Made by a program: the position numbers and the translations under genes. From positions 5,017 to 69,016 of the forward strand of contig JAZOBE010000009.1 of NCBI GenBank assembly GCA_045595785.1: a stretch of DNA of 64,000 nucleotides, given 5' to 3'. Shown here one piece after another: positions 1 to 64,000 of this stretch; positions within the stretch are counted from its first letter, which is position 1; the number at the start of each line of letters is the position of its first letter. The notes under the pieces are model-generated. The model was not told the origin of the DNA. It saw only the letters and a list, made by a program, of their open reading frames with translations, and did no database searches. The DNA comes from Eubacteriales bacterium. Its GTDB lineage: Bacteria > Bacillota > Clostridia > Oscillospirales > CAG-382.

Positions 1-546
1 AAGCATCCCGCGGCGTACCTTATTACATACGAATCCGTTACCCCCAACGGTACCACCCATTATCTGAGCGAGGGTATTGACGCAGACGGAAACGCTTACC
101 ACAAATATGAGGGTGTTGAATACGTTTATATCAAGAACCCCGAATATACTACTCTTAAACAATATGATGAATACGTAAACAACGGCAGAGGCTGGGTTGC
201 AGGCGACAAAGAGGTTATGGGCGGCGCTCCTTACGAAATGTCCTTTATCTACACCTACGCAAAATACAACCTCAAAGCCACCAACTGCACCATGAAGAAA
301 AACGCCAACGAGACTCTTGCAGGCAGAGACTGCTATTCCTACTCTATCGTAGTACACCAGAGCGGCTCATCCTCCGTTACCGAAAAGTATTCCTATGAGG
401 TGCTTATCGACGTTGAGACCGGATACTGCTTAAAGAGCGTTTGCACCAAAATAGACTCTCCCTTTGATACTTCTGAGACTCCTTACGGCTTTATCTGCAC
501 CGAGTTTAATACTAACCCTGCAAGCTTTGCTGACCTTGTAAAATAA
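1..546 (+). CDS. hypothetical protein, C-terminal part (5' end lies outside the window)
   Basis: Frame 1 is open from base 1 to the stop at 544-546. No motif recognised. Confidence 0.5.
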   Translation, partial: KHPAAYLITYESVTPNGTTHYLSEGIDADGNAYHKYEGVEYVYIKNPEYTTLKQYDEYVNNGRGWVAGDKEVMGGAPYEMSFIYTYAKYNLKATNCTMKKNANETLAGRDCYSYSIVVHQSGSSSVTEKYSYEVLIDVETGYCLKSVCTKIDSPFDTSETPYGFICTEFNTNPASFADLVK

Positions 547-563
547 ATTATTCGGAGAAAGCA

Positions 564-1466
564 ATGCAATTATTCAAAAACAAATGGTTCATAATCGGCG
601 TGGCGTGCGGTATCGCAGTTGCGGTTATTCTGATACTTTGCCTTGGCGGAAATAATCCCCCCGCAAACGAAAGCAGTGTTTCCGAGGATAGCATACCGGA
701 AGTGAGCAAGTCCGAAACAAGCTTGCCGGAAACAAGTGAAAACGATATGAGCGAGAGTTCGGAAGCAAGCGAGGAGGAAGCCCTCCCGGAAGCAAGCGAA
801 AGCGACGTTAGCGAGGAAACATCTGAGGACCAAAGCGTTCCCGAAGAAAGCAAACCCGAGGAAAGTAAGCCTGAGGAAAGTAAACCCGAGGAGAGCAAAC
901 CCGAGGAGAGCAAACCTGAAGTCAGCGCTCCTGAAGTCAGCGTTCCCGAGGTCAGCGTTCCCGAAGCAAGCGAGCCCGAAGCAAGCGAGCCGGAAGTGAG
1001 TGAACCCGATTATGCGCAAATGATTGTGGGTTTTTGGACTAACGTTGTCCGCGTCTATTATGAAGAAGGCAGTGATAATCTGGAAACTTATCATTATATG
1101 TTCAACGCAGACGGCACGGGATATTCCGATTACCGTTGTTACACCTATTACGCCGATATCCCCGAAGGAGATTATGCAGACGGCTGGTCTTTGGCAGGCA
1201 TGGGATACATGACTTCGGATTTCACCTACGTTATCGAAGGAGATAAGCTTATAATTACTTATCCGCCCCACGGTCAAAATGAAGACGACCCCGAATACAG
1301 CAGAGGATATACCACAGAAGTGGATTTTTCCTTTGATGAAAAGGGATTCCTGATATTAGGCATCCGCAATAACACTGCTTATGCCAAAGGTAACTACACC
1401 CTTAAAGAGCTGTGTGAGGCATTCGGCGTGGATTATACAGTAAAAAAGTTTGACCCCGAGTGGTAA
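564..1466 (+). CDS. membrane-anchored protein with acidic Ser/Glu/Pro-rich repeat linker
   Basis: 300 aa. RBS GGAGAAAG lies upstream of the ATG. N-terminal TM helix FIIGVACGIAVAVILILCL, then an ESKPE/VSxPE/ASEPE repeat tract, then a globular C-terminal half. Confidence 0.7.
   Translation: MQLFKNKWFIIGVACGIAVAVILILCLGGNNPPANESSVSEDSIPEVSKSETSLPETSENDMSESSEASEEEALPEASESDVSEETSEDQSVPEESKPEESKPEESKPEESKPEESKPEVSAPEVSVPEVSVPEASEPEASEPEVSEPDYAQMIVGFWTNVVRVYYEEGSDNLETYHYMFNADGTGYSDYRCYTYYADIPEGDYADGWSLAGMGYMTSDFTYVIEGDKLIITYPPHGQNEDDPEYSRGYTTEVDFSFDEKGFLILGIRNNTAYAKGNYTLKELCEAFGVDYTVKKFDPEW
846..1010 (+). repeat. 15-nt periodic in-frame tandem repeat (ESKPE x5, VSxPE x3, ASEPE x2, VSEPD)
   Basis: Direct reading of the DNA and its translation inside CDS 564-1466. 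Confidence 0.85.
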
Positions 1467-1470
1467 AAAA

Positions 1471-1496
1471 AGGACACGAGTAATCGTGTCCTTTTT
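1471..1496 (+). terminator. rho-independent terminator
   Basis: AGGACACG-agtaat-CGTGTCCT followed by TTTT, directly after the stop at 1466. Confidence 0.7.
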
Positions 1497-1500
1497 CGTG

Positions 1501-1574
1501 TTGCGTTTTTGGAACGCGGGGCCCCCGAGAAACCGCAGGTTTCTTGGGGTGCTTTCTGCGCCGAATGAACGCGC
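1501..1574. repeat. short mosaic palindromic element (boundary motif + P1 hairpin + terminal motif)
   Basis: TGCGTTTTTGG, then the P1 hairpin GGGGCCCCCGAGAAACCGCAGGTTTCTTGGGGTG (1518-1551), then CTTTCTGCGCCGAATGAACGCGC. All three modules recur elsewhere in the window. Confidence 0.8.
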
Positions 1575-1582
1575 TCCTATTT

Positions 1583-3481
1583 TTACCATATTACTATACG
1601 TTTTTCGGGGGCGAGATACATCTTATCGGTTTCCTTGATGTCAAAAGCGGAATACCATTCGGAGAAGTTTCTGGGAGGCATATTAGCACGGAGGAGGCAG
1701 GGACCGTGAACGTCAACAGACAAAAGCATCTGCTGATATTCGGGACGTGCCTTCTGGCACCATACTCTTGCCCAGTTGGAGAAATACTCGGTATAAGATG
1801 AGTTTTCGGTGTCTGCCATAATATCCAGAGTTACGGACATACCGCCGTTATCTGCCATATTCTCGCTTACGATAAAGGCGCCGTTTACCTTGCCCCAGGG
1901 AAGCTCGATACCGTCGAACTGCTCTATCATCTGCTGTACCTTTGCTTCGAAGCGCTTGAAATCGTCCTCGGTCCACCAATCGTTGATGTTACCGTTTTCA
2001 TCGCACTTTGCACCGTTTGAGTCAAATGCGTGGGAGATCTCGTGGCCGATAACCGCGCCGATACCGCCCAAATTCTCACTTCTGGTCTGCTTGAGAGAAT
2101 AGAAGGGAGCCTGCAGAATAGCCGCAGGGAAGGTTATATCGTTAACGAAAGGATCGTAGCAGGCGTTTACCATATGGCCGGGCATTGCCCAGTTTTCGGG
2201 CTCGGTAGGCATATCCAGCTTGCTGAGCGAATCCAGTTCTCTTACAGCCTTAAGAGAAAGAACTATATCAAAGAGAGAAGCGTCGGTATCAAATACCATT
2301 TTTTCGTATACTGCTCTCACCTTGTCGGGATAACCCATCTTAACACCCATGGTGGAAAGCTTGAGGATAGCCTTTTCACGGGTAGCCTCACCGAGTATCT
2401 CGTTGGTCTTGATGCGTTCCTTATATTTATTTATTATCTGATAAACTATCTCGGTAATATCCTTCTTTGCTTCTTCGCCGAAGTATTTTTCGCCGTAATA
2501 GATACCAACGGGCTCGGAATATATACCGGAAGCAAGGTTATATGCAAACTTTTCAATAGACTGCATCTTTGCAACGCCCATAAGAGCGCGGCTGTACATA
2601 CCGCCCATATCACGCAGCTCCTCGGAAAGGAAGTTGCAGGCGCGAAGCAGCCCGGTAACGTATGCCCAGTGCTTGTATGCTTCAAGAGTGTCCTCGTTAA
2701 GCACGGTTGCAAAAGCGCCGAAGAATCTGGGCTCGGTAACAACAACGGTTTCGGGCACCTTGCCGAAAAGGTCGGTAAGAACAGAGTTAAGCTCTACGGT
2801 AGACAGCATCTCGGCTACCTTTGCGGTATCCATGGGGTTATACATCTCAACGTATCTGGACCATTCTTCCTGAGTCTTTACAAGTCCGCCCAGAATTTCG
2901 TCAAACCGGAGTGCGTCGTTAACGTACTGCTCCTGCTTTTCGGGGTCAAGGTCGGTCTTTGCCATAACGGCCTTCGCAACGTTTGACCAGATACCCAAAA
3001 GCTGTGCTTTCTGTGCAGCCATTTCTGGCTTGTAATAGGATGCGTCGGGCAGAATAACGCCTGCGCCCTGAATATAAACCAGACGGCGCTTGGTGTTCTT
3101 CATATCGGTATCAACACCGATGCTGACGGGAGTGGGAATTCCGTTAAGAGACAGAGTCTTGTACAAACGGCTGAAATCGCCCAGAGTCTTTACCTCGTCA
3201 AGAACAGACAGCGCTTTAAGCGCGGGAGCAATACCCTGCTGCTCCTTACGGTCAGCATCCTTTGCGATAGCGTACAATTCGCAAGCTCTCTTAAGATACT
3301 CGTTGGGATAAGACTTGCTCTCAGCCATAGCCTCAAATTCGCCCATCATTATTTTTTCAACGCTGTCCGCAAGGGCGTTGAAGCCGCCTGCGCAGGGCTT
3401 GTCATCGGGAATGACCAGCTTTTCCAGAGTCTCTTGGTTGACAAACATATAAAGATCGTCTTGTATTCTTATGTTTTCCAT
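1583..3481 (-). CDS. pepO: M13 family zinc metallopeptidase (PepO / neprilysin-like endopeptidase)
   Basis: 632 aa. Zinc motif VIGHEISHAFD (HExxH) and ENMADNGG are present. RBS AGGAGG lies 7 nt upstream of the ATG. Confidence 0.9.
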   Translation of the reverse strand: MENIRIQDDLYMFVNQETLEKLVIPDDKPCAGGFNALADSVEKIMMGEFEAMAESKSYPNEYLKRACELYAIAKDADRKEQQGIAPALKALSVLDEVKTLGDFSRLYKTLSLNGIPTPVSIGVDTDMKNTKRRLVYIQGAGVILPDASYYKPEMAAQKAQLLGIWSNVAKAVMAKTDLDPEKQEQYVNDALRFDEILGGLVKTQEEWSRYVEMYNPMDTAKVAEMLSTVELNSVLTDLFGKVPETVVVTEPRFFGAFATVLNEDTLEAYKHWAYVTGLLRACNFLSEELRDMGGMYSRALMGVAKMQSIEKFAYNLASGIYSEPVGIYYGEKYFGEEAKKDITEIVYQIINKYKERIKTNEILGEATREKAILKLSTMGVKMGYPDKVRAVYEKMVFDTDASLFDIVLSLKAVRELDSLSKLDMPTEPENWAMPGHMVNACYDPFVNDITFPAAILQAPFYSLKQTRSENLGGIGAVIGHEISHAFDSNGAKCDENGNINDWWTEDDFKRFEAKVQQMIEQFDGIELPWGKVNGAFIVSENMADNGGMSVTLDIMADTENSSYTEYFSNWARVWCQKARPEYQQMLLSVDVHGPCLLRANMPPRNFSEWYSAFDIKETDKMYLAPEKRIVIW

Positions 3482-3561
3482 AAAATCCTCCTATTATATA
3501 TAGTGAAGTATGTGTCAGGGATATTATACAGCAGTAAATGCAAAAAGACAAGAAAAATTGA

Positions 3562-4086
3562 TTATTTAATCGTCTGTTCCTCGGCGCGGAGAGATTCGGT
3601 TGTGTGTGCGTGGCTGAATATTTCTTTTGGAATGTATTTTTTAAGAAATTCGTTCCACTCATCATTATCACAGCCATAATGGTGTGAATTTATTTTGGTA
3701 CCGTTCTCGTCAAAGCTCTGTCCGTAACCGTCGCAGGAAAGCAGCTCAAAGGAGCCGTCAGAATAATTAATGCGAACCGTCCACGTATCGTAGCTGAAAC
3801 TGGGATCCACCGCGGCAAGCACAATAAAAATATGGTCGGAAAATCGGATATCCGAAAGGTCTTTCAAGAAATCGGAAACTTTTTCTTCGGGTATGGTGTA
3901 GTCCGATTCCTCGGTTTCCAGAAAATAGCTCTCATAAGTATCCACCTTGCACAGATCATATATTTCTATGGAAGAAACCGTGTCGGCATCAATTTTGAAA
4001 TGTTTATATTGAGGGATAATTATACAGCCCGTAAGACTGTTCATAACAAAAACAAGCAACAGAACAAAAAATACGATTCTTTTCAT
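3562..4086 (-). CDS. hypothetical lipoprotein
   Basis: 174 aa. Signal peptide with lipobox LTGC (MKRIVFFVLLLVFVMNSLTGC). Lies in an AT-rich region. Confidence 0.6.
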   Translation of the reverse strand: MKRIVFFVLLLVFVMNSLTGCIIIPQYKHFKIDADTVSSIEIYDLCKVDTYESYFLETEESDYTIPEEKVSDFLKDLSDIRFSDHIFIVLAAVDPSFSYDTWTVRINYSDGSFELLSCDGYGQSFDENGTKINSHHYGCDNDEWNEFLKKYIPKEIFSHAHTTESLRAEEQTIK

Positions 4087-4292
4087 ATATTATTTCCTTT
4101 AAGAGTTTTACAGCTTGCAATTAACATTCGTCTGATACGGCCGCAAAGATTTCTGTGTTTTTTAAAAGTAACCTCGTCAATAGCCTTTGTGTTAAACAGC
4201 AGTTGCAACCATCCTTCTAAAAAGTATTATATCACAAAAAAGTAATAACCGCAATATTTTATCAAGATTACGTTATTCTTTGGCTAATAACC

Positions 4293-4757
4293 CTAATTAT
4301 GATACAATTTTTTCACAATGGTTACATTGCCGGAATCATCTGTTTCAAAATGGGCATCAAAACAAAATCTTTTGTCCCACGCCCTTACGCTAAACGTAAA
4401 ATCTTTAAGATCATGATAACCAAACTTAAGCCTCAAAGAATTGTAAGTCAAGTCATCCAAAGCAGCAGTCTCAATCTCGCCACCAAAACGGTTCATCCCG
4501 TCTTTGTAAAATTCAATAGCAGCCTTTTCTGCATTTATAAAAGAGGAAATATAGCTTATCAAATCGTCTTTTGAAGATGTATCTCTATGTTGTGTCGCAA
4601 AAAACAAAAGATATTTGTAGTAATCATCAGGGAAATAGTGCACCACTATCGGGAAATCAAACAGACTGTTTCTTATATAGACGGTTTCTACATCTTTTTC
4701 AAAACAAATTTCAACAACATATTTTGAAAATAATTCTTTCAAAAAATCAAAGTGCAT
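4293..4757 (-). CDS. hypothetical cytoplasmic protein
   Basis: The ORF track gives 4293-4805. I prefer the internal ATG at 4757 (MHFDFLKE...) because AAGGAGGAG lies 6 nt upstream of it. Confidence 0.55.
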   Translation of the reverse strand: MHFDFLKELFSKYVVEICFEKDVETVYIRNSLFDFPIVVHYFPDDYYKYLLFFATQHRDTSSKDDLISYISSFINAEKAAIEFYKDGMNRFGGEIETAALDDLTYNSLRLKFGYHDLKDFTFSVRAWDKRFCFDAHFETDDSGNVTIVKKLYHN

Positions 4758-4837
4758 GTCGGCTCCTCCTTTTTTCTTAATTATAACACAAAATACAAAA
4801 ACCACAATCCCTTTGTATCAGCATTGCGGTTTATGTT

Positions 4838-5092
4838 TGGCGGAGAAGGAGGAATTTGAATTCTCGCCTACCAACCCGTTCAAATCCTCTCGTATCAGCC
4901 AAAACAAAAAGGACAGGCGTTCTCTCTTTCTTTGTTTGGCTAAAGCTTTTTGCCCGGGATTTGAATTCTCGCCTGCGGGCTCGGTCAGGGTCGGGTCTGA
5001 CTTGCCACCGGCAAGTCATTCAACACCGACCCGTTCAAATCCTCTCGTATCTGCCAAAACGAAAAAGCAGGCATTAAGCCTGCTTTTCGTTT
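4838..5092 (-). other. degenerate tRNA-derived units (partial copies of the tRNA-Ser 3' end plus a 32-nt direct repeat)
   Basis: 4838-4867 matches the 3' 30 nt of tRNA-Ser(GCU) (5093-5122) at 27 of 30 positions. ATTTGAATTCTCGCCT recurs at 4855-4870 and 4959-4974. ACCCGTTCAAATCCTCTCGTATCNGCCAAAAC recurs at 4874-4905 and 5029-5060 (31 of 32). No cloverleaf can be folded. Confidence 0.6.
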
Positions 5093-5182
5093 TGGCGGAG
5101 AAGGAGGGATTTGAACCCTCGCGCCGGTTACCCGACCTACACCCTTAGCAGGGGCGCCTCTTCACCACTTGAGTACTTCTCC
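5093..5182 (-). tRNA. tRNA-Ser (anticodon GCU), encoded CCA
   Basis: Minus-strand read GGAGAAGTACTCAAGTGGTGAAGAGGCGCCCCTGCTAAGGGTG...GAGGGTTCAAATCCCTCCTTCTCCGCCA. It has a 7-bp acceptor stem, anticodon loop CTGCTAA, a long variable arm and a T-loop TTCAAAT. Confidence 0.9.
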
Positions 5183-5239
5183 GTAGGAAATTAAATTGTA
5201 AATCTTTTGCCGTTTGCCATTGTGGGGTGGTCTTTTTTC

Positions 5240-5273
5240 GGGGTCCCCGAGAAACCGAAGGTTTCTTGGGGTG
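5240..5273 (+). repeat. P1 hairpin module between the two tRNA genes
   Basis: GGGGTCCCCGAGAAACCGAAGGTTTCTTGGGGTG. Confidence 0.85.
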
Positions 5274-5282
5274 ATTGTCTTT

Positions 5283-5371
5283 TGGCGGAGAGAGTGGGAT
5301 TCGAACCCACGGCCCGTTGCCGGGTCACTGGTTTTCAAGACCAGCTCCTTAAACCGCTCGGACATCTCTCC
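5283..5371 (-). tRNA. tRNA-Ser (anticodon UGA), encoded CCA
   Basis: Minus-strand read GGAGAGATGTCCGAGCGGTTTAAGGAGCTGGTCTTGAAAACCAG...GTGGGTTCGAATCCCACTCTCTCCGCCA. It has anticodon loop CTTGAAA and a long variable arm. Confidence 0.9.
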
Positions 5372-5470
5372 GTAAAGGTGCAAATAGAAATATAACACAA
5401 GTAAAGGGTTTTGTCAACTGTTTTTTTGTAAACAAAGGCGAAAAATTATTACAAAACTGTTTCAAATGCG

Positions 5471-5499
5471 TTGACAAATTAAAGCCGCTGTGTTATTAT
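5471..5499 (+). promoter_or_regulatory. sigma-A type promoter (TTGACA-17-TATTAT with TGn extension)
   Basis: TTGACA at 5471-5476, 17-nt spacer, TATTAT at 5494-5499 preceded by TGT. Lies about 80 nt upstream of the 5577 ATG. Confidence 0.55.
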
Positions 5500-5576
5500 G
5501 TCTACATGACAATGGGTGTATTATCCTCGCCCTGAAACATTATGTAAATTAAAAATACATAAAAGGAGAAAAACAA

Positions 5577-8438
5577 ATGAAAAAAGCATTATCTCTTGTG
5601 CTCAGCTTGGTAATGGTTCTTTCGCTCTGCTCCGCATTCGGACTTGCAGTAAGCGCAGAAGAATCCGTTAACCTGGCAGCAGGTAAGTCCTACACTTATC
5701 CCACTGAAAGTCTTTATAAGCATTGGGATGCAAAGTGGGAAGTAAGCACCAAGGCTGACGTTGTTCTTACCGACGGCGACATAAGCGGCACTTACTATGG
5801 CGAAGGCATGTTCAATGGCTGGTCCAGCGCAGATATCGAGATCGTTGTTGACCTTGAAGCTGCTGCAAGCGTTGAATCCTTCAAGTTCTACGCATACGGC
5901 GGCAAAGACGGTATTTCCGAACCCGCTTCCATCGACATGAGCGTATCCGTAGACGGCGAAAACTGGACTGCAGTTAAATGCACTACCGACGTCGCTAAGA
6001 CCGAAGCTATCACCACTTGGGGTGAAGGCGGCGCATACAACTACGTATTCACCATGACTGCAGCTTCTGCAGTTGAGGCTCGTTACGTTAAGTACGCAAT
6101 CACCAGAAGCGGTCCTTTCATTTTCTGTCAGGAACTTGAAGTTTGGGGCGCAGCTCCTTCCGCAGCTCCCGAAGCAAAGACCCTTAACGTAGACGTAGTT
6201 AACTACTATGACTGGACCGATACCAACTTTGGTGGCGATCTTGGTTCTACTGCTCTTTCCGCAGGTCACATCGTTATGGCTGTTTCCGACACCGCTTCTA
6301 CCATTCCCGACAAGATAGGCGGCCCTTGGTTTACCTGGTGGTACAAGGTTCTGGCAGTTTGGGACGACGCAGCTAAGGCTTACGTTGTAACCGCTACCGA
6401 AGCATCCGGTACATCCGAATACGAGACCTGGACTCTCGGTGAAAACACTATCGCATTCATGTGCAATCTCAGCTTCTCCTCTTCCGAAGTTGCAGGCAAC
6501 GCAGATGACGCTGCTGTACTTGCCGGAATAGTTGTTGGCGATAAGATCACCATTAACGGCACCGATTGGGCAACCCTCGCAGCTACCTCCGGCGCTCTTA
6601 CCGGTGTTTCTCTCGGCATTAACGTTCCCGCTGAAGGCGGAAACGGCGGCACCGTTGTTATCACCAAGGGTGACAACGTTGCTCTTAACAAGACCTATAC
6701 CCTTTCCGGCTGCGGCGAGCGTGCTGCTTACTATGCAAAGCTTACCGACGGCGCTGCTAAGGATTCTATTTCTTACGATAGCAACGAATGGTTCGGCTTC
6801 TACTGCAACGGTGATGACGCTTCCGTTATCAACGCTCCCGACAAGCTCGGTACCGTTGTTATCGACCTCGGCAAGGTTACCGATCTTCACTCTGTAAGAC
6901 TCAACACCGTTAACAACACCGGTTCCGGTATCCCTGCTCCCGAATACATCAAGGTTTCCGTTTCTGATGACGGCGAGACCTATGGTGAAGCAGTTGAACT
7001 TCCCGTTCAGACTGTTGAAGACACTGCTTACTGGACCGAAGCTAACCTTTCCGGCAGCGGCCGTTACGTTAAGGTTGAAATTAAGCTCGGCGGCACCTTC
7101 GCATTCATCAATGAAATCGAAGTTTACGAAGCAGTTAAGACCATCGTTAACGACGGTCCTCAGGTTATCGTAGAAAAGATCACCGTAGACGGCGACCTTA
7201 CCGATACCGGTTGGAACAGCAAGGGCTGGACCAAGGTTTCCGGCAAGAACGGTTCTTGGCAGTATCCTACTCTTAAAGAAGTATCTGAAGGCGCTGAGAT
7301 CCCCACCTTCTCTTACAAGTATCAGCTCCGTGCTGACGACACCAAGCTTTACGGCGCACTTGTTCTTGACGGCGTTCACGAAGTAGTTGACGGCGAAGCT
7401 AAGAACATCAAGGTTCGTATCTGGTTCAGAGACAACGATGAAGCTACCGTATACTCCAGCTTCTATGATTTCGTTCTCGCTCCCGACGGAACTCTTACCA
7501 CCGCAGCTAAGTACAACACCTCTACCACTGAAAACAAGGGTGCTAACATCGAAAACACCACTCTTAACGCAGTTGCAAAGGTTGTAGACGGCAAGACCGT
7601 ATATGAATTCTCCGTAGACGTAGACGAAGTTACCGCTGACGGCAGCTTTGACTACTTCGTATGCCTCGAGCGTAAGCAGGGCGTTAACACCGGTACTCTG
7701 TACTATCCTGCAATTCCCGAGCTTAACGAAACTTCTCCTCACGGCAACCATCCTTGGCTCCTCTGGTACGTAGATAACGATGCAACCGTTAACGTAGCAG
7801 ATATCGCTCTCGGTGAGATCGTTGTTTCCGACAAGGAAGAAGCTGACACCTCTCTTATGGGCACCGCTCCCGCAGATCCCGCTTACAAGACCACCCTTTC
7901 CGTTGAAAACGGCTGGGAAGCAGGCAAGGATCTCCAGGTTAAGGTTACCATCGAGGCTCTTAAGGACGTTAACCTTGCACAGGTTATCTTCAACCTCTTC
8001 TATGACGCTAACGAAGTAACTCCCGTTCTTCCCGCAGAAGAAGATCTTGGCACTCTCGTAACCGCAGGCGCAGATTCCTGGAAGGATTCTTCCATCTTCT
8101 ACCTCGGTGAAACTGATGAAGAAGGCTACGGTCTCCTTATCGGCGCTCCCGGCACCACCAACAAGGATGATGCTCTCAACGCAGGCGATAAGATCGAGAT
8201 CACCCTTACCTTCAAGGTTCTTGATACCGCAAGCGGTCTCATCAACTTCCAGCTTTCCAATGACGAGCTTCTCGGCTACACCTACGAGACTCCCGAAGTT
8301 GCTGACGTTGCAGGCGAAGGCGCTTCTCTCGCAGTTGAAGCTGCAGTTCAGACCGGTGACGCAGGCATCTTCGTTATCGCTGCACTTGCACTCGTTGCAC
8401 TCATTGGTACCGCAGTAGTAATCAAAAAGCGCGCATAA
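5577..8438 (+). CDS. secreted cell-surface protein: two discoidin (F5/8 type C)-like carbohydrate-binding modules, a central beta-rich region, a C-terminal cohesin-like module and a C-terminal membrane anchor
   Basis: 953 aa. Signal peptide ends ..AVSAEE. Two segments end in the discoidin-type patterns RYVKYAI..FCQELEVWG and RYVKVEI..FINEIEVYE. Cohesin-like pattern LQVKVTIEALKDVNLAQVIFNLFYDANEVTPV...IEITLTFKVL. C-terminus is QTGDAG plus a hydrophobic helix plus KKRA. Confidence 0.75.
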   Translation: MKKALSLVLSLVMVLSLCSAFGLAVSAEESVNLAAGKSYTYPTESLYKHWDAKWEVSTKADVVLTDGDISGTYYGEGMFNGWSSADIEIVVDLEAAASVESFKFYAYGGKDGISEPASIDMSVSVDGENWTAVKCTTDVAKTEAITTWGEGGAYNYVFTMTAASAVEARYVKYAITRSGPFIFCQELEVWGAAPSAAPEAKTLNVDVVNYYDWTDTNFGGDLGSTALSAGHIVMAVSDTASTIPDKIGGPWFTWWYKVLAVWDDAAKAYVVTATEASGTSEYETWTLGENTIAFMCNLSFSSSEVAGNADDAAVLAGIVVGDKITINGTDWATLAATSGALTGVSLGINVPAEGGNGGTVVITKGDNVALNKTYTLSGCGERAAYYAKLTDGAAKDSISYDSNEWFGFYCNGDDASVINAPDKLGTVVIDLGKVTDLHSVRLNTVNNTGSGIPAPEYIKVSVSDDGETYGEAVELPVQTVEDTAYWTEANLSGSGRYVKVEIKLGGTFAFINEIEVYEAVKTIVNDGPQVIVEKITVDGDLTDTGWNSKGWTKVSGKNGSWQYPTLKEVSEGAEIPTFSYKYQLRADDTKLYGALVLDGVHEVVDGEAKNIKVRIWFRDNDEATVYSSFYDFVLAPDGTLTTAAKYNTSTTENKGANIENTTLNAVAKVVDGKTVYEFSVDVDEVTADGSFDYFVCLERKQGVNTGTLYYPAIPELNETSPHGNHPWLLWYVDNDATVNVADIALGEIVVSDKEEADTSLMGTAPADPAYKTTLSVENGWEAGKDLQVKVTIEALKDVNLAQVIFNLFYDANEVTPVLPAEEDLGTLVTAGADSWKDSSIFYLGETDEEGYGLLIGAPGTTNKDDALNAGDKIEITLTFKVLDTASGLINFQLSNDELLGYTYETPEVADVAGEGASLAVEAAVQTGDAGIFVIAALALVALIGTAVVIKKRA

Positions 8439-8446
8439 TTCGTTTC

Positions 8447-8695
8447 GCGTGCACATTCGGCGCAGAACCAAAAGCGCAGAATAAATAAAAAGTAAATTAG
8501 AGCTGTCTTTCACTCAATCGAGTGTGAGTCAGCTCTTTTTTGTAGAAATCCGCCTTCGTCGGATTTCATTTTTTAATTGCGCTTTTGTATAAATTTTCGC
8601 GTCGCTCGCTGTAGGTTACTACAGCTCCCGCTAGCGAAAATTCATTCTGCATCCAAATGTGTTACCCGAAACCCGCAAGCAGCGGTTTGTATGGG
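8447..8695. repeat. mosaic palindromic element (variant modules)
   Basis: Terminal motif CGGCGCAGAACCAAAAGCGCA, a strong hairpin at 8500-8540, a P5 hairpin GAAATCCG..CGGATTTC, TGCGCTTTTG, a P3 long hairpin with core GCTGTAGGTTACTACAGC, then TTCTGCATCCAAA. Confidence 0.75.
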
Positions 8696-8706
8696 TGAAT
8701 TTCTCA

Positions 8707-8852
8707 CTTCAGGACGTTGGTTCGGTTAATTGTTGACATTAGTGTGGTGCGAACAGTTTGCGGGAGGGGAACGCAAAGCGTTAAACCCCTCCCCTACAGT
8801 TATCGAAACACCGTAACTTTTCTTGACATTTGTTTTGTTTACATATATAATA
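8707..8852 (+). repeat. promoter-carrying repeat, copy A
   Basis: The 132-nt core 8721-8852 matches 44841-44972 with 7 mismatches. It contains the hairpin GGGAGGGG-N17-CCCCTCCC and ends one base after a -10 hexamer. Confidence 0.9.
8823..8851 (+). promoter_or_regulatory. consensus sigma-A promoter TTGACA-17-TATAAT (inside repeat copy A)
   Basis: TTGACA at 8823-8828, TATAAT at 8846-8851. The ATG of the downstream gene is at 8885. Confidence 0.65.
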
Positions 8853-8884
8853 TAATTACACAAAACCGTTTTGGAGGGGACGAA

Positions 8885-10381
8885 ATGAAAAGAACGATAT
8901 CGTTTATACTTATAGCCCTTATGCTGTGTGCGGTGCTTGCTGCGTGTAATGACAATACAGGCGAGCAAAGCGTTACCGACGTTAGCGTTGGAGATACGGA
9001 ATACGGTGCAGACCTGCCCGTTAAGGACCTTGACGGCAGAGTTATACGTATTCTTTGCAGAGACTGGAACGCCAACGGAAGCGGAAGTATTCTTGGGTTT
9101 GGCGGTGAGATAATCCAGAGGGAGAATTACTCTGAGGACACGGCTTCTGCGGTGGACGTTGCAAAAGCAGAGGTGCGCCGTGTTATTGAAGAAAGATACA
9201 ACTGTGTGCTTACCGGTGATATAAAGGCAGGGGCACAGACCGAATTAAACCAGATAATACAGGACCAGATAGCATCCGGTGCCAGCGGAAGTGCGGCTTA
9301 TGATATTTTGTTTGATAACATTATATACACCGCAGGCTCCTGGATAAACGGGCTGTACGTTGACCTTGCGGATATTGATACGATCGACCTTTCCAACCCC
9401 TGGTGGGACCAGCAGGCGGTTAACGACCTTTCCCTTAACGGAAGCCTGTTCGTTGCCATGGGCGATATAAACACTCAGGATAACGACGGGACCTGGATAG
9501 TATTCTTTAACAAGCGTCTTGCAGGCGAGCTTGCCGCCGAATATGATTTTTACGATATGGTAGATAACGACGAGTGGAACATGGATAACTTTATATCCAT
9601 CTGCAAGGGCGTTACCTATGACAGCAGCGGTGACGGAACGCTGGACGAGTTTGACACCTGGGCGCTGGGCACCGAGCTTTACAACATCTACGTACACGCG
9701 CTGGCATCCGGTGAGAAGATCGCCGCAAAGGATGCAGACGATATGCCCTACCTTTCCTTCCAGACCGAGAGTATGTTTGATATTCTTTCGCAGATAAGCT
9801 CGTTCTACGGCGACAACAACACGGTTATGATTGCAGACGGCGGCAGATTTTCCGGAAAGGGATATCCCAACGTGTTTGAGGCAACGGTTGTAAAGGCGTT
9901 TACCGACGGCAGAGAGCTGTTCTACATGGGCGGATTGATGAATCTTACCGCGTTCCGCGCAATGGAGGACGATTTCGGTATGCTTCCCATTCCCAAGGGC
10001 AACCCCGAGCAGGACAGATATTATCACTCGGTATCCTACCACCAGACCTCCTCTCTGGCTATTCCTCTTAACACTCCCGACGTGGAGGACCTTGGTCTGG
10101 TTATAGAGGCGCTGGGCGCAATGAGCAAGAACAAGGTTACACCCGAATACTACGACCGCACCCTTAAGCTTCAAGCCACCCGTGACGATGAGTCCGGCAG
10201 AATGCTTGATATAATCTTTGATTCCCGTGTGTTTGACCTGGGTTATATCTACGGCTGGGGCGGAGTCGGCTCTGCTTTCTTTAACACTGACCCCAACTAC
10301 GCTTCCCGTTTTGAAGCGGTTGCGGACAAGGCGCAGACGGATATGGAAGAAACGCTGGAAATACTTGACGAATTAAAATAA
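8885..10381 (+). CDS. extracellular solute-binding lipoprotein (ABC transporter family 1-like), no permease genes adjacent
   Basis: The ORF track starts at 8717, but that N-terminus is translated repeat and promoter DNA. The ATG at 8885 has RBS GGAGGGGA and gives the lipoprotein signal MKRTISFILIALMLCAVLAAC. The protein is 498 aa. Confidence 0.7.
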   Translation: MKRTISFILIALMLCAVLAACNDNTGEQSVTDVSVGDTEYGADLPVKDLDGRVIRILCRDWNANGSGSILGFGGEIIQRENYSEDTASAVDVAKAEVRRVIEERYNCVLTGDIKAGAQTELNQIIQDQIASGASGSAAYDILFDNIIYTAGSWINGLYVDLADIDTIDLSNPWWDQQAVNDLSLNGSLFVAMGDINTQDNDGTWIVFFNKRLAGELAAEYDFYDMVDNDEWNMDNFISICKGVTYDSSGDGTLDEFDTWALGTELYNIYVHALASGEKIAAKDADDMPYLSFQTESMFDILSQISSFYGDNNTVMIADGGRFSGKGYPNVFEATVVKAFTDGRELFYMGGLMNLTAFRAMEDDFGMLPIPKGNPEQDRYYHSVSYHQTSSLAIPLNTPDVEDLGLVIEALGAMSKNKVTPEYYDRTLKLQATRDDESGRMLDIIFDSRVFDLGYIYGWGGVGSAFFNTDPNYASRFEAVADKAQTDMEETLEILDELK

Positions 10382-10394
10382 TCCCGTTACATAA

Positions 10395-10426
10395 AGGTTA
10401 CCGCGAAAAAGCGGTAACCTTTTTTT
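10395..10426 (+). terminator. rho-independent terminator
   Basis: AGGTTACCGC-gaaaaa-GCGGTAACCT followed by TTTTTT. Confidence 0.8.
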
Positions 10427-10523
10427 GGTATTGGGAAAACATATTATTGACTTTGTTTTTTATTAGAGTTATAATAAGGCGTTGTGCTGTGCATATTTTT
10501 ATATAGAAAGGGGGCGCGGAAGC

Positions 10524-11369
10524 ATGAATATAGGTATAGTTCTGGCAGGCGGATTCGCAAAGGGCGCATATCAGGTTGGCGCACTTAAGGCGATACGTGA
10601 ACTAATTCCCGTGGAAAACATCAAATATATAAGCTGTGCTTCTATTGGCGCTCTTAACGGATATGCATACGCCACCAACAAGCTGGAAAAAGCAGAGGAG
10701 ATGTGGAAGGGCTTTTGCGAAGGCGACGAGAGCATGTTTGTAATGAAGCTGCTCCGCGGTGAGAAGCTGCAGAACATTATTACAAACCTTGCGTCTCCCG
10801 AGGACAAGCTGGTATGCAAGATGTATACCACCGTCCTTAACATAAACACCATGAAGGTAAACTACGTTTCCATGAACGCGGTGAGACCCCACACAAGAAA
10901 ATATCTGCGCGCCGGTATTGCGCTGCCTATGTTCAACCACCCCGTAAAGATTGAGAACTACAGTTATTTTGACGGCGGCTTGGTTGACGACGTGCCTGTT
11001 TATCCCCTCATGCAGCACAAGCTTGATTATATTATCTGCATTTATTTTGATGATTGCTGGTATACCTTTGAGGATGAATATTTTGACAACAAGATTATTA
11101 AAATATTCTTCCCCGACCCTGCCCGTGCAAAAAATTCCTTTGTAGTTACCCGTGAGAACATTGACAATATGATGGAAGCGGGATATGAGCGGGCAAGAGG
11201 AATTCTTAACCGTGTGTTTGAAAACGGCATTGAGGATCTGGACAGCATTTATAAAAACATTACCGTCCTTAACAGCGAAAACCCCAAAAAGCGCATACGC
11301 TTCACCACCGATACCGTTATTACCGGTCTTAACAAGGTGGCAAAGAAGATAACAAAAATACAAAAATAA
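10524..11369 (+). CDS. patatin-like phospholipase family protein
   Basis: ATG at 10524 (MNIGIVLAGG..) with RBS AAAGGGGG. It has the oxyanion motif GGFAKGAY, a nucleophile elbow SCASIGA (GxSxG-like) and DGGLVDDVP (the catalytic Asp motif). Confidence 0.75.
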   Translation: MNIGIVLAGGFAKGAYQVGALKAIRELIPVENIKYISCASIGALNGYAYATNKLEKAEEMWKGFCEGDESMFVMKLLRGEKLQNIITNLASPEDKLVCKMYTTVLNINTMKVNYVSMNAVRPHTRKYLRAGIALPMFNHPVKIENYSYFDGGLVDDVPVYPLMQHKLDYIICIYFDDCWYTFEDEYFDNKIIKIFFPDPARAKNSFVVTRENIDNMMEAGYERARGILNRVFENGIEDLDSIYKNITVLNSENPKKRIRFTTDTVITGLNKVAKKITKIQK

Positions 11370-11371
11370 AA

Positions 11372-11398
11372 AGCACCGAAAAAATCGGTGCTTTTTTG
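11372..11398 (+). terminator. rho-independent terminator
   Basis: AGCACCGA-aaaaa-TCGGTGCT followed by TTTTTT. Confidence 0.8.
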
Positions 11399-11475
11399 TT
11401 CCCTCCAAGCTAACGTCTGTAGCCAAGTCTAAGCAAGGAAACTGTATAAACAAAGCTGAATGAACAGCCCCACGG

Positions 11476-12408
11476 CTATTTGCGCTGTGCGGCGCTGTAT
11501 TCGTCCCAAAACGCCTTTCCGTCAAATCCTGCGTAATCCTCGGGAATATTGTTGGGGTCAACGTCAATTCCGCCGTTTTCACGGGACATTTTGCCTGCCA
11601 GCATTATCTCGATAGAGGTGAGCATATCCTCAAGAGGAGCCATAAGGCTTTCCTTGCCCTCCATATAGTCACAGAACTGGTTAAGCATAGCCTCGTAAAC
11701 CTTGGAGGAATCTATCTTATAAACGTATGTGGTCTTGGTGGTGATAACGGTGAGGGTGGAGGGCTGCCAACCCTTCATACGCACGTGGTAGGTGGCGGAA
11801 ACACCGTTTTCAAAAAGCACGAAGAAGGTTTCGGTAGGTGCGCCGTCTGTAACGCCTGCGCCAACGTACTTGACTGATTTTGCCTTAACGCCGGGAAGGA
11901 ACGCGGTAATGCTTTCCACAGCGTGAATAGCGTAGTTGAACTCGTCCACACCCACAGTGGCGATGATATGGGTTATTTCCCCTCTCTCATCCGACGGAAT
12001 GGCATAAAAGGACTGATGCTCGTAGGTATATCTCATAGCAGAGGTGCCTAAGATGGTCTTGCCTTCCTTTGCCCAAGCGCGGAAAATTTCCATATCCTTA
12101 CGGTTACCGCAAAAAGGCTTATCCACAAACACGGGAACGCCTGCTTCCACAAAAGGACGGCAGGTCTCTACATGCTTATCCCAATCACATCCCTGAATAA
12201 AAGCGATATCCACCAGCGGAACCATCTCCTCCAAAGTGGCGCACTTGTGGGTCAGCCCGAACCTTTCCACAAAATTATTAACCTCCTCCTCGGTACGGAA
12301 GGAATCGTTATAAATTGCGGTATAGCGGGCACGGGAATCCTTTAAGAATATCTCTGCAAAGGAGGGCGCGTGGGAGGTATCAATATTAACGGTGCCTATT
12401 TTTATCAT
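11476..12408 (-). CDS. putative Gfo/Idh/MocA-like oxidoreductase
   Basis: 310 aa from the ATG at 12408 (MIKIGTVNID..). Assignment rests on the DKPF motif region and overall pattern. The Rossmann glycine motif is atypical, so the functional call is weak. Confidence 0.45.
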   Translation of the reverse strand: MIKIGTVNIDTSHAPSFAEIFLKDSRARYTAIYNDSFRTEEEVNNFVERFGLTHKCATLEEMVPLVDIAFIQGCDWDKHVETCRPFVEAGVPVFVDKPFCGNRKDMEIFRAWAKEGKTILGTSAMRYTYEHQSFYAIPSDERGEITHIIATVGVDEFNYAIHAVESITAFLPGVKAKSVKYVGAGVTDGAPTETFFVLFENGVSATYHVRMKGWQPSTLTVITTKTTYVYKIDSSKVYEAMLNQFCDYMEGKESLMAPLEDMLTSIEIMLAGKMSRENGGIDVDPNNIPEDYAGFDGKAFWDEYSAAQRK

Positions 12409-12476
12409 ACAAAAACACACATCCTTTTGTAAAAAGATTTATTACGTTTTGATTTTACCACCTCACCACCCCGTTG

Positions 12477-14576
12477 TCAATAGAATCTTACGGCGCACAC
12501 CGACATATCGTCTGCCGACCCGTTCTTGCGGCTTATCTCGGTAAGCGTAGTGGCGGCAACACGGAGATCCGCCCCTTTTGAAAAGGCTTTTGCTATGGCG
12601 GACGGGGATATATCCACCCCGTCGGACACCATTAAAACTATATCCCCTTTCTTTAATGAAAAGGAGGTCTGCTCCGGCACCACCTCTTTTATTATACCCA
12701 TTGGCGGTGTGCGGGATTTTATAATATACTGCTTGTCCCCACGCAGTAAAAAGCTTGGCGGTGCCCCTGCTTTTACTATTTTTGCACGGGCGAGGACACG
12801 GTCTGCTTCCAGCATATCCACGGTGGTGAAGGTCTCGCCCGGAGAGCGCGAAAGGGTATCCCCCAGCAGGTGGAGTGCTGAATTCATATCGCCGCCCACA
12901 CCTATTATTTTTTCAAGGTATAACGACGCAAGACGGGACACCATATTGGCTTCTCTGCCGCTTCCCATTCCGTCGGCAACAAGTGAATAAAAATATCCGT
13001 TTCCGTTTTCAAACATACTTACGGTGTCTCCGCACAGCGTTTCCCCGTCCTTAGCGGTAACCAATTTTACGGATTCGGTGCGCAGAGCAGGCACTGTGTT
13101 GAATACGGCGGTAACCTTTTCACCGCACAAAACAAACTCGGGCGGACAGACGCATCTGCCGACGGCACGGGCAATAACACGGGAAAAATCCCCTGAGGAA
13201 AGACGGATGCTGTCGGGCTGAACGCCGAACACCTCCACCTTACGCATACGCACGCCGGTAACCCGAACCTTTTCAAAATACACCCCGTTTTCGTTAAGTG
13301 CGTTTTCCACCTTTGGCACGGCGGCATCGTCCTCCGCAAGCTCGTTTTCCGCCTCCTTGGCAGAGACGGCAAGCATATTCGAAAAGCATTTGTACTGGTT
13401 TCCGAAATCCGCAAAGGTCTCTTTATCCTTGGCAAAGCTTTCCGCCGCACACTCTGTGGGAATTAAAGAAATTTCCTTGTAACTCGGGCATTTTTCACGG
13501 AGAGAAAAAGGCAATTCCTCAGGCAGGACCGTTTTTCCCTCACAGCACAGAGAGGTGAGATATGCGGCGATATCCTCCTTGTCCATACCGCATCCGCCGC
13601 AGGAGGCGCACACACCGCCCAGCTTGTCCTTTACGGCAGGATAGACTCTGTCACGCAAGGGGGACGAATACAAATCCGACATAGTAAAAAACAGACCCGA
13701 CAGCGAGGAAAACCCTGCGGCAAGGGATGCAAGCTTTGGCTCCGACGAGGAGAGGACTGCTTTTTGGGACGACGGCTTTTTCTTTACCAAAAAGGGTATA
13801 AACAAAAGTATTCCTGCCAATACGGCGGCGGCAACGGGAAGAATAATATCAAAGGACAGAATATACGCCCCTGCGGTTACCGACAGCATAAACGCCAGAA
13901 GCAGGGAAAACACAGGGGCGTCTCCGCAGAAAAGCCCGTGGACAAGACCGTATATTCCCGTTACGGGTATGGAATATATCCCCCCTGCAATACCGTATAT
14001 AAACCCTGCCGCGCCGGAAAGGGGAAAGCCTTTTTTGGTTGAAACTATTGATGTAAACAGCACAGCAGCCGCTGTTGCCACGGGAACGCCGTAAACCGAA
14101 AGCGGAGTAAAGGCACGGCACAATACCAGCCCCAGAGAAAGTATGTAAACCGAATCGAAAAACACGTTTTTGTCTTTACAAAACACAAAAACGGAAATAA
14201 ACGGCGGAAACAGAACGGCGCAGAGTGTGAGCACCAGATTATCAACTGCTTGTCCGCCCCGTAAAACAAGGGTAACGGCAAGAAGAACCGAATATGCAAG
14301 AGACAAAAGCAAACATCTTAACAGAGTGTGCTTTCTTTTTCGGAACAAAAGCCGTATTGCGGCGGTATACACCACGGCAGATGCGGTTACAAGGCGGTAT
14401 GACCCGAACAGGCAGGCGGAAATAAAGGCACCGATAAAGCAGGGAATGATATTTTCATCGGTTCCGCAGAGTAACGCCGTGCCGAAAGGGTAGACTCCGC
14501 CGTACAACGGGCAGGCGCCCGAAAGCAAGCCCAATAAAAACGGGCGCAGGGATCTGGTTACGGTTGACTTGGTCAT
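12477..14576 (-). CDS. spoIIE: stage II sporulation protein E (membrane-bound PP2C phosphatase)
   Basis: About 300 aa of polytopic membrane region followed by a PP2C domain (SLVADGMGSGREA, LMVSDGV). The ATG at 14576 is preferred over the TTG at 14609. Confidence 0.8.
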   Translation of the reverse strand: MTKSTVTRSLRPFLLGLLSGACPLYGGVYPFGTALLCGTDENIIPCFIGAFISACLFGSYRLVTASAVVYTAAIRLLFRKRKHTLLRCLLLSLAYSVLLAVTLVLRGGQAVDNLVLTLCAVLFPPFISVFVFCKDKNVFFDSVYILSLGLVLCRAFTPLSVYGVPVATAAAVLFTSIVSTKKGFPLSGAAGFIYGIAGGIYSIPVTGIYGLVHGLFCGDAPVFSLLLAFMLSVTAGAYILSFDIILPVAAAVLAGILLFIPFLVKKKPSSQKAVLSSSEPKLASLAAGFSSLSGLFFTMSDLYSSPLRDRVYPAVKDKLGGVCASCGGCGMDKEDIAAYLTSLCCEGKTVLPEELPFSLREKCPSYKEISLIPTECAAESFAKDKETFADFGNQYKCFSNMLAVSAKEAENELAEDDAAVPKVENALNENGVYFEKVRVTGVRMRKVEVFGVQPDSIRLSSGDFSRVIARAVGRCVCPPEFVLCGEKVTAVFNTVPALRTESVKLVTAKDGETLCGDTVSMFENGNGYFYSLVADGMGSGREANMVSRLASLYLEKIIGVGGDMNSALHLLGDTLSRSPGETFTTVDMLEADRVLARAKIVKAGAPPSFLLRGDKQYIIKSRTPPMGIIKEVVPEQTSFSLKKGDIVLMVSDGVDISPSAIAKAFSKGADLRVAATTLTEISRKNGSADDMSVCAVRFY

Positions 14577-14753
14577 TTTTTCTTTTTCCTTTACGTTTTG
14601 TTCACACAAAAGTATAAACCCAAAAAGGGGCGGAAAAGTGTGAAATAAACAAGCAAAATAAGAAATTTTATGTTGATTTATTTATTAAAAATGATATAAT
14701 AGTATAGATAATGGGAAAATATAATTTTTTGTGGCGCGGAAGGTGATGAAACC

Positions 14754-15464
14754 GTGATAAATGAATATCTTTGTTCTGACAACGCCGTTTTTGTAAAAGA
14801 TATGGACACGGGGGAGATAATTGTCTCCCACAACGCAGACAAGGTGTTTCCCTCTGCCAGCGTAATAAAGCTGTTCATCCTTTCCTATTACCTTGATAAA
14901 GAGGATACTACCCTGTCCGTTACCCGTAAGGATATGGTGGGCACCAGCATTATTACCGAATTAAAGGTAAAAGAAATTTCCCTCTCCCACGCACTTACCC
15001 TTATGATAGCGTTTTCGGACAACACCGCAACCAATATTCTTATAAAGCAGGCAGGAATGGAAAGCATAAACGCCCATATTAAGGATATCGGCTGTGAGAA
15101 CACTGTTCTTGCCCGAAAGATGATGGATTTTAAGACCAGAGAAAGCGGTATTGATAATCTTACCACCCTTGATGATTGCTGTAAGGTTATGGAGAGGCTT
15201 AAAAAGCACCCCAAAGCAATGGAGATGCTGGGCAAGCAAAGGTGCTATGAGAGATTGGGAAGATATATTTTCGGGGACGCACAGCTTTATCTTAAGGTTG
15301 GCGACCTTGACGACGTGTATAACGACGTGGGTATTATAATAACACCCGAAAAAAAGACAAGATTTGCAGGAGTGCTTTCGTATAATTACGACAGAAGCAA
15401 GGCAAAACGGCTTTGCGGAAAAACGGGGCTTATTGCCTGCGACAGCGACAGTATTTTGTTTTAA
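14754..15464 (+). CDS. class A beta-lactamase-related serine hydrolase
   Basis: 236 aa. GTG start with RBS GGAAGGTGA. SxxK (SVIK), SDN (FSDNTA) and a KTG-like KVG motif are present. Confidence 0.55.
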   Translation: MINEYLCSDNAVFVKDMDTGEIIVSHNADKVFPSASVIKLFILSYYLDKEDTTLSVTRKDMVGTSIITELKVKEISLSHALTLMIAFSDNTATNILIKQAGMESINAHIKDIGCENTVLARKMMDFKTRESGIDNLTTLDDCCKVMERLKKHPKAMEMLGKQRCYERLGRYIFGDAQLYLKVGDLDDVYNDVGIIITPEKKTRFAGVLSYNYDRSKAKRLCGKTGLIACDSDSILF

Positions 15465-15472
15465 GAGAAAAA

Positions 15473-17218
15473 ATGGAAAAAGTAAAAAGCTTTATTTGCA
15501 ACCACTATATAATAATACTTATATGCCTGCTTCTTGTTGCGGGAATAATTATCCCCCTTTGCAACGTGCAGACCTTTTTGGGACACGACGTATACTTCCA
15601 TATGACACGAATGGAAGCGTTGGCGCAGGAAATAGACGCAGGAAATATCCCTGCAAGGCTGTATTATTTCGTTTTTGACGGATACGGATATGCGTCCCCT
15701 ATGTTTTACGGAGACCTGTTCCTTATAATCCCAGCCCTTCTTATACTTATGGGCGTGCCTATGCCTTTGGCATACAAGGCGTTTATGATAATTTGTCTGT
15801 GCGCCTGCGTGCTTATGGCGTATTACTGCGGTAAAAGGATGTTTGTTAAAAAAAGCGCGGCAGTCTGCTTTGCATTTACCTATGCGGTATCCTCTTACTT
15901 TGCGGTGGACGTATTTACCCGTGCCGCCGTTGGTGAGATGCAGGCGTTTATCTTTGTGCCGTTGGCTTTCCTCGGACTGCACAGCATTATCAACGAAAAA
16001 GGGAAATACTGGTATTACCTGCCCATAGGTCTGGCGGCAATACTGTTTTGCCATCTTATTACCAGCGTTATGACAGCCTTTTTCCTGCTGGTATATGCGT
16101 TGCTTCACTGCGTCAAGCTGGTTAAAAACCCCAAAAAGATATTGGGAATTTGCGCTTGCGCCGTTGTTTTCGCTTTTATTTCGGCTTCGTTCTTGTTCCC
16201 CATGCTGGAGCAGCTGGCGGACACCAAGTTCCTTTCCACAGACGGGTCAAGCGCCACCATATTCGGTACTCTTGAGCAGAGAAGTATGACTCTGCGTCAG
16301 CTTTTCTCGCTGTTTAATTTCAGCGTTACCAACGACCCGTGGATACCCAACGGTATTGGCTATCTGCCGCTTATACTTGTGGTGTTCAGACTTTTTGCGT
16401 TGAGAAAAGCCAAATTCTGCTCGGGAGATATCTATTTTATTACCGCAAACGTATGCCTGCTTTTGATGTGTAACGTTTTCCCCTGGGAAAGCGAGCTTCT
16501 CCAAAAGCTGGTGGGAACAATACAGTTCCCTTGGCGAATAATGCTGTTTGCCACTCTGTTTCTGGCGCTGGCAACGGCTGAGTATTCCACCCGCCTTGAA
16601 AAAGAGGACGTGCGGATATTCACAAGCATTGTGTGTATTGCGGGAATTTGCGCGTTCGGAAGCGTGTATATCCCCCGCTACAACATTTACGCCGATTATG
16701 AGGAAAGCGGATATAAGGTCGTTTATTACAAGGATAAAAATATCGGCTATAACATCGGTACCGGCGAATATCTGCCTACCGGCACAAACCGTTCACAGCT
16801 TTACAACCGCGGAAACGTTATTATTACCGACGGTGTGAACGATAAGTTTACCCAAGAGAAAAACGGAGATATGTATGTTCCCATTCAAAGCGGTGAGAAA
16901 ATGGGAACGTATATAGATCTTCCTCTTATAAAATACAAGGGATATTCCGTTACCTTTACAGGTGAAAGCGGAAAAGAAACCTCACTTACCCCGTATTACG
17001 GAAAAAACAACGTGATTCGCGTTTATCTTAACGGTATAACCGAGGACGGCACCGTGCATATCACCTATTCGGGCACTGCAGTTCAGCATATATCCTTTGT
17101 TGTAAGCATACTGTCGGTTGCCCTGCTTTTGGGTTATATACTGTTCCGCTATTATAAGGACAAAAAGGCGGCTCCCGTTGAAGCAGAGGCTTACGAACCG
17201 GAACTTTCCGAGGAATAA
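15473..17218 (+). CDS. polytopic membrane protein, possibly a GT-C type glycosyltransferase
   Basis: ATG at 15473 (MEKVKSF..). About 12 predicted TM helices followed by a soluble C-terminal domain. The functional call is by architecture only. Confidence 0.4.
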   Translation: MEKVKSFICNHYIIILICLLLVAGIIIPLCNVQTFLGHDVYFHMTRMEALAQEIDAGNIPARLYYFVFDGYGYASPMFYGDLFLIIPALLILMGVPMPLAYKAFMIICLCACVLMAYYCGKRMFVKKSAAVCFAFTYAVSSYFAVDVFTRAAVGEMQAFIFVPLAFLGLHSIINEKGKYWYYLPIGLAAILFCHLITSVMTAFFLLVYALLHCVKLVKNPKKILGICACAVVFAFISASFLFPMLEQLADTKFLSTDGSSATIFGTLEQRSMTLRQLFSLFNFSVTNDPWIPNGIGYLPLILVVFRLFALRKAKFCSGDIYFITANVCLLLMCNVFPWESELLQKLVGTIQFPWRIMLFATLFLALATAEYSTRLEKEDVRIFTSIVCIAGICAFGSVYIPRYNIYADYEESGYKVVYYKDKNIGYNIGTGEYLPTGTNRSQLYNRGNVIITDGVNDKFTQEKNGDMYVPIQSGEKMGTYIDLPLIKYKGYSVTFTGESGKETSLTPYYGKNNVIRVYLNGITEDGTVHITYSGTAVQHISFVVSILSVALLLGYILFRYYKDKKAAPVEAEAYEPELSEE

Positions 17219-17937
17219 ACTCCGTATTGAGAATTGTATAATTCGTCCAGCGTGCCGAATTCATACCCTCTTGCCCGTATATCGGTGATAAGACGGGAAA
17301 GAATGGCGGCGTTGGTTACGGAATTGGGGTGGAGAAGAAGCACCATTCCATCGTGGAGTGAGGACATTATCTTTTGGTACGCCCATTCGGGGTCCTTTTG
17401 CTTTGAGTTATCCCAATCCGCATAGGCAAAGGACCAGAAAACGGTTTTATATCCCAAAGCGGTGGCGTTATCCAGCATTTGAGGGGACACGGTTCCCTCG
17501 GGGGGACGGAAGTATTTTTTCATTGTTACGCCGGTCTTTTCAAAAAGATGCTTTTCCGCCGAGGTCAGCTCGCTGTTTAGCTTTTCTGAAGAGACCACCG
17601 ACATATCTCCGTGGGAATATGAATGGTTGCAAATAAAATATCCCTTGGAATCGAGGGTTTTAATAAGCTCACCGTCGGTGTTCACAAAGGCGGGGAGAAT
17701 AAAAAAGGCGGCGGTTGCGTCCATATCCATTAAGGTTTGGGCAATAGCGCGGACGGATTCGTTGCCGTAGCCTGCATCGAAGGTTAGATAAACCTTTTTA
17801 TCCCCCTCCTTTCCCATAAACAGCGCTCCTTTTTCGGTAACCCATTTTTCACCGCCGTATACGACGGGCTGTCCTTCACCCGATTTGAAGTACCAGCCCG
17901 AGGAGGCAAAAGCGGAAAAGGGAAAAAGAAAAAGCAA
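17191..17937 (-). CDS. polysaccharide deacetylase (NodB homology), PdaA/PdaB-like
   Basis: Motifs LTFDAGYGNE, HSYSHGDM and LLLHP. The true start is probably an ATT at 17964 (see findings). The 3' end overlaps the convergent gene by 28 nt. Confidence 0.75.
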   Translation of the reverse strand: MLFLFPFSAFASSGWYFKSGEGQPVVYGGEKWVTEKGALFMGKEGDKKVYLTFDAGYGNESVRAIAQTLMDMDATAAFFILPAFVNTDGELIKTLDSKGYFICNHSYSHGDMSVVSSEKLNSELTSAEKHLFEKTGVTMKKYFRPPEGTVSPQMLDNATALGYKTVFWSFAYADWDNSKQKDPEWAYQKIMSSLHDGMVLLLHPNSVTNAAILSRLITDIRARGYEFGTLDELYNSQYGVYSSESSGS

Positions 17938-18048
17938 AACAAAAACAGATATTAATTTTTTAATAGTTGTTCACTTCCTTTCGGTAATATAGTTTTTGCA
18001 AAAGGAAGGGGAATAAAACGTAGTAATTTTTTGAAATGAGGTTTTTGT

Positions 18049-18801
18049 ATGTATACGGTTTGCGTTCCCATTGCGCACATATACCGTTCGCCCGACCTGA
18101 AGAGCGAGCATACGGACGAAGCGCTTTTCGGCAACGAATGTGAAATTAAAGACGAGTTTTTTGATTTTTATAAAATAGTTACAGATTACGGATATACCGG
18201 CTGGGTTAAAAAAACTGATATTTGCCCTGCTTTACAAAAAGGCGGTTTTGTGGTAAAATACCCTTTCGCAGACCTGCTTCCTACACCCGAAAATTTCCGC
18301 GAGCCCATAATGACCTTCCCCAAGGGAAGCGTGGTGGATTTCGGTGTTCCTCACGAGGAGGAAAGATACGGAATGGTAATTTTACCCGATAAAACGGGGG
18401 GATATATGAATAAGAACCGTGTTGCTCCCCTGCCCGCAAAGACCGAAAACTACCGTGATATTATCGTAGAAACGGCGTTTTCCTATCTGGGCACCCAGTA
18501 CCGCTGGGGCGGAAAGACACATGAGGGAATAGACTGCTCCGGTCTGGCGTTTATGGCGTATTTCTTTGCCGGAATACCTATCTGGCGTGATGCGGATATT
18601 GATATGTGCCCAAATCTTGAAAGAATATCCCTTGACTGCGCAGGAAAGGGAGATTTGCTGTTTTACAAGGGACACGTTGCAATATATCTGGGAGAGGACA
18701 AAATTATCCACTCTACGGGACGGGACGGAGTAAGGCTGGACACCTTCGAGACCAGATCCGATATGAAAAATAATATTACAGCTATAGGAACAGTTAAATG
18801 A
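18049..18801 (+). CDS. NlpC/P60 (C40) cell-wall peptidase with N-terminal SH3-like domain (YkfC-like)
   Basis: YRWGGKTHEGIDCSGL (catalytic Cys) and GDLLFYKGHVAIYLG..IIHS (His). Confidence 0.8.
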   Translation: MYTVCVPIAHIYRSPDLKSEHTDEALFGNECEIKDEFFDFYKIVTDYGYTGWVKKTDICPALQKGGFVVKYPFADLLPTPENFREPIMTFPKGSVVDFGVPHEEERYGMVILPDKTGGYMNKNRVAPLPAKTENYRDIIVETAFSYLGTQYRWGGKTHEGIDCSGLAFMAYFFAGIPIWRDADIDMCPNLERISLDCAGKGDLLFYKGHVAIYLGEDKIIHSTGRDGVRLDTFETRSDMKNNITAIGTVK

Positions 18802-20183
18802 CAGATATTTTCGTTTCCCCCGAGGTTACACAGTCCCAGTGGGAATATGCCCGAAAGGTTAAAGAAATAATATATAAAAAAACAGATAATCCCAAGGTGT
18901 TTTTGCGCACCTTTGGGTGTCAGCAGAACGAGGCGGACACAGAGCGTCTTGCAGGAATTGCGGTGCTGTGCGGATATACTCCTACCCAAAACGAGGAGGA
19001 GGCTGACCTTGTTATAATAAACACCTGCGCCATAAGAGAGCACGCGGAAAAGCGGGCACTTTCCGGCACGGGACAATATAAAAAGTTCAAGGAGCGCAAG
19101 CCGGATTCGATTATTGCGGTGTGCGGTTGTATGGCACAGCAGGAATACCGCAGAGAACAGCTTGAAAGAAGTTATCCCTACGTTAATCTTGTTTTCGGTA
19201 CGGACAAAAACCATCTGCTGGCGGAAATGCTGTATAAAACCCTCACGAAAGGAAAAAGACAGTATTTCGTTTCGGGACTCAAGCACGATGAGCTTGGCGT
19301 TATTGCGGAAAACACCCCCGTTTTGAGAAGCTTTGATTACAAGGCGTGGGTCTCCATTATGTACGGATGTAATAACTTTTGCTCATACTGCGTGGTACCT
19401 TACGTCCGCGGAAGAGAAAGAAGCCGTAACAGCGCAGACGTGCTGAATGAGGTAAAAGCCCTTGTTGAAAACGGCTGTAAGGATATAACCCTGCTGGGTC
19501 AGAACGTAAACAGCTATAAGGGTGATATGGATTTCCCTCATCTGCTGGACAAGGCGGCATCCTTTGACGGGGATTACAGAATCCGTTTTATGACAAGCCA
19601 CCCCAAGGACGCGTCGGAAGAGCTTATTGCGGTGATGAAGGAGCATCCCGAAACTATTGCACGGCATTTCCATTTGCCTGCTCAAGCGGGAAACGACCGT
19701 ATACTTAAAGCCATGAACAGAAAATATACCCGCGAGAAATATCTTTCCACCCTTTTTGCAATAAAGGACGCTATGCCCGATATTGCGGTTACCACCGATA
19801 TAATCTGCGGTTTCCCTACAGAGACGGAAGCGGAATTTGAGGATACGGTATCCCTTATAAAAGCGGCGGAATACGATATGATATATACCTTTATTTATTC
19901 ACCCCGACCCGGCACGGTTGCCGCAACGATGGCTGACCAGATACCCCACGAGGAAAAGGTGCGCCGCTTCCGGCTGCTTTCCGCCACACAGGACGAGATA
20001 AGCGCGGAAAAGAGCCAAAAATATCTGGGTCAGACAGTGAAGGTGCTGTCCCACGGGCAGAATGAGGGCAGAAGCTCACAGAACAAAATCGTAACCTTTG
20101 ACAGAGATGTCCCTGCAGGACAGTTTGTTAACGTGGAGATTACCGAGGCAAAGGCTTACGGACTTAAAGGAAAAGTAATATAA
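18798..20183 (+). CDS. miaB: tRNA-2-methylthio-N6-dimethylallyladenosine synthase
   Basis: N-terminal UPF0004 cluster FGCQQNEADTE, radical SAM motif CNNFCSYC and a TRAM-like C-terminus. ATGA overlap with the upstream gene. The position upstream of ymcA-mutS-mutL matches Bacillus. Confidence 0.88.
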   Translation: MTDIFVSPEVTQSQWEYARKVKEIIYKKTDNPKVFLRTFGCQQNEADTERLAGIAVLCGYTPTQNEEEADLVIINTCAIREHAEKRALSGTGQYKKFKERKPDSIIAVCGCMAQQEYRREQLERSYPYVNLVFGTDKNHLLAEMLYKTLTKGKRQYFVSGLKHDELGVIAENTPVLRSFDYKAWVSIMYGCNNFCSYCVVPYVRGRERSRNSADVLNEVKALVENGCKDITLLGQNVNSYKGDMDFPHLLDKAASFDGDYRIRFMTSHPKDASEELIAVMKEHPETIARHFHLPAQAGNDRILKAMNRKYTREKYLSTLFAIKDAMPDIAVTTDIICGFPTETEAEFEDTVSLIKAAEYDMIYTFIYSPRPGTVAATMADQIPHEEKVRRFRLLSATQDEISAEKSQKYLGQTVKVLSHGQNEGRSSQNKIVTFDRDVPAGQFVNVEITEAKAYGLKGKVI

Positions 20184-20204
20184 ACCGAAAGGAAATATAA
20201 AAAA

Positions 20205-20597
20205 ATGAACGAGAACACAAAAAACGCAATTATCGCATTGGCAGACGCTATTGAGCAGGACGAGGTAGTGCTCAACTACAAAGCGGCAAAGGAAAACTTC
20301 GATAACGACGAAACTCTTTCCACCAAAATAAACGAATACACCGTACAGCGTATGGTATTCGAAAAGGCATCTGCAGACGAAAATCCCGACGAGGAGCTGC
20401 TTAAGCAGATCGACGCACGTCTCAAGGAGCTTTACGAAGAGGTTATGGCTAACCCCGTGATGGTTGCTCTGGCAAACGCTGAAAACGAGCTTAACGAATT
20501 GCTCAACCACCTTAACAGCGAGATCCAGCACAGAATTATTCCCGAAAGCGAACATTCCTGCGGCGGCGATTGCTCTGCCTGCGGCGGATGCCACTAA
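20205..20597 (+). CDS. YlbF/YmcA family regulatory protein with C-terminal Cys cluster
   Basis: 130 aa, helical. The position between miaB and mutS matches B. subtilis ymcA. C-terminus is CGGDCSACGGCH. Confidence 0.5.
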   Translation: MNENTKNAIIALADAIEQDEVVLNYKAAKENFDNDETLSTKINEYTVQRMVFEKASADENPDEELLKQIDARLKELYEEVMANPVMVALANAENELNELLNHLNSEIQHRIIPESEHSCGGDCSACGGCH

Positions 20598-20606
20598 TAA
20601 AAGATA

Positions 20607-20779
20607 CCCCCAAAAAAGGTTTTTAGGATGCTGAGGGTGTTTCACGAAAAATCACCCCTGAAATCCGCACAATACCCACGCCGAAAGGCGAGGAGTTTTG
20701 GATGCAGAAGGAATTTTCGAGAGTGGGGAGCTGTAGTAACCTACTGCCCCCCGAACGAAAATTTCTTATGCGCCAAAAG
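20607..20779. repeat. mosaic palindromic element (P6 + P3 modules)
   Basis: 20607-20672 is the reverse complement of the insert unit seen twice at 61553-61737. 20696-20779 is a P3 long hairpin with core GCTGTAGTAACCTACTGC. Confidence 0.75.
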
Positions 20780-20811
20780 ACCCGCCTTAAAACGAAAGGA
20801 GAAAATCTGAT

Positions 20812-23376
20812 ATGGCTCTCTCACCCATGATGAAGCAATACTTGCAGGTAAAACAAGAGAATCCCGACTGTATACTTATGTTCAGGCTGGGGGATTTTTA
20901 TGAAATGTTTTACGAGGACGCAATAACTGCGTCCAAGGTGCTGGATATTGTACTTACGGGAAGAGACTGCGGGGAGGAAGAAAGAGCACCTATGTGCGGT
21001 ATTCCCTTTCACGCGGCGGACAGCTATATCCACCGTCTTATTAAGGCAGGCTACAGAGTTGCTGTTGCCGAGCAGATGGAGGACCCCAAAAGCGTTAAAG
21101 GTATTGTGCGCCGTGAGGTAATAAGAGTAATAAGCCCCGGCACGGTTACTGACGGAGATTATCTGCCCAAAGAGAAAAATAATTTCATTTTATCCGTATA
21201 TTCCACCGGAGACGGATGCGGTGCCGCTTATGCGGACGTATCTACAGGCACCTTTTCCGCCTGCCAGTTTACAGGCAGAGACGATAAGGCGTTGCTGCTG
21301 TCCGAGACTGCCGCTTACACACCGACGGAAGCGTTGATTTACGGCACAAGCGACCTGAAGCAAGCTGTTTCCGAAAGGTTCGGCGCCCGTATATCCGCAA
21401 TAGACGAGGAGCTTTACAGATATTCCACCGCCTTTGACGAGGTGTACGCCGTTACGGGAAACGACAAGGGAAAAGCGTATCCCCTTGCCTGCACGGCAGC
21501 AGGCGCGTTGCTTGCACACCTGCGTGAAGCTCAGAAAATAGACTTAAAGTTTGTAAAAGACATTAATTTTTACGATCCTCAGCTGTTTTTGCAGTTGGAC
21601 TCCTCCACCCGTAAAAACCTTGAGCTGACGGAATCTGCCTACACCCGTGAAAAGAAGGGGTCGCTTCTTTGGGTGCTGGACGAAACCAAGACGGCAATGG
21701 GCGCAAGAGCGCTCCGCCGCAGAATAGAGACTCCTCTTATCGACCCCAACATTATTAACGCCCGTCTTGACGGTGTTGCGGAGCTTAAAAAGGACCGCCG
21801 CGCCAGAGACGAATTGCGTGAGGAGCTGAAGAAAATTGCCGACCTTGAAAGGCTTTCCTCCCGCGTGGCGTACGGAAGCGCAAACCCCCGAGACCTGAAG
21901 GCGTTAGAGGGCTCTATGCGTCATTTCCCCGAAATAAAGCGGATATTATCTGCTTTTTCTACACCCGAGCTTGAGCGTATCCACAACGAGATAAATCCCC
22001 TTACCGACGTGTGCGAGAGTATTGGCAAGTATATTGACGATGATCCGCCCGTGGTATACAAGGAGGGCAACGTCATCCGTAAAGGCGCTCACCGAGAAGT
22101 AGACGAGCTTCGTGAGCTGCTTGACGACGGCAAGAACTGGATTGCCCGAATGGAGAGAAGCGAACGGGAAAGCACGGGAATTAAAAATCTTAAAATCGGA
22201 TATAACCGAGTATTCGGATACTATATAGAAGTTCCCAAAAGAGATGCGGAAAGCGTGCCTGAGGGGTATATCCGCCGTCAGACTCTGGCGGACAAGGAAA
22301 GATACGTTACTCAGGAATTAAAGGATATGGAAAGCCGTGTTATAAACGCACGAGGCAGACTGTACGCGCTTGAGGCAGAATTGTTTACGGGACTGAGGAC
22401 ACACGTAAGCGTATCCCTTACCGCACTTCGCAAAACGGCGGAGGCGCTGGCTGAGGCAGACGTTTACGCCACCCTTGCAACCGTTGCCGAGGAAAACGGA
22501 TACACCCGCCCTGAGGTGGACGTTTCCGACGTTATCGACATAAAAGCGGGCAGACATCCCGTTGTGGAAAAGCTGTGCGGCGATAATTACTTCGTGCCCA
22601 ACGATTGTATGCTTAATACCACAAGCAGCAGATTACATATTATTACCGGCCCCAACATGGCAGGTAAATCCACATATATGCGCCAGATAGCGGACATAGT
22701 GCTTATGGCGCAGATAGGCTCCTTTGTTCCTGCGGAAAGCGCACGTATCGGCGTGGTGGACAGAATTTTCACACGCGTAGGTGCGTCCGATGACCTTTCC
22801 GGCGGTACCAGCACCTTTATGCTGGAGATGAAGGAGGTTGCAAACATTCTTGCAAACGCCACCAAGAAAAGTCTTATAGTTTACGATGAGATTGGCAGAG
22901 GCACCTCCACCTATGACGGTATGTCGATTGCCCGCGCGGTGGTGGAGCATACGGCGGAAAAAATTAAAGCACGCACCCTTTTTGCCACCCATTACCACGA
23001 GCTTACCGAGCTTGAGGAAACGTCGGAGGGTGTGGTAAACTACAATATCGCTGCTAAAAAGCGCGGAAACGATATTATATTCCTGCGCCGCATAGTACGG
23101 GGACACGCTTCGGACAGCTACGGTATTGAGGTAGCTTCCCTTGCAGGTGTGCCGAACACCGTGGTAAACCGTGCAAAGGCAATACTTAAAAACATACTTG
23201 AAAACACTTCTGTTCCCCAAAAGACCTTTGTAAAAGAGGAAGAAAGCGACGAGATAACACTTTTTGATATGTCCTGGGAGAATATGAAGGAAAAGCTCCG
23301 TAATACGGACATAAACACTATTACCCCCATTGAAGCGATGGGAATACTTTACGAGATAAAGAAGCTGGTTGAATAA
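20812..23376 (+). CDS. mutS: DNA mismatch repair protein MutS
   Basis: 854 aa. N-terminal mismatch-binding region (MMKQYL..GDFYE), Walker A GPNMAGKST and DEIGRGTST. Confidence 0.97.
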   Translation: MALSPMMKQYLQVKQENPDCILMFRLGDFYEMFYEDAITASKVLDIVLTGRDCGEEERAPMCGIPFHAADSYIHRLIKAGYRVAVAEQMEDPKSVKGIVRREVIRVISPGTVTDGDYLPKEKNNFILSVYSTGDGCGAAYADVSTGTFSACQFTGRDDKALLLSETAAYTPTEALIYGTSDLKQAVSERFGARISAIDEELYRYSTAFDEVYAVTGNDKGKAYPLACTAAGALLAHLREAQKIDLKFVKDINFYDPQLFLQLDSSTRKNLELTESAYTREKKGSLLWVLDETKTAMGARALRRRIETPLIDPNIINARLDGVAELKKDRRARDELREELKKIADLERLSSRVAYGSANPRDLKALEGSMRHFPEIKRILSAFSTPELERIHNEINPLTDVCESIGKYIDDDPPVVYKEGNVIRKGAHREVDELRELLDDGKNWIARMERSERESTGIKNLKIGYNRVFGYYIEVPKRDAESVPEGYIRRQTLADKERYVTQELKDMESRVINARGRLYALEAELFTGLRTHVSVSLTALRKTAEALAEADVYATLATVAEENGYTRPEVDVSDVIDIKAGRHPVVEKLCGDNYFVPNDCMLNTTSSRLHIITGPNMAGKSTYMRQIADIVLMAQIGSFVPAESARIGVVDRIFTRVGASDDLSGGTSTFMLEMKEVANILANATKKSLIVYDEIGRGTSTYDGMSIARAVVEHTAEKIKARTLFATHYHELTELEETSEGVVNYNIAAKKRGNDIIFLRRIVRGHASDSYGIEVASLAGVPNTVVNRAKAILKNILENTSVPQKTFVKEEESDEITLFDMSWENMKEKLRNTDINTITPIEAMGILYEIKKLVE

Positions 23377-25176
23377 ATGGGAATTATCAATATTCTTGAC
23401 ACCCAAACCTCCAACATGATAGCCGCAGGCGAGGTGGTGGACAGACCTGCCTCCGCCCTGAAGGAGCTTATTGAAAATTCAATAGATGCCCACGCTACAA
23501 AAATTACGGCAGAGATACGCGGCGGCGGAATACTAATGCTTAAGGTAAGCGATAACGGCAAGGGTATTGACAGAGAGGATATGCCCAAAACCATTCTCCG
23601 CCACGCCACCAGTAAAATAAAAAAGGCTGATGATCTGGACGGAATTCTTACCCTCGGCTTCCGAGGCGAGGCACTTGCCGCGCTTTCATCGGTGGCAAAG
23701 ACCGAGATCATATCAAAGCATATTGATTCCGATACGGGATACCGTCTTTTGTGCGACGAAAACGGTGTGGAGTTTGATGAATACCCGTCTCCCGACGGAA
23801 CGGTTATTACCGCAACCGAATTGTTTTACAACCAGCCTGCAAGAAAGAAGTTTCTTAAAAAGGATTCGTCCGAAACAGCGGCTTGCGTAAGTACGGTGGA
23901 AAAGCTGGCGCTTACCCACCCCGAAATTTCGTTTACACTTATTACCGACGGAGACAAGCGGTTCGTTACCTCCGGTGACGGAGATCTGCTTAACACCATC
24001 CACGCAGTTTACGGAAAAGAGACGGCGGCAGCCCTTATTCCTGCGGAGTATGATTCGGGTAAAATAAAGGTTGAGGGCTACGTTTCCTCCCCCGAATACC
24101 CCCGCGCATCCCGAAGAGGTCAGGTTTTTATGCTGAACGGAAGATGCATACAGAACAAGACCGCACAGGCGGCGCTGGAAAGAGGGTTTGAAAGCTATAT
24201 CCCTCGGGGAAAATATCCTGCCTGCGTGCTGAATATTCAGGTTGACCCGCTGTTTGTTGACGTTAACGTGCATCCCGCAAAATTAGAGGTTAAGTTTGCG
24301 GACGAGAGGCAGATTTTTGAAGCGGTCTACTGCGCGGTGAGAAACGCATTTGAATTAAAGGTGGATACGGATATTTTCATTGCAAACGAAAGCGAGGTAA
24401 CCCCCACATACAGCACCCGAACCGTTTTAGATACGCCGCTGACCCAAAGCGAGGTTATTAAAAACAGCGGAGAAACGTTTGTGTTCCGCTATGATAAGCC
24501 TGATGATACCGAGGTGTTTTTGCCCTTTGTTCCTGCCGAGGAGACAGAGGAGGTTTCCCCCGTGGCGCAGGTTGCCACACCTACACAGCAGGTATTCGAG
24601 CAAAGCGAGGCGCCTGAATTCGTATACGCAGGGGAATTGTGGAACACCTATATCCTGCTTACCGACGACACTTGTCTTATGCTGATCGACAAGCACGCCG
24701 CCCACGAACGGCTGATATACGAGCAGATAAGAAACGCGCGGAGATATACGGCGCAGGAGCTGATTACGGGAATTCCCGTAACCTTAAGCGCCGCCGAGCT
24801 GAACGCCGCTATCGAAAACAAGGAGTTTTTTGCGTCCTACGGTTATGATTTTGACGAGTTCGGCACAGACGGAGTGATACTTCGCACGCTGCCATCCGCA
24901 TTGTTCGGAACCAAGCAGGAAACGGAGTTGTTTTTGGAGCTTTGTGCCGCAGTAACTGACGGAACGGCGGTTCCACTTACCGAAAGATGCGAAAAAGCCA
25001 TATACACCGCCGCATGCAAAGCGGCAATACGGGCAAAGGAAAAAACCACGCCCGAGGAAAACTATGCTTTGGCGAAGGAGCTGCTTTCCAAGCCCGAGGC
25101 AAGATTCTGCCCCCACGGCAGACCCGTAATGCATATTATGAAAAAAAACGATATAAACAAGTTTTTTGACAGATAG
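23377..25176 (+). CDS. mutL: DNA mismatch repair protein MutL
   Basis: GHKL ATPase motifs ELIENSIDA, DNGKGI and GFRGEAL. The start abuts the mutS stop. Confidence 0.95.
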   Translation: MGIINILDTQTSNMIAAGEVVDRPASALKELIENSIDAHATKITAEIRGGGILMLKVSDNGKGIDREDMPKTILRHATSKIKKADDLDGILTLGFRGEALAALSSVAKTEIISKHIDSDTGYRLLCDENGVEFDEYPSPDGTVITATELFYNQPARKKFLKKDSSETAACVSTVEKLALTHPEISFTLITDGDKRFVTSGDGDLLNTIHAVYGKETAAALIPAEYDSGKIKVEGYVSSPEYPRASRRGQVFMLNGRCIQNKTAQAALERGFESYIPRGKYPACVLNIQVDPLFVDVNVHPAKLEVKFADERQIFEAVYCAVRNAFELKVDTDIFIANESEVTPTYSTRTVLDTPLTQSEVIKNSGETFVFRYDKPDDTEVFLPFVPAEETEEVSPVAQVATPTQQVFEQSEAPEFVYAGELWNTYILLTDDTCLMLIDKHAAHERLIYEQIRNARRYTAQELITGIPVTLSAAELNAAIENKEFFASYGYDFDEFGTDGVILRTLPSALFGTKQETELFLELCAAVTDGTAVPLTERCEKAIYTAACKAAIRAKEKTTPEENYALAKELLSKPEARFCPHGRPVMHIMKKNDINKFFDR

Positions 25177-25184
25177 GAGAAAAA

Positions 25185-26327
25185 ATGGCATCCTTTAAGA
25201 TACTTGCCACCGAGGGCAACGCGCGGCGCGGCGTGTTCTCTACGGTACACGGCGATATTCAGACGCCCGTTTTTATGAACGTGGGCACGTCTGCCGCTAT
25301 AAAGGGCGGCATTTCCACCTTTGATCTGCGCAATATCAACTGTCAGGTGGAGTTATCCAACACCTACCATCTCCACGTCCGTCCGGGTGAGGATATTATT
25401 TATGAATTGGGCGGAATACACAAGTTTTTTAATTGGGACAAGCCCGTTCTTACCGACAGCGGCGGATTTCAGGTGTTTTCGCTGGCAAACCTCCGTAGTA
25501 TAAAAGAAGAGGGAGTTGCGTTCCAATCCCATATGGACGGCGCAAAGATATTTATGTCCCCCGAGGTATCTATGCGGATACAGTCAAAGCTGGCGTCCAC
25601 AATTGCAATGGCGTTTGACGAATGTCCCTCCTCTGTGGCAGACAAGAGATATATTAAAAAGTCCTGCGACCGTACCGTAAGATGGCTTTACCGCTGTAAG
25701 GATGAGATGGACAAGCTGAATTCCTTGGAGACCACCATAAACCCCCATCAGCTTTTGTTCGGTATAAACCAAGGCGGTGTGTATGCTGACCTTAGAGTTG
25801 AGCATATGAAGCAGATTCGTGAGCTTGACCTGCCGGGATACGCTATCGGCGGTTTGGCGGTAGGCGAGGATGCGGACACCATGTACCGTATTATTGAGGC
25901 GGTTGAGCCCCATATGCCCAAGGAAAAGCCCAGATATCTTATGGGAGTGGGCACACCCGTTAATATTCTTGAGGCGGTGGAAAGAGGCGTTGACTTTTTC
26001 GATTGCGTAATGCCCTCCCGTAACGCCCGCCACGGTAATCTGTTTACCTGGGCAGGTATGATGAACCTTAATAACAACAAATATCTGCTGGACGACAGAC
26101 CTATTGACGAGCATTGTAATTGCGACGTATGTAAGCGTTATTCAAGAGCGTATATCCGCCATCTTTTCAAGGCAAGAGAACTTTTGGGTATGCGTCTGTG
26201 CGTACTGCATAACCTCTATTTCTATAACGAGCTTATGGCACAGATTCGCCTGCATATCGAAAAAGGCGATTTTACCGAGTGGAAAAACAAAATGGTTCCC
26301 ATACTCGGCAAACGCGCACAAGACTAA
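25185..26327 (+). CDS. tgt: queuine tRNA-ribosyltransferase
   Basis: LTDSGGFQVFS, the zinc site CNCDVC..H, and 380 aa length. Confidence 0.95.
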   Translation: MASFKILATEGNARRGVFSTVHGDIQTPVFMNVGTSAAIKGGISTFDLRNINCQVELSNTYHLHVRPGEDIIYELGGIHKFFNWDKPVLTDSGGFQVFSLANLRSIKEEGVAFQSHMDGAKIFMSPEVSMRIQSKLASTIAMAFDECPSSVADKRYIKKSCDRTVRWLYRCKDEMDKLNSLETTINPHQLLFGINQGGVYADLRVEHMKQIRELDLPGYAIGGLAVGEDADTMYRIIEAVEPHMPKEKPRYLMGVGTPVNILEAVERGVDFFDCVMPSRNARHGNLFTWAGMMNLNNNKYLLDDRPIDEHCNCDVCKRYSRAYIRHLFKARELLGMRLCVLHNLYFYNELMAQIRLHIEKGDFTEWKNKMVPILGKRAQD

Positions 26328-26384
26328 AAATACCCCACAGAAAAAACAAAAAACAAAAAAGGCTTATAAAGGAGATAAAAATTT

Positions 26385-26870
26385 ATGAAAAAATGCACCA
26401 AATGCGGCAAAACCTTTGAAGACAGCAACTTCTGCCCCGCTTGCGGCACCGAAGTAAAGGATGCTCCCAAGGCAACAGGCTATACCGAAGAGGATATTAA
26501 GGATAACAAGATATTTGCGTTCCTTTCCTACATCGGTCCTCTGTTCCTCGTACCTATCCTTGCTTGCCCCAAGTCCAAGTACGGCCGTTTCCACGCAAAC
26601 CAGGGTCTGGTTCTGTTCCTTGCAGAGCTTATTATCGCACTTCCCATCAGATTCCTTGACTGGTTCAACGGTTGGCTTTTCGGCGATCTGCTTAATTGGT
26701 ACGGCTCCTGGCTCAAGCTGGTTCCTACCTCTATCGGCTTCGTTATTGAAGCGGCAGGTCTTATACTCGGCGCGCTGACACTCGTTCTCGCTGTTATCGG
26801 CGTTATCAATGCATTCCAGGGCAAGGCAAATGAACTGCCCTTTATCGGCAAGATCCGCATACTCAAATAA
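26385..26870 (+). CDS. zinc-ribbon domain membrane protein
   Basis: N-terminal CTKCG..CPACG, followed by 3-4 TM helices. Confidence 0.6.
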   Translation: MKKCTKCGKTFEDSNFCPACGTEVKDAPKATGYTEEDIKDNKIFAFLSYIGPLFLVPILACPKSKYGRFHANQGLVLFLAELIIALPIRFLDWFNGWLFGDLLNWYGSWLKLVPTSIGFVIEAAGLILGALTLVLAVIGVINAFQGKANELPFIGKIRILK

Positions 26871-26890
26871 GTCGGAGCGGCTAATTTATC

Positions 26891-27023
26891 ACAGAACAAA
26901 AACGCAAACAGGAAAAGCTTTCTAAAGTGAACGTCATACACAAACGTGCGTTACTATGCACTTGCGTTTTTCCACAGCACATATAAGGAAAATTCCCGTA
27001 GAAAGCTCTACGGGAATTTTTTT
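26891..27023. repeat. minimal boundary-pair element plus hairpin acting as a bidirectional terminator
   Basis: CAAAAACGCA (26897-26906) and TGCGTTTTT (26963-26971) are in inverted orientation. Hairpin AAATTCCCGTAGA-aagc-TCTACGGGAATTT plus T7 lies at 26990-27023. A related hairpin is at 59175-59205. Confidence 0.65.
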
Positions 27024-27804
27024 ATCTTACTGTGGTTATTTTATCTTTTCCGTAAACGATTACGTGCTCGTCCAGACGGCAGGAAATCTGGGAAAGAAGT
27101 GTTGACACGGTGCGTGTGGTTACAACGTCATCACCTGAAGGACGGGGGTTTCCGTCGGGGTGGTTGTGCGCCAGAATAACTGCCGCCGCACCGCATGACA
27201 GAATTGCGTTTGCCAGCACCCGATGGCTGAACTGTGCGCCGCTTTTTCCTCCTCTGGCAAGACGGGTTATATCCAGAAGCTGACCCTTTTCCGATAACGA
27301 TGCCGCCCACACCTCCTCGTGAGTGAGGTGGGAAAGCAGGGAGCAAAAGAAATCCCGTCTTTCCTCATAGGTGTTAAGATATACCGTCTCCTCGGGAACG
27401 GGAGTGCGCCGTGCCATAAGGCAGGCGGTCTGCAAAAGAATGGCGGTTTTTTCCCCCACGCCCTTTACCGACATAAGCTCCTGCTTGGTGGCAGACGCTA
27501 CGCCTCGGAGTGACCCGAATTTATCTATAAGCGCCTCCGCCATGGGACGGGTATCTCCTCTGGGAATGGCGTAAAACAGCAATACCTCAAGTATCTGATC
27601 ATCGGTGCCGCAGGGCATCTCGCCCGAGAAAAGCCTTTCTCTCATACGGGCGCGGTGACCGCTGTGGTCCTCCTTCTCATTGGCAGGCGGCGTCTCCTTT
27701 GAAGACGCTTTTTTGCCTTTAAGGTATTCTTCCTCTGCCTTTTTTATCTCGGCTTCGGTCATTTCAACAAAGCGAAGGGAATCGTCTATTTGTTTTTGTT
27801 CCAT
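27022..27804 (-). CDS. radC: RadC-family JAB/MPN domain protein with about 45-aa N-terminal extension
   Basis: GHRARMRERL, HhH region VKGVGEKTA and JAMM motif ILAHNHPDGNPRPSGDD. RBS GGAGA lies upstream of the ATG at 27804. Confidence 0.85.
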   Translation of the reverse strand: MEQKQIDDSLRFVEMTEAEIKKAEEEYLKGKKASSKETPPANEKEDHSGHRARMRERLFSGEMPCGTDDQILEVLLFYAIPRGDTRPMAEALIDKFGSLRGVASATKQELMSVKGVGEKTAILLQTACLMARRTPVPEETVYLNTYEERRDFFCSLLSHLTHEEVWAASLSEKGQLLDITRLARGGKSGAQFSHRVLANAILSCGAAAVILAHNHPDGNPRPSGDDVVTTRTVSTLLSQISCRLDEHVIVYGKDKITTVR

Positions 27805-29354
27805 TTCAGTTCTCCGTTTCCGCTTACATATCTCTTTACGGAAAGGTAATCGTTTGCATCCAGATAACCGTTGCGGTTTACGTCTGCGGAATTAGTGTTT
27901 TCGTCGATACTGCCGAGGTTTTTTTTAATTTTTTCAAGATCCTTTTCTTCGATCTTACCGTTTCCGTCAGCATCGCCTGCAATTGCAAACTTCTCAAGCA
28001 AAAACTCGCTTATCCACTGACGGTACTTGCTGTGGCCGTATTCACTGCAATGGAGTCCGTCATACATCATGGTAAACTTTGCCATATCCTCGTTTTCGCT
28101 TAGCTTGTTTATATCAACAAGACCGCAGCCGTATTCGTCAGCCAGGCTTCTGACCGCGTTGCAGAAATCCTGCATATGCTTTCCGGTATAATCCAGTCCG
28201 TACTGACCGGGAGTATAATAATTGGTTGCGTTGTGAGGGGTGTGAGGAGTTACCAAAACCACGTAACAATCTATCTTTTGCAATTCCTCAATAAAATACT
28301 TGATGTTGGCGGTATAGGTGTTAAGGGGATTGTTGGGCTTGCCCGTTGCCACCACCTCTGCCTGATCGTTCATACCGAAATTGATAATACAAACGTCGGG
28401 GTTTTTATCCAGAACGTCACGTTTAAAGCGGTTTTTGCCCATAGTAGAGGTATCTCCGCCTACGCCGGAATTAATAACGTCGGTGCCGACAACGGTAAGC
28501 ATACCCTTTACCCAGCCGGTAAAGGCAGTAAGACTGTCACCAAACGCCACCACCGTCTTTTCACTCAATTCGGACATAAACGCGCTGTCCTCAAACACAG
28601 CCATTTTGGTGCGGACAACGGGAGAATACTCATTGCCCTTTTTAGCCCACAGAGAAACTGTAAGCATACTTGTACCGCTGAACACGCTTTTGGGTATCTT
28701 ATACGTATCGGAGGTGAGCTTTTTGGTGCTTTGCTTGACTGCGCCGTCATCACAAACGGACGCATCGTTTATAAGCAGGTAATATTCGGTGTTTTTATCA
28801 AAGTTTTCTATATTTAAGGTAAATCCGTTTTTGCTTGCGGCGGTGGTGCCCATATGGTTAAGGTTGGTTTTGGGCGCATCGATTCCCTCACCTTTGGGAG
28901 TGTGGGGAGTGCCCGCACCCTTTCCGCCGAAGGTTACCTTGGCGGTGGAGCCCATATAAAGATACGCGACGTCCCCAACCTTTACGTTTACCAGCCCGTC
29001 AAAAGAAGAAGAATAACAGTCTGCAATAACAAATCCGTTTTTGGGAATTACCGCGGCTTTTGTCATGCCCGTTCCGGTAGTGGCGTTAACGCTTATGACC
29101 TTATATACACCCTCGGAAAAATCGTAATCGCAAACAATAACTCTCCACCAGGAATAATCGTGATAATTTGCGGAGGGAAGTGTGTCCTTCCCGAAATCCG
29201 AGGTAAAAAGTATAGCGTCCTTCTCGGTATAAGAATCCACGTTTACTTTGTTTGCCGTCCACGTAACGGTGGCGGCAGACACGTTTGACACGGGCATTAC
29301 CGCACACATAAGACAAAGGGCAAGCATAAAGGATACGGCTTTTTTAATATTCAT
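27786..29354 (-). CDS. secreted SGNH/GDSL hydrolase with C-terminal type I dockerin
   Basis: ATG at 29354 (MNIKKAVSF.., signal peptide ending SNVSAA) with RBS GAGAGGGAAA. GDSL block VAFGDSLT and DGLH block are present. Two dockerin calcium-binding repeats: DADGNGKIEEKD and DVNRNGYLDAND. Confidence 0.85.
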   Translation of the reverse strand: MNIKKAVSFMLALCLMCAVMPVSNVSAATVTWTANKVNVDSYTEKDAILFTSDFGKDTLPSANYHDYSWWRVIVCDYDFSEGVYKVISVNATTGTGMTKAAVIPKNGFVIADCYSSSFDGLVNVKVGDVAYLYMGSTAKVTFGGKGAGTPHTPKGEGIDAPKTNLNHMGTTAASKNGFTLNIENFDKNTEYYLLINDASVCDDGAVKQSTKKLTSDTYKIPKSVFSGTSMLTVSLWAKKGNEYSPVVRTKMAVFEDSAFMSELSEKTVVAFGDSLTAFTGWVKGMLTVVGTDVINSGVGGDTSTMGKNRFKRDVLDKNPDVCIINFGMNDQAEVVATGKPNNPLNTYTANIKYFIEELQKIDCYVVLVTPHTPHNATNYYTPGQYGLDYTGKHMQDFCNAVRSLADEYGCGLVDINKLSENEDMAKFTMMYDGLHCSEYGHSKYRQWISEFLLEKFAIAGDADGNGKIEEKDLEKIKKNLGSIDENTNSADVNRNGYLDANDYLSVKRYVSGNGELKWNKNK

Positions 29355-29434
29355 ATATTTCCCTCTCAGCAAAAGATTTGTACACAAATATATTACATTA
29401 GTTTTGACGGTTTGTCAACCAAAAACGGGCTGTG

Positions 29435-29463
29435 TTGACAAATATGGGTTTTTCAAGTATAAT
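29435..29463 (+). promoter_or_regulatory. consensus sigma-A promoter TTGACA-17-TATAAT
   Basis: TTGACA at 29435-29440, TATAAT at 29458-29463, 45 nt upstream of the 29508 ATG. Confidence 0.6.
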
Positions 29464-29507
29464 GTAAGATAAAGTCAGAAAAAAGCATAAAAAAAGGTGT
29501 TTTATAT

Positions 29508-31856
29508 ATGAAAAACGGAAAAGGAAGATTTTTGGCGGTAATACTGCTGATAACTCTGCTCTTCGCCGCCTGTGACACGGGGGACGAGGTTAGCGTACCC
29601 GAGATTTCTACCGAGCCTATTGTAACCACCCCTACATATACCTATAACGATTATCTTGAGGAGGCGCCTACCGGCTGGAGCCCCTTAAGCTGGCATACCG
29701 AGGAGGATGAATATATCCTTTCTCTTACCGCTATGGGTCTGTATGACTTTGTCCTTAACGAGGACGGAAGCGGATATTCACTTGTTCCCGAAATGGCGGC
29801 AGGTGAGCCTGAGGACGTAACCGCAAGCTATGCGGGTGACGAAAAGTGGGGTATCCCTGCTGATGCGGCTGAGGGATACGCCTACAAGATAACCCTTAAC
29901 CCCTCCGCCTGCTGGGAGGACGGCACACCTATCAACGGTGAGACCTATCTGTATTCCGCGCAGCAGCTGTTGGACAGCAGTGCCAAAAACTACCGCGCTT
30001 CTATGTTTACCACCGGCTCTCTTGCTTTGGCAAACGGAAGCGAATATTATAATAACGATAAAGCAGGTCAGCCCGTTTACCGCGATAATATGCAGGGCGG
30101 AGTTTACGTTCACCCCTATGAAAGCTGGATAAAGGGTGAGGGCGGCGTATACACCACCGACGAGGGCGAAAAGCTTATGTTCGTGCTGGACAGCGCGCTG
30201 GCAGGCATGAACGGATATTCCATCCAAAGCTGGTTTGAGGAATCGGGCGAAAAGGATTTTGCATCCTGCCTCCCCGAATTACGTGCGCTGGCTGACAAAA
30301 ACGGGTTTGTTCCCGTAACCGATGAAAGTATTGGTATTCTCTATTCCTTTACCGGTTCAAAGGCGTGGGGCAAGGAAAGTAAGGACGAGCTTGCATCCTA
30401 CGTTTATTACGGTGACGGAGTGTACACCTACGTTCCCTGGAGCGACGTGGGCTTTATAAAATCCGGTGAGCACGAGATAACTCTTATTCTTGACAAGCCG
30501 GTTGAGGTGTTTTACGTTAAATACGCACTTACCGATAATTTTATTGTTAAAAAGGATATTTACGAGCAGGACAAGACCTCCTACGGCAAGAACGCCGAAA
30601 GCTATGCTTCCTACGGTCCCTATAAGCTGGTGACCTATATGGAAAACCGTCTGTTTGTGTTTGAGAAAAACCTTTCTTTCTACGGATATTCCGACGGACA
30701 GCACGAGGGTCAGTATATGACCGATACCGTGAACTGCACGGTTATTCCCGAAAAGAGTGAGGCGCTGGAGCTGTTCTTATCCGGCAAGCTGGACAGACTT
30801 TTGCTTTCCGCATCCGATATGGAAACCTACGGCGATAGCGATTATATTCTGTTCACGCCCGAGGATTTTACATCCAAGCTTTCCTTTAACGGAGATATAG
30901 AAGCGCTTAAAGCTCGTGAGAACGAGGGTATAAACAAAACTATTCTGGCATACAAGGATTTCCGCAAGGCAATATCTCTGTGTATTGACAGAGAGGCGTT
31001 TTGCGCCACCTGCACCGCAACCCACCAGCCGGGATACGGACTGTATAACTATATGTACGTTTCCGACCCTGAGACGGGTGCCTTGTACCGTAACACCGCC
31101 CACGCAAAGAATGCGCTGTGCGAGTTTTACGGCGTGAACAACGTGGCGGAAATAACCGGGTATGACCTTGAAAAAGCATCTGCACTGTTTGTTCAGGCGT
31201 ATGAAAGATGTTTTGAGGACGGTAATATTTCCGAGACCGACGTTATCAAGCTTGAGCTTTCGGTTGCCAAGGATAACGATACGAGCAGAAAAACCGTTGA
31301 TTTTATCAACAGCGCTGTGAACTCCGCAGTTCTTGGCACCGCACTTGAGGGCAGAATTGAAATTGTGCTTAAGGAGGACGCGGATTTTTACGAGAGCTGC
31401 AGGTTCGGTCTTACGGATATGATAATATCCACCTGGGGCGGATACGCTATGTCCCCCTACACGCTGATGGAGTTTTACTGCTCCAACGATAAGCATTACG
31501 AATACGGCTTTAACGGCGAATTGGAGATGCTGAGCATCGTTATCGGTGAGGAGACGGCTACAGCATCCTTTACCGAGTGGTTTTACAAGCTGTCTGCAGG
31601 CGAATATTCCACCGCCGACAAGGACCTGCGCACGTATATACTTGCGTGTCTGGAAAAGGGTATACTGGAAAACTATTACACCACTCCCCTTTACTACCGC
31701 ACGTCCGCTTCCCTAAGGGGCAGAAAGGTGGTTTACGCCGCCGAGGAATACGTGCAAAATCTGGGCTTTGGCGGTATACGCTATATGACCTATGCCTATG
31801 ACGACGCAAAGTGGAACGTGTATATGGAAGAAAGCAATTATTCCTTCAATTATTAA
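29508..31856 (+). CDS. ABC transporter substrate-binding lipoprotein, family 5 (peptide/oligosaccharide type), no permease genes adjacent
   Basis: 782 aa. Lipobox LLFAAC. Family-5 signature region ITLNPSACWEDGTPINGETYLYS. Confidence 0.7.
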   Translation: MKNGKGRFLAVILLITLLFAACDTGDEVSVPEISTEPIVTTPTYTYNDYLEEAPTGWSPLSWHTEEDEYILSLTAMGLYDFVLNEDGSGYSLVPEMAAGEPEDVTASYAGDEKWGIPADAAEGYAYKITLNPSACWEDGTPINGETYLYSAQQLLDSSAKNYRASMFTTGSLALANGSEYYNNDKAGQPVYRDNMQGGVYVHPYESWIKGEGGVYTTDEGEKLMFVLDSALAGMNGYSIQSWFEESGEKDFASCLPELRALADKNGFVPVTDESIGILYSFTGSKAWGKESKDELASYVYYGDGVYTYVPWSDVGFIKSGEHEITLILDKPVEVFYVKYALTDNFIVKKDIYEQDKTSYGKNAESYASYGPYKLVTYMENRLFVFEKNLSFYGYSDGQHEGQYMTDTVNCTVIPEKSEALELFLSGKLDRLLLSASDMETYGDSDYILFTPEDFTSKLSFNGDIEALKARENEGINKTILAYKDFRKAISLCIDREAFCATCTATHQPGYGLYNYMYVSDPETGALYRNTAHAKNALCEFYGVNNVAEITGYDLEKASALFVQAYERCFEDGNISETDVIKLELSVAKDNDTSRKTVDFINSAVNSAVLGTALEGRIEIVLKEDADFYESCRFGLTDMIISTWGGYAMSPYTLMEFYCSNDKHYEYGFNGELEMLSIVIGEETATASFTEWFYKLSAGEYSTADKDLRTYILACLEKGILENYYTTPLYYRTSASLRGRKVVYAAEEYVQNLGFGGIRYMTYAYDDAKWNVYMEESNYSFNY

Positions 31857-31863
31857 ATGAAAA

Positions 31864-31900
31864 AGCGAGAGACCTTAAACGATCTCTCGCTTTATTTTTG
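31864..31900. terminator. bidirectional terminator between convergent genes
   Basis: AGCGAGAGA-loop-TCTCTCGCT flanked by A-run and T-run. Confidence 0.7.
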
Positions 31901-31903
31901 TTT

Positions 31904-32590
31904 TTATACACCGCGGAGCTGTGCTTCGGGAACGTATTTTCTTGCCGAAGCAAGAAGTAAATTCATTTCTTCCTTGGTGAGTCCGGTGCAGGACGGGTCG
32001 ATAAGTGCGCCGGAATCTATAAATCCCTGCAAAAAATACCGCTTTGCCCCTTGGATAAGCTGCGCCGCCTCAGAAATACTTTTCTCGGTGTGATAACCGC
32101 GGACGCAGGTGGTGCGGAATTCGTATTCCGTTTCGGAGGAAATAAGCAAATCCACCGTGCGTTTTATCTTTTCGGTATCCACTTCCCTGCCACAGGTACG
32201 GGAATACTCGGAAAGGCTGTTTTTAATATCCACAGCCACGTAGGAAACTATATTTTCATTTAATATTTCCTCCAGCATTTCGGGAAAAAAGCCGTTTGTA
32301 TCCAGCTTTACCTCAAAGCCCGAGTCTTTTATTTTTTTAAGAAAAACCTTTATATCCTTTCGCAAAAGGGGCTCGCCTCCCGTAACGCAGACACCGTCCA
32401 GCAAGCCGTTGCGGGTGGAGAGGAATGAAAAGAATTTTTCTTCTGTCATTACGGTATCGCCCTTTTCCAGAACAAGAGACGAGTTGTGGCAAAAGGGGCA
32501 TCTTAAATTACAGCCTGCCAAAAACACGGTACAGGCACAATGGCCGGGGTAATCCAAAAGTGTTAATTTTTGTATTCCGTTAATATCCAT
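31904..32590 (-). CDS. radical SAM activating enzyme, anaerobic ribonucleotide reductase activase (NrdG-like)
   Basis: ATG at 32590 (MDINGIQKLTLLDYPG..) with RBS GGGAGG. Cluster CNLRCPFCHN. 228 aa. Confidence 0.7.
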   Translation of the reverse strand: MDINGIQKLTLLDYPGHCACTVFLAGCNLRCPFCHNSSLVLEKGDTVMTEEKFFSFLSTRNGLLDGVCVTGGEPLLRKDIKVFLKKIKDSGFEVKLDTNGFFPEMLEEILNENIVSYVAVDIKNSLSEYSRTCGREVDTEKIKRTVDLLISSETEYEFRTTCVRGYHTEKSISEAAQLIQGAKRYFLQGFIDSGALIDPSCTGLTKEEMNLLLASARKYVPEAQLRGV

Positions 32591-32703
32591 ATCAGTCGCC
32601 TCCCGTTTTTTGATTATACACCATACAGCGCAAAAAAGCAACTTTTATGTTGACACCTATGAGGAATTATTGTAAAATACCACCGTAAAGGAGTGGTTTT
32701 TTT

Positions 32704-33618
32704 ATGGTTACGAAAAAGGATTTTTACGGCGCGGAGGAATACGTTATTCAATCGGAAAACCTGTCCGTTTCGGTTATAGATTACGGCGCATCGGTAAAAA
32801 GCATTCGCTTTATGGGAAAAGAGCTTACCTTGGGGTATGACACTCTTGAAGGATATAAAAACGGCACCTATTATATCGGTGCGGTGGCAGGAAGATATGC
32901 AAACCGTATTGCAAAGGGAAGCTTTGAAATTAACGGAAAAGAATATACACTTGATATAAACAACGGCAAAAACCATCTTCACGGCGGAAACAACGGGTTT
33001 GATTCAAAGACATGGAAAGCAAGTGAGGTTACCGAAAGCTCGGTGCTGTTTGAATGCTTTTCCCCCGAAGGAGAGTGCGGTTATCCCGGTAATCTTAAGG
33101 CAGGGGTGCGCTACACCGTTGAGGGAGACAGACTGAGAGTTGATTTTTACGGCGAATCGGATGCAGATACATACTTTGCCCCCACCACCCACACCTATTT
33201 TAATATGGGAAAGGACAACGTAAAGGGAATAAAGCTTACCATAAACGCATCCCGCTACGTGCCGGTGGACGAAGGGCTGATTCCTACGGGAGAGCTGAAG
33301 GATGTTGACGAGGTGTTTGATTTCACAAACGGAAAATGTCTTGGGGAAACCTATTACGACCACGCCTTTTGTCTTGACGGAAAAAATGCCTTTACCGCAG
33401 AGTGGAACGGTGTGAAGATGAGCATGGAAACAAACTGCCCTTATCTTCAGCTTTACACCGGTGAGTTTCTTACCGAAGGATTTACGCCCGGCGCAGGCTT
33501 TGCCGCAGAGCCTGAGTTTTGCCCCGACAGCCCCAACCAGGATTTTTGCCAAAAGCCTTTGCTTAAAAAGGGCGAGGAATACAAAAAATATGCGGAATAT
33601 ACCTTTGCTTTAAGTTGA
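32704..33618 (+). CDS. galM: aldose 1-epimerase (galactose mutarotase family)
   Basis: NNGKNHLHGGNNGFDSKTW and FAAEPEFCPDSPN. Confidence 0.8.
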   Translation: MVTKKDFYGAEEYVIQSENLSVSVIDYGASVKSIRFMGKELTLGYDTLEGYKNGTYYIGAVAGRYANRIAKGSFEINGKEYTLDINNGKNHLHGGNNGFDSKTWKASEVTESSVLFECFSPEGECGYPGNLKAGVRYTVEGDRLRVDFYGESDADTYFAPTTHTYFNMGKDNVKGIKLTINASRYVPVDEGLIPTGELKDVDEVFDFTNGKCLGETYYDHAFCLDGKNAFTAEWNGVKMSMETNCPYLQLYTGEFLTEGFTPGAGFAAEPEFCPDSPNQDFCQKPLLKKGEEYKKYAEYTFALS

Positions 33619-33715
33619 GTTTAAGCAAAAAAAAGTAATATGGATACAGACGGAGGCAGTCGGTTTTTACATAAGACCCACCCCTTTTGCATTCCGTCTG
33701 TATTTTCCCCCCTTG

Positions 33716-33747
33716 GGACGGTGAACGCCAACACCGTCCTTTTTTTA
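33716..33747 (+). terminator. rho-independent terminator
   Basis: GGACGGTG-aacgccaa-CACCGTCC followed by T7. A second weaker hairpin plus T-run follows at about 33780-33808. Confidence 0.75.
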
Positions 33748-33817
33748 TTTTTCCCGTGAGAGGAATATATCCCCAAGCCGTTCCTGCCCCACGAACGGTA
33801 CTTTTTTTGAAAAAGTA

Positions 33818-33846
33818 TTGATAATTTAATAATTTTGGAGTATAAT
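33818..33846 (+). promoter_or_regulatory. sigma-A promoter TTGATA-17-TATAAT
   Basis: TTGATA at 33818-33823, TATAAT at 33841-33846, upstream of gpmI. Confidence 0.55.
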
Positions 33847-33902
33847 CTACTTAATAATGGAGTATTGTATCCAAAAATATATAAAGCAGGAGAAATGTTA
33901 AA

Positions 33903-35534
33903 ATGGCAGAGCTTAAAAACGGGGCTGTTAAGACCCCTGTGGTTACTATAGTTATGGATGGTGTGGGACTTTGTCCCCGTACGGAGGGTAACGCTGTTGC
34001 CGCCGCAGACACACCTACTTTAGATATGCTTATGGCGTCCTATCCCACCTTTTCACTTAAAGCCCACGGCACTGCCGTTGGTCTTCCCTCTGACGACGAT
34101 ATGGGTAACAGTGAGGTTGGTCATAACGCGCTGGGCGCAGGTCAGGTGTTTGCCCAGGGCGCAAAGCTGGTTTCCTCCGCTATTGAAAGCGGCAAGCTTT
34201 TCGCAAGTGACAGCTGGAAGAAGGTAGTTGCAAACGTTGGTGAAAACGGCACCCTTCATTTCCTCGGTCTGTTTTCCGATGGTAACGTTCATTCTCATAT
34301 CGACCATCTGAAGGCGCTTATCGAGAAAGCAAAGGCAGACGGCGTTAAGAAGGTAAGAGTTCACATCCTGCTGGACGGACGTGACGTTGGCGAGACCAGC
34401 GCCCTTGATTACGTTGACCCCTTTGAGGAATTCCTTGCTTCTCTGTGCGACGAGGGCTTTGACGCACGTATTGCATCCGGCGGCGGAAGAATGGTTATTA
34501 CTATGGACAGATACGAGGCTAACTGGTCTATGGTTGAAAAGGGCTGGCACACCCACGTTCTGGGCGAGGGCAGACAGTTTGCATCCGCACACGAGGCTAT
34601 CGTTACCTACCGTGAGGAGACAGGAAAGATCGACCAGGATCTTCCTCCCTTCGTTATTGCCGAGAACGGTACTCCCGTCGGCACCGTTGAGGATGGTGAC
34701 AGCGTAGTATTCTTTAACTTCCGCGGTGACAGAGCTATTGAAATATCCAAGGCCTTTGACGACAAGGATTTTGATAAGTTTGACCGTGTACGCAACCCCA
34801 AGGTTGTATACGCAGGCATGCTTGAATATGACGGAGATGCTCATATCCCCTCCATGTTCCTTGTATCTCCTCCCGAAATTTCCAACACCATGGGTGAATT
34901 TCTTGCTCAGCAGGGCGTTAACCAGTACGCGCTGAGCGAGACACAGAAATACGGCCACGTTACCTATTTCTGGAACGGAAACAGAAGTGGCAAGTTTAAC
35001 GAAGAACTTGAGACTTACGTTGAAGTTCCCTCTGACGTGGTTCCCTTTGAGCAGCGCCCCTGGATGAAGTGCGCAGAGATAACCGACCTGCTTATTGAAG
35101 CTCTTGAAAGCGGCAAGTACGGATATCTCCGTGTAAACTTCCCCAATGGCGATATGGTAGGACACACCGGCTCCTTTGCCGCTACCAAGATCTCTATGGA
35201 AGCGCTGGATCTGTGTCTGGCACGTATCCTTAAGGCTGTTGATAAGGCAGGCGCGGTTGCGGTAATTACCGCAGACCACGGCAATGCCGACGAAATGTAC
35301 GAATACAACAAGAAGAAGGGCGCAGTTGCTCTTAACGAGGACGGCACCCCCAAGGCAAAAACAAGCCATACTCTCAACCCCGTTCCCTGCATTATTTACG
35401 ATAACACCGGCAGAAACGATTACGTTTGCGTAGAAGGCGAATACGGTCTGGCAAACGTAGCGGCAACCGTTGTTACTCTGCTTGGTTATGAGCCCAAGGA
35501 AATGTGGGAAAAGTCTATGATAAATATAAAATGA
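33903..35534 (+). CDS. gpmI: 2,3-bisphosphoglycerate-independent phosphoglycerate mutase
   Basis: 543 aa. VMDGVGL and MGNSEVGHNALGAG (catalytic Ser region), plus metal-binding ADHGNADEM. Confidence 0.92.
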   Translation: MAELKNGAVKTPVVTIVMDGVGLCPRTEGNAVAAADTPTLDMLMASYPTFSLKAHGTAVGLPSDDDMGNSEVGHNALGAGQVFAQGAKLVSSAIESGKLFASDSWKKVVANVGENGTLHFLGLFSDGNVHSHIDHLKALIEKAKADGVKKVRVHILLDGRDVGETSALDYVDPFEEFLASLCDEGFDARIASGGGRMVITMDRYEANWSMVEKGWHTHVLGEGRQFASAHEAIVTYREETGKIDQDLPPFVIAENGTPVGTVEDGDSVVFFNFRGDRAIEISKAFDDKDFDKFDRVRNPKVVYAGMLEYDGDAHIPSMFLVSPPEISNTMGEFLAQQGVNQYALSETQKYGHVTYFWNGNRSGKFNEELETYVEVPSDVVPFEQRPWMKCAEITDLLIEALESGKYGYLRVNFPNGDMVGHTGSFAATKISMEALDLCLARILKAVDKAGAVAVITADHGNADEMYEYNKKKGAVALNEDGTPKAKTSHTLNPVPCIIYDNTGRNDYVCVEGEYGLANVAATVVTLLGYEPKEMWEKSMINIK

Positions 35535-35574
35535 GGAACGAGGAATGTGACGCGATGCGTTTCACGCACCGCTA

Positions 35575-35655
35575 AATGAGGAATTATTGTTGATTTTTGT
35601 TCCACGGAACAAAAATCCTCCTTCATTCATCATTTATCCTTTATCATTTCTCATT
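35575..35655 (+). repeat. 81-bp palindromic element, second family, copy 1
   Basis: AATGAGGAAT..hairpin TTTTTGTTCC-AC-GGAACAAAAA..CATTTCTCATT. Same architecture as the reverse complement of 62743-62822. Confidence 0.75.
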
Positions 35656-35675
35656 TATCATTTCAATTTAATGCT

Positions 35676-36389
35676 ATGATTATCAACTATATCCAACAAT
35701 ACCTTGCCGGCGGAGATATTTACGATATACTCATCTTCGCGGCAATAACACTTACTGCCTTGCTGTTCTCTCTTACGGTGCACGAGTGCGCCCACGGCTG
35801 GATGGCACATTTATGCGGTGACGATACCGCTTATATGAACGGCAGAGTTACATTAAATCCCATTGCTCATCTTGACCCGTTGGGTGCTTTGATGATGCTG
35901 TTTGTGGGATTCGGCTGGGCAAAGCCTGTGCCGGTCAACTTCCGCAATCTTAACAAACCGAAAAGAGATATTGCGCTGGTTTCCCTTGCGGGCCCCGTTT
36001 CCAACCTGATTATGGGATTTGTGTTTACCGGCGCACACACCGCTATATATGCCTTTGCCACCTATTCGGAGACAATGCAGGTCATATACTCCGCATTTTA
36101 TATTGCGGCGGTGCTGAATATCGGTCTTGCTGTGTTTAACCTTATACCCCTGCCCCCTCTGGACGGAAGCAAGGTGCTTGCATGCCTGCTCCCGCCCAAC
36201 ACCGCGGCAAAATATTTGATGTGGGAAAGACACTTCCGCTTAATTATGCTGGTGCTTATTCTGGGACAAAGACTGCCATATATCGGTGATATTATCGATA
36301 AGCTGTGGCTTCCCGTGGATATGGTACGAAGCAGTATTATAAACGGTATGGAATTACTGTTTGATTTATTCTGGAAGCTGTTTCTGTAA
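35676..36389 (+). CDS. site-2 protease family (M50) membrane metalloprotease
   Basis: HECAHGWMAH (HExxH) and NLIPLPPLDGSKV. Confidence 0.8.
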   Translation: MIINYIQQYLAGGDIYDILIFAAITLTALLFSLTVHECAHGWMAHLCGDDTAYMNGRVTLNPIAHLDPLGALMMLFVGFGWAKPVPVNFRNLNKPKRDIALVSLAGPVSNLIMGFVFTGAHTAIYAFATYSETMQVIYSAFYIAAVLNIGLAVFNLIPLPPLDGSKVLACLLPPNTAAKYLMWERHFRLIMLVLILGQRLPYIGDIIDKLWLPVDMVRSSIINGMELLFDLFWKLFL

Positions 36390-36392
36390 ATA

Positions 36393-37112
36393 ATGGAAGA
36401 AAAAATATTAAAGATCGAGCAATACGAAGGTCCTCTTGACCTGCTGCTTGCACTTATACAAAAGCATAAGATAGATATATTGGATATACCCATATCCGAT
36501 ATCTGCGAGCAATACATTGAATATATCGAAACGCTCCAGTCCCAGCAGATGGAGGTTACGGGTGAATTTATAGTTATGGGCGCCACCCTTATGCTTATAA
36601 AATCCCGTATGCTTCTTCCCCGTGAAGAAGGGGAGGAAGACCCCAGACAGCCTCTTGTTGACGCGTTGCTTGAGCACCGCAAGGCAGAGCTGGCGGCAGT
36701 AATACTTAAGGACCGTGCAGACGAATATTACAACCGTTTCACCCGTGAGCCGGAGGAGTTGCCTCCCGGCAGTTATTCCAGACTGCACCCCGTTTCTCTT
36801 TTGGTGGAGGCGTTCATCCGAATGGGCACCCGTATTCCCGAGGAGGGTGAGAAGGGTCAGCCTGCGCTGTTTGAAAAGCTGGAAAAGGAGCGGTACTTCA
36901 CCGTTGACGAAAAGGTGCTTCACATCGCAAAGCGAATGTCAAGATTTAAGCGATGCGCCTTTACCGTGCTTTTTGACGATTGCGGCGGCAGAGGTGAGAT
37001 CATCGCCACCTTCCTTGCACTTCTTGAGATGGTGCGTGACGGTGCGGTTATGGTAAGCAGAGACGAAAACGAAGAAATTTATCTTGAAATAATGCCGGAG
37101 GAGGAAGAATAA
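36393..37112 (+). CDS. scpA: segregation and condensation protein A
   Basis: YEGPLDLLLALIQKHKIDILDIPISDI. Followed by scpB. Confidence 0.9.
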   Translation: MEEKILKIEQYEGPLDLLLALIQKHKIDILDIPISDICEQYIEYIETLQSQQMEVTGEFIVMGATLMLIKSRMLLPREEGEEDPRQPLVDALLEHRKAELAAVILKDRADEYYNRFTREPEELPPGSYSRLHPVSLLVEAFIRMGTRIPEEGEKGQPALFEKLEKERYFTVDEKVLHIAKRMSRFKRCAFTVLFDDCGGRGEIIATFLALLEMVRDGAVMVSRDENEEIYLEIMPEEEE

Positions 37113-37115
37113 AAC

Positions 37116-37673
37116 ATGAATATATCTGAAATTTCTGCGGCATTGGAGGCGGTGCTGTTCGCTTGCGGCGCACCCGTACAAAAGGAAAAGCTGACAGAGC
37201 TTTTTGACCTGACGGGGGACGAGCTTACCGAGGCGGCAGAGCATCTGCGTGAAAAATTAAACGACGGAGAAAGCGGTATACAGCTTATTTATCTTGACGG
37301 AGCGTATCAGCTTTGCACCAAAAGCTGTATGGCAGACCTTGTCCGCAAGGCCCTTGAAATGAAGAAAACTCCGCCACTTTCCAAAGCGTCACTTGAGGTG
37401 CTGGCAATAGTTGCATATAACCAGCCCGTTACAAGATCCTTTATCGAGACTGTCCGCGGTGTGGATTCGTCCTACGTTGTAGGCGCGTTGATGGACAAGG
37501 GGCTTATCTGCGAAAAGGGTTATCTTGATGCGCCCGGCAGACCTACCCTTCTCGGTACGGGAGACAACTTCCTGCGCTGCTTTGGCTTGGAAAGTCTGGA
37601 CGAGCTGCCCGATACGGGCGTTCTTATGGCGGAAAGCGAAACTGTAGGGAGCTTGATTCCGGAGGACGAATAA
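37116..37673 (+). CDS. scpB: segregation and condensation protein B
   Basis: AALEAVLFACGAPV.., LSKASLEVLAIVAYNQPVTR, GRPTLLGT. Confidence 0.9.
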   Translation: MNISEISAALEAVLFACGAPVQKEKLTELFDLTGDELTEAAEHLREKLNDGESGIQLIYLDGAYQLCTKSCMADLVRKALEMKKTPPLSKASLEVLAIVAYNQPVTRSFIETVRGVDSSYVVGALMDKGLICEKGYLDAPGRPTLLGTGDNFLRCFGLESLDELPDTGVLMAESETVGSLIPEDE

Positions 37674-38303
37674 GTGGTCGCTTTGTATATTATTCTTGGT
37701 ATCATCGCGATTTTTTGCTTGTTTCTTTGCCTGCGCGCAAAGGTTACCGTGGCATGGTGCAACGATCTGTTTGTGCGTGTGGGTTTGGGCCCCGTATCCT
37801 ATGAATTTGCGTTAAGCGATTTCAAAAAGGAAAAAAGCACGGAGGAAAAGAAGCCTCCTGCCGAAGCAGAGAAAAAAGCAAAAAAGAAAAAGACAAAAAA
37901 GAAGAAAACAAAAGAAAAGAAAAATGTCCCCTTTACCGAGCAATTAAAGTTTTTCTATGAGCTTTTGGTTGCCGTATACAAGCATTTCGGTAAAAAGATA
38001 CGGGTGGATAAATACGTGCTCAAGGTTTCCGTCGGCACCGACGACCCTGCACAGACCGCAGTTTTATACGGCGCGTTAAGCGGAGTTATGGCAAATATCA
38101 CCGCTTTGATATTAAAATTCAACCACAAGAAAAACGCACGGATATATTCCGAGTGCAAGCCGGATTTTTTAAGCGGCAGTATGGATATATACGCGGATAT
38201 CGGCGGCTCGGTAATGCTGTGGAATATATTGATAACCGGAATATGCCTGCTGTTTATCTGGCTGAAAAAGAAACTGAAAAAGAAAAAAACCGCGCAAAAA
38301 TAA
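37674..38303 (+). CDS. ytfI: DUF2953-type sporulation membrane protein (YtfI-like)
   Basis: GTG start abutting the scpB stop, N-terminal TM helix and a Lys-rich linker. Its position upstream of ytfJ matches B. subtilis ytfI-ytfJ. Confidence 0.55.
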   Translation: MVALYIILGIIAIFCLFLCLRAKVTVAWCNDLFVRVGLGPVSYEFALSDFKKEKSTEEKKPPAEAEKKAKKKKTKKKKTKEKKNVPFTEQLKFFYELLVAVYKHFGKKIRVDKYVLKVSVGTDDPAQTAVLYGALSGVMANITALILKFNHKKNARIYSECKPDFLSGSMDIYADIGGSVMLWNILITGICLLFIWLKKKLKKKKTAQK

Positions 38304-38315
38304 CAAAAATCCTAT

Positions 38316-38596
38316 GAACGCGGAGTATTCGGCGCAGAAGAAATCTTTTACGAGCGGAATCTCCACCCCACAAAACCGAAGGTTTTGCGGGGAACCCCGG
38401 GAGCTGTACAAAGGTACAGCAAGCGAAGTAAAAGTTTCTACAAAAACGCAATGCAAATAAATTTTGAGGAAATCCTGCAAGGATTTCTACCGCAAAAATC
38501 GTAATTACCACGGACGGTCGGGGACGCCCGTCCCTACCGATTACCAAAATCTTTTAGTGTGTGCGTTTTTGGTTCTGCGTTGAATAAACGCGTTCC
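38316..38596. repeat. complete mosaic palindromic element with terminal inverted repeats
   Basis: Left TIR GAACGCGGAGTATTCGGCGCAGAA. P3 with a P1 (38364-38398) nested in its arm. CAAAAACGCA (38441-38450). P5 GAAATCCTGCAAGGATTTC. P2 GGACGGTCGGGGACGCCCGTCCC. TGCGTTTTTGG (38563). Right TIR TTCTGCGTTGAATAAACGCGTTCC. Confidence 0.85.
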
Positions 38597-38619
38597 GGAA
38601 TATAAGGAGTTACTGCATT

Positions 38620-39081
38620 ATGAAAGATATACCTCTCAAGCAAATAATCGAAGCATCTCTTTCCAAGATCGGCTCTGTGGCTGACGTTAATACCGTAGTA
38701 GGCGACCCTATTACTATTGACGGCGGTATAACCATCGTGCCTTTTTCCAAGGTATCCGTAGGCTTTGCCTCCGGCGGTGTGGATTTTGACGGAAAGAACT
38801 CCCCTCCCGAAAGCAACCCTCACTTTGCAGGCGGTAACGGCGCCGGTGTAAGCGTGGTTCCTCTGGGATTTTTGCTTATACAGAACGGTGAGGTCCGTAT
38901 GCTTGACCTGAAGAACCCCGCATCCTTTGAGTATGCGCCTCAGGACCCTGTAAGCAAGACCATTACCGCTGTTAACTCGCTTATTGATAAAGGTCCCGAG
39001 CTGGTGCTTAAGATAAAGGATATTATTTCCTCCAACGCTCCCGCCGCAGAGGAGACCGTTCCCGAGGAAACTCAGGAATAA
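38620..39081 (+). CDS. ytfJ: sporulation protein YtfJ (GerW family)
   Basis: VVGDPITIDGGITIVPFSKVSVGFASGG..GAGVSVVPLGFL. Confidence 0.85.
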   Translation: MKDIPLKQIIEASLSKIGSVADVNTVVGDPITIDGGITIVPFSKVSVGFASGGVDFDGKNSPPESNPHFAGGNGAGVSVVPLGFLLIQNGEVRMLDLKNPASFEYAPQDPVSKTITAVNSLIDKGPELVLKIKDIISSNAPAAEETVPEETQE

Positions 39082-39779
39082 TGGAGAGAATACAAAAATA
39101 TATTGCCGCCTGCGGTGAGTATTCCCGACGGGCGGCTGAAAAAGAGATTCTTGCAGGCAGAGTTACGGTTAACGGCGTGAAGGCGGAGATAGGTATGTCC
39201 GTTTCCGACAAGGACGATATCCGTATCGGGGGAGTTCCCCTTAAAAAAGAGACCCAAAAGGTTACGGTCATGCTGAATAAGCCTATGGGTTACGTTACCA
39301 CCATGAGCGATGAATTGGGCAGAAAAACGGTTTCCGACCTGATTGACCTGCCTTACCGCCTGTATCCTGCAGGCAGACTGGATAAGGACAGCGAGGGTCT
39401 GCTTATAATGACCAACGACGGTGAGCTTGCAAACCGTCTTACCCACCCGAGGACAGGCAAAAAGAAGATATACCACGTTTATTTGCGGGGAAATATCGAA
39501 AACAACGCGCTGGATTCCCTCCGTGCCATGCGGATGCTGGACGATGAAAAGATAAACCCCGTGGGAGTGGAGCTGATAAAGCGTTCCCCCAACGGAAGCG
39601 TTGTTAAATTTGTACTTACCGAGGGCAAGAACCGACAGATACGCCGTATGTGCGAAAGCGTTTGTCTTACCATAACCCAGCTTAAGCGTGTGCAGATCGG
39701 CTCGCTCCATCTGGGTGAATTAAAGACGGGTGAATACCGCCGTCTTACAAAACAGGAAATAGGAGAGCTTCTTAAATGA
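39081..39779 (+). CDS. rluB: pseudouridine synthase, RsuA/RluB family
   Basis: S4 domain (RIQKYIAACGEYSRRAAE..GRVTVNG) and catalytic GRLDKDSEGLL. Confidence 0.88.
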   Translation: MERIQKYIAACGEYSRRAAEKEILAGRVTVNGVKAEIGMSVSDKDDIRIGGVPLKKETQKVTVMLNKPMGYVTTMSDELGRKTVSDLIDLPYRLYPAGRLDKDSEGLLIMTNDGELANRLTHPRTGKKKIYHVYLRGNIENNALDSLRAMRMLDDEKINPVGVELIKRSPNGSVVKFVLTEGKNRQIRRMCESVCLTITQLKRVQIGSLHLGELKTGEYRRLTKQEIGELLK

Positions 39780-40078
39780 TAACCACAAAACAGCGCGCAT
39801 ACCTGCGCTCACTTGCAAACACTCTTCCTGCACTTTACATTGCAGGAAAGGGCGAGGTTACCGAAAATCAGATACGCACCTTTGCCGACGGATTGGAAAA
39901 GAAAGAGCTTATTAAAATATCCGTGCTGGAGACCAGCCCTTATACCCCCAGAGAATTGTGTGATATTCTTGTGGAGGAAACAGGCGCAGAGCCCGTGCAG
40001 GTTATCGGAAGAAAGATAGTGCTGTATAAGCAGGTGAAGAATAAAGAGAACAGAAAAATAGAACTGCCGGTTAAATAA
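39776..40078 (+). CDS. yhbY: YhbY family (CRM domain) RNA-binding protein
   Basis: 100 aa. TTKQRAYLRSLAN..ELIKISV. ATGA overlap with rluB. Confidence 0.85.
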   Translation: MITTKQRAYLRSLANTLPALYIAGKGEVTENQIRTFADGLEKKELIKISVLETSPYTPRELCDILVEETGAEPVQVIGRKIVLYKQVKNKENRKIELPVK

Positions 40079-40107
40079 TAACTCACGGCTACAATAATTA
40101 AAAATCC

Positions 40108-40423
40108 GAAGGACGCAGGATATTTGGCGGGGTCCCCGAAAATCGAAGATTTTTGGGGTGCCTTTGGCGCAGAAAACGTCTTTCGCGAGCGTGGCGTAGT
40201 AACCTACGACTAGCGAAGCGAAAGCGGTTACAAAAACGCAAAACAAATAAATTTGCAGGAAATCCTGCAAGGATTTCTACCGATAAAACCGTGAGAAAAA
40301 CGGACGGTCGGGGACGCCCGTCCCTACGGTTAACGAAACCTTTTAGTATGTGCGTTTTTGGTTTCGGGGTCCCCGCAAATCGAAGATTTGTGGGGTGACT
40401 TGTGCGGCAAATAGGCGCGTCCC
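40108..40423. repeat. complete mosaic palindromic element
   Basis: TIR GAAGGACGCAGGATATTTGGCGG, P1 (40129-40160), P3 (40163-40240), CAAAAACGCA, P5, P2, TGCGTTTTTG (40351-40360), P1 (40366-40397), then TIR ..GCGGCAAATAGGCGCGTCCC. Confidence 0.9.
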
Positions 40424-40432
40424 AAATGTATT

Positions 40433-41491
40433 ATGAGAATATTAATATTCGGAGGAGCCTTTGACCCTCCCCACCAAGGTCACGTTAATGCGGCGAAAGC
40501 GGCGTATGACCGAATAAAGCCCGATATTTTCTATATTATCCCTGCCTTTGACCCGCCGTTGAAGGATGCTCCCGTTACCCAAAGCAGCCACAGAATGAAT
40601 ATGTGCGCGCTGGCTTTTGGAGATATACCCAACGCGGTGGTTTCGGATATTGAGATAAAGCGTGGGGAAAAGAGCTATACCTATATAACTCTGGCAGAAA
40701 TAAAGGAAAAGCACCCCGAAAGCGAAATTTTTCTGCTTGTGGGCGCTGACCAGCTTGAGCAGTTTGAGAAATGGGCGCGTTACGAGTATATTCTTGAAAA
40801 CTGCACCCTTTGCGTTGCAGGCAGAGGCGAAAAGGAAATAAACAAAAAGTACGAAAAGGTTATTCTGTTGGAAAACGAGAAAACCGATATATCCTCCACC
40901 GAAATTCGGGCAGGTGTGCGGGATAAGCTTCCCGAAAAGGTGTATGAATATATAAAGGAAAAGGGGCTTTACCGCGGAAACCACGTTGAAGGGGTTATTA
41001 AGTACGCGGAGATGCTGAGGGCGGATTGCTTCCCTCACCTTGATAAAGCCGACGTGTTTACCGCCGCCTCTATGCACGACAGCACCAAGGGACTTGACCA
41101 GCAGGCGATATTTGAAAGCCACGGTGTGGAGATTGACAGCGATATGAAAAATTCCCCTGCGGTGATGCACGCATTTACCGCCGCACTGAATATGGAAAAG
41201 CAGGGGGAAAAAGAGAGCGTTGTAAACGCTGTCCGCTACCATACAACCGGCAGACCGAATATGACGGATATTGAAAAAGTGGTTTTTATTGCCGATTATA
41301 TCGAGGAAAACAGGCGGTACGACCATTGTGTCCGTATGCGGAACGAATATCTGAAGCACCGCGGAAGCACGGATATAAACAACATGATAAAGCAAATACT
41401 AAATTCCACCGTACAGCATCTTGAGGAAAAAGGGGATTTTATTCACCCTCTTACCTTGCAGGCGATGGAATATTATAAACAAGGAGAATAA
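40433..41491 (+). CDS. nadD: fused nicotinate-nucleotide adenylyltransferase (NadD) and HD-domain YqeK phosphohydrolase
   Basis: The N-terminal half has GGAFDPPHQGH and ISSTEIR. The C-terminal half has the HD-domain pattern H..HD....RYHTTG..ADYIE, as in YqeK. Confidence 0.85.
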   Translation: MRILIFGGAFDPPHQGHVNAAKAAYDRIKPDIFYIIPAFDPPLKDAPVTQSSHRMNMCALAFGDIPNAVVSDIEIKRGEKSYTYITLAEIKEKHPESEIFLLVGADQLEQFEKWARYEYILENCTLCVAGRGEKEINKKYEKVILLENEKTDISSTEIRAGVRDKLPEKVYEYIKEKGLYRGNHVEGVIKYAEMLRADCFPHLDKADVFTAASMHDSTKGLDQQAIFESHGVEIDSDMKNSPAVMHAFTAALNMEKQGEKESVVNAVRYHTTGRPNMTDIEKVVFIADYIEENRRYDHCVRMRNEYLKHRGSTDINNMIKQILNSTVQHLEEKGDFIHPLTLQAMEYYKQGE

Positions 41492-41495
41492 ATAA

Positions 41496-41837
41496 ATGGC
41501 AGAAGTTGCATTACAGGATAAGATTGCCGCAGTTGCTAAAGAAGCACTTGACAGCAAGAACGGACAAGATATAAAGGCGTTGCACGTTGCGAAGCAGACC
41601 GTGCTGGCAGACTGGTTCGTGCTGGCGACGGGTACGTCAAACACACATATAAACACCCTTGCAGACGAGGTTGAGTTCAAGGTAAAGGAACAGCTTGGTG
41701 TTGACCCTATCCGCACCGAGGGCAGAGGAAATAATATGTGGATATTGGTGGACTACGGCTCTGTTATAGTTCACGTGTTTACAAAAGAAGGCAGAGAGTT
41801 CTATAAGCTTGACAAGCTCTGGGCAGATATCAAGTAA
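41496..41837 (+). CDS. rsfS: ribosome silencing factor RsfS
   Basis: 113 aa. LADWFVLATGTSNTH..WILVDYGSVIVHVF..REFYKLDKLW. Confidence 0.92.
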   Translation: MAEVALQDKIAAVAKEALDSKNGQDIKALHVAKQTVLADWFVLATGTSNTHINTLADEVEFKVKEQLGVDPIRTEGRGNNMWILVDYGSVIVHVFTKEGREFYKLDKLWADIK

Positions 41838-41843
41838 ATTGTA

Positions 41844-42183
41844 GGAACGCGGCTATTTAACGCAGATCCAAAAACGCAAAAATTTATATAATTTCTGTTC
41901 AGCAAATTTCCGGTTGTAGGGACGGGCGTCCCCGAAGCGCACCCCACAAATGCTAATTCGCATTTGCGAGGACCCCGCTCCGACGCCCCGCATTCCCGCA
42001 GCCAAATAAGGTAAATTTTTGTAGAATAAATCTACAAAAATTATTTCACATGCGTTTTTGTAACCGCTTTCGCTTCGCTAGTCGTAGATTACTACGCCAC
42101 GCTTGCGAAAGACGTTTTCTGCGCCAAAGGCACCCCAAAAATCTTCGATTTTCGGGGACCCCGCTAAATATCCTGCGTTCTTC
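41844..42183. repeat. complete mosaic palindromic element (exemplar)
   Basis: TIR GGAACGCGGCTATTTAACGCAGATC, CAAAAACGCA, P2 + P1 double hairpin (41916-41999), P4 TTTTTGTAGAATAAATCTACAAAAA, TGCGTTTTTG (42051), P3, P1 (42131-42162), then TIR GCTAAATATCCTGCGTTCTTC. Confidence 0.9.
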
Positions 42184-42248
42184 AGACTTTTGGGTTTTAC
42201 AGCCGTGGCTTGCCCTTGCAATTTGATTATTATTTTCAGGTGATATAT

Positions 42249-44645
42249 ATGAAATACAATTACAAAGAGTATGAATCCCATTGGCAGAAAAAGTGGGAGG
42301 ACGACAAGGTTTTTGTCTGTGATATAGACAAAAGCAAAAAGAAGTTTTACGGTCTGGTAGAGTTTCCCTACCCCTCCGGTGCAGGCATGCACGTTGGCCA
42401 CATAAAGGCATACGGCGGACTTGAGGTTATTACCCGTAAAAAGCGTATGGAGGGATACAACGTTCTGTTCCCTATCGGCTTTGATGCGTTTGGTCTGCCT
42501 ACCGAAAACTACGCTATAAAGACAAACACCCACCCCAGAGTGGTTACCGATAACAATATTGCAAAGTTTACATCCCAGATGAAGCGTGTGGGCTTTGGCT
42601 TTGACTGGACGAGAGTTATTGATACCACCGAAGAGGACTATTACAAGTGGACCCAGTGGATATTCCTTAAGCTGTTTGAAAACGGTCTTGTTTTCCGTGA
42701 TAAGGCGCTGGTAAACTATTGTCCCTCCTGCCGCTGCGTGCTTTCCAACGAGGACAGCCAGGGCGGTAAGTGCGATATCTGCCACAGCGACGTTGTGCAG
42801 AAATCCAAGGACGTTTGGTACTTAAGAATAACCAAATATGCAGACAAGCTGCTGCAGGGTCTTAAGGACGTTGATTATCTGCCCAACATCGTTCTCCAGC
42901 AGGAAAACTGGATCGGTAAGAGTGAAGGCGCATTTGCCAACTTCAAGCTTAAAGAGGTTGACGAGTGCTTACGTATCTACACCACCAGACCCGACACTAT
43001 GTTCGGCGTAACCTTTATGGTTATGGCTCCCGAGCATCCTCTCCTTGACAAATATGCAGACAAAATAACCAATATGGACGCTGTTCTTGAATACCGCGCC
43101 CTTTGCGCAAAGAAGACCGAGTTTGAGCGCACCCAGCTTAACAAGGACAAGACCGGCGTTAAGCTTGAAGGCCTTACGGCTATCAATCCCCTTTCCGGCA
43201 AAGAGGTGCCTATATTTATTTCCGATTACGTTATGATGGGCTACGGCACCGGCGCGATTATGGCTGTACCCGCACACGATGACAGAGACTTTGAGTTTGC
43301 ACGCAAGTTCGGTGTGGATATAATTCCCGTTATCAAGGGCGGCGACGGTGAGAGCGCTTATACCGGTGACGGAGAAATGATAAACTCTGAATTCCTCAAC
43401 GGAATTTCCAATAAGAAGGACGCTGTAAGCGCCGCTATAAAGGTGCTGGAGGAAAAGGGTCTGGGCGAGGGCGGTACCCAGTTTAAGATGAAGGACTGGG
43501 CGTTTAACCGTCAGCGTTACTGGGGTGAGCCTATTCCTATCGTTCACTGCGAGCATTGCGGTGACGTGGCTGTGCCTTATGGTGAACTTCCCCTCCGCCT
43601 CCCCGATATGGAGCAGTTTGTTCCCGGCGAGGGCGGTGAAAGCCCTCTTGCAAAGGTTGAAAGTTTTGTTAACTGCGTTTGCCCCAAGTGCGGCAGAGAC
43701 GCAAAGCGTGAGACGGATACCATGCCTCAGTGGGCAGGATCAAGCTGGTACTTCCTCCGTTATCTTGACCCCAAGAACAAGGACGAATTCTGTTCCAAGG
43801 AAGCACTGGATTACTGGATGCCCGTTGACTGGTACAACGGCGGCATGGAGCACGTTACCCGCCACATGATCTATTCCCGTTTCTGGCACCGCTTCCTTTA
43901 CGATATCGGTGAGGTAAACACTCCCGAGCCTTACGCAAAGCGTACCGCGCAGGGTCTTATTCTCGGCCCCGACGGTGAGAAGATGTCCAAATCCCGCGGA
44001 AACGTTGTTGACCCTAACGAGATAGTTGACAAGTTCGGCGCAGACGTTCTCCGTGTGTATATAATGTTTATGGGCGATTATGAGAAGGCGTCCCCCTGGA
44101 ACGATTCTTCCGTACGCGGCTGTAAGCGTTTCCTTGACAGAGTTGCAGGTATGGCAGAGCTGCCCGGCGTTGCATCCGATTCCGCAAGTGAATCCGCCAT
44201 CCATAAGCTGATAAAGAAGGTTTCAAGCGATATTGATAATATGAAGTTCAACACCGCCATCGCCGCGATGATGACATATATCAACACCGTTTACGAAAAG
44301 AACGCTATAAACCGTGATGAGCTCAAGATTTTTGTAAAGCTGCTGGCACCCTTTGCACCTCACCTTGCAGAGGAAATGTGGCATGACCTTGGCGAAAGCA
44401 CTTACGTTTCTCTCGCTCCTTGGCCCGTACACGACGAGAGCAAGACGGTTGACAACACCGTTGAGATCGCAGTGCAGTTCCTCGGCAAGCTTAAGGGCAC
44501 GGTTGTCGTTCCTGCTGATGCTGACGAGGACACCGCGTGGGAGATCGTATCCGCATCCGGCGTGCTTGACCAGGCGCTGGAAGGCAAGACTATCGTAAAG
44601 AAGATATATGTTAAAGGCAGAATCTTCAACGTAGTCGCTCGGTAA
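42249..44645 (+). CDS. leuS: leucine--tRNA ligase
   Basis: ATG at 42249 (MKYNYKEYE..); upstream ORF-track residues are repeat DNA. HIGH-type motif HVGH and KMSKS are present. 798 aa. Confidence 0.95.
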   Translation: MKYNYKEYESHWQKKWEDDKVFVCDIDKSKKKFYGLVEFPYPSGAGMHVGHIKAYGGLEVITRKKRMEGYNVLFPIGFDAFGLPTENYAIKTNTHPRVVTDNNIAKFTSQMKRVGFGFDWTRVIDTTEEDYYKWTQWIFLKLFENGLVFRDKALVNYCPSCRCVLSNEDSQGGKCDICHSDVVQKSKDVWYLRITKYADKLLQGLKDVDYLPNIVLQQENWIGKSEGAFANFKLKEVDECLRIYTTRPDTMFGVTFMVMAPEHPLLDKYADKITNMDAVLEYRALCAKKTEFERTQLNKDKTGVKLEGLTAINPLSGKEVPIFISDYVMMGYGTGAIMAVPAHDDRDFEFARKFGVDIIPVIKGGDGESAYTGDGEMINSEFLNGISNKKDAVSAAIKVLEEKGLGEGGTQFKMKDWAFNRQRYWGEPIPIVHCEHCGDVAVPYGELPLRLPDMEQFVPGEGGESPLAKVESFVNCVCPKCGRDAKRETDTMPQWAGSSWYFLRYLDPKNKDEFCSKEALDYWMPVDWYNGGMEHVTRHMIYSRFWHRFLYDIGEVNTPEPYAKRTAQGLILGPDGEKMSKSRGNVVDPNEIVDKFGADVLRVYIMFMGDYEKASPWNDSSVRGCKRFLDRVAGMAELPGVASDSASESAIHKLIKKVSSDIDNMKFNTAIAAMMTYINTVYEKNAINRDELKIFVKLLAPFAPHLAEEMWHDLGESTYVSLAPWPVHDESKTVDNTVEIAVQFLGKLKGTVVVPADADEDTAWEIVSASGVLDQALEGKTIVKKIYVKGRIFNVVAR

Positions 44646-44646
44646 G

Positions 44647-44826
44647 TCGGGCGTGTATCTTGGGTCAGACCAAAAACGCAAAAGATACAATAAAATGTAT
44701 CGAAAACCGTAGGGGACGGCGTCCCCGACGTCCCGAAAACAAATAAAACTGCAGGAATCCGCTTGATGCGGATTCCTTTCATTTTATGTTCGCGTTTTTG
44801 TTCTGATTTGTTTTACCATCGCTCCC
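44647..44826. repeat. mosaic palindromic element
   Basis: ..GGTCAGACCAAAAACGCA, P2-like GTAGGGGACGGCGTCCCCGACGTCCC, P5-like GGAATCCGC-ttgat-GCGGATTCC, then CGCGTTTTTGTTCTGA... Confidence 0.8.
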
Positions 44827-44972
44827 TTCAGGCCATTTGCTTCGGTTAATTGTTGACGTTGGTGTAGTGCGAACAGTTTGCGGGAGGGGAACGCAAAGCG
44901 TTAAACCCCTCCCCTACAGTTATCGAAACACCGTAACATTTCTTGACATTTGCTCTTTTTACATATATAATA
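44826..44972 (+). repeat. promoter-carrying repeat, copy B
   Basis: See 8707-8852. The 132-nt core 44841-44972 has 7 mismatches to copy A. Confidence 0.9.
44943..44971 (+). promoter_or_regulatory. consensus sigma-A promoter TTGACA-17-TATAAT (inside repeat copy B)
   Basis: TTGACA at 44943-44948, TATAAT at 44966-44971. The downstream ATG is at 45001. Confidence 0.65.
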
Positions 44973-45000
44973 CCCCTATAAAAACAACGGAGGAACAACT

Positions 45001-45768
45001 ATGGATACCGTAAACACTCCCGTACAGAAAAAACCCTTTCCCATTGCGGCGATTGGATTTATACTGCTTGCGCTCACATTTATGTTTCAGGCGCTTTCCC
45101 CGCTGCTCACTTATGTTTTTAACACCCGCCCTGCCGAACATTTCTCTCTTTTAGACAGGTTTGACATTCCCATACTGTTGATACAGTTGGTTCTGATAGC
45201 ATTTACCGTTTCGCTGGTGTGCATGCTTTTTATCGGAAAGAACAACATCGTTGTCTTTGTTTGTCTTTTGGGTATGTCCCTTTGGCATGTGGGCACTGCA
45301 GTGCAGGATCTGTTTAACTATATTCAAGCCTTTAAGATGTACGGCGAGTTTGATGCTATTCCTCCCCGTTTTCTCACCTCGCTGATAACCTCATTGGTTT
45401 CAAATGCAGCCATAACCATTTGCGGATTCCTCGGTTTCCTTATACTTGCCCTTGCCGCCCTTTTTGCTTACAAGGGCAAAAAAAAGCTTACTTTGATATG
45501 GATTCTTGCCACGGTGCTGTTTGCCGTTCCCCTTGTAATTTCCGTCTTGGCAACGATTTCCTACGCTGTGTCCCTTTTTTCCGATTGGAAACTTTTCATT
45601 TATTGGATCGATAAGATTATAAAGCACCTTGCTTTTCCTCCCTTCGGACATAATCTTAACAACCTCGCCTACAACGTGGCTACGGGTTTCATTTCCATTG
45701 CCGTAAATCTGCTTCTTGTTATCAATTCCGCTTTGCTGGGATTGCATTTTAAGAAAATATCACAATAA
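45001..45768 (+). CDS. hypothetical polytopic membrane protein
   Basis: 255 aa, about 7 hydrophobic helices, RBS ACGGAGGAA. Confidence 0.6.
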   Translation: MDTVNTPVQKKPFPIAAIGFILLALTFMFQALSPLLTYVFNTRPAEHFSLLDRFDIPILLIQLVLIAFTVSLVCMLFIGKNNIVVFVCLLGMSLWHVGTAVQDLFNYIQAFKMYGEFDAIPPRFLTSLITSLVSNAAITICGFLGFLILALAALFAYKGKKKLTLIWILATVLFAVPLVISVLATISYAVSLFSDWKLFIYWIDKIIKHLAFPPFGHNLNNLAYNVATGFISIAVNLLLVINSALLGLHFKKISQ

Positions 45769-45788
45769 AAGATTGCCCTTGCATCAAA

Positions 45789-45819
45789 AGGAATCCGTTT
45801 AATACGGGTTCCTTTTTTG
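45789..45819 (+). terminator. rho-independent terminator
   Basis: AGGAATCCGT-ttaat-ACGGGTTCCT followed by TTTTTT. Confidence 0.7.
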
Positions 45820-45880
45820 TTATAAACTTTGATACACAAATATACCTATCAAAACTTTAACCAAAATTTATAACTTTATA

Positions 45881-45909
45881 TTGACAAACCCGTAAACGTG
45901 TGGTAAAAT
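45881..45909 (+). promoter_or_regulatory. sigma-A promoter TTGACA-17-TAAAAT with TGn extension
   Basis: TTGACA at 45881-45886, TGGTAAAAT at 45901-45909. Confidence 0.55.
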
Positions 45910-45967
45910 GCAATTGCAAGATAAACGAAGGTTTATAAGCAAATTGAAAACGGAGGTAAACTATATT

Positions 45968-46657
45968 ATGACAAAAGTTTTGGTTATAGACGATGATAAC
46001 AACATTTGCGAGCTATTGCGCATGTATCTTGAGAAAGAGGGATACGAGGTACGCACCGCAAACAACGGGCAGGAGGGCGTAAACCTTTTCCGTATGTATG
46101 AGCCGGATATGGTTCTGCTGGATATTATGATGCCGGTTAAGGACGGCTGGCAGACCTGCAGAGAGATCCGTGAGCATTCCTCCAAGCCTATAATAATGAT
46201 AACCGCAAAGGGAGAGACTATAGACAAGGTGCTGGGGCTTGAGCTGGGCGCAGACGATTTTATAGTTAAGCCCTTGGATATGAAAGAGGTGTTCGCACGC
46301 ATCAAGGCAGTGCTCCGCAGATACGTTAACCGCGACACTTCCGACGGAGAGCTTATCCGTTTTGAAAATCTTGAGATATCCAGACAAAAGTACGAGCTTA
46401 AGATAAAGGGCAAAGCAGTTGACCTGCCTCCCAAGGAATTGGAGCTGATATACTTCCTTGCCACCAACTACAACCGTGTGTTTACCAGAGACCAGCTGCT
46501 TGATAAGGTTTGGGGCTTTGATTATCTGGGCGACAGCCGCACCGTCGACGTACACATCAAGCGTCTCCGTGAGAAGCTGGAGGGCGCATCCGAAAAATGG
46601 GCGTTAAAGACCGTTTGGGGCGTAGGCTATAAGTTTGAGGTAACTGCTGAAGAATGA
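45968..46657 (+). CDS. OmpR/PhoB-family response regulator
   Basis: ATG at 45968 (MTKVLVIDDD..) with RBS ACGGAGG. Receiver domain (DMVLLDIMMP, phospho-acceptor Asp) and winged-helix C-terminus (RTVDVHIKRLREKL..VWGVGYKF). Confidence 0.9.
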   Translation: MTKVLVIDDDNNICELLRMYLEKEGYEVRTANNGQEGVNLFRMYEPDMVLLDIMMPVKDGWQTCREIREHSSKPIIMITAKGETIDKVLGLELGADDFIVKPLDMKEVFARIKAVLRRYVNRDTSDGELIRFENLEISRQKYELKIKGKAVDLPPKELELIYFLATNYNRVFTRDQLLDKVWGFDYLGDSRTVDVHIKRLREKLEGASEKWALKTVWGVGYKFEVTAEE

Positions 46658-47157
46658 AAGACTACTCTGTAACCTACCGCATAAGCCCTGCGCTGTTTGC
46701 GGAATACTGCTATTTTTCGCTTTTCCGTATGAAATATTACCGCGTTGCAAGATCGCTGGGTCTGGCAGCTCTTGCCTGCGCCGGAATAATTACCGCGGTG
46801 CTGGGTTTCCTGTACAAGGACATGAATATCGCCATTTTCGGCGCTGTTATTACACTTATTACGGTGATGATACCCTTCGTACAAAAGAAGTTTATTAAAA
46901 GCCGTTACAAGCTGGTTTACGGAAAAGAGCTTACCAAATATACCGCCTCCTTTGGGAACAGCGGCGGTTTCACCCTCTCTGCAGGAGAGATAACCGAAAA
47001 ATACGGCAAGCAGGATATTACCGTCATTTATCTTATAAAAGGCGGATATGCCGTGAATACTAACAGAGGAACCTTCCTCGTTCCTCTGGCAGACACTCTG
47101 CCTGACATAGAGTGGTTCAAAAAAACATACGGCAAAAAATTCAAAAAATGCATTTAA
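46654..47157 (+). CDS. YcxB-like small membrane protein
   Basis: 167 aa. ATGA overlap with the response regulator. Two TM helices, then a soluble domain. Confidence 0.5.
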   Translation: MKDYSVTYRISPALFAEYCYFSLFRMKYYRVARSLGLAALACAGIITAVLGFLYKDMNIAIFGAVITLITVMIPFVQKKFIKSRYKLVYGKELTKYTASFGNSGGFTLSAGEITEKYGKQDITVIYLIKGGYAVNTNRGTFLVPLADTLPDIEWFKKTYGKKFKKCI

Positions 47158-47175
47158 CAAAAGGAATGTTTTAAT

Positions 47176-48651
47176 ATGCAAAGAGAAAGCGGAGTTTTGC
47201 TTAACATCTCCTCTCTGCCGGGAAAATACGGTATTGGTAAATTCGGCAGTGAGGCAGTCGCTTTTGCTCACTTTATAAAAGAGATGGGCTTTACCCGTTG
47301 GCAGGTACTGCCCTTTAACCCTCTGGGCCCCGGCGAGTGTCCTTATGCGTCCCCCAGCGCCTTTGCGGGAAACATATTGTATATCTCTCCCGATATGCTG
47401 GCAGAGGACGGATATATTACCCCTGCAGACGCACGGGAATGTGAATATCACGGAAGTAAGCACGTTGCCGATTACGAGTTTGCACAAGAAAAAATTATAG
47501 ATCTCCTTGAAAAAGCCTATGCAGGTCTTACGGAGACGGGAAAGAGATCCTTTTACCCTCTGCTTGACGAGCAGGTACAAGCCTACTGCCGTTTTATGGC
47601 GTTAAAGGACAAGCACGAAAACGCTCCCTTTTTTGAATGGGGCGAGGATTCTTACCCCGAAAAAGCCGACCCCGACGAGGACAGAGTAAACTTTTACGCC
47701 TTTACCCAATGTATGTTTTTTGACCAGTGGGCGAGAACCAAGGCAAAAATCAACGATATCGGCGTAAAGATCATCGGTGATATTCCCATTTACGTTTATT
47801 CCGATTCGGCTGACGTTTGGGCGAACCACAAGGTTTTCCAAATAAACGAGGATTTTTCCCTTTCCAAGGTGGCAGGCGCACCTCCCGATTATTTCAGTGA
47901 GGACGGTCAGCTTTGGGGAAATCCTTTATATGATTGGGACTATATTGCATCCACCGGGTTTGACTGGTGGTGCAAGCGTATAAAAGCCAGTATGGCGCTG
48001 TATGATACCGTGCGTATCGACCATTTCCGCGGACTTGCCTCCTATTGGGCGGTGGACGGAAAGGAAGAGACGGCGCGAAACGGAAGCTGGGAAAAGGGTC
48101 CCGGCAAGCCGCTGTTTGATGCTATTGAAAAATCCGTACCCGAGGCGGACATTATTGCAGAAGACCTTGGGGAGTTCGGTGAGGACGTTATTCAGCTGCT
48201 TAAGGACACGGGCTTTGGCGGTATGCGTATAATCCAGTTTGGCTTTGACCCTACCGACCATTCCACACACCTGCCCCACAACCATCCCGTTAACTCGGTG
48301 GCGTATACCGGCACCCATGATAACGATACACTTCTTGGCTGGCTGTATTCCGCAAGCGAGGAAGAAAGACGGTTTGCGCTGGAATACTGCCGTTTCGGCG
48401 GCGGAGATTGGGGAAAGGGCGGACCCGACGCACCTGCGGTGTGGAGTATTATTCAGACACTTTGGCACTCCCCCTCGTTCCTTGCAGTGCTTCCCGTTCA
48501 GGATATGCTGGGATTCGGCGAGGACGCCAGAATGAACAGGCCCGGTGTTCCCGAAGGACAGTGGCGGTTCAGAGCCACGTGGGAATTTCTGAATATGGTA
48601 AACAAAGAAAAGTATGCCCACCTGAACAGAATCTGCTTCAGATATAACTAA
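47176..48651 (+). CDS. malQ: 4-alpha-glucanotransferase (amylomaltase, GH77)
   Basis: SGVLLNISSLPGKYGIG, VRIDHFRGL, IIAEDLG, YTGTHDNDT. Confidence 0.93.
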   Translation: MQRESGVLLNISSLPGKYGIGKFGSEAVAFAHFIKEMGFTRWQVLPFNPLGPGECPYASPSAFAGNILYISPDMLAEDGYITPADARECEYHGSKHVADYEFAQEKIIDLLEKAYAGLTETGKRSFYPLLDEQVQAYCRFMALKDKHENAPFFEWGEDSYPEKADPDEDRVNFYAFTQCMFFDQWARTKAKINDIGVKIIGDIPIYVYSDSADVWANHKVFQINEDFSLSKVAGAPPDYFSEDGQLWGNPLYDWDYIASTGFDWWCKRIKASMALYDTVRIDHFRGLASYWAVDGKEETARNGSWEKGPGKPLFDAIEKSVPEADIIAEDLGEFGEDVIQLLKDTGFGGMRIIQFGFDPTDHSTHLPHNHPVNSVAYTGTHDNDTLLGWLYSASEEERRFALEYCRFGGGDWGKGGPDAPAVWSIIQTLWHSPSFLAVLPVQDMLGFGEDARMNRPGVPEGQWRFRATWEFLNMVNKEKYAHLNRICFRYN

Positions 48652-48663
48652 GAACACAAAGCA

Positions 48664-48784
48664 AACGCCGGATTTGGATGCAGAGCCAAAAACGCAACAA
48701 GTAAAAGGTTTCGATAATCGTAGGGACGAAGCGCACCCCACAAATGCTAATTCGCATTTGCAGGGACCCCGCTACGGGCGTCCG
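48664..48784. repeat. partial mosaic element (one terminus + double hairpin)
   Basis: CGCCGGATTTGGATGCAGAGCCAAAAACGCA, then GTAGGGACG..P1(48734-48770)..CGGGCGTCCG. Confidence 0.8.
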
Positions 48785-48814
48785 TTTCAAAAATATATTT
48801 TTGGATTATTTATT

Positions 48815-49450
48815 ATGATTTTACCAAAGTTGACCCCAAGGCTTCAAGCCGCCGCGGATATGATAGAATACGAGGAATCCATTATAGATATCGGCACCGA
48901 CCACGGTTATTTGCCTATATATCTGCTTTTGGCAGGAAAAGCAAAAAGCGCCGTGGCGGCGGATATCCGCACAGGGCCCCTTGAAAACGCGAAAGATAAT
49001 ATTTTTTCATACGGGGTGGAGGTTTCCACCCTCCTTTCCAATGGGTTTGAGCAGGTAACACAAAAATATTCCTGCGCTTTTGTATGCGGTATGGGCGGTG
49101 AGACTATTGCCGAAATTATTAAAAACGGCGCGCACGTTGCGCCTGATACTCTTGTGCTCCAGCCTATGACGGGGTGCGAGAAGCTGCGGAAATATCTGTT
49201 TGAAAACGGGTACGAGATAACCGACGAAAAATTCGTTTCCGAGGGAAGCAAGGTTTATTGTCTGATAAAAGCACAAAAAACCGGCAAAAATACGCCCTTT
49301 TCTTATTCCGACCTGTTTTTGGGAAAAATAAGACCCGAAGACGGAGAGTTTGAAAAATGGAAACAAAAAATCCGCCTGCAGGCGCAAAAGCGCATGCTGG
49401 GCGGAGAGAATGAGAACGAAAAAGAGCTTGTTGCGTCCTGTGGGAAGTAA
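48815..49450 (+). CDS. trmK: tRNA (adenine22-N1)-methyltransferase TrmK
   Basis: ATG at 48815 (MILPKLTPRLQ..); upstream ORF-track residues are repeat DNA. IIDIGTDHGYLPIYLL and AADIRTGPL. Confidence 0.85.
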   Translation: MILPKLTPRLQAAADMIEYEESIIDIGTDHGYLPIYLLLAGKAKSAVAADIRTGPLENAKDNIFSYGVEVSTLLSNGFEQVTQKYSCAFVCGMGGETIAEIIKNGAHVAPDTLVLQPMTGCEKLRKYLFENGYEITDEKFVSEGSKVYCLIKAQKTGKNTPFSYSDLFLGKIRPEDGEFEKWKQKIRLQAQKRMLGGENENEKELVASCGK

Positions 49451-49453
49451 CAA

Positions 49454-49627
49454 TCAGGTTTCAAGTTTTTCTTCCAGCTCTTTGAAGGCTCTCTTGATCT
49501 TTTCTGCCGGTGTTCTCTTTCTGTGACAGCACAAAACCATACAAATGACCACAGCGCCTGCGGTGAGCCCGAGAAAATGTGCCAGCATAATACGGCGGAT
49601 ATCCTTTTTTCTGAAACAGCTTGTCAT
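49454..49627 (-). CDS. hypothetical small membrane protein
   Basis: 57 aa from the ATG at 49627, with RBS GAGGTGA 9 nt upstream. One TM helix. Confidence 0.4.
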   Translation of the reverse strand: MTSCFRKKDIRRIMLAHFLGLTAGAVVICMVLCCHRKRTPAEKIKRAFKELEEKLET

Positions 49628-49730
49628 TTTATTAATCACCTCGGTAGGTATTCTGTGCGAAAATAAAGGGTTTTATGTAAAAAATTTAAGCAAAAAACAA
49701 GGAATTTCTTGATTTTTTCGAAAAAAACTG

Positions 49731-49759
49731 TTGACAAATCAAAACGATATATATATAAT
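49731..49759 (+). promoter_or_regulatory. consensus sigma-A promoter TTGACA-17-TATAAT
   Basis: TTGACA at 49731-49736, TATAAT at 49754-49759. This excludes the ATG at 49758 as a start. Confidence 0.6.
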
Positions 49760-49775
49760 GAAAGGTACTGTGCAA

Positions 49776-50282
49776 ATGAAAATTAATATACTGCCGCTTC
49801 TGCGCGGAGAAAAAGCATTTATTCCATTTTCCTTTACAGCGGATATGCAAGGTGTTACCGAGGATATTACCGCAGGGGAATATGTTGCAACGGGAAAGCT
49901 TTCCAACTTTTCCGGCTATATGCTCCTTGAGGGAACGGTGTGTATGAAATTCAGCGCCGTCTGCGGACGTTGCGGTAAAAACACAGAGCATAAGATCGAG
50001 GCGCAGTTTTCCCGTCCGGTAGCCCAAGCCCTTAATGAGGAGGACGACGAATATATCATCGCCGCTGAGAATGGCGACGTGGATATTGACGAAGCTGTAT
50101 CCGAAGCGGTTTATATGGAAATGCCGGTGCGCTTTTTATGCAAAGAATCTTGCAAGGGGTTATGCCCCGTTTGCGGAGCCGACCTTAACGACACATCTTG
50201 CTCCTGCGTCACGAAGGAAATCGACCCCAGGCTTGCAAAATTACGGGAATATCTCGATAATATCGAGAATGAACAAGAATAA
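49776..50282 (+). CDS. yceD: YceD family (DUF177) 23S rRNA accumulation protein
   Basis: CGRCG.. and CKESCKGLCPVCGADLN. Immediately upstream of rpmF, as in most bacteria. Confidence 0.85.
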   Translation: MKINILPLLRGEKAFIPFSFTADMQGVTEDITAGEYVATGKLSNFSGYMLLEGTVCMKFSAVCGRCGKNTEHKIEAQFSRPVAQALNEEDDEYIIAAENGDVDIDEAVSEAVYMEMPVRFLCKESCKGLCPVCGADLNDTSCSCVTKEIDPRLAKLREYLDNIENEQE

Positions 50283-50320
50283 AAATAATTTTTACATAAC
50301 TGATAAGGAGGCGTCTTAAA

Positions 50321-50503
50321 ATGGCAGTACCTAAGAGAAAAACATCTAAAGCTCGCAGAGATAAGAGGCGTTCATCTACCTGGAAGCTCACCCTCCCCGG
50401 TATGACAAAGTGCCCCAAGTGCGGTGAATACGTGCTCAGCCACAGAGTTTGCAAGAAGTGCGGAGTCTACGGCGGCAAGGAAGTTCTCACTGTAGAAGAA
50501 TAA
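50321..50503 (+). CDS. rpmF: 50S ribosomal protein L32
   Basis: [31 protein letters not shown]. Confidence 0.95.
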
Positions 50504-50528
50504 GAAAGTTAAATTACCCACGAAAGAA

Positions 50529-50567
50529 AGGCTGTTGTATTGTTCTACCTACAACCGCCTTTTTTTA
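50529..50567 (+). terminator. rho-independent terminator
   Basis: AGGCTGTTGTA-loop-TACAACCGCCT followed by T7. Confidence 0.7.
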
Positions 50568-50580
50568 TTCAAATCAAGTT

Positions 50581-50714
50581 GGAACGCATCTATTTGATGC
50601 AGAGCCAAAAACGCAAAATATAATATAGTTTTTGTAAACGTCTTTACTTCGCCGGCTGTGGATTATACAGCACGGTCGTAAAGAACGTTTTCTGCATTTG
50701 AAAGCCCTGCGTCC
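50581..50714. repeat. mosaic palindromic element (TIR + boundary motif + P3 + TIR)
   Basis: GGAACGCATCTATTTGATGCAGAGCCAAAAACGCA, P3 with core GCTGTGGATTATACAGC (50629-50700), then ..TTCTGCATTTGAAAGCCCTGCGTCC. Confidence 0.85.
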
Positions 50715-50797
50715 ATCAGACAATCAGTATTATAGACAATTGTTTCGTGCGAACAGTTTGATAACACCCACAGCTACAATCTTAAAGGATTATAAAA

Positions 50798-52096
50798 ATG
50801 GTTTTCGTAACAGGTGTCATTCCTAACTCTCCTGCCGACAAAGCAGGTGTAAGATCCGGCGACGCTATACTTTCCGTAAACGGAAACGAAGTTAACGACG
50901 TGCTGGACTACCAATTTTATACCACCGAAATATCCCTCTCGCTGGAAGTTAAACGAGGGGATGATGTTTTGCGCCTATTTTTAAGTAAAGGCGAATACGA
51001 AGACCCCGGTATGGAGTTTTGCACCTATCTTATGGACGATAAGCGCCGCTGCCGCAACGGCTGTATTTTCTGCTTTATTGACCAAAATCCCAAGGGCATG
51101 CGCGAAACCATATATTTCAAAGATGATGACGAGCGGCTTTCCTTCCTGCAGGGCAATTACGTAACACTTACCAACCTTACCGACAAGGAAATTGACCGTA
51201 TTATAAAAATGCGCATGTCGCCTGTGAATATTTCCGTTCACACCACCAACCCCGAATTGCGTGTTAAGATGATGAAAAACCGCTTTGCAGGTGACGTGCT
51301 GTCCTTTATCCCCCGTCTTAATGAGGCAGGTATACGGATAAACGCACAGCTTGTGCTTTGCCGCGGCATTAACGACGGCAAGGAATTGGAGCGCAGCCTT
51401 AACGACCTTGTGTTCCTTGAGAACCTTGAGTCGCTCGCCTGCGTGCCTGCAGGACTTACCGACCACAGAGAAGGTCTGCACCCGCTCACCCCCTACGACA
51501 GAGAGAGTGCAAGGGAAATTATAGAGATTATCAACGCTTTTGGGGACAAAACTGTGGAAAAATTCGGCGTGCGCAAGTGCTTTGCGTCTGACGAGTTTTA
51601 TCTGCTGGCAGGCTATGATATGCCTGAGGAAGCCTTTTACGAGGGGTATCCCCAGATAGAAAACGGAGTGGGAATGCTAAGAAGTCTTACCGAGGAGTTT
51701 TTGGACGAGCTTAATTATTCCGATGAATGCTCCGATGAAAAGGTGCGTATCGCCACGGGAAAGGCGGCATACCCCACAATATGTATGCTTGTGGAAAAGG
51801 CGAAGGAAAAATTCCCCTGCCTTGACTGCAAGGTATACCAGATAGAAAACAAATTTTTTGGAAAGAACATTACCGTAAGCGGTCTTATAACGGGCAAAGA
51901 CCTTATTGACCAATTACGAGGAAATATAGAAGAGGGAAGCTACCTTTTGCTCCCCTGCAATATGCTTAAAGCAGACGAGGAGGTATTCCTCGATGACGTT
52001 AAGCTCCGCCAAGTGAGAAAAACGCTGGGCGTAAAGACAGTTATTACAGGAAAGGACGGATATGAACTATGTCAAAAGGTGTTGTTGCCGTCGTAG
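50798..52096 (+). CDS. DUF512 radical-SAM-related protein with N-terminal PDZ domain
   Basis: PDZ region (GVIPNSPADKAGVRSGDAILSVNG) and Cys cluster CRNGCIFCF. Its position upstream of der is typical of Clostridia. Confidence 0.8.
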   Translation: MVFVTGVIPNSPADKAGVRSGDAILSVNGNEVNDVLDYQFYTTEISLSLEVKRGDDVLRLFLSKGEYEDPGMEFCTYLMDDKRRCRNGCIFCFIDQNPKGMRETIYFKDDDERLSFLQGNYVTLTNLTDKEIDRIIKMRMSPVNISVHTTNPELRVKMMKNRFAGDVLSFIPRLNEAGIRINAQLVLCRGINDGKELERSLNDLVFLENLESLACVPAGLTDHREGLHPLTPYDRESAREIIEIINAFGDKTVEKFGVRKCFASDEFYLLAGYDMPEEAFYEGYPQIENGVGMLRSLTEEFLDELNYSDECSDEKVRIATGKAAYPTICMLVEKAKEKFPCLDCKVYQIENKFFGKNITVSGLITGKDLIDQLRGNIEEGSYLLLPCNMLKADEEVFLDDVKLRQVRKTLGVKTVITGKDGYELCQKVLLPS

Positions 52097-53400
52097 GCAG
52101 ACCTAACGTTGGTAAATCCACGTTTTTTAACAAAATAACCGGAAAGCGCATATCCATTGTTGACGATACCCCCGGCGTTACCCGTGACAGAATTTATCAC
52201 GAGATAACCTGGAACGGTGTTACCATGACTCTCATCGACACCGGCGGTATTGAGCCACGTACAGACAGCAGTCTGCTTAAAATGATGCGTGAGCAGGCGC
52301 AGGTGGCTATATCCCACGCAGACGTAATTATTTTTATGTGTGAATTGATGACGGGAGTTACCGCTAACGACCGTGATATTGCCACCATGCTTAAAAAGAG
52401 CCGCAAGCCCGTTGTCCTTTGTGTTAACAAGGTGGATACGGTGGGTGCGCTCCCTCCCGAATTTTATGAATTTTACGAATTAGGCTTTGACGATGACCCT
52501 ATCCCCCTCTCATCCCTTCACGGAACGGGAAGCGGCGATATTCTTGACAAGGTGGTTGAATATCTGCCCGATGATACCGACAGTGAGGAGGCTGACCCCG
52601 GAATTAAGGTTGCGGTTATCGGAAAGCCCAACGCAGGCAAAAGCTCTATTGTAAACAAAATTGCAGGCGAGGAAAGGGTTATCGTTTCGGATATGCCCGG
52701 CACCACCCGTGATGCTATTGATACCTTTATTGAAAATAAATACGGAAAATACACCTTTATTGATACCGCAGGTATACGCAGAAACGCGAAAATTGAAGAT
52801 GATATCGAGAAATATTCCGTGCTCCGCGCAAAGATGGCGGTTGAAAAGGCAGACGTGTGCCTGCTGATGGTCGACGCCAACGAGGGCGTTACCGCACAGG
52901 ACGAGCGTATTGCAGGTATTGCCCACGAAAGCGGAAAGGCTGTAATTATAGTTATAAACAAATGGGACACCATTGAAAAGGATAACGATTCCGTAAACGC
53001 GTTCAGAAGAAAGGTTTACGAAGCACTTTCCTATATGACCTACGCACCTCTGCTGTTTGTTTCCGCCAAGACGGGGCAGAGAGTGGAAAAGCTTTTCCCT
53101 CTCATAAACGAAGTATACGCAAACGGCGGCAGACGTATTACCACGGGCGTGCTTAACGATCTGCTTAACGATGCCACCACCCGTGTTCAGCCTCCCTCCG
53201 ATAAGGGCAGAAGACTGAAGATATATTATATGACCCAGACCGGCGTAAACCCGCCCAACTTTGTGGTATTCGTTAACAGCGCGGAATTGTTCCACTTCTC
53301 ATACCGCAGATATCTGGAAAACTGTCTGAGAGAGGCCTTTGATTTTTCCGGCACTCCCATTAAAATGACAGTTAAGCAGAAGGGAGACAGCAATAAATGA
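52069..53400 (+). CDS. der: ribosome-associated GTPase Der (EngA)
   Basis: Two G domains (GRPNVGKST and GKPNAGKSS) plus a KH-like C-terminus. 28-nt overlap with the upstream gene. Confidence 0.95.
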   Translation: MSKGVVAVVGRPNVGKSTFFNKITGKRISIVDDTPGVTRDRIYHEITWNGVTMTLIDTGGIEPRTDSSLLKMMREQAQVAISHADVIIFMCELMTGVTANDRDIATMLKKSRKPVVLCVNKVDTVGALPPEFYEFYELGFDDDPIPLSSLHGTGSGDILDKVVEYLPDDTDSEEADPGIKVAVIGKPNAGKSSIVNKIAGEERVIVSDMPGTTRDAIDTFIENKYGKYTFIDTAGIRRNAKIEDDIEKYSVLRAKMAVEKADVCLLMVDANEGVTAQDERIAGIAHESGKAVIIVINKWDTIEKDNDSVNAFRRKVYEALSYMTYAPLLFVSAKTGQRVEKLFPLINEVYANGGRRITTGVLNDLLNDATTRVQPPSDKGRRLKIYYMTQTGVNPPNFVVFVNSAELFHFSYRRYLENCLREAFDFSGTPIKMTVKQKGDSNK

Positions 53401-53441
53401 TCTTTTTGGTTGACTATATCTATATAGGAAAATATATCAAT

Positions 53442-54077
53442 ATGCCTTGGCAGATAGCTATGCTTATGTTCTTGGTATGTATGGTTGCCGGTTATCTCCT
53501 GGGCAGTATAAACTCTGCTATAATCGTAAGTAAAAAGAAGTACGGCGGGGATATCCGCTCCTTCGGCTCGGGCAACGCAGGTCTTACCAATATGAAGCGT
53601 GTCTACGGCTGGGGCGCGGCAGGCTATACCCTTCTTGGCGATATGGCAAAGCAGGTGTTATCCGTTGGTATCGGTCTGGTGCTTGGCAACGTGCCCGGCG
53701 GATATATTGCAGGTATGTTCTGTATTGCGGGACATATTCTTCCCTGCTGGCACGGATTTAAGGGCGGAAAGGGCGTTCTTACCGCCGCTACTATGATACT
53801 GCTGCTGGACCCCGTAGTATTTGCGGTACTGCTGGTTATCTGGTTTGCGGTGCTGCTTCTTACCAGATACGTTTCTCTCGCTTCCATAGTTGCGGCGTTC
53901 GCTTACCCCGCCGCAATGTATGCACGCTATAAGGGAGCAGAGCCGTTTTCCCTTATTTTTGCTGTTGTTATCGGTCTTTTTGTAATATATATGCACAGAA
54001 GCAATATAAAGAGATTGTTTAATAATCAGGAAAGTAAGTTTTCCTTTAAAGGAAAAAAGAACGATAAATCGAAATAG
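53442..54077 (+). CDS. plsY: glycerol-3-phosphate acyltransferase PlsY
   Basis: YLLGSINSAIIVSK and FGSGNAGLTN. The start could instead be the ATG at 53397 (ATGA overlap with der). Confidence 0.88.
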   Translation: MPWQIAMLMFLVCMVAGYLLGSINSAIIVSKKKYGGDIRSFGSGNAGLTNMKRVYGWGAAGYTLLGDMAKQVLSVGIGLVLGNVPGGYIAGMFCIAGHILPCWHGFKGGKGVLTAATMILLLDPVVFAVLLVIWFAVLLLTRYVSLASIVAAFAYPAAMYARYKGAEPFSLIFAVVIGLFVIYMHRSNIKRLFNNQESKFSFKGKKNDKSK

Positions 54078-54108
54078 CCGTGGCGGCTGTAATTATATAA
54101 AATCTGAT

Positions 54109-54242
54109 GAACGCAGAGCTTTTGGATGCAGAAAACGTTCTTTACGAGCGTGCTGTAGTAACCTACAGCCAGCGAAGTAAAGACGTTTACAAAAACTATA
54201 TTATATTTTGCGTTTTTGGGTCTGCATCCAAGTGCTCCGCCC
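54109..54242. repeat. mosaic palindromic element (TIR + P3 + boundary motif + TIR)
   Basis: GAACGCAGAGCTTTTGGATGCAGAA, P3 with core GCTGTAGTAACCTACAGC (54120-54196), then TGCGTTTTTGGGTCTGCATCCAAGTGCTCCGCCC. Confidence 0.85.
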
Positions 54243-54283
54243 TTCGTTCCATCTGATTTTTTATTTCTCATGGAGTTTCATCT

Positions 54284-55525
54284 ATGCCTCTTGCTGATTC
54301 CTTGCGCCCGACCTCACTCAACGAAGTTGCAGGTCAGGAGCATTTATTACAAAACGGCGCGCCACTGCGCCGCATACTTGAAAGCGGGCATCTTCCGTCA
54401 ATGATATTCTACGGCCCTCCCGGCACGGGAAAGACCACACTTGCAGGCATTGCCGCAGGAATGACGGACAAACAGCTTTACCGTGTCAACGCCACCACAG
54501 CGTCGCTGTCCGACGTGAAGGATATTCTTTCCGAAACGGATTCGCTGTTTTCCTCCGGCGGAATACTGCTGTATATCGACGAAATTCAGTATTTCAACAA
54601 GCGTCAGCAGCAGGCGCTCCTTGAATACGTGGAGGACGGCAGAGTTACCCTTATTTGCTCCACCACCGAAAACCCCTACTTTGCGCTGTACGGCGCCCTT
54701 CTTTCCAGAAGCACGGTTTTTGAGTTCAAGCCCGTAAGCCCCGAGGAATGCAAAAAAGTGCTTGACCGCGGTCTGACCGCCCTGAACGAGCAAACGGGCG
54801 AAAGCAAAAAGTGTGATGATGCGGTGCTTTTATCTATTGCGCAGGGTTGCGGAGGAGACGTGAGAAAATCTCTTACCGCACTTGAAAATCTGTTTTACGC
54901 CTGCGGTGACGTTTTGGATTCCGAAACCGCCGCATCACTGACACAGCGAAGCGGACTGCGGTTTGACGCAAGCGGAGACCAGCATTACGATATACTTTCC
55001 GCCTTCCAGAAGTCTATCCGCGGAAGCGACGAAAACGCGGCGATACACTATCTTGCCAGACTTCTCTCCGGCGGTGACCTGCTTTCCCCCTGCAGACGGC
55101 TTTTGGTAATTGCATCCGAGGATATAGGTCTGGCGTACCCCCAAGCGGCAACTATAGTTAAAAGCTGTGTGGATTCCGCCCTGCAGTTAGGTCTGCCCGA
55201 AGCCGGACTTCCTCTGGCACAAGCCACCATTCTCCTTGCCACCGCGCCGAAATCCAATTCCTCTGCGGCAGCGTATTGGGCGGCTATGGAGGACGTGGAA
55301 AACGGCAATATCGGTGATATCCCCTCCCATTTGCAGGATACCCATTATTCCGGCGCCGCAAAGCTGGGCAGAGGCGGGTATAAATACCCCCACGCTTACC
55401 CCGGCAGCTACGTGGAACAGCAATATCTCCCCGAAATGCTGAAGGATAAGGTCTACTACGTCCACGGAAACAACAAAACCGAGCAAGCCATGAAGGACTA
55501 TTGGGCAAAAATAAAGAATAAATAA
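54284..55525 (+). CDS. rarA: replication-associated recombination protein A (AAA+ ATPase)
   Basis: LRPTSLNEVAGQEHLL, Walker A GPPGTGKTT and Walker B LLYIDEIQ. Confidence 0.93.
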   Translation: MPLADSLRPTSLNEVAGQEHLLQNGAPLRRILESGHLPSMIFYGPPGTGKTTLAGIAAGMTDKQLYRVNATTASLSDVKDILSETDSLFSSGGILLYIDEIQYFNKRQQQALLEYVEDGRVTLICSTTENPYFALYGALLSRSTVFEFKPVSPEECKKVLDRGLTALNEQTGESKKCDDAVLLSIAQGCGGDVRKSLTALENLFYACGDVLDSETAASLTQRSGLRFDASGDQHYDILSAFQKSIRGSDENAAIHYLARLLSGGDLLSPCRRLLVIASEDIGLAYPQAATIVKSCVDSALQLGLPEAGLPLAQATILLATAPKSNSSAAAYWAAMEDVENGNIGDIPSHLQDTHYSGAAKLGRGGYKYPHAYPGSYVEQQYLPEMLKDKVYYVHGNNKTEQAMKDYWAKIKNK

Positions 55526-55536
55526 CACATTTATTG

Positions 55537-55565
55537 TTGACAAACTGTTAAAACTTATATATAAT
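55537..55565 (+). promoter_or_regulatory. consensus sigma-A promoter TTGACA-17-TATAAT
   Basis: TTGACA at 55537-55542, TATAAT at 55560-55565. Confidence 0.6.
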
Positions 55566-55598
55566 AATTATACAATCTTATGATAGGAGATACATAGT

Positions 55599-55859
55599 AT
55601 GAACAAGACACTTTTCGGTATTCTTACCATTCTGTTCAACGCATACGGCGTTCCCTGCTTCATTCAGGGTCAGACCAAAGCAGGAGTTATCAGAATCGTT
55701 CTTTCCTGCGTAACCTTCGGCATTATGGCTACCGTTAACGGTATCATGGGTATTATCCAGGGTATCAAGGTGCTCCAGATGACCGAGGAAGAATTCCAGT
55801 CCCAGCTCGGCACCATCGATATGGGTATCCCCAAGATGATCAAGGAAGAAAACAACTAA
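55599..55859 (+). CDS. hypothetical small membrane protein (two TM helices)
   Basis: 86 aa with RBS TAGGAGA, its own promoter and a terminator. Confidence 0.55.
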   Translation: MNKTLFGILTILFNAYGVPCFIQGQTKAGVIRIVLSCVTFGIMATVNGIMGIIQGIKVLQMTEEEFQSQLGTIDMGIPKMIKEENN

Positions 55860-55881
55860 AAAACAAGAAAAAAAAGCCTAA

Positions 55882-55908
55882 AAAATCCGTAGTTTATACG
55901 GATTTTTT
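55882..55908 (+). terminator. rho-independent terminator
   Basis: AAAATCCGTA-gttta-TACGGATTTT followed by a T-run. Confidence 0.8.
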
Positions 55909-55981
55909 AACTTTTTTATTGCTTTTCTTTTTTTGTAATGATATAATGCCTTATTAGAAAACTTTTTTGGAGAAACATGTT

Positions 55982-56368
55982 ATGACAAGACGTGAATCCC
56001 GTGAGGCGGCGCTTTGCCTCATTTACGAACAATCCTTTTCGCCGGAGATCAGCACTGACGAGATAATCGAAAAAGCAAAAGAAATACGTGAGGAAAAGAT
56101 TTCCGCCTTTGCCGCAGAGCTGTTTAACGGCGTTTGCGAAAAGAAGCAGGCAATCGACCTTCGCATCTCCTCTGCCGCAGAAAACTGGTCTATTGAGAGA
56201 ATATCCAGAGTTTCTCTGTGTATTCTTCGTCTTGCTGTGTATGAGATAACCTATCTCGGCACCGAAAAGCAGATTGCGGTAAACGAAGCGCTTGAGATTG
56301 CAAGAAAGTATGACGAAGAGAAAAGCGTGAACTTTATTAACGGAGTTTTAGCCGGAATAATCAATTAG
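55982..56368 (+). CDS. nusB: transcription antitermination factor NusB
   Basis: ATG at 55982 (MTRRESREAALCLIYE..) with RBS GGAGAA. 128 aa. Confidence 0.92.
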   Translation: MTRRESREAALCLIYEQSFSPEISTDEIIEKAKEIREEKISAFAAELFNGVCEKKQAIDLRISSAAENWSIERISRVSLCILRLAVYEITYLGTEKQIAVNEALEIARKYDEEKSVNFINGVLAGIIN

Positions 56369-56659
56369 TCCGCGTCTATTTGACGCAGATCCAAAAACGC
56401 AATGTTATATAGATGTTCGCTGTAATAAACACCCAATGTAGGGGCGATTCACAAACCACACCCCACAAATGCCATTGGCATTTGCGAGGACCCCGTGGAA
56501 TCGCCCGCTTATTCCACAGCAAAAATTAAGGTAAATTTTTGTAGAATAAATCTACAAAAATTATTTATTTGCGTTTTTGTAAACGTCTTTACTTCGCTAG
56601 CTGTAGATTACTACAGCACGCTCGTAAAGAACGTTTTCTGCGCCAAATATCCTGCGTCC
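56369..56659. repeat. complete mosaic palindromic element, same module order as 41844-42183
   Basis: TCCGCGTCTATTTGACGCAGATCCAAAAACGCA, double hairpin (56438-56508), P4 (identical to 42010-42046), TGCGTTTTTG (56570), P3 with core GCTGTAGATTACTACAGC, then TTCTGCGCCAAATATCCTGCGTCC. Confidence 0.9.
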
Positions 56660-56691
56660 TTGAATTATTATTTTTTTATACTTCTGATTTT

Positions 56692-57882
56692 ATGGAACAG
56701 AGAGCTATTACAGTAACTCAACTGAATAACTACATCAAAGGCATACTTGAAAACATACCGCCTCTTAAGGATATTTACGTTAAGGGTGAGATAAGCAATT
56801 ATTCCCCCAACCGCACCGGCCACGTGTTTTTTACACTTAAGGACGAGGGAAGCCTTATCCCTGCGGTGATGTTCAAGTACGATCTTTCCCAGATAACCTT
56901 CAAGCCTGAAAACGGCATGAAGGTAATTTGCCGCGGACGAATAAGCGCATACACCGCACAGGGAAAATATCAGCTTTACGTCAGCGAAATGACGCCAGAC
57001 GGTATCGGAAGCCTGTATATCGCATACGAGCAGCTTAAAAACAAGCTGGCGGAGGAGGGTCTGTTTGACGAGCGTTATAAAAAGCCTCTGCCTAAAATCC
57101 CCCTTCACATCGGCATTATTACAGCGCCCACAGGTGCCGCGGTCCGTGATATGATTACCGTTACACGCAGGCGGTTTCCTGCGGCGGAGATACGGCTGTA
57201 CCCTTCGTTGGTGCAGGGCGAGAACGCGCCTGCCGACCTGATACGTGCACTTGATTATTTTGATAACGAAGGAAAATGCGACGTTATTATTATCGGACGC
57301 GGCGGCGGAAGCATTGAGGATCTGTGGGCGTTTAACAACGAAGCCCTTGCCAGACGAATATTTGCCTGCCGTATACCCGTAATTTCCGCTGTCGGCCACG
57401 AGACCGATTTTACCATTGCGGATTTTGTGGCGGATAAGCGTGCTCCCACACCCAGCGCGGCGGCGGAAATTGCCGTGCCCGACGCGGCTGATACAAAGCG
57501 TCAGCTTAGAAACGTGGCAAAACGCCTTGAAAAAGAGCTTAATATGTATATTAACGACCGCAGGGGAAAGGTAAACGTGCTGGCAAACTCCCGCGCCATG
57601 ACGGTGCCCCGAAGCGCCATTGACGAAAAGCGGTTAAGTCTTGCAAATCTTGATACACGGCTTTGCAGGGATATGGAGAATATTCTCCTCCGCGCAAAGG
57701 GTAAAAAGGATACCATGTCGGCGCGGCTCGTTTCACTTAACCCTCTTTCAATTCTTGCCAGAGGATACGGTGTGGCGTTTGACCAAAGCGGCAAGGTAAT
57801 AAAAAGCGTTAATGATATAAAAAGCGGTGAAAAATTCCGCCTGCGCGTAGCAGACGGAGAACTGGAGGCAGTAAAGCAATGA
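56692..57882 (+). CDS. xseA: exodeoxyribonuclease VII large subunit
   Basis: ATG at 56692 (MEQRAITVTQLNNYIK..); upstream ORF-track residues are repeat DNA. OB fold plus the catalytic region IGIITAPTGAAVRD..RGGGS.EDLW. Confidence 0.93.
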   Translation: MEQRAITVTQLNNYIKGILENIPPLKDIYVKGEISNYSPNRTGHVFFTLKDEGSLIPAVMFKYDLSQITFKPENGMKVICRGRISAYTAQGKYQLYVSEMTPDGIGSLYIAYEQLKNKLAEEGLFDERYKKPLPKIPLHIGIITAPTGAAVRDMITVTRRRFPAAEIRLYPSLVQGENAPADLIRALDYFDNEGKCDVIIIGRGGGSIEDLWAFNNEALARRIFACRIPVISAVGHETDFTIADFVADKRAPTPSAAAEIAVPDAADTKRQLRNVAKRLEKELNMYINDRRGKVNVLANSRAMTVPRSAIDEKRLSLANLDTRLCRDMENILLRAKGKKDTMSARLVSLNPLSILARGYGVAFDQSGKVIKSVNDIKSGEKFRLRVADGELEAVKQ

Positions 57883-58106
57883 CAGAAAACAAGGAATATA
57901 CCTTCGAGCAGGCACTTGCCAGACTTGAAGAGATCGTAAGAGGACTTGAAAACGGCTCACTTCCTCTGGATAAATCCATAGAATTATTCGAAGAGGGCAA
58001 CGCGCTGGTAAAGCTTTGCACCGAAAAGCTTGATAAAGCCGAGCAAAAGGTGAGAATACTTACCGAAACCGCCACCGGAGTAACGGAGGAGGATTTTAAT
58101 GCGTAA
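57879..58106 (+). CDS. xseB: exodeoxyribonuclease VII small subunit
   Basis: 75 aa. FEQALARLEEIV..LE.G.L.L..S..L.EEG. Overlaps the xseA stop. Confidence 0.92.
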   Translation: MTENKEYTFEQALARLEEIVRGLENGSLPLDKSIELFEEGNALVKLCTEKLDKAEQKVRILTETATGVTEEDFNA

Positions 58107-58962
58107 AACGGTTGCCGAAATGACCGATCTGCTTCTTAAGGAATACCTTTCCTGCGCGGCGGGACAGCCTTATGAAAAATTATACGAGAGTATGCAGTAT
58201 TCGGTCTCTGCAGGAGGAAAGCGTATACGCCCTTATCTCTGCGCGGAATTTTATATGATGTTATCCGGCAAAACCGACCTTACCCCCGTGCTCCCTTACT
58301 GCGCGGCGGTGGAGATGGTTCATACGTCTTCTCTTATTCACGATGACCTGCCTGCAATGGATAACGACGTACTTCGCCGCGGAATGCCTACAAACCACGT
58401 GAAATTCGGTGAAGCCACCGCAATTCTTGCAGGAGATACTCTGCTTCTCAAAGCCTGCGGAACGGCGGCAAGCAACCCTCACCTGCCGGGAAGCGTCAAC
58501 GCGGCGGCAGTTGAGCTTATTTCTCGTAAAAGCTGCGGTATGATGGCAGGACAGCAGATAGACCTTTCAAGCGGATGTTTTTCGGTTACCGAGCAGGAGC
58601 TTATAAGATTGCAATCCTTAAAGACCGGATGCCTGCTTTCTCTTTCCTGTATGCTGGGTGCGCTGGCGGCAGGAGCAGACACAAAAAGTGCCGAAAATTT
58701 CGGAAGTATTTACGGGCTGCTGTTCCAGATAACCGATGATATTATCGATGCCGACCCTGCCTGCGACACGGGTAAATCCCGCGGGAAGGACGAAAGAGAC
58801 CATAAAGCCACCTTCGTAACCCTTTTCGGTATCGAAAAAGCAAATAAAAAAGCAGATGAGATTTTGGCGGCGGCATTAAAAACCTTGGAGACCCTGCCCA
58901 AAGGCGAATCCCGCAACAGACTCGAAGTTTTGTGTATACAGACACGAAACAGAAAAAAATAA
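58099..58962 (+). CDS. ispA: farnesyl diphosphate synthase (polyprenyl synthetase family)
   Basis: Asp-rich motifs LIHDDLPAMDND and FQITDDIID. Conserved xseA-xseB-ispA order. Confidence 0.9.
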   Translation: MRKTVAEMTDLLLKEYLSCAAGQPYEKLYESMQYSVSAGGKRIRPYLCAEFYMMLSGKTDLTPVLPYCAAVEMVHTSSLIHDDLPAMDNDVLRRGMPTNHVKFGEATAILAGDTLLLKACGTAASNPHLPGSVNAAAVELISRKSCGMMAGQQIDLSSGCFSVTEQELIRLQSLKTGCLLSLSCMLGALAAGADTKSAENFGSIYGLLFQITDDIIDADPACDTGKSRGKDERDHKATFVTLFGIEKANKKADEILAAALKTLETLPKGESRNRLEVLCIQTRNRKK

Positions 58963-58967
58963 CGATA

Positions 58968-58995
58968 AAATCCGCATAAAATGCGGATTTTTTTG
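58968..58995 (+). terminator. rho-independent terminator
   Basis: AAATCCGCAT-aaa-ATGCGGATTT followed by a T-run. Confidence 0.8.
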
Positions 58996-59000
58996 TTTTA

Positions 59001-59350
59001 TTCTGTGCGGCGGGGGCAAGCCACCCGCCCTACAAACACGCCACGGCTACCGGCTACAGCATCCAAAATCAGAACAGAGCGATGGTAAAAAGCTGTAAAA
59101 ACCATTTTTACGAGTGGGGAGCTGTAGTATTCTACTGCCCCCCGAGTAAAAACGGTTAGAAACGCAAAATTAAAAATTCCCGTAGATTTGTTCTACGGGA
59201 ATTTACCTTATATTTGATTGTGGGGAAGCGGGGCGTCGGAGCGGGGTCCCTGCAAATGCGGCCAGCATTTGAGGGGTGCGTTTCGAGGGCGCCGCCCCCT
59301 ACATTGGATGTTCGCCGAAGCAAACATTAAACATTTTTGCGTTTCGTTCT
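59001..59350. repeat. mosaic palindromic element cluster (variant modules)
   Basis: Hairpin GGCGGG..CCCGCC (59009-59030). P3 with core GCTGTAGTATTCTACTGC (59085-59165). GAAACGCA boundary variant. Hairpin ATTCCCGTAGA..TCTACGGGAAT (59175-59205). Double hairpin in opposite orientation (59226-59302, P1 at 59243-59278). TGCGTTTC boundary variant. Confidence 0.8.
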
Positions 59351-59369
59351 ACAGTTTTTTACCGAGCGT

Positions 59370-60011
59370 CTATTTGCGGTTTTTCTCCTTGCCTTCGAGA
59401 CATATCACTATTCTTCTCTCAGCATCCTGACCGATAGAATAAGTAGCAACGCCGGGGATATCCTGCACTGCGGTGTGGATGACACGTCTTTCATAAGGAT
59501 TCATAGGCTCAAGAGCGAAGCTTCTCTTATACTTGAGAACCTTCTCTGCCTGACGCTGTGCAAGACGGCGGAGAGTTTCCTCACGCTTCTCGCGGTAACC
59601 CTCAACGTCAAGGGTGATGCGGTAAAATCCGTCGTAAACGCGGTTTGCTGCAAGGGAAGCAAGATACTGGATGGAATCCAAAACTTCGCCTCTTCTGCCG
59701 ATAAGCGCGCCAAGACCTGTTCCGGATACGGATACGGTAGCACCGTCCTCCTCAACGCTCTTAACGGATACGGTTGCGGAAAGTCCCATATCCTTAAGCA
59801 CGGTCTCGATAAATTCAACAGCTTTGTCAGCAGGGGTTATTTGCATATATACTCTGACCTTAGCGTCCGATGCGCCGATGCCAAGAAAGCCCTTGCTGGG
59901 CTGCTCAAGCACCTCAAACTCAACGGAGGAAAGGTCTGCGCCAAGCTGGGAAGCACCGGATTCTACGGCTGCCTCAATAGTCTTGGCGGAAACAATGACT
60001 TCTCTGACCAT
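59370..60011 (-). CDS. jag: Jag/KhpB RNA-binding protein (Jag_N, KH, R3H domains)
   Basis: ATG at 60011 (MVREVIVSAKTIEEAV-like N-terminus) with RBS AAGGAG. C-terminal R3H pattern EPMNPYERRVIH. Directly downstream of yidC. Confidence 0.88.
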   Translation of the reverse strand: MVREVIVSAKTIEAAVESGASQLGADLSSVEFEVLEQPSKGFLGIGASDAKVRVYMQITPADKAVEFIETVLKDMGLSATVSVKSVEEDGATVSVSGTGLGALIGRRGEVLDSIQYLASLAANRVYDGFYRITLDVEGYREKREETLRRLAQRQAEKVLKYKRSFALEPMNPYERRVIHTAVQDIPGVATYSIGQDAERRIVICLEGKEKNRK

Positions 60012-60018
60012 TGATAAA

Positions 60019-61419
60019 TTACTCCTTGTCTTCGGAAACGGTTTCTGTTTCCTTGCCGATATCGGAGGAACGCTTTGCGGGAAGCTCGCTTTCATCAACG
60101 GTAAGCATTTTTATTTTTCTTGTTCCGTTGTTTACGACCTCTGCCGCTTCGGAATCCGATACTTTTAATTTGTCGTAAGAATGATCGTCCTCATCAACCT
60201 CGATAACGATCTTCTTTTTCTTCTTTGCTTTGGTGACTTCCTTAACAGCTTCTTTTATCTCCTCCTCGGTAAAGGTGGGGATGGGATAAACCTTTGCAAA
60301 GATAAGCTGCTTGCCCATTGCGAACACGCTTCTCCAGATCCAGTAAACACCAAGTGCTGCCTGGAAGTTAAGCGCGAACCACGCGGACATAAGGGGCATC
60401 AACCACTCCATCATCTTGCCGCCGGGCATCTTTACGGGCTTGCCGTCTGCATCCAAAGACTGGGGAGCCAGCTTTCTGGAAAGCCATGCGGAAAGGAAGG
60501 AGGTGAGGAATACAAGAACGGGAACCAGCAGAAGCAGGTTGATGTTCTTGATATTAGGTGTTTCAAGCAGAGACAGACCTAACATATTGTAATTAGGCAG
60601 CTTCTGAATGGTGAGATACAGATTGGGTGTCTCCTCGAAATCGAAGGCTTCTTTAAGAATATCTTCGGTGGAACGGGAGGTAAGCTGGGTGCAAAGACCG
60701 TTTTCTTCAAGCACTTCGCGAATATTTTCATCAAAGTGGCGGGTAACCGCAACTACGTTATATTCGCTCTTTACACTCTTCTTGGCATCCTTGTGGATAT
60801 CCTCGTCGTCTGCCATATAATAGGTGTAAACGCCGGTCTCTTCATCAAAATAATACTTATCACACATATTCTTCTGATAAGTATTCATTTTATCGATAAG
60901 TCCCTTAACGGTATCGATCTTTTCCTGCTGTTCTTCGGTAGGATTTTCGATCTTGGAAAGAATATCCAACTCCTCGTTAAGGTCGGTCTTGACAGTCTCA
61001 CAAAGCTGGATTGAATTTTTATACATCAATTCAAGCTCACTGTCGTCAATAAACATAGTGTACTGGAGAGGAGAACGAACGATGGTATACAGCGCCATAA
61101 TGATGGGGAGCTGAATAAGGAGAGGTAAACAGCCGCCAAACATGTTGTAGCCGTTTTTCTGATACATCTCCTGTATCTCCATATTCATTTGCTGCTGGGA
61201 TTCTTTATCGGTTCTGTTCTTGTACTTGCGCTTGATAGCTATTTCCTTGGGACGAAGCTGCGCCTGCTTTACGGAAGACTTTTGCTGTTTGATGGAAAAG
61301 GGCAGCAAAATGATTTCCATAATAAGGGAGAAAAGGATGATGGCTACCCAGTAATAATTCTGGCCAACCCAAAGACATCCCTTCATTACATACCCTAAAG
61401 GTATGTATAAAATGTCCAT
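60019..61419 (-). CDS. yidC: YidC/Oxa1 family membrane insertase with a large internal insertion and charged C-terminal tail
   Basis: ATG at 61419 (MDILYIPLGYV..). Conserved LLPFSIKQQKS..QLRPK..MFGGCLPLLIQLPI. 466 aa. Confidence 0.88.
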   Translation of the reverse strand: MDILYIPLGYVMKGCLWVGQNYYWVAIILFSLIMEIILLPFSIKQQKSSVKQAQLRPKEIAIKRKYKNRTDKESQQQMNMEIQEMYQKNGYNMFGGCLPLLIQLPIIMALYTIVRSPLQYTMFIDDSELELMYKNSIQLCETVKTDLNEELDILSKIENPTEEQQEKIDTVKGLIDKMNTYQKNMCDKYYFDEETGVYTYYMADDEDIHKDAKKSVKSEYNVVAVTRHFDENIREVLEENGLCTQLTSRSTEDILKEAFDFEETPNLYLTIQKLPNYNMLGLSLLETPNIKNINLLLLVPVLVFLTSFLSAWLSRKLAPQSLDADGKPVKMPGGKMMEWLMPLMSAWFALNFQAALGVYWIWRSVFAMGKQLIFAKVYPIPTFTEEEIKEAVKEVTKAKKKKKIVIEVDEDDHSYDKLKVSDSEAAEVVNNGTRKIKMLTVDESELPAKRSSDIGKETETVSEDKE

Positions 61420-61493
61420 AATGTTCAATTTAATTTTCCCTTCAACATTGTGAGCTAATAAAAACAATTAACTCTTTGTTTTTCTTTTTTTGT

Positions 61494-61746
61494 GGGGTCC
61501 CCGAGAAACCGCAGGTTTCTTGGGGTGTTTTTTTTGTGGGGTCCCCGAGAAAGCGTTTTTACGGAATAATATACCGTCTGTATGGGGTGTTTCGTGAAAC
61601 ACCCATCGTTATCTAAAAACCTTTCTTGGGGCGTTTTTTTTGTGGGGTCCCCGAGAAAGCGTTTTTACGGAACAATATACCGTCTGTATGGGGTGTTTCG
61701 TGAAACACCCATTGTTATCTAAAAACCTTTCTTGGGGTTTTTCGGT
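61494..61746. repeat. P1 hairpin followed by two tandem 106-bp units, each a P1 hairpin split by a 69-nt nested insert
   Basis: Intact P1 at 61494-61527. Units begin at 61535 and 61641 (period 106) and read GGGGTCCCCGAGAAA-[insert]-CCTTTCTTGGGG. Confidence 0.9.
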
Positions 61747-61955
61747 ACCGGGTCATAACCGCAATTCTTATTAAACGGGTTGCAGCGGAGGATACGCCAC
61801 GCCCCTAAAAAAATGCCGATGATAACACCCCATTCTTCAATAGCCTCAATAGTATACTGAGAGCAAGAGGGGTGAAAACGGCAATTCCGACCCAGACTCG
61901 GTGAAACGTATTTCTGATAGAATTTTATTGGTGCGGTAAAAAGCTTTTTGAACAT
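61719..61955 (-). CDS. yidD: membrane protein insertion efficiency factor YidD
   Basis: [34 protein letters not shown]. The last 6 codons and the stop lie inside the repeat. Confidence 0.9.
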
Positions 61956-61960
61956 AAAAA

Positions 61961-62329
61961 TTAATTACCTATACCGTCATCGCAAAGGAGTGCCGCCCCA
62001 ACCAATACCTTTTTAAGCTGCTTTTCCACTACGGCGCTTGACGCGGTCATACAGCTTTGCCGGGCGACTGCCACTATAATATAACCATCCTTTACTTGCG
62101 GATAAAGACTGCGGAACGCCGCCCTTATTATCCGCTTTGCACGGTTTCTTTGTACCGCTTTACCCCGTTTCTTGGATACGGTTATTCCAAGACGGGTTTT
62201 GTTTTGGGCGTTTCGGTCTTTAATAACATAAACCGCCACGCAGGGCTGGACGTAGCATTTTCCTCTGCCGTACGCCAAGCCGAAAAGGTGATTTTGCTTT
62301 AACGAAGTAACTTTTTTTGTTTCCTGCAA
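61961..62329 (-). CDS. rnpA: ribonuclease P protein component
   Basis: TTG start with RBS AAGAGGTG 7 nt upstream. [22 protein letters not shown]. Located between rpmH and yidD. Confidence 0.9.
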
Positions 62330-62389
62330 AATGTAACACCTCTTAAAAAAAATAAAAGCAAGAAAAAATAAAACAGACTGATATGAATT

Positions 62390-62421
62390 ACCCCAAGAAA
62401 CTTTCCGTTTCTTGGGGAACC
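62390..62421 (-). repeat. P1 hairpin module between rpmH and rnpA
   Basis: ACCCCAAGAAACTTTCCGTTTCTTGGGGAACC. Confidence 0.75.
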
Positions 62422-62489
62422 TCGAAAAAAACCGATATATTCGGATTTTTATCGATAATCAATCACTGTTTTTTACCCTTAAAAAGAAA

Positions 62490-62624
62490 TTAATAGGTAA
62501 GTCTTGCTCTGCCTTTAGCGCGTCTTCTCTTGAGAACCTTTCTGCCGTTAGCGGTAGCCATTCTCTTTCTGAAGCCGTGTTCTTTCTGTCTGTGGATCTT
62601 TTTGGGCTGATATGTTCTGAGCAT
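62490..62624 (-). CDS. rpmH: 50S ribosomal protein L34
   Basis: Not in the ORF track (44 aa). The minus-strand translation is [44 protein letters not shown], with RBS AGGAGGTG upstream. Confidence 0.95.
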
Positions 62625-62742
62625 TCGGAATACACCTCCTGTAAATTTTCAAAAAAATAATTGCGCCGTTACAATACCTAAACATAGGCAAATGCTATTA
62701 TAAACATAAAAACAAGGATTTGTCAAGGGTTTTTTTGAAAAA

Positions 62743-62822
62743 AATGAGAAATGATAAACGATAAACGATAAATAAATGTTGTTTTTTTGCACGTCGTGCA
62801 AAAATCTTCCGCATTTCTCATT
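62743..62822 (-). repeat. 80-bp palindromic element, second family, copy 2 (inverted relative to 35575-35655)
   Basis: AATGAGAAATG..TTTTGCACG-T-CGTGCAAAA..CATTTCTCATT. Confidence 0.75.
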
Positions 62823-62844
62823 AAAACTATATCATACTAAATAC

Positions 62845-62873
62845 TTGAATTTTACTAACATCTATGTTATAAT
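62845..62873 (+). promoter_or_regulatory. sigma-A promoter TTGAAT-17-TATAAT with TGn extension, upstream of dnaA
   Basis: TTGAAT at 62845-62850, TGTTATAAT at 62865-62873. Confidence 0.5.
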
Positions 62874-62905
62874 ATAATATATATATTTATAATATAGGGG
62901 TTTCT

Positions 62906-64000
62906 ATGGATTTTACAAGACCGGACGTCCAGGAAAAGCTTCTTAACTCGGTTTACGAGGATATGAGAACTAAGCTGTCCGAAGCGTCTTTTAACTGGCT
63001 TTTTAAGAATACCGTAATTTCATATATTTCCGACACGCAGGTTGACCTGCTTACCCACGACATGGTGGCGGAGGATACCATTAACCGCAGATATCTGGGT
63101 GATCTGGAGGAGGCGTTTTCCAAATACATGCTTACTCCCGTTAAGGTTTCAGTCCACAGCAAGATGAGCCGGCCCGAGAAAAAGGTGGAAAAGGAAGAGG
63201 ATGACGACAGTAAGTACACCGCGTACAAGCTTAGGTACAACCCTAACTTTACCTTTGAGAATTTCGTTATCGGTTCCTCAAACCAGGTGGCGGCAAAGGC
63301 TTCCTACGCCATTGCGGAGCATCCTGCGGAGTTATATAATCCGCTGTTTATATACGGCCCTCCCGGACTGGGTAAAACACATTTGCTGTTTGCAATAGTA
63401 AACCACATCCGCAAGAATAATCCACATACTGACATACTGTATAAGACGGGTGAGGAATTCACACAGGAAATGGTGGATTCTCTGGTGCAGAAATCCAACG
63501 TGGCGTTCAGAGAAAAGTACCGTAATCTGGACGTTTTGCTTATCGACGATATTCAGTTTATCGAGGGTAAGGATAAAACGCAGGAAGAGTTTTTCCACAC
63601 GATAGACACACTTTTTCAACAGCAAAAGCAGGTAATAATCACATCTGACCGTCCGCCTAAGGAAATTAACCTTGAGGACAGGCTGAGAAGCCGCTGTGAA
63701 ATGGGTCTGATTGCGGACATAAAACCGCCGGATACCGAGCTGAGAACAGCCATATTCAAGAAAAAGAGCGTGGATATGGGTGTGGATATTCCGGACAACG
63801 TGCTGGGATTTTTGGCAGAAAATATTAAAACCAACATCCGTCAGATAGAAGGAGCAATTAAAAAATTAAAGGCTCATTCGTTTATTGAGGATAGAAAAAT
63901 AACCCTCGATATGGCGGTATCGGTGCTGAGCGAATATCTTAAAACCGCAGAAACGCAGGATAATAAAATACAAAATATATTTGATTATATCTGCAAAAAA
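62906..64000 (+). CDS. dnaA: chromosomal replication initiator protein DnaA (3' end beyond the window)
   Basis: Not in the ORF track because there is no stop in the window. The frame is open from the ATG at 62906. Walker A GPPGLGKTHL, Walker B LLIDDIQF, and ITSDRPPKE..RLRSR.E.GL. Confidence 0.95.
   Translation, partial: MDFTRPDVQEKLLNSVYEDMRTKLSEASFNWLFKNTVISYISDTQVDLLTHDMVAEDTINRRYLGDLEEAFSKYMLTPVKVSVHSKMSRPEKKVEKEEDDDSKYTAYKLRYNPNFTFENFVIGSSNQVAAKASYAIAEHPAELYNPLFIYGPPGLGKTHLLFAIVNHIRKNNPHTDILYKTGEEFTQEMVDSLVQKSNVAFREKYRNLDVLLIDDIQFIEGKDKTQEEFFHTIDTLFQQQKQVIITSDRPPKEINLEDRLRSRCEMGLIADIKPPDTELRTAIFKKKSVDMGVDIPDNVLGFLAENIKTNIRQIEGAIKKLKAHSFIEDRKITLDMAVSVLSEYLKTAETQDNKIQNIFDYICKK

Follow-up and report, generated by a model that had tools for sequence, protein, structure and literature searches.

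A probable duplicated promoter region carrying a REP-like hairpin repeat ahead of two unrelated genes in an uncultured Clostridia lineage

Putative mobile promoters have been described in more than 4000 families, which are mostly pairs and share about 92% identity (Matus-Garcia, Nijveen and van Passel, NAR 2012; PMC3575422). The Correia elements of Neisseria, as they are cited there, supply promoters from inside the element or at its junction, and do so at many loci (Siddique et al. 2011, in PMC3575422). Among the small palindromic repeats, the hallmark of the GTAG REPs is an unpaired GTAG adjoining a short GC-rich extragenic palindrome, and a RAYT transposase cleaves at this motif (PMC3733652). 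These repeats usually reach more than 100 copies per genome (Nunvar 2010, PMC2817692; PMC3733652; Bertels and Rainey 2011, PMC3116915). They have been surveyed in Proteobacteria, Cyanobacteria, Chloroflexi and the PVC group, with Firmicutes unmentioned (Di Nocera 2013, PMC3733652), and the REP surveys (PMC2817692, PMC3733652, PMC3116915) report no such repeats for Clostridia. Group 1 RAYT genes have been reported in Clostridia (PMC5581495).

The DNA analysed here, which we call the window, is a whole stretch of 64 kb from a gut-type Clostridia genome. It is core chromosome, with the genes leuS, nadD, rsfS, der, plsY, rarA, nusB, ispA, yidC, rnpA, mutS and spoIIE. Between the genes, short repeats form mosaics, with 55 direct and 62 inverted families in the window; module X, a CCAAAAACGCAA motif and several hairpin families are among the intergenic modules. 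Two stretches of intergenic DNA, copies A and B, were of particular concern. An earlier description made from the letters alone, the sequence-only reading in what follows, had taken them for a dispersed repeat that delivers a promoter to unrelated genes. The features of the two copies and of their immediate surroundings are listed below; loci in related genomes carry numbers from L001 to L016.

8568-8657, + strand: module X, another dispersed hairpin repeat, which precedes copy A and has 9 copies across the window
8703-8852, + strand: copy A, full extent aligning with copy B (92% over 151 nt)
8731-8746, + strand: left conserved motif (yWGACr..GTkTn), adjoining the core on its 5' side; conserved in the members at L004, L005, L012, L015 and L016
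8747-8817, + strand: 71-nt core of copy A, consisting of GTGCGAACAGTTTGC, the hairpin and CTACAGTTATCGAAACACCGTAAC; REP/MITE-like, identical in A and B, delimited by the family alignment and a covariance model
8762-8793, + strand: GC-rich hairpin with an 8-bp outer stem and an inner AACGC/GCGTT stem; exact in both copies, with compensatory stem changes in the family
8794-8797, + strand: unpaired CTAC tag adjoining the stem, read as GTAG on the opposite strand; a nearly invariant column of the family alignment
8823-8851, + strand: predicted sigma-A type promoter of copy A, TTGACA-17-TATAAT (12/12 match)
8885-10381, + strand: lipoprotein of the extracellular solute-binding type, 498 aa, downstream of A; recognised by a signal peptide with lipobox and by the Pfam domains of homologues
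44822-44972, + strand: copy B of the duplicated upstream region, from the alignment with copy A
44867-44937, + strand: 71-nt core of copy B (hairpin 44882-44913, CTAC 44914-44917), from the exact hairpin match, the family comparison and the covariance model
44943-44971, + strand: predicted sigma-A type promoter of the membrane-protein operon, copy B (12/12 match)
45001-45768, + strand: polytopic membrane protein, 255 aa, with no family assignment and about 6 hydrophobic segments, downstream of B

Overall, the two copies are 94% identical without a gap between 8717-8852 and 44837-44972, and they differ at eight positions (8720, 8738, 8741, 8746, 8818, 8833, 8835 and 8837). When one gap was allowed, the alignment grew to 8703-8852 and 44822-44972, with 92% identity over 151 nt (E=5e-52). 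The sequence-only reading had counted seven mismatches between 8721-8852 and 44841-44972, in agreement with the seven of our eight that fall there. The 71 nt at 8747-8817 show no difference at all between the copies. The hairpin within them, GGGAGGGGAACGCAAAGCGTTAAACCCCTCCC, is exact at 8762-8793 and 44882-44913, with zero matches expected by chance; the hairpin reported earlier is a 32-nt exact match in both copies. In the window strain the similarity stops at 8852 and 44972, one base past the -10 hexamer, as had also been observed. The start codons follow at 8885 for A (33 nt on) and at 45001 for B (29 nt on), the spacings first given, and the two downstream proteins are unrelated and non-paralogous by their best BLASTP match to each other (E=0.10). 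The central observation of the sequence-only reading, that the same promoter-bearing sequence stands before two unrelated genes, was therefore borne out, and the duplicated region is not part of a gene-level segmental duplication, a larger event which that reading had named as the case against itself.

For any such pair, chance or an assembly artefact may be suspected as the source of the similarity. Some of the source assemblies are MAGs, and the contigs of L002 and L008 start inside the repeat; we list these points simply as reasons for the suspicion. On the other hand, the similarity has an E value of 5e-52, and the two loci came out of NCBI, ENA, JGI and Logan assemblies independently of one another, each time flanked by the same genes. 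We give this explanation practically no weight.

Relatives were sought with a 20-mer from the hairpin against species-representative genomes, a search in which variant hairpins would be missed. It returned one related genome, the MAG JAZSIT01 (Eubacteriales bacterium), at three places: L004, the orthologue of A; L003, the orthologue of B; and L002, a tandem copy of B before a paralogue of the membrane-protein gene. A fourth match of the 20-mer, L001, was discarded as chance. A metagenome scan yielded one contig, L005, and scans of viral contigs found nothing. Protein searches and contigs added the B-type loci L006, L007, L008-L010 and L011, the A-type loci L012-L014, and the more distant solute-binding-protein loci L015 and L016. 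The sequence-only reading had proposed a mobile or recombinationally spread promoter cassette; the 20-mer scan found two gene contexts only, those of A and B, in the related MAG.

Searches of Pfam and NCBIfam with the two downstream proteins gave no direct matches, and homologues of the lipoprotein carry PF13416 and PF01547. The lipoprotein gene is highly strain-variable, with 67-95% DNA identity to its JAZSIT01 orthologue, and the membrane-protein gene is also strain-variable, with tandem paralogues in L002, L006 and L008. Within the operon of B lies a gene for an OmpR-type response regulator (45908-46657), which has a promoter of its own at 45881.

The TTGACA-17-TATAAT promoter claimed for each copy is present in both, with a score of 12/12 in either case. 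In copy A, the -35 hexamer TTGACA occupies 8823-8828 and is followed, after 17 nt, by the -10 hexamer TATAAT at 8846-8851. From the sequence we infer promoter activity and transcription starts, which would lie near 8858 for A and 44978 for B. The sites have what is asked of a sigma-A promoter, namely the -35 and -10 hexamers, a spacing of 16-18 nt and conservation among orthologues, and are treated here as predicted promoters. There are six 12/12 consensus promoters in the 64-kb window; therefore, the perfection of a promoter by itself says little. Across six full copies the hexamers are constant and the spacer is always 17 nt long, with variation at 5 of its 17 positions. Constant hexamers around a varying spacer would be the pattern expected of a working promoter, the test for it being weak (p=0.06). 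The upstream TTGACA at 8733 was considered as the start of a second promoter and rejected: no -10 is present, and the promoter scan is silent there.

Comparison of the B-type loci allowed the promoter to be separated from the hairpin. The promoter and 5' UTR of the B type are conserved in L003, L002, L006, L007, L008 and L011, all of them loci of homologues of the membrane-protein gene, whether orthologues or paralogues. The -35 hexamer, the 17-nt length of the spacer, the -10 hexamer, the 5' UTR and the ribosome-binding site are kept at these loci down to 67% protein identity (L011). The region upstream of the promoter is not conserved across them. In L006, 11 unrelated bases replace the left motif and the hairpin, with the promoter kept. 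In L007, 13 nt of the motif (CGAACAGTTTGCG) are missing, and L011, at 67% protein identity, has the 3' arm of the hairpin only; the promoter and the 5' UTR are kept in both. Since L006 and L011 retain the promoter and 5' UTR without the full hairpin, the promoter was not brought by the hairpin. It appears instead to be native to the membrane-protein operon, and its arrival together with the hairpin, as one cassette, is not supported.

A true mobile promoter cassette would be a unit of about 150 nt that is copied whole and carries an outward promoter, or, in a variant, a unit whose 3' end TTTTsTTG gives the TTG of the -35 hexamer. In A as in B the promoter does begin 5 nt past the core, the genes that follow are unrelated, and an insert at L002 ends in TTTTGTTG, where A and B have TTTTCTTG and ATTTCTTG, followed by ACA. 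However, no other member of the repeat family has a promoter past the core, and the gene contexts are only two. Moreover, the homology runs beyond the plausible ends of such a unit, up to module X and down to the ribosome-binding site (L012). The A-type and B-type copies also keep their own diagnostic differences across strains, which gives no sign of recent spread. A cassette of this kind is, in our estimation, quite improbable. Of the mobile cassette proposed by the sequence-only reading, one part is retained, since mobile DNA is present in the form of the 71-nt core with its hairpin; the promoter is not the mobile portion.

The extent of the duplication became clearer from other strains. 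The A-type locus L012 resembles the B type past the -10 hexamer (TATAATAACCCTGTACAAAC vs TATAATAACCCTATAAAAAC): it reads TATAATAACCCTGTACAAAC...ACGGAGGG, and the B-type copies read TATAATAACCCTATAAAAAC..ACGGAGG. This likeness, which covers the 5' UTR as far as the ribosome-binding site, suggests that the original duplication reached approximately that site. The abrupt stop at 8852 is then a later divergence in the window lineage and not the boundary of an element. In the upstream direction, A-type and B-type copies of other strains align to the end of module X (L012, L003, L007). The duplicated unit would thus be most of an intergenic region, about 230-300 nt, and its left end falls within one of the common repeats of the genome.

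Regarding direction, the solute-binding-protein genes at L015 (77% identity) and L016 (69% identity) have no such element upstream. A transfer of the intergenic region from B to A is tentatively favoured. At L015, however, the solute-binding-protein gene has a -10 region (ATATATAATAACC) similar to A and B, which makes both the direction and the age of the duplication less certain.

The strain background must be kept in mind when identities are read. Between the window strain and JAZSIT01, leuS is 98-100% identical, and the genes for an F5/8-type C protein, the lipoprotein and the membrane protein are 50-95% identical. With leuS as the baseline, the identity of the element between strains is ordinary and the divergent coding regions are the anomaly. 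A special conservation of the element between strains was ruled out on this ground.

The hairpin core belongs to a wider family. In related genomes its form is GTGCGAACAGTTyGC, a GC-rich hairpin with compensatory stems, and then CTAC-GGTTATCGAA; the family consensus consists of the left motif yWGACr..GTkTn, GTGCGAACAGTTyGC, the hairpin and CTAC-GGTTATCGAAyACCCGCGGC. Besides A and B, members of the arrangement GTGCGAACAGTTyGC-variable hairpin-CTACGGTTATCGAA are found at L015:19354, L016:5553/7954/11097/11339, L005:122, L012:344 and L002:2320. A covariance model scored the other members at 63-97 bits, and the incomplete copy L016:5553 at 33.6 bits. In the window, the model recovered only A and B as full members, together with four partial relatives:

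38511-38571, + strand: partial relative, hairpin and right motif (22.4 bits)
40275-40360, + strand: partial relative, hairpin and CTACGGTTAACGAAAC (37.0 bits)
44676-44740, - strand: partial relative, GTAG-tagged hairpin and right motif, without the left motif (38.3 bits)
50731-50787, + strand: hairpin-less relative, left motif, GTGCGAACAGTTTG and a remnant of the right motif, upstream of a DUF512 radical-SAM gene (33.7 bits)

The last of these bears out the decayed fragment that had been noticed upstream of the DUF512 gene: GTGCGAACAGTTTG recurs without mismatch at 50747-50760, inside a stretch of 32 nt (50729-50760) that shows 81% identity. This fragment, too, is preceded by module X, and the relative has an orthologue of the same form at L002:7475-7530. 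In density, the two full and four partial copies in the 64 kb of the window compare with 4-6 copies in 13.5 kb at L016.

The pairing of the stems is maintained across the family. In the family alignment, 84% of the stem cells are paired, versus 73% in shuffled alignments, none of which reached the observed value in 500 shuffles, and 41-64% in slid controls; 13 alignment cells are changed on both sides of the stem. Covariation is seen between the stems GGGAGGGG/CCCCTCCC and GGGCGGGG/CCCCGCCC, and further paired variants are GGGACGATG/CATCGTCCC, GGGCTGACG/CGTCAGCCC and GGCGGA/TCCGCC. The hairpin of A and B folds with -21.9 kcal/mol, and its region folds better than shuffled sequence on the + strand (z=-3.4). 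In at least eight other family members from related genomes, the promoter is absent without exception. Most of the members in L012, L015 and L016 are placed between convergent genes (3'-3'), and copies are found in both orientations relative to neighbouring genes. Even the hairpin of A and B recurs with other flanks between convergent genes, at L012:444-475.

One insertion polymorphism was captured at a site downstream of B:

45809-45835, + strand: empty site at which JAZSIT01 holds a 78-nt family member (GGGCGGGG variant), from the alignment of filled and empty sites

The presence or absence of the 78 nt is clean, L002:2320-2397 being filled and the window, L006 and L008 being empty. In JAZSIT01, the insert with the GGGCGGGG stem follows the terminator of a membrane-protein paralogue and precedes the response regulator gene's own promoter. 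Its junctions admit two equally good readings, either a 70-nt insert bordered by an 8-nt duplication that is imperfect (TTTTGTTA / TTTTGTTG) or a 78-nt insert without duplication. A MITE, which would have terminal inverted repeats of about 15-30 bp, was rejected by inspection, as the 12 nt flanking the stem match in inverted orientation at only 6/12 positions. A repeat search of the window found no inverted repeats bounding the unit, whose ends share a direct ACAGTT instead. Neither the 29 window proteins scanned with Pfam nor the gene tables of L012, L015 and L016 include a transposase. The mobile part is the 71-nt core with its hairpin, and not the promoter; the interpretation given in the sequence-only reading is supported in part.

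The core differs sharply from its flanks in variability. Among six full copies, 0/71 core columns are variable versus 19/78 flank columns (p=1.6e-6), a figure to be read knowing that the six copies come from one species and that the independent information is mostly A versus B. For A versus B in the window, there are 0/71 differences in the core and 8/65 in the flanks (p=0.002). A neutral passenger as old as its flanks should have diverged as well, and thus the invariance of the core is left unexplained when the repeat is read as a selfish passenger. Selection, later homogenisation, later site-specific insertion at both loci, and uneven mutation rates are all possible causes.

The invariance of the core among varying flanks, by both of these tests, is also what would be expected of a shared cis-regulatory module, in which the core or its AACGC-AAA-GCGTT palindrome would be a selected binding site for one regulator, possibly the OmpR-type protein encoded at 45908-46657. 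Three further points agree with this explanation: the distance from the core to the -35 hexamer is equal at both loci, a response regulator gene lies within the operon of B, and both downstream genes encode strain-variable envelope proteins. Nevertheless, L006, L007 and L011 have lost part or all of the core and kept the promoter, the same hairpin stands between convergent genes in L012, and the members in L015 and L016 occupy 3'-3' intergenic regions. Compensatory stem changes typify a structure of single-stranded DNA or RNA and not a double-stranded operator, and the response regulator gene has its own promoter at 45881. We regard such a module as doubtful. For the hairpin as an operator, which the sequence-only reading had put forward, the situation is mixed: the position between convergent genes at L012:444-475 and the loss of the hairpin at the B promoter in some strains weaken it, and the contrast between an invariant core and its varying flanks still speaks for it. 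Several known sites were also compared with GTGCGAACAGTTTG by inspection. Readings as a sigma-54 site, a LexA (Cheo) box or an ECF-type GAAC..CGTC site were rejected for misfits of spacing or partner and for being unconserved in the family.

Another way to account for the invariance would be domestication of the REP-like core, which would then act as a shared regulatory or insulating element for the two strain-variable envelope loci and be the first described GTAG-tagged REP-type system in Clostridia. We consider this combination unlikely.

The covariation of the hairpin and the fold score on the + strand (z=-3.4) could also be those of a structured RNA element, for example a leader, a small RNA or a stabiliser of 3' ends, which the core would encode and which would be made by read-through or by transcription from upstream. 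The placement of the core does not suit this idea: it is situated between the terminator of the preceding gene and the only predicted promoter, the hairpin is followed by no T-run on either strand, and copies occur in both orientations relative to their neighbouring genes. In addition, no Rfam match was obtained in 8540-8900 at E<=10, the only matches at gathering score in the whole window being two tRNAs. A structured RNA is thus very improbable here. The sub-threshold Rfam matches in L016 are hairpin noise. An intrinsic terminator was likewise rejected, the hairpin being followed by CTACAG on the + strand and by GCAAAC on the - strand, with no T-run on either.

Taken together, we think with moderate confidence that the A/B pair is probably a duplicated intergenic control region, in which a native sigma-A promoter is accompanied by a REP-like passenger, and that it represents promoter reuse. 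This account is built on the repeat itself, its family, the covariation of the hairpin, one insertion polymorphism and a promoter that is conserved whether or not the hairpin accompanies it. What was copied would be a strong sigma-A promoter of ordinary type, at first together with its 5' UTR, and a small selfish palindromic repeat that closely precedes the -35 hexamer. The operon for the membrane protein and the response regulator would be the original home of the promoter, and the lipoprotein gene would have received an equivalent region in one ancient event, a duplication or recombination that took in the entire intergenic stretch. The many dispersed repeats common to intergenic regions probably aided this event, recombination between them being a plausible route. 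The repeat would move or disappear independently, its family being normally promoter-free, and the hairpin is presumably non-regulatory.

If this is correct, the case shows in detail how promoter reuse can be built, by copying a native promoter and a selfish repeat together to an unrelated gene. The lesson for similar analyses is that near-identical upstream sequence should be taken neither as evidence of a shared operator nor as evidence of a repeat bringing a promoter. For specialists, a side result is a set of GTAG-tagged covarying hairpins, with one insertion polymorphism, in an uncultured lineage of Clostridia.

Compared with the described systems, the repeat is closest in form to the GTAG REPs. 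Its palindrome is GC-rich and intergenic throughout; the A/B hairpin measures 32 nt and those of the relatives 20-22 nt, where 20-40 bp are usual for these repeats, and a terminal GTAG is unpaired. A census of perfect hairpins rich in GC, taken over the window and five related loci with the tag read on the appropriate strand, showed GTAG adjoining the stem in 13/36 hairpins, which have at least eight different stems. The longer word GTAGGG has 20 occurrences in the window, about half of which lie in the approximately 8 kb of intergenic DNA and there precede palindromes. The likeness to GTAG REPs and REPINs (PMC2817692, PMC3733652, PMC3116915) covers the short GC-rich extragenic palindrome with its unpaired GTAG, the compensatory stems between copies, the two orientations, the mosaic intergenic arrays and the presence or absence between strains. 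Unlike GTAG REPs, the repeat has a host known from a MAG of the class Clostridia, its hairpin stands between conserved motifs of about 15 and about 20 nt, the proteins scanned include no RAYT, the HUH/Y1 transposase whose gene is flanked by such repeats, and a further stem-loop is nested within the loop of the A/B hairpin. The family resembles a REP in the way it would work, and we do not file it as one. The BIMEs of enterobacteria and the mosaic clusters of Neisseria (PMC2817692, PMC3733652) are alike in that their intergenic regions consist of short modules of variable order and orientation, whereas the modules here differ in sequence.

As for the supply of promoters, Correia elements and IS ends with outward or hybrid promoters provide a precedent, and here too a small repeat adjoins the -35 hexamer of a gene. 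By contrast with the Correia elements, the family here is promoter-free as a whole, a promoter within the repeated unit is not found at many loci, and deletion of the repeat has left the promoter in place. The A/B pair itself fits, by sequence, the published class of putative mobile promoters, for which at least 80% identity over at least 50 nt is required between -150 and -50: 8735-8831 and 44855-44951 agree at 93/97 positions, and the coding sequences are non-paralogous (BLASTP E=0.10). As in that class (PMC3575422), non-coding similarity lies within -150 to -50 of the starts of non-paralogues and involves a pair, here with 92-96% identity. What sets this pair apart is that its anatomy can be resolved into what would be a native promoter and an embedded selfish repeat, and that its history can be traced across strains.

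The genomic segments 5577-10381 and 45001-45768 were compared with L004 and L003, the loci orthologous to promoter copies A and B in the related strain JAZSIT01. The genes for the F5/8-type C protein, the lipoprotein and the membrane protein showed 50-95% identity to those of JAZSIT01; leuS showed 98-100%. Amid divergent flanks, the block from 8726 to ~9085, which spans the core, the promoter and the signal-peptide region, was near-identical between the two strains. From the sequences, this suggests allele exchange at these loci. In the interval from leuS to the response regulator gene, other strains carry two or three membrane-protein paralogues in tandem versus one in the window, with contig ends falling inside the repeat there. 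These strains are represented by a further JAZSIT01 locus, L002, and two other B-type loci.

Tandem membrane-protein paralogues
L002:127-2274
L006:1432-2910
L008:113-1591

Besides copies A and B, four perfect TTGACA-17/18-TATAAT sites were found in the window. The one at 55537 starts with ATTGTTGACA, resembling the left motif of both copies, and finishes with TATATATAATAATTATAC, resembling the -10 region of copy A.

Further TTGACA-17/18-TATAAT sites
29435, 49731, 55537
62726, minus strand

Another dispersed hairpin repeat, module X, is roughly 70-90 nt long and occurs nine times in the window, between housekeeping genes and in both orientations. Its pattern is GCGTTTTTGTAAACG..CTTCGC.GCTGTAG.TTACTACAGC..CGTAAAGAACGTTTTCTGCG, and by sequence it looks like the CCAAAAACGCAA motif in inverted form, with a hairpin inserted into it. 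The motif GCAGAnCCAAAAACGCAA also recurs in the window, within a few bases 3' of stop codons, and is found inverted upstream of some genes (e.g. 38546-38596 and 54189-54225). A separate hairpin family, GGGGTCCCCGAGAAACCGnAGGTTTCTTGGGGT, lacks the GTAG tag (the unpaired GTAG adjoining a GC-rich stem).

Dispersed repeats in the window
8568-8657, 20697-20764, 38398-38457, 40169-40241, 42044-42122, 50593-50720, 54103-54231, 56560-56641, 59117-59176: module X
8446-8482, 41846-41882, 44660-44690, 48664-48700, 50583-50619, 56369-56405: GCAGAnCCAAAAACGCAA, after stop codons
1511-1563, 5233-5285, 38366-38392, 40128-40169, 40365-40406, 61487-61539, 62391-62417: GGGGTCCCCGAGAAACCGnAGGTTTCTTGGGGT hairpins

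The inverted repeats 40084-40254 and 42037-42207 (171 nt, 90% complementary), which bracket the nadD-like and rsfS genes (40433-41837), consist of the same modules from between genes, oppositely oriented. At a more distant solute-binding-protein locus, the repeat-rich intergenic stretch L016:11250-11330 (minus strand) gave a sub-threshold Rfam match to Gut-1 RNA, scoring 29 bits where the gathering threshold is 50; this is probably hairpin noise.

Within the 300-aa ORF 564-1466, a 15-nt tandem repeat (675-1024) contains 11 in-register copies of a 71-nt reference and encodes a Glu/Ser/Pro/Lys-rich repeat region. Between the yidC-like gene and rnpA, an intergenic 106-nt unit is duplicated in tandem (61516-61727, 97% identical).

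61961-62329, minus strand: rnpA

A small rpmH-like ORF lies on the minus strand within 61961-64000, and an AT-rich stretch precedes the ORF starting at 62906. Together with rnpA, these sequence features suggest that the window ends near a replication origin.

Follow-up and report, generated by a model that had tools for sequence, protein, structure and literature searches.

Near-identical inverted repeats around nadD-yqeK and rsfS in an uncultured Eubacteriales bacterium, probable outer ends of two mosaic intergenic elements

Introduction

In Escherichia coli and other enterobacteria, REP and BIME sequences are short imperfect palindromes located in the intergenic spacers of housekeeping operons. 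These repeats are non-coding and strain-polymorphic, and form mosaics of 100-400 bp in which the order and orientation of the small motifs vary. The Correia elements of Neisseria and the BOX and RUP elements of the pneumococcus are MITEs of 100-350 bp, with terminal inverted repeats and a modular build of the boxA-B-C kind. They are found between genes, near gene starts, and their presence varies among strains. Even smaller units are known in cyanobacteria, where small dispersed repeats, reportedly described by Elhai and colleagues in 2008 under the title 'Very small mobile repeated elements', contain hairpins of 20-40 nt that nest in one another or in larger repeats. In invertons, such as fimS, hin and the promoter inversions of Bacteroides, a DNA segment is enclosed by inverted repeats of about 10-30 bp, a dedicated site-specific recombinase is found nearby and a promoter is usually flipped. 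Finally, in REPINs, which are mobilised by RAYT transposases, what replicates is a pair of inverted half-sites, which folds into a long hairpin as single-stranded DNA (Bertels and Rainey, 2011; PMC3116915).

The present study deals with an uncultured gut bacterium of a Eubacteriales/Clostridia lineage, most gene gaps of which are occupied by a hairpin-rich, non-coding repeat. In the window, that is the whole stretch of 64 kb that was analysed, a previous reading of the sequence alone had noticed two near-identical 133-nt copies, hereafter the arms, in inverted orientation around nadD-yqeK and rsfS. We propose that these arms are probably the outer ends of two full-length mosaic, hairpin-rich, non-coding and non-autonomous repeats of the REP/BIME or MITE type. 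Nothing was found that points to a gene-flipping switch or to a jumping gene cassette.

Results

The left spacer of the locus is preceded by yhbY, encoding a CRM-domain RNA-binding protein (39776-40078, + strand; Pfam CRS1_YhbY, E = 7e-24). It is followed, on the same strand, by a fusion of nadD and yqeK (40433-41491; Pfam CTP_transf_like and HD), encoding a nicotinate-nucleotide adenylyltransferase joined to an HD hydrolase, and by rsfS, encoding the ribosomal silencing factor (41496-41837; Pfam RsfS, E = 1e-31). The right spacer then separates rsfS from leuS (42249-44645, + strand; Pfam tRNA-synt_1, leucyl editing and anticodon-binding domains). Pfam thereby bears out the gene names nadD-yqeK and rsfS proposed in the sequence-only reading, and homologues of the fusion carry the name nicotinate-nucleotide adenylyltransferase. 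Apart from yhbY and leuS, the flanking genes comprise scpA/B, ytfI/J, a rluB-like gene, a response regulator, malQ, trmK, yceD and similar genes. Neither a recombinase nor a transposase is encoded by the 30 flanking ORFs scanned from 29.5 to 62.3 kb (about 10 kb upstream and 20 kb downstream). A replication origin at yidC-rnpA-rpmH, at the right end of the window, was considered; it receives no support from GC skew or from the ORFs that follow.

A comparison of the orientation and flanks of nadD-rsfS in relatives, recommended in the earlier reading, gave a single answer: yhbY, nadD-yqeK, rsfS and leuS are in the same order and co-directional in all 15 related contigs. This context is kept at 68-99% protein identity, in some relatives without one or both arms. 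The two arms occur together in none of the 15 contigs, and the exact configuration is known from one assembly. When NadD-YqeK was used to guide a protein-level scan of metagenome contigs, the hits were all distant homologues (28-48% identity), none of them at an orthologous locus, and exact-protein look-ups with NadD-YqeK, YhbY and NusB of the window, as well as with the cluster member P0091, found nothing on record.

The inverted near-identity itself is exact. The left arm (40108-40240, + strand) aligns without gaps to the reverse complement of the right arm (42051-42183, - strand) over 133 nt, 129 of which are identical (97.0%). The four mismatches (left/right) are at 40112 (G/A), 40126 (G/A), 40187 (G/A) and 40203 (C/T). 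In a repeat search, the homology extends to 40084-40254 and 42037-42207, that is 171 nt at 90% identity with 1782 nt in between. The longest exact inverted match of the 64-kb window has 60 nt (40127-40186), as compared with 14-20 nt in 20 shuffles. The anatomy had also been read correctly. The left arm is made of a T module, a nested P1 mini-hairpin with its core at 40134-40158 (CCCCGAAAATC-GAA-GATTTTTGGGG) and P3, a long imperfect hairpin of the single-stranded DNA fold (40174-40229, + strand) with the tip GTAG-TAAC-CTAC; the tip sequence is GCGTAGTAA(C/T)CTACGA. In the right arm, P1 is at 42130-42163 and P3 at about 42062-42117. Compensatory changes are found in 7 of the 16 base pairs of P3, as judged from 11 family members.

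Two statements of that reading need to be amended. Other copies of the modules were said to be more diverged. This holds for the arms, which are only 77-80% identical to the copies at 54.1 and 56.6 kb, but other neighbouring inverted pairs are equally alike mutually (54128-54196 with 56573-56641, 97%; 50593-50665 with 54159-54231, 93%). Indeed, the neighbouring elements at 50.6, 54.1 and 56.6 kb are closest to each other, and inverted. Likewise, it is nearly right that only nadD-yqeK and rsfS lie between the arms, but these 1810 nt also hold about 190 and 210 nt of repeat modules, which are parts of the two elements that bear the arms.

A global alignment shows that the yhbY-nadD and rsfS-leuS spacers each consist of one full-length copy (about 320-345 bp) of one mosaic repeat, the two copies being collinear and mirror-oriented. 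The left composite element (40084-40424, + strand, 'reverse' orientation), modules of which recur elsewhere in the window, is composed in order of an outer module O, T, the nested P1, P3, a small hairpin module, a REP-like palindrome, GCGTTTTTGG, a nested P1' and T'. The right composite element (41841-42207, + strand, 'forward' orientation) is composed of T, a REP-like palindrome with a nested P1'', a small hairpin module, GCGTTTTTG, P3, the nested P1, T and O. Identity between the two elements is uneven, with about 65% in O, 97% in the arm, about 55-75% in the inner modules and 20/20 in the REP core. The latter, a GTAG-tagged GC-rich palindrome (40308-40327, - strand; GTAGGGACGGGCGTCCCCGA on that strand), is identical at all 20 positions to 41916-41935. 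The T and T' ends (GGAACGCnnnTATTTnnCGCAGA) are terminal inverted repeats matching at about 18 of 23 positions, and T/T'-bounded non-coding elements of 140-345 bp are located at 41841-42186, 56366-56665, 50578-50720 and 54103-54240. In each element, the modules have different best partners, which defines a mosaic. For instance, the best partner of the left inner module is 38439-38574 (87% identity), that of the right hairpin module is 56524-56566 (98%), and that of the right REP with P1'' is 48727-48773 (96%).

More generally, module maps of at least 15 intergenic spacers show several small motifs in variable combination and orientation. GTAG-tagged GC-rich palindromes are found at 38512, 40302, 41916, 44713, 8762, 44882 and 59009. 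CTAC occurs 6 times after hairpins, for a mean of 2.3 per tetramer, a weak enrichment test in which it ranks 14th of 256. With Rfam 15, two tRNAs were the only hits at gathering score in the 64-kb window, with no match to the arms or to P1, and nothing relevant appeared at E <= 5 between 38200 and 42400; a T-box upstream of leuS, which had been considered, is absent in the Rfam search. BLAST against plasmids and phages with both spacers as queries gave no match, and a scan of 38.2-42.4 kb for promoter and terminator consensus sequences gave no excess over shuffles. Neither a target-site duplication nor an empty site is definable for the whole composite; at this place, relatives carry another repeat instead.

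The P1 mini-hairpin of the left arm (40128-40161, + strand; 50.5 bits with the covariance model R1) is nested in the T module and flanked by a duplicated TTTGGCG (40123-40129 and 40163-40169). In both arms, P1 is inserted at the identical point, with the identical flanking duplication. At 56641-56661, a paralogous 'empty' site without P1 reads uninterrupted as GGACGCAGGATATTTGGCGCAGAAAAC. When filled and empty sites are compared, one pair gives a duplication of 5-7 bp (TTTGGCG) and another gives TT only. A second copy, P1' (40365-40398, + strand), is nested in the T' end of the left element and is missing from the orthologous site in the contigs L135 and L137. A variant, P1'' (41939-41977, - strand; R1, 49.7 bits), is located inside the right REP-like palindrome, an arrangement that recurs at 48733-48771. 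In the P1 stem, 96.7% of the cells are paired, and covariation is 0.356 versus 0.123 in shuffles. With respect to flanking genes, 25 copies are sense and 21 antisense, showing no strand bias.

P1 hairpins having the same constant clamp, and stems that covary perfectly, occur in Clostridia, Bacteroidales, Bacillales, Acidobacteriota, Dormiibacterota, Actinomycetes and others. Clustering of 3064 ORFs from 117 loci revealed no conserved gene travelling with P1; the families common to P1 loci are only ubiquitous ones (ABC ATPases, response regulators, oxidoreductases and GTPases). Only 3 P1 stretches are present in IMG/VR, which lends no support to a phage origin. No Rfam match was obtained for P1, nor anything relevant at E <= 5 for a tandem P1 array of Pullulanibacillus, and a literature search with sequence words (GGGGTCCCCG and similar) retrieved only unrelated eukaryotic papers. 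Tn3-like ends, with GGGG tips and 5-bp duplications, were rejected, the inverted termini starting with CCCC and the duplication length being inconsistent.

Among related contigs, the spacers are hypervariable while nadD-rsfS remains 98-99% identical. In L001 and L002, the left spacer is an unrelated repeat, the 'A family', and the right spacer is composite; the right composite element is orthologous at about 99% in L001, L002 and L005. In L131, inverted A-family copies occupy both spacers (81 nt at 90% identity). The left allele of L135 is different again and lacks P1'. L012 carries the left composite element minus 237 bp. This deletion occurred between P1 and P1', as the P1 left at its junction is a hybrid that combines both direct copies and has a stem mismatch. 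The two T-module differences between the arms follow the side of the locus, with G,G on the left in the window and in L012, and A,A on the right in the window, L001 and L005; the difference at 40187 is private to the right arm of the window. The arm differences being fixed per side across independent samples, there is no sign of ongoing homogenisation. Finally, identity to L001 and L131 rises at the left spacer, from 93% (ytfJ-rluB) to 99% (nadD onwards), rsfS alleles co-segregate with the right-spacer allele, and these repeats are common break points of contigs in this lineage.

Discussion

The arms are best considered together with the elements to which they belong. A tract at 97% identity lies inside elements whose modules are about 55-75% identical, and it shares the same nested P1 with the same duplication. 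Thus, the arms are genuine paralogous products of copying or conversion rather than of conservation, and the whole pattern fits a copied or converted tract. A plausible scenario would begin with elements built from a T end, the long P3 hairpin, a small hairpin, a GTAG-tagged palindrome and a T' end, into the modules of which P1 hairpins of about 34 nt would have been inserted. A stretch already carrying its nested P1 would then have been copied from one element into the other, giving the 97% tract, most likely because the two homologous elements underwent gene conversion or recombined, or because a module was replaced. Copying would have preceded the divergence of the sampled strains, and the two copies would have drifted independently since. 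We favour conversion as the copying mechanism, although the present data fit equally a recent insertion of a 133-bp sub-element. The compensatory changes in P3 and P1 are as expected of palindromic repeat families, and the arms themselves would have no programmed function. The earlier proposal of a recent duplication or ongoing conversion is therefore retained in part: the arms are paralogous copies issued from copying or conversion, but the side-specific differences speak against a conversion that is still going on.

Other origins and roles may be envisaged for the arms. It had been suggested that the segment is invertible. In such a model, RecA-dependent recombination between the arms would invert the 1.8-kb nadD-yqeK-rsfS segment and both orientations would be present in the population, which might be no more than an incidental polymorphism or might serve as a crude switch of expression, the genes carrying the inner spacer parts along. 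With 133 nt at 97% identity and a perfect block of 60 nt, the arms exceed the minimum length usually needed for homologous recombination. That short repeats recombine at this locus, in keeping with the earlier view of inverted repeats as recombination substrates, is attested by L012, where the much shorter direct P1 copies did so. Inversion by general homologous recombination is mechanistically possible, but it would be incidental and would not constitute a switch. Against it, the opposite orientation is seen in none of the 15 related contigs, though none of them has both arms, perfect identity does not exceed 60 bp, and the scanned surroundings encode no invertase. The inner spacers contain no convincing promoter (5 promoter-like sites for 4.9 expected), the essential genes would end head-on to their neighbours, and the differences fixed per side disfavour frequent exchange between arms. 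We consider this inversion unlikely. As to the suggestion that nadD-yqeK-rsfS moved into the site with its two arms as a composite unit, it would account for a gene block enclosed by inverted near-identical terminal repeats, but it is scarcely credible: the block is syntenic in relatives having only one arm or none (L001, L002, L131 and L013), the arms encode no transposase, and they are the outer parts of larger elements with differing inner parts.

A role at the RNA level, which we hold to be improbable, would make the arm hairpins terminators, attenuators or mRNA stabilisers, or would let the arms pair in a polycistronic transcript. In the latter version, the long duplex would be cleaved by RNase III, an enzyme that cuts such long duplexes around rRNA genes, nadD-rsfS would be uncoupled from yhbY and leuS, and the near-identity would be selected. 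Transcribed REP and Correia-type repeats do affect mRNA stability and RNase III processing. Moreover, the arm hairpins fold more stably than shuffled sequences (z = -2.6 and -1.9) and covariation preserves them, and the inverted A-family copies that enclose the same genes in L131 could hint that the bracketing itself is selected. However, some haplotypes have no matching pair (L001, L002 and L012), P1 has no strand bias, neither a T-tract behind the hairpins nor a terminator-like site was detected at the arms, and mirrored pairs are often expected from two abundant repeat families in random orientation. The arms being opposite relative to transcription, a strand-specific role cannot hold for both. 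Finally, the arms might never coexist in one genome if the contig were a chimera of co-occurring strains joined in a repeat. The exact coincidence of the left spacer with the step in identity to L001 and L131, the breakage of contigs at these repeats and the occurrence of both arms in a single assembly would agree with such an artefact. It is nevertheless very improbable, because the independent sample L012 has the same outermost 86 nt in its left spacer, with the T module and the 5' half of P1, and joins this spacer directly to yhbY and nadD, while L001, L002 and L005 bear out the right spacer. Furthermore, the longest exact repeat has 60 nt, so assemblies with long k can pass through, and real recombination among strains would account equally well for the mosaic identity. 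The rsfS and right-spacer alleles co-segregate.

Copying of a tract between two mosaic elements, the reading that we prefer, has implications beyond this locus. Inverted near-identity around essential genes need not signal a switch or a mobile cassette; such pairs are an expected outcome of mosaic repeats exchanging tracts in repeat-dense genomes. The locus illustrates, in a compact and natural form, how operon spacers are reshaped by such repeats. Four or five spacer haplotypes are found among strains 98-99% identical in the coding block, recombination breakpoints coincide with the repeats, and one repeat-mediated deletion is documented. These repeats also fragment the metagenome assemblies of the lineage. 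Their wider value may reside in P1, a 34-nt element of several phyla that has no Rfam entry and would raise a clear and testable question, namely what mobilises or maintains it. It is tempting, though tentative, to imagine that P1 represents a family of ultra-small mobile hairpins (about 30-40 nt) that spans phyla and is so far undescribed. Members would have a constant clamp, C-GGGG-T-CCCC-G ... T-GGGG-TG, around a freely covarying stem, and would integrate into other repeats and at host palindrome tips, or beside other P1 copies, the last giving rise to tandem arrays. If so, some widely conserved protein or host process would recognise the clamp, and the nadD-rsfS arms would be one local by-product of P1 activity.

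Among known systems, invertons resemble the locus in that a DNA segment is enclosed by inverted repeats. In contrast to invertons, the inverted repeats are here copies of a dispersed repeat, no site-specific recombinase is adjacent, the segment consists of essential housekeeping genes and a single orientation is found in the 15 related contigs. A composite transposon is not a better model, the arms being non-coding and the cargo standing at its ancestral syntenic position with or without them. The closest analogues of the composite repeat would be the REP/BIME, REPIN and MITE-type repeats. Like REP and BIME, it is a non-coding, strain-polymorphic mosaic of short imperfect palindromes in the spacers of housekeeping genes, with variable combinations and orientations of motifs, and some of its modules are GC-rich palindromes tagged GTAG/CTAC, although the enrichment of this tag is weak. 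It differs from them by the absence of sequence similarity, by a host from another phylum, by longer (56 nt for the P3 hairpin) and heavily nested modules, and by the absence of a RAYT gene among the 30 ORFs scanned from 29.5 to 62.3 kb. As in REPINs, P3 and P1 form a hairpin from two inverted halves, and this structure is conserved among copies. However, REPINs are defined by their association with RAYT, whereas no conserved gene stands beside P1 in 117 loci; REPIN sequences co-diverge with a lineage-specific RAYT, whereas the constant ends of P1 are conserved across phyla. With the Correia, BOX and RUP elements, the composite repeat shares its size, its modular build, its intergenic position near gene starts, its presence/absence polymorphism and its terminal inverted repeats (T/T') on a non-coding element within the 50-500 bp of MITEs. 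It departs from them in having no definable target-site duplication or empty site and no known parent insertion sequence, no autonomous insertion sequence with T ends being found in the 64-kb window or in the loci compared, and in showing far more nesting and module exchange. For P1, the closest analogue would be the small dispersed repeats of cyanobacteria, with hairpin units of similar size that nest in one another or in larger repeats; P1 is distinguished from these by its sequence and by its host range, the same clamp being found in many phyla.

Two mirror-oriented composite elements

The 133-nt inverted pair around nadD-yqeK and rsfS, as described in the sequence-only reading, is real. 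The segment 40108-40240 aligns without gaps with the reverse complement of 42051-42183, with four mismatches at 40112, 40126, 40187 and 40203. A repeat search widens the pair to 171 nt at 90% identity (40084-40254 / 42037-42207), with 1782 nt separating the arms, and the longest exact inverted match is 60 nt (40127-40186) versus 14-20 nt in shuffled windows. Folding recovers the two hairpins described for each arm, P1 (40134-40158) and the longer P3 (40174-40229). As single-stranded DNA, the left-arm strand as written folds better than the other strand (-27.8 versus -20.9 kcal/mol) because of G.T pairs. The gene names are also borne out by Pfam, all on the + strand: YhbY (39776-40078), a NadD-HD(YqeK) fusion (40433-41491), RsfS (41496-41837) and LeuS (from 42249).

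The arms are the outer third of two larger composite elements. A small set of modules, in varying order and orientation, packs the intergenic spacers of the window. In a global alignment, the left spacer (yhbY-nadD) is collinear end to end with the reverse complement of the right spacer (rsfS-leuS), both showing the order outer module O, T, nested P1, P3, a small hairpin module, the palindrome TCGGGGACGCCCGTCCCTAC, GCGTTTTTGG and the T' end. Thus, each spacer holds one full-length composite copy (~320-345 bp), in mirror orientation. The palindrome, GTAG-tagged and GC-rich, is identical at 20/20 positions between the two spacers. Identity is very uneven along the alignment, rising from ~65% in O to 97% in the arm and falling to ~55-75%, with indels, in the more inward modules. 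There are two private insertions, P1' (40365-40398) in the left T' end and P1'' (41939-41977) inside the right palindrome. Elsewhere in the window, a full-length element occupies 56366-56665 and short versions of ~140 bp (T, GCGTTTTTG, P3, T') are found at 50578-50720 and 54103-54240.

Origin and age of the near-identical tract

The 34-nt P1 splits the T module at the identical point in the two arms and is flanked by a duplicated TTTGGCG (40123-40129 and 40163-40169 in the left arm). In a paralogous element (56641-56661), the T sequence GGACGCAGGATATTTGGCGCAGAAAAC is uninterrupted, without P1. The common nesting point and the duplication rule out independent assembly of the two arms and indicate that they were copied from one another after P1 had nested. 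Furthermore, each element is a mosaic in which the best partner differs from module to module: 38439-38574 for the left inner module (87%), 56524-56566 for the right small-hairpin module (98%) and 48727-48773 for the right palindrome with P1'' (96%). A high-identity tract in diverged homologous flanks, together with such mosaicism, is what results when dispersed copies undergo gene conversion or recombine with one another. The explanation that fits the pair best is that a tract was copied from one mirror-oriented member of a mosaic repeat family, specific to this lineage, to another. Alternatively, a 133-bp sub-element may have been inserted recently at two similar sites.

Two further neighbouring inverted pairs of this element family are observed, one (54128-54196 / 56573-56641, 97%) bracketing the genes from an mgsA/rarA-like gene through nusB, the other (50593-50665 / 54159-54231, 93%) bracketing a DUF512 radical-SAM gene, der and plsY. 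Adjacent inverted copies are thus repeatedly near-identical, not only around nadD-rsfS.

Conversion had been proposed to be possibly ongoing. No sign of continuing homogenisation was seen, and the T-module differences are side-specific across strains: at 40112 and 40126, the left arm has G,G in the window and in the related contig L012, and the right arm has A,A in the window, L001 and L005. The difference at 40187 is private to the right arm of the window. The copy event is therefore older than the split of these strains, which are ~1% apart in the core block.

Spacer variation among relatives

Close NadD-YqeK homologues are few (99, 74, 72 and 68% identity, then a fall to 35%), and the lineage, a Clostridia/Eubacteriales group, is under-sampled. 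At species level, the relative is the MAG GCA_045533895.1 ('Eubacteriales bacterium'); the remaining sources are ruminant-gut metagenomes. Fifteen related contigs were recovered. Wherever visible in them, the order and orientation of yhbY, nadD-yqeK, rsfS and leuS are constant, and both are kept in L013 (68% protein identity), on a 175-kb contig. None of the 15 has both arms together.

The spacers are hypervariable among contigs 98-99% identical to the window in nadD-rsfS. Where the window has a full composite on each side, L001 and L002 have on the left a 101-bp unrelated 'A-family' repeat (like window 35575-35662) and on the right the orthologous composite (~99%), which is also present in L005, seen for the right spacer only. 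L131 has the A family on both sides, inverted on the right (81 nt, 90%). L012 has the window's left element minus 237 bp, and its right spacer starts with an inverted A-family repeat. L135, covered on the left only, has the T' end alone in common. The more distant L003, L006, L013, L136 and L137 have other repeat combinations again; in L013 the rsfS-leuS spacer includes P1 three times in tandem. L135 and L137 lack P1' at the orthologous site, direct evidence that it was recently gained or lost.

At the deletion junction of L012 (194-230), a hybrid P1 joins a 5' half derived from 40128-40161 to a 3' half derived from 40365-40398 and has a mismatch in the stem. This marks a recombination between the two direct P1 copies and is direct evidence that the 34-nt repeats recombine in this spacer. 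On a larger scale, rsfS alleles track the right-spacer type (99.4-100% identity within groups versus 97.4-97.7% between groups), and the identity of the window to L001/L131 steps up exactly at the left spacer, from ~93% before it (38604-40078) to ~99% after it (40428-44728). The strains are thus recombinant, with breakpoints coinciding with the repeat-filled spacers.

In L006/L007 (1-206; rsfS nucleotide identity 89%), rsfS is immediately preceded, in the expected place of yqeK, by a composite element made up of the 3' half of P3, the inner module and the T' end. On this short contig, either the junction of nadD-yqeK with rsfS may have been interrupted by the repeat or the genes may have been rearranged there.

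Inversion and mobility

The sequence-only reading had suggested that the segment between the arms might invert or might have moved as a composite unit. General recombination between the arms could mechanistically invert it, with a perfect block of 60 bp and 133 bp at 97%. The comparison of orientation and flanks proposed as a check gave only one gene arrangement, wherever visible in the 15 contigs, none of them with both arms, and the arms with the nadD-rsfS segment do not qualify as an inverton. The block lies at its ancestral position in relatives without the arms, which rules out its arrival as a composite unit; a composite transposon was also considered and rejected. A Pfam scan of 30 ORFs (29.5-62.3 kb) gave no recombinase or transposase, all being housekeeping genes or without match. 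Scans for promoters and terminators gave nothing above chance. Neither the invertible nor the composite reading is supported.

The P3 and P1 hairpins

Matches to P3 by nhmmer were found only in L001, L002, L005, L006, L007, L019, L025 and L057. P3, the hairpin of which is preserved by compensatory changes, is confined to these Clostridia MAGs from the ruminant gut.

P1 has another distribution. An exact pattern (GGGGTCCCCGVRAA-N8-18-TGGGGTG), scanned with one genome per GTDB species, was found in at least 117 stretches and at least 10 phyla, in the form C-GGGG-T-CCCC-G, a perfectly covarying stem and T-GGGG-TG. Among the matches listed, hosts include Clostridia, Eubacteriales, Oscillospiraceae, Bacteroidales, Paludibacteraceae and Pullulanibacillus pueri, as well as Acidobacteriaceae, Dormiibacterota, Actinomycetes, Alphaproteobacteria, Nitrospirota, Cloacimonadota and Saccharibacteria. 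These listed matches number 132, with 97 distinct sequences; C precedes GGGG in 122 of the 132, and the unconstrained part forms a mean of 6.85 consecutive pairs versus 1.64 in shuffles. In an alignment of 41 sequences, 96.7% of cells are paired and covariation is 0.356 versus 0.123 in shuffles. Still among the matches listed, copies are mostly intergenic, without strand bias relative to adjoining genes and without a conserved adjoining gene; they frequently follow one another in tandem, spaced by a constant linker of 6-10 nt, or occupy the tip of a host palindrome. P1 is nearly absent from IMG/VR and has no match in Rfam. The window itself holds 11 full copies plus variants (1517-1552, 5239-5274, 38363-38398, 40128-40161, 40365-40398, 41939-41977, 42130-42163, 48733-48771, 56458-56495, 59242-59279, 61493-61528, 62390-62417). 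P1 is not lineage-specific but a cross-phylum hairpin. It is the most interesting lead of this analysis and merits a study of its own.

Other repeats in the window

The A family consists of a ~75-nt near-palindrome (GAGGAAT..GATTTTTGTTCC-ACG-GAACAAAAATC..) followed by TCATTT-type heptamer runs. It occurs at 35535-35662 and 62742-62806 in the window, 1863-1951 and 3368-3495 in L131 and 4832-4932 in L001. Among relatives it takes the place of the composite element in either spacer, and in L131 it forms an inverted pair around nadD-rsfS. At 61516-61727, a 106-nt unit is duplicated in tandem (97%); it is a P1-type hairpin with a ~70-nt insert in its loop, itself a repeat with an inverted copy at 20599-20649. 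A 136-nt direct repeat (8717-8852 / 44837-44972, 94%), with 36 kb between its copies, is located close upstream of two genes and has a partial copy at 50729-50760. It may be a repeated promoter cassette, since it holds a CTAC-tagged hairpin and a near-consensus promoter (TTGACA-N18-TATAAT). Finally, 15-nt tandem repeats at 675-1024, within ORF 564-1466, code for a Glu/Ser/Pro/Lys-rich low-complexity stretch.

Comparison with known systems

In itself, the nadD-rsfS pair is of modest interest. Its repeats are extragenic and form hairpins, as do REP/REPIN sequences, and their GTAG tag is suggestive, if statistically weak; membership of a RAYT-dependent REP/REPIN family cannot be claimed. The composite element resembles modular MITEs such as Correia and BOX and has the terminal inverted repeats and size of a MITE. 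As for P1, it resembles the very small nested repeats of cyanobacteria.

Follow-up and report, generated by a model that had tools for sequence, protein, structure and literature searches.

The spacer at 41844-42183 is occupied by a dense array of palindromes, and 15 further sites in the 64-kb stretch of DNA analysed here (the window) had been predicted to be built from the same small set of modules. The question raised by this locus is what kind of element these sites represent and what could have distributed them. All 16 belong to a single family of composite, BIME-like elements, as full, shortened, truncated or decorated copies, and each carries the modules named for it (P1 to P5, inner boundaries and ends) at the coordinates tabulated below. 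The original description of interspersed, non-coding, palindromic and mutually nested repeats is thereby borne out.

The 10-mer CAAAAACGCA has 14 exact matches in the window, none of them outside the 16 sites, and GCAGANCCAAAAACGCAA has seven matches with up to two mismatches versus 0.01 expected by chance. The sites have a summed length of 3,095 nt, or 4.8% of the window, and make up about one third of its non-coding DNA (roughly 9.5 kb). Eight P2-type hairpins, nine P3 and about 14 P1 were counted. With the right half of the element as a query, nhmmer found nine copies in the window and 71 in all DNA examined. The density of GTAG in the elements is 3.6 times that of the remaining window. Copies within the window's genome are only about 78-80% identical (about 20% diverged), and there has therefore been no recent burst. 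No element matched an Rfam family, either at gathering scores, where only two tRNAs pass in the window, or at E values up to 1 over 38-62.5 kb. Five single matches in viral contigs and many in unrelated phyla were set aside, being about as frequent as chance predicts for 17 specified bases (estimated from the collection size). Several contigs terminate inside elements, and exact-protein look-ups of strains returned few contigs, many of which stop at an element.

The elements are confined to the spacers between genes, as had been predicted, with the single exception of yidD (61719-61955, minus strand), whose last seven codons and stop codon come from a P1 arm. They also create spurious ORF starts, two of which (the ORFs at 48674 and 56569) lie inside elements.

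Folded as single-stranded DNA, the exemplar has a predicted energy of -67 kcal/mol (z = -5.2). It consists of the following parts.

41844-41866, plus strand: left end (GGAACGCGGCTATTTAACGCAGA), a small hairpin that pairs with 42118-42180 in the DNA fold
41867-41882, plus strand: left inner boundary TCCAAAAACGCAAAAA
41916-41991, plus strand: P2, a GTAG-tagged REP hairpin with its loop broken by P1
41940-41977, minus strand: P1 guest in the P2 loop, directly after ..CCCCGA
42013-42042, unstranded: P4 hairpin TTTTTGTAG-AATAAAT-CTACAAAAA (GTAG on both strands)
42051-42062, plus strand: right inner boundary TGCGTTTTTGTA, complementary to the left one
42063-42117, plus strand: P3 long hairpin with the tip GTAG-ATTA-CTAC, assigned from pairing and compensatory changes
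42118-42180, plus strand: right end, split by P1 with duplicated TTTGGC/TTTAGC flanks (compare the uninterrupted end at 56637-56659)
42131-42163, minus strand: P1 nested in the right end
42181-42187, plus strand: TTCAGAC tail, kept past the end in many copies

Uninterrupted copies of P2 are found at 38510-38537 and 40300-40327 (minus strand) and at 44709-44736 (plus strand). The nesting of P1 in P2 recurs at 48720-48784, 56438-56510 and 59225-59302. The other 15 sites are as follows.

1501-1574, minus strand: end fragment with boundary, P1 (1518-1549, plus strand) and end
5240-5273, plus strand: solitary P1 in the spacer separating two tRNA genes
8447-8695, plus strand: canonical copy with degenerate left end, P5 hairpin (GTAG-AAATCCG..) and P3
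20607-20779, minus strand: P3, end half and another hairpin, the latter replaced by a P2-type GTAG hairpin in the relative L125
26891-27023, plus strand: boundary pair without ends, and a CCCGTAG..CTACGGG hairpin
38316-38596, minus strand: full canonical copy, reversed, with P5 in the P4 slot and P1 (38366-38398) in a P3 arm
40108-40423, minus strand: full canonical copy, reversed, with two P1 guests (40129-40160 and 40366-40397)
44647-44826, plus strand: copy with boundary pair, P2 and a P5-like hairpin, without P3
48664-48784, plus strand: 5' fragment with left end, boundary and P2 with nested P1
50581-50714, plus strand: short 134-nt form without the P2/P4 segment
54109-54242, minus strand: short 134-nt form, reversed; P1 added in the related strain L123
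56369-56659, plus strand: full canonical copy with P1 in the P2 loop only
59001-59350, minus strand: composite of P2b (GTAGGGCGGG..), P3, a CCCGTAG..CTACGGG hairpin and P2 with nested P1
61494-61746, plus strand: P1, then two 106-nt tandem 'long P1' units, each a P1 around a hairpin of GTAT/GTAG type; the final arm codes for the C-terminus of yidD
62390-62421, minus strand: solitary P1 with a degenerate head

Canonical units measure about 290 nt (range about 250-300 nt) and occur on either strand. Their modules follow each other in the order end hairpin, CCAAAAACGCA, spacer, P2, P4 or P5, TGCGTTTTTG, P3, end hairpin. This fixed order was found repeatedly, both in the window and in eight related Clostridia MAGs from the ruminant gut that share the repeat family; a recurring composite of REPs and conserved non-REP linkers of this kind is a BIME. 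Modules had originally been thought to vary in order, but 38316-38596 and 40108-40423 have the canonical order on the minus strand. The 134-nt form and the truncated forms derive from the same unit. The earlier view of every site as a mosaic bounded by terminal inverted repeats holds for about 10 of the 16, which are end-bounded units or their fragments; it does not hold for the solitary P1 copies at 5240 and 62390, nor for the P1 and long P1 array at 61494-61746. The imperfect inverted ends, about 22-30 nt long, pair with each other in the fold and are themselves small hairpins, for example GCGTC-TATTT-GACGC, with compensatory variants. They have no GTAG tag, and in many copies the conserved sequence extends outward past them. 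With untagged ends and internal GTAG hairpins that differ from one another, the unit is not an inverted pair of one REP and hence not a REPIN.

GTAG stands at the foot of the hairpin in P2 and P5, and within the stem, paired with CTAC, in P3 and P4. Of all 4-mers directly 5' of perfect hairpins it is the most enriched (13.4-fold) in clade DNA, where densities are biased upward because the related loci were collected by matching the element itself. The P2 architecture, that of a canonical REP, is GTAG and a GC-rich hairpin, with a stem of 6-9 bp, a loop of 4-10 nt, the returning stem and GC or GT, and all DNA examined contains 184 instances in 47 distinct variants. When P2 was picked by its loop core alone, no other 5' tag came near GTAG in frequency (71 of 289 distinct sequences), and the set contained 57 perfect 6-bp stems, with 11 different stem sequences, versus 3.1 in shuffles (maximum 9). 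P2 thus combines a 5' GTAG palindrome with stems that vary and stay paired, which places it in the GTAG-tagged REP superfamily described previously (PMC3733652). P5 (GTAG-AAATCC..) fits the same definition; P1 and the end hairpins do not. The sequences had originally not been recognised as any of the repeats they recall. As sequences they match no family in Rfam, but the GTAG modules do belong to a described kind, and the refuting test set with the original description is to that extent triggered. Firmicutes are absent from the list given in a 2013 survey of GTAG repeats.

In P3, 96.9% of cells are paired and double changes occur in 9 of 22 pairs. Its covariation score is 0.331, versus 0.152 in shuffles (reached by 0 of 500) and at most 0.093 with slid partners. 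The main helix has eight covarying pairs and zero G-U intermediates, and a constraint on DNA therefore fits better than one on RNA.

Close relatives differ by insertions, swaps and deletions of modules. At 54109, P1 is present in L123 and absent from the window; at 20607, L125 has P2 where another hairpin stands in the window; and L091 has a 140-nt long-P1 unit inserted after the stop codon at 58962. The P2b loop contains P1 in L210 and L206, and not in the orthologous L208. Hairpins have been exchanged at the same junction between relatives that are 94-96% identical. The spacer between OLE and oapA is filled in L208, L210 and L211, holds only a remnant in L212, where decay occurred by deletion, and is empty in the outgroup L213. 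Possibly, the interior of 54109 is inverted between its ends relative to L034 and L076, the ends being too similar to decide. The heptamer ATCTGAT stands on both sides of 54109; it is nearly palindromic and hence ambiguous as a duplication.

As originally stated, no mobilising gene is present in the window: no transposase, integrase or RAYT was recognised among about 50 of its ORFs, and Pfam found housekeeping genes only. The mobilising factor had accordingly been called unknown. A candidate is now available, as P2 is a REP that lies inside a RAYT/TnpA_REP gene of sister genomes. The gene was found in four of the eight clade MAGs (CAZAJX, JAZNZY, JAFYKY and JAGAKP), and in these as well as in about 75 other MAGs, mostly Oscillospirales, it contains the P2 hairpin twice and in frame. 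The clade gene carries the window's own P2 variant (GTAG GGACGG gcgtccccga CCGTCC). Its product scores 53-70 bits (E 1e-14 to 1e-19) against the NCBIfam model REP_Tyr_transpos (NF047646), below the 80-bit equivalog cut-off, and 21.7 against Pfam Y1_Tnp, below the cut-off of 23. The best match among solved structures in the PDB is E. coli TnpA_REP (4ER8, E 3.9e-7).

The motifs PNHIHLL, IWQSRF and YIENNP correspond to NH[IFV]H, WQ and YIxNNP of TnpA_REP subclass 2.4, an assignment made by motifs and not by phylogeny. In this described subclass REPs are likewise inserted in frame in the gene (PMC6006769), so that the candidate enzyme, too, fits a known kind. Across 75 further RAYT homologues, GTAG hairpins reach 4.0 per kb in the gene, versus 0.26 per kb in flanks up to 400 nt from it and 0.08 per kb beyond. 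Each strand carries one of them; one precedes and the other follows the HUH motif, at positions conserved across about 80 MAGs that are for the most part Oscillospirales or unclassified Clostridia, and they are the most conserved DNA of the gene. This inverted pair is REPIN-like. Bracketing the HUH motif as it does, it might, with little probability, be a self-targeting switch with which RAYT excises or rearranges its own catalytic core.

At the syntenic site between OLE and oapA no RAYT was found in JAZSIT, which is the closest relative, in JAFQAP or in JAFOBR; these MAGs are incomplete and their assemblies break at repeats, so that this is not a firm negative. A phmmer search with IS200 TnpA and YafM sequences matched only L087 and nothing in the window. 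A metagenome scan with the clade RAYT gave no close homologue; its best matches are only 51-55% identical and therefore provide no link to the window's strain.

Cleavage and rejoining of REPs by TnpA_REP have been demonstrated on folded single strands and depend on the GTAG motif (PMC8266576). On balance, the elements probably form a system of REP/BIME type whose DNA, folded in the single-stranded state, is processed in trans by a RAYT. The hairpins would fold while the DNA is single-stranded during replication or repair. A RAYT/TnpA_REP HUH-tyrosine enzyme, presumably encoded elsewhere in the window's own genome, would recognise the GTAG foot and the stem, and by cleaving and rejoining there would spread, swap and delete modules. 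Copies would survive only in intergenic spacers or in tolerant protein termini and loops. Secondarily the elements, being located inside operons and hence also transcribed, probably act as stable RNA stem-loops. Counting against this model are the failure to find a RAYT for the window's lineage, the age of the copies, the untagged backbone ends, the family scores below cut-offs and the properties of P1, which has no GTAG and is flanked by short direct repeats more often than expected. Possibly the window's lineage does not have the enzyme, in which case the copies are relics.

P1 is a separate hairpin of 32-36 nt (GGGGTCCCC-stem-GGGGTG) that is inserted into other modules or stands alone. Among 43 distinct bodies with 20 different stem segments, 42 have at least nine stacked pairs. 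The stems contain 40 G-T pairs versus 2 A-C pairs, and one specific strand therefore folds. Direct repeats of at least 4 nt flank 22 of 62 insertions, versus 7.3 expected, and repeats of at least 5 nt flank 12, versus 3.0. Two filled and empty pairs are clean: TTTGGC (the end at 40128 versus that at 56659) and CTTGCCC (L210 versus L208). Duplication length ranges from 4 to 9 nt, and about half of the copies have none.

Under the RAYT model, P1 and the backbone would use the same enzyme. Alternatively, P1 could be a separate system, a parasite of the REP elements that another enzyme or replication template switching inserts into hairpin loops. This is possible, if rather doubtful. The conserved head and tail of P1 (CGGGGTCCCC .. 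GGGGTG) are peculiar to it, and it is found in Oscillospirales MAGs beyond the backbone-carrying clade. Its positions are P2 loops directly behind TCGA, the loops of end hairpins, the junction of a boundary with an end, heptamer elements and T-rich spots, in part with target duplications. However, it co-occurs everywhere with GTAG modules, even inside the RAYT gene (in L126 and L127 within P2), no candidate enzyme was found, and the duplication signal is partly due to T-rich flanks. Standard HUH transposition, including that of the IS200/IS605 type, leaves no target duplication, and DDE transposition leaves a fixed one. It might be speculated, with little probability, that P1 is a hyperparasite which inserts into loops and ends of folded repeats by neither standard route, leaving its variable duplications. 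If true, it would be one of the smallest mobile DNAs, guided by the structure of its target.

It is unlikely that the elements are immobile stem-loops maintained by the host as mRNA stabilisers, terminators, processing sites or nucleoid-protein sites, or fossils and exapted relics of a lost RAYT that differ by deletion, slippage and recombination. Their placement would suit such a role: they start 0-38 nt past a stop codon and end 9-83 nt ahead of the next start, mostly in co-directional operons. The divergence of the copies, the failure to find a RAYT in the window's lineage or the closest relative, and the decay in L212 are also in keeping with it, as are 49 terminator-like matches versus 25 in shuffles. 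Nevertheless, few module hairpins precede a T-run (for example P1 at 61494 and P5 at 44753), and as a class they are not intrinsic terminators. Between 38 and 58 kb five elements are in the plus and three in the minus orientation within same-strand operons, which argues against a strand-specific RNA role. The G-U-free covariation of P3 also speaks against this reading, and insertions with duplicated targets and hairpin swaps between such close relatives are not simple decay.

Finally, the units, and separately P1, might be classical MITEs, that is deletion derivatives of an IS with a DDE transposase acting in trans on the terminal inverted repeats, with the GTAG hairpins as passengers; the paired ends and the repeats beside P1 are in its favour, but it is improbable, as neither the window copies nor the orthologous spacers of relatives show a consistent or fixed-length duplication around the backbone, the P1 duplications vary or are missing, no IS or transposase ORF with these ends was found in the window or the related loci examined (about 2 Mb), and the ends are compensating hairpins and not a fixed protein-binding sequence. 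The original framing of the whole unit as a MITE is thus not supported. Clean empty backbone sites were not found either; the orthologous spacers of relatives contain other elements or remnants.

The REP/BIME-type reading can be compared with known systems. As in E. coli REP/BIMEs, short GTAG-footed palindromes and conserved linkers form mosaic units between genes within operons, hundreds of copies are expected per genome and the enzyme would be encoded once, elsewhere. Unlike those, the present unit has a fixed order and about 290 nt, is closed by its own inverted end hairpins, has three hairpin types instead of alternating Y and Z REPs, hosts the guest P1, belongs to a Clostridia lineage and is known here from sequence alone. 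REPtrons of TnpA_REP subclass 2.4 share the three motifs, the in-frame REPs and long GC-footed REPs with GTAG..CTAC forms. That subclass (Quentin et al. 2018, PMC6006769; Bertels group 4) has been described chiefly from Cyanobacteria and Bacteroidetes, whereas the gene of the relatives, with its REPs before and after the HUH motif, occurs in the mostly Clostridia MAGs above. Pseudomonas REPIN-RAYT systems are alike in that a unit of ~100-300 nt forms a single long hairpin, that the copies are long-lived and diverged, and that the enzyme has one copy, inherited vertically at a syntenic site; their units differ in consisting of two inverted copies of one REP.

In-frame hairpins are tolerated in the yidD C-terminus and in the relatives' RAYT gene, as in Rickettsia palindromic elements, which belong to the CGTC-tagged group (PMC3733652), and other intragenic REPs, although nearly all present copies are intergenic. 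Correia elements, BOX and MITEs are similarly small, non-autonomous, intergenic and modular or bounded by inverted repeats. The backbone differs from them in having no TA or fixed-length duplication and no parent IS, and its GTAG signature points to HUH chemistry; for BOX and Correia the distinction is by description and not by sequence comparison. Among the analogies drawn originally, that to REP/BIME is the apt one.

The REP/RAYT kind of system is thus already known, and its present form and its host among uncultured gut Clostridia are new. To our knowledge, nearly all work on REP/BIME-RAYT systems concerns Proteobacteria and Cyanobacteria. A dense, layered system of this type in uncultured ruminant-gut Clostridia extends their taxonomic reach. 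The elements break short-read assemblies, create false ORF starts and supply a protein C-terminus, and could act as strain markers in metagenomes. The fixed unit, the guest with its target duplications and the hairpin swaps offer tangible material on which the remodelling of REPs by HUH enzymes can be tested.

All 16 intergenic sites, including the composite element at 41844-42183, agree on direct reading with their description in the original prediction. Their combined length is 3,095 nt, about one third of the ~9.5 kb of window DNA outside long ORFs. Repeat finding in the window returned families D2, D5-D7, D9-D14, D16, D19 and D20, which correspond to the pieces that the sites share. The end-plus-boundary pattern GCAGANCCAAAAACGCAA has 7 matches in the window against 0.01 expected (≤2 mismatches allowed), CAAAAACGCA has 14 exact occurrences, all within the 16 sites, and a profile of the element's right half finds 9 copies. 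The elements lie mostly between co-directional genes, starting 0-38 nt past the upstream stop codon and ending 9-83 nt ahead of the next start. Folded as single-stranded DNA, the 41844-42183 element is multi-branched, with its two ends pairing to close the structure (-67 kcal/mol, z = -5.2).

The canonical unit is built from modules in a fixed order:

1, end hairpin, e.g. GCGTC-TATTT-GACGC within GGAACGC..GCAGA
2, boundary CCAAAAACGCAAAA
3, AT-rich spacer
4, hairpin P2
5, hairpin P4 or P5
6, boundary TGCGTTTTTGTA
7, long hairpin P3
8, end hairpin, often with TTCAGAC as a tail

The sites, named by their start coordinates, are as follows:

41844, 56369, 8447: canonical order, plus strand
38316, 40108: canonical order, minus strand
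50581, 54109: 134-nt forms without the P2/P4 segment
1501, 20607, 26891, 44647, 48664, 59001: partial or rearranged copies
5240, 62390: solitary copies of hairpin P1
61494-61746: P1, then two 106-nt units, each a P1 enclosing another hairpin

The different order previously ascribed to 40108 is thus not borne out, being a strand flip of the fixed order.

Several other features were seen in the window. A 136-nt repeat at 8717-8852 and 44837-44972 (94% identical), with a partial copy at 50729-50760, follows immediately on composite elements. It contains another GTAG-tagged hairpin, GTAGGGGAGGGG.., on the minus strand and, in at least the 44837 copy, a perfect TTGACA-17-TATAAT promoter (44943-44971) facing the next gene; the repeat is possibly a promoter module that can move. 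Two minus-strand tRNA genes (5096-5371) have a solitary P1 in their spacer. A 15-nt coding tandem repeat of ~12 or more units, rich in Ser, Glu, Pro and Lys, occupies 675-1009 within ORF 564-1466, for which a Pfam search gave no match. ORFs 5577-8438 (plus) and 5589-8513 (minus), of ~950 codons each, overlap almost completely; the Pfam match (F5/8 type C) is confined to the plus-strand product, and the minus-strand ORF is therefore probably spurious. The yidC, yidD and rnpA genes are grouped on the minus strand at 60022-62329, a cluster that suggests an origin-proximal region.

Directly 5' of perfect hairpins in DNA of the clade of related MAGs, GTAG is the most enriched 4-mer (13.4-fold). P2 consists of GTAG, a GG-rich 6-9 bp stem around (G/A)CGTCC(T/C)CG(A/T/G), and GC or GT. 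Upon selecting P2 by the loop core alone, so that pairing played no part in the choice, perfect 6-bp stems were found in 57 of 289 distinct sequences, against 3.1 in shuffles, with 11 different stems. P5 is GTAG with an AAATCC hairpin, and in P4, the P3 tip and the CCCGTAG..CTACGGG hairpins GTAG is paired with CTAC. Covariation in P3 is strong: pairing holds in 96.9% of cells, and double changes occur in 9 of its 22 pairs. The covariation score of 0.331 compares with 0.152 in shuffles (none of 500 attains 0.331) and ≤0.093 with the partners slid. The main helix has no one-sided (G-U) states, a feature taken to favour a DNA rather than an RNA constraint.

P1 is a guest module of the composite unit, found at these positions:

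40129, 42131: inside the right-end hairpin
1518, 40366: between boundary and end
38366: in a P3 arm
41940, 48736, 56455, 59243: in P2 loops

CGGGGT(T)CCCC at its head and GGGGTG at its tail are conserved, and changes in the stem between them are fully compensated (43 distinct bodies, 20 stem segments). There are 40 G-T pairs, concentrated at stem positions 4-5, against 2 A-C pairs, showing that one particular strand folds. Both orientations occur within same-strand operons. Flanking direct repeats of ≥4 nt accompany 22 of 62 insertions (7.3 expected, maximum 15), and of ≥5 nt 12 of 62 (3.0 expected). A filled site can be cleanly paired with an empty one at TTTGGC in the end hairpin (40128 filled, 56659 empty) and at CTTGCCC in the P2b loop (locus L210 filled, its orthologue L208 empty).

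Related genomes have repeated copies that differ in their modules at syntenic spacers. The family recurs in eight uncultured Clostridia/Oscillospiraceae MAGs from ruminant guts (JAZSIT, JAFQAP, JAZNZY, JAGCNA, JAFOBR, JAFYKY, JAGAKP and CAZAJX). Single matches in unrelated phyla are at about the chance number for 17 specified bases, as estimated from collection size. In the rsfS-leuS spacer, near-identical strains (97.7-98.8%) have the 41844-42183 element with small loop indels, and a more distant lineage and other MAGs have a heptamer-repeat element instead. Locus L123 (94% identical) has an additional P1 at 54109, and L125 (96%) has a P2-type GTAG hairpin in place of the window's other hairpin at 20607. 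In JAZSIT locus L091 (95.7%), a 140-nt long-P1 unit is inserted right behind the stop codon at 58962 and a different GTAG hairpin opens the 59001 composite. The spacer separating OLE RNA from its partner gene holds the canonical unit in three MAGs and only a left-end remnant in JAZSIT; in an outgroup it is empty, at 45 nt.

The interior of 54109-54242 appears reversed relative to the same spacer in L034:2140-2440 and L076:795-1150, and conservation seems to extend over the end on the side of the downstream gene; an inversion between the inverted ends is one possible cause. The heptamer-repeat element belongs to a second family, which (window 35526-35668; related loci L083:5840-5990, L085, L103, L120:545-680 and the flanks of L128) has ~4 tandem heptamers (GAGGAAN/GAACGAT..), a central hairpin GATTTTTG..CAAAAATC and ~4-6 inverted heptamers, terminating shortly before the ribosome-binding site of a gene. 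Its arms co-vary among copies; it replaces the composite at orthologous spacers in relatives and flanks several RAYT (REP-associated tyrosine transposase) genes. Several short public metagenome contigs carrying window genes (L117, L118, L122 and L124) stop within these repeats or at their border, so the elements break short-read assemblies; repeat-bearing genes such as RAYT may be absent from MAGs for this reason.

All ORFs of the window and related loci were scanned with Y1 query sequences, and one ORF, in CAZAJX, matched. It and its relatives match the NCBIfam REP-associated tyrosine transposase (E 1e-14 to 1e-19; 53-70 bits, below the cut-off of 80); among solved structures they most resemble E. 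coli TnpA_REP, 4ER8. Their sequences contain NHIH, WQ and YIENNP, motifs given for TnpA_REP subclass 2.4 (PMC6006769). In three clade MAGs the gene keeps a syntenic position (OLE, membrane protein, RAYT, oapA-like gene, dxs); the two copies in JAGAKP are located elsewhere. A candidate Y1 gene is present in sister genomes, but none turned up for the window lineage in the window, the syntenic OLE-oapA sites of JAZSIT, JAFQAP and JAFOBR or a metagenome scan. OLE RNA (RF01071, ~385 bits) lies upstream of the oapA-like gene in the clade (L206:1714-2360, L208:3031-3677, L212:520-1165); inserted between them, depending on the genome, is either a composite element or RAYT together with a small membrane protein.

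The RAYT coding sequence includes the window's own P2 variant in frame; two genomes additionally have a second P2 there, inverted and with a P1 nested in it. Across 75 homologues of greater distance, the density of GTAG hairpins is 4.0 per kb in the gene, 0.26 within 400 nt and 0.08 farther away. Each strand has one, on either side of the HUH motif, and no other nucleotide stretches of the gene are as conserved (column identity ~0.9 versus ~0.7 elsewhere). RAYT genes with an inverted in-frame GTAG REP pair were seen in ~80 MAGs, mostly Oscillospirales or unclassified Clostridia (L126-L205, e.g. L126:1376-1963 and L131:3001-3480).

On balance, a REP/BIME-type system, in which folded single-stranded DNA is handled by RAYT in trans, appears the probable explanation. 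Cleavage and strand transfer at the GTAG feet would lead to hairpin-for-hairpin swaps at shared junctions. This reading is supported by the cleavage and rejoining in vitro of cognate folded REPs by TnpA_REP, which is GTAG-dependent (PMC8266576). Against it stand the failure to find a RAYT for the window lineage, the ~20% divergence of the copies and the behaviour of P1, which differs from that of the GTAG modules. IS200/IS605-type HUH transposition does not predict duplications like those beside P1, in favour of a separate P1 system; such a system is tentatively possible and compatible with RAYT acting on the rest. That the elements are immobile stem-loops, host-selected or relic, is unlikely. 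DDE-type MITEs are somewhat less likely still, since the backbone has no consistent flanking duplication and no parent IS with its ends was found in the window or the related loci.

Of the likenesses originally proposed, that to MITEs is not supported for the backbone and that to BIME/REP stands: P2, P5 and related hairpins have the tested defining features of GTAG-tagged REPs, and the composite has the structure of a BIME. It is not a REPIN, because its ends are not the REP. By analogy, the system would work like REP/BIME with RAYT. New are the fixed unit of ~290 nt with end hairpins of its own that close it, the guest hairpin P1 nested within, and a Clostridia host of a GTAG-REP system; Firmicutes are not among the hosts in the 2013 GTAG survey (PMC3733652), and Clostridia are mentioned for group 1 RAYTs only (PMC5581495). 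REP insertions within tnpA_REP genes are a published hallmark of subclass 2.4 (PMC6006769), and the in-gene REPs therefore extend known biology to a new lineage. Although the phenomenon is published, the conserved inverted REP pair and its host range merit a separate look.
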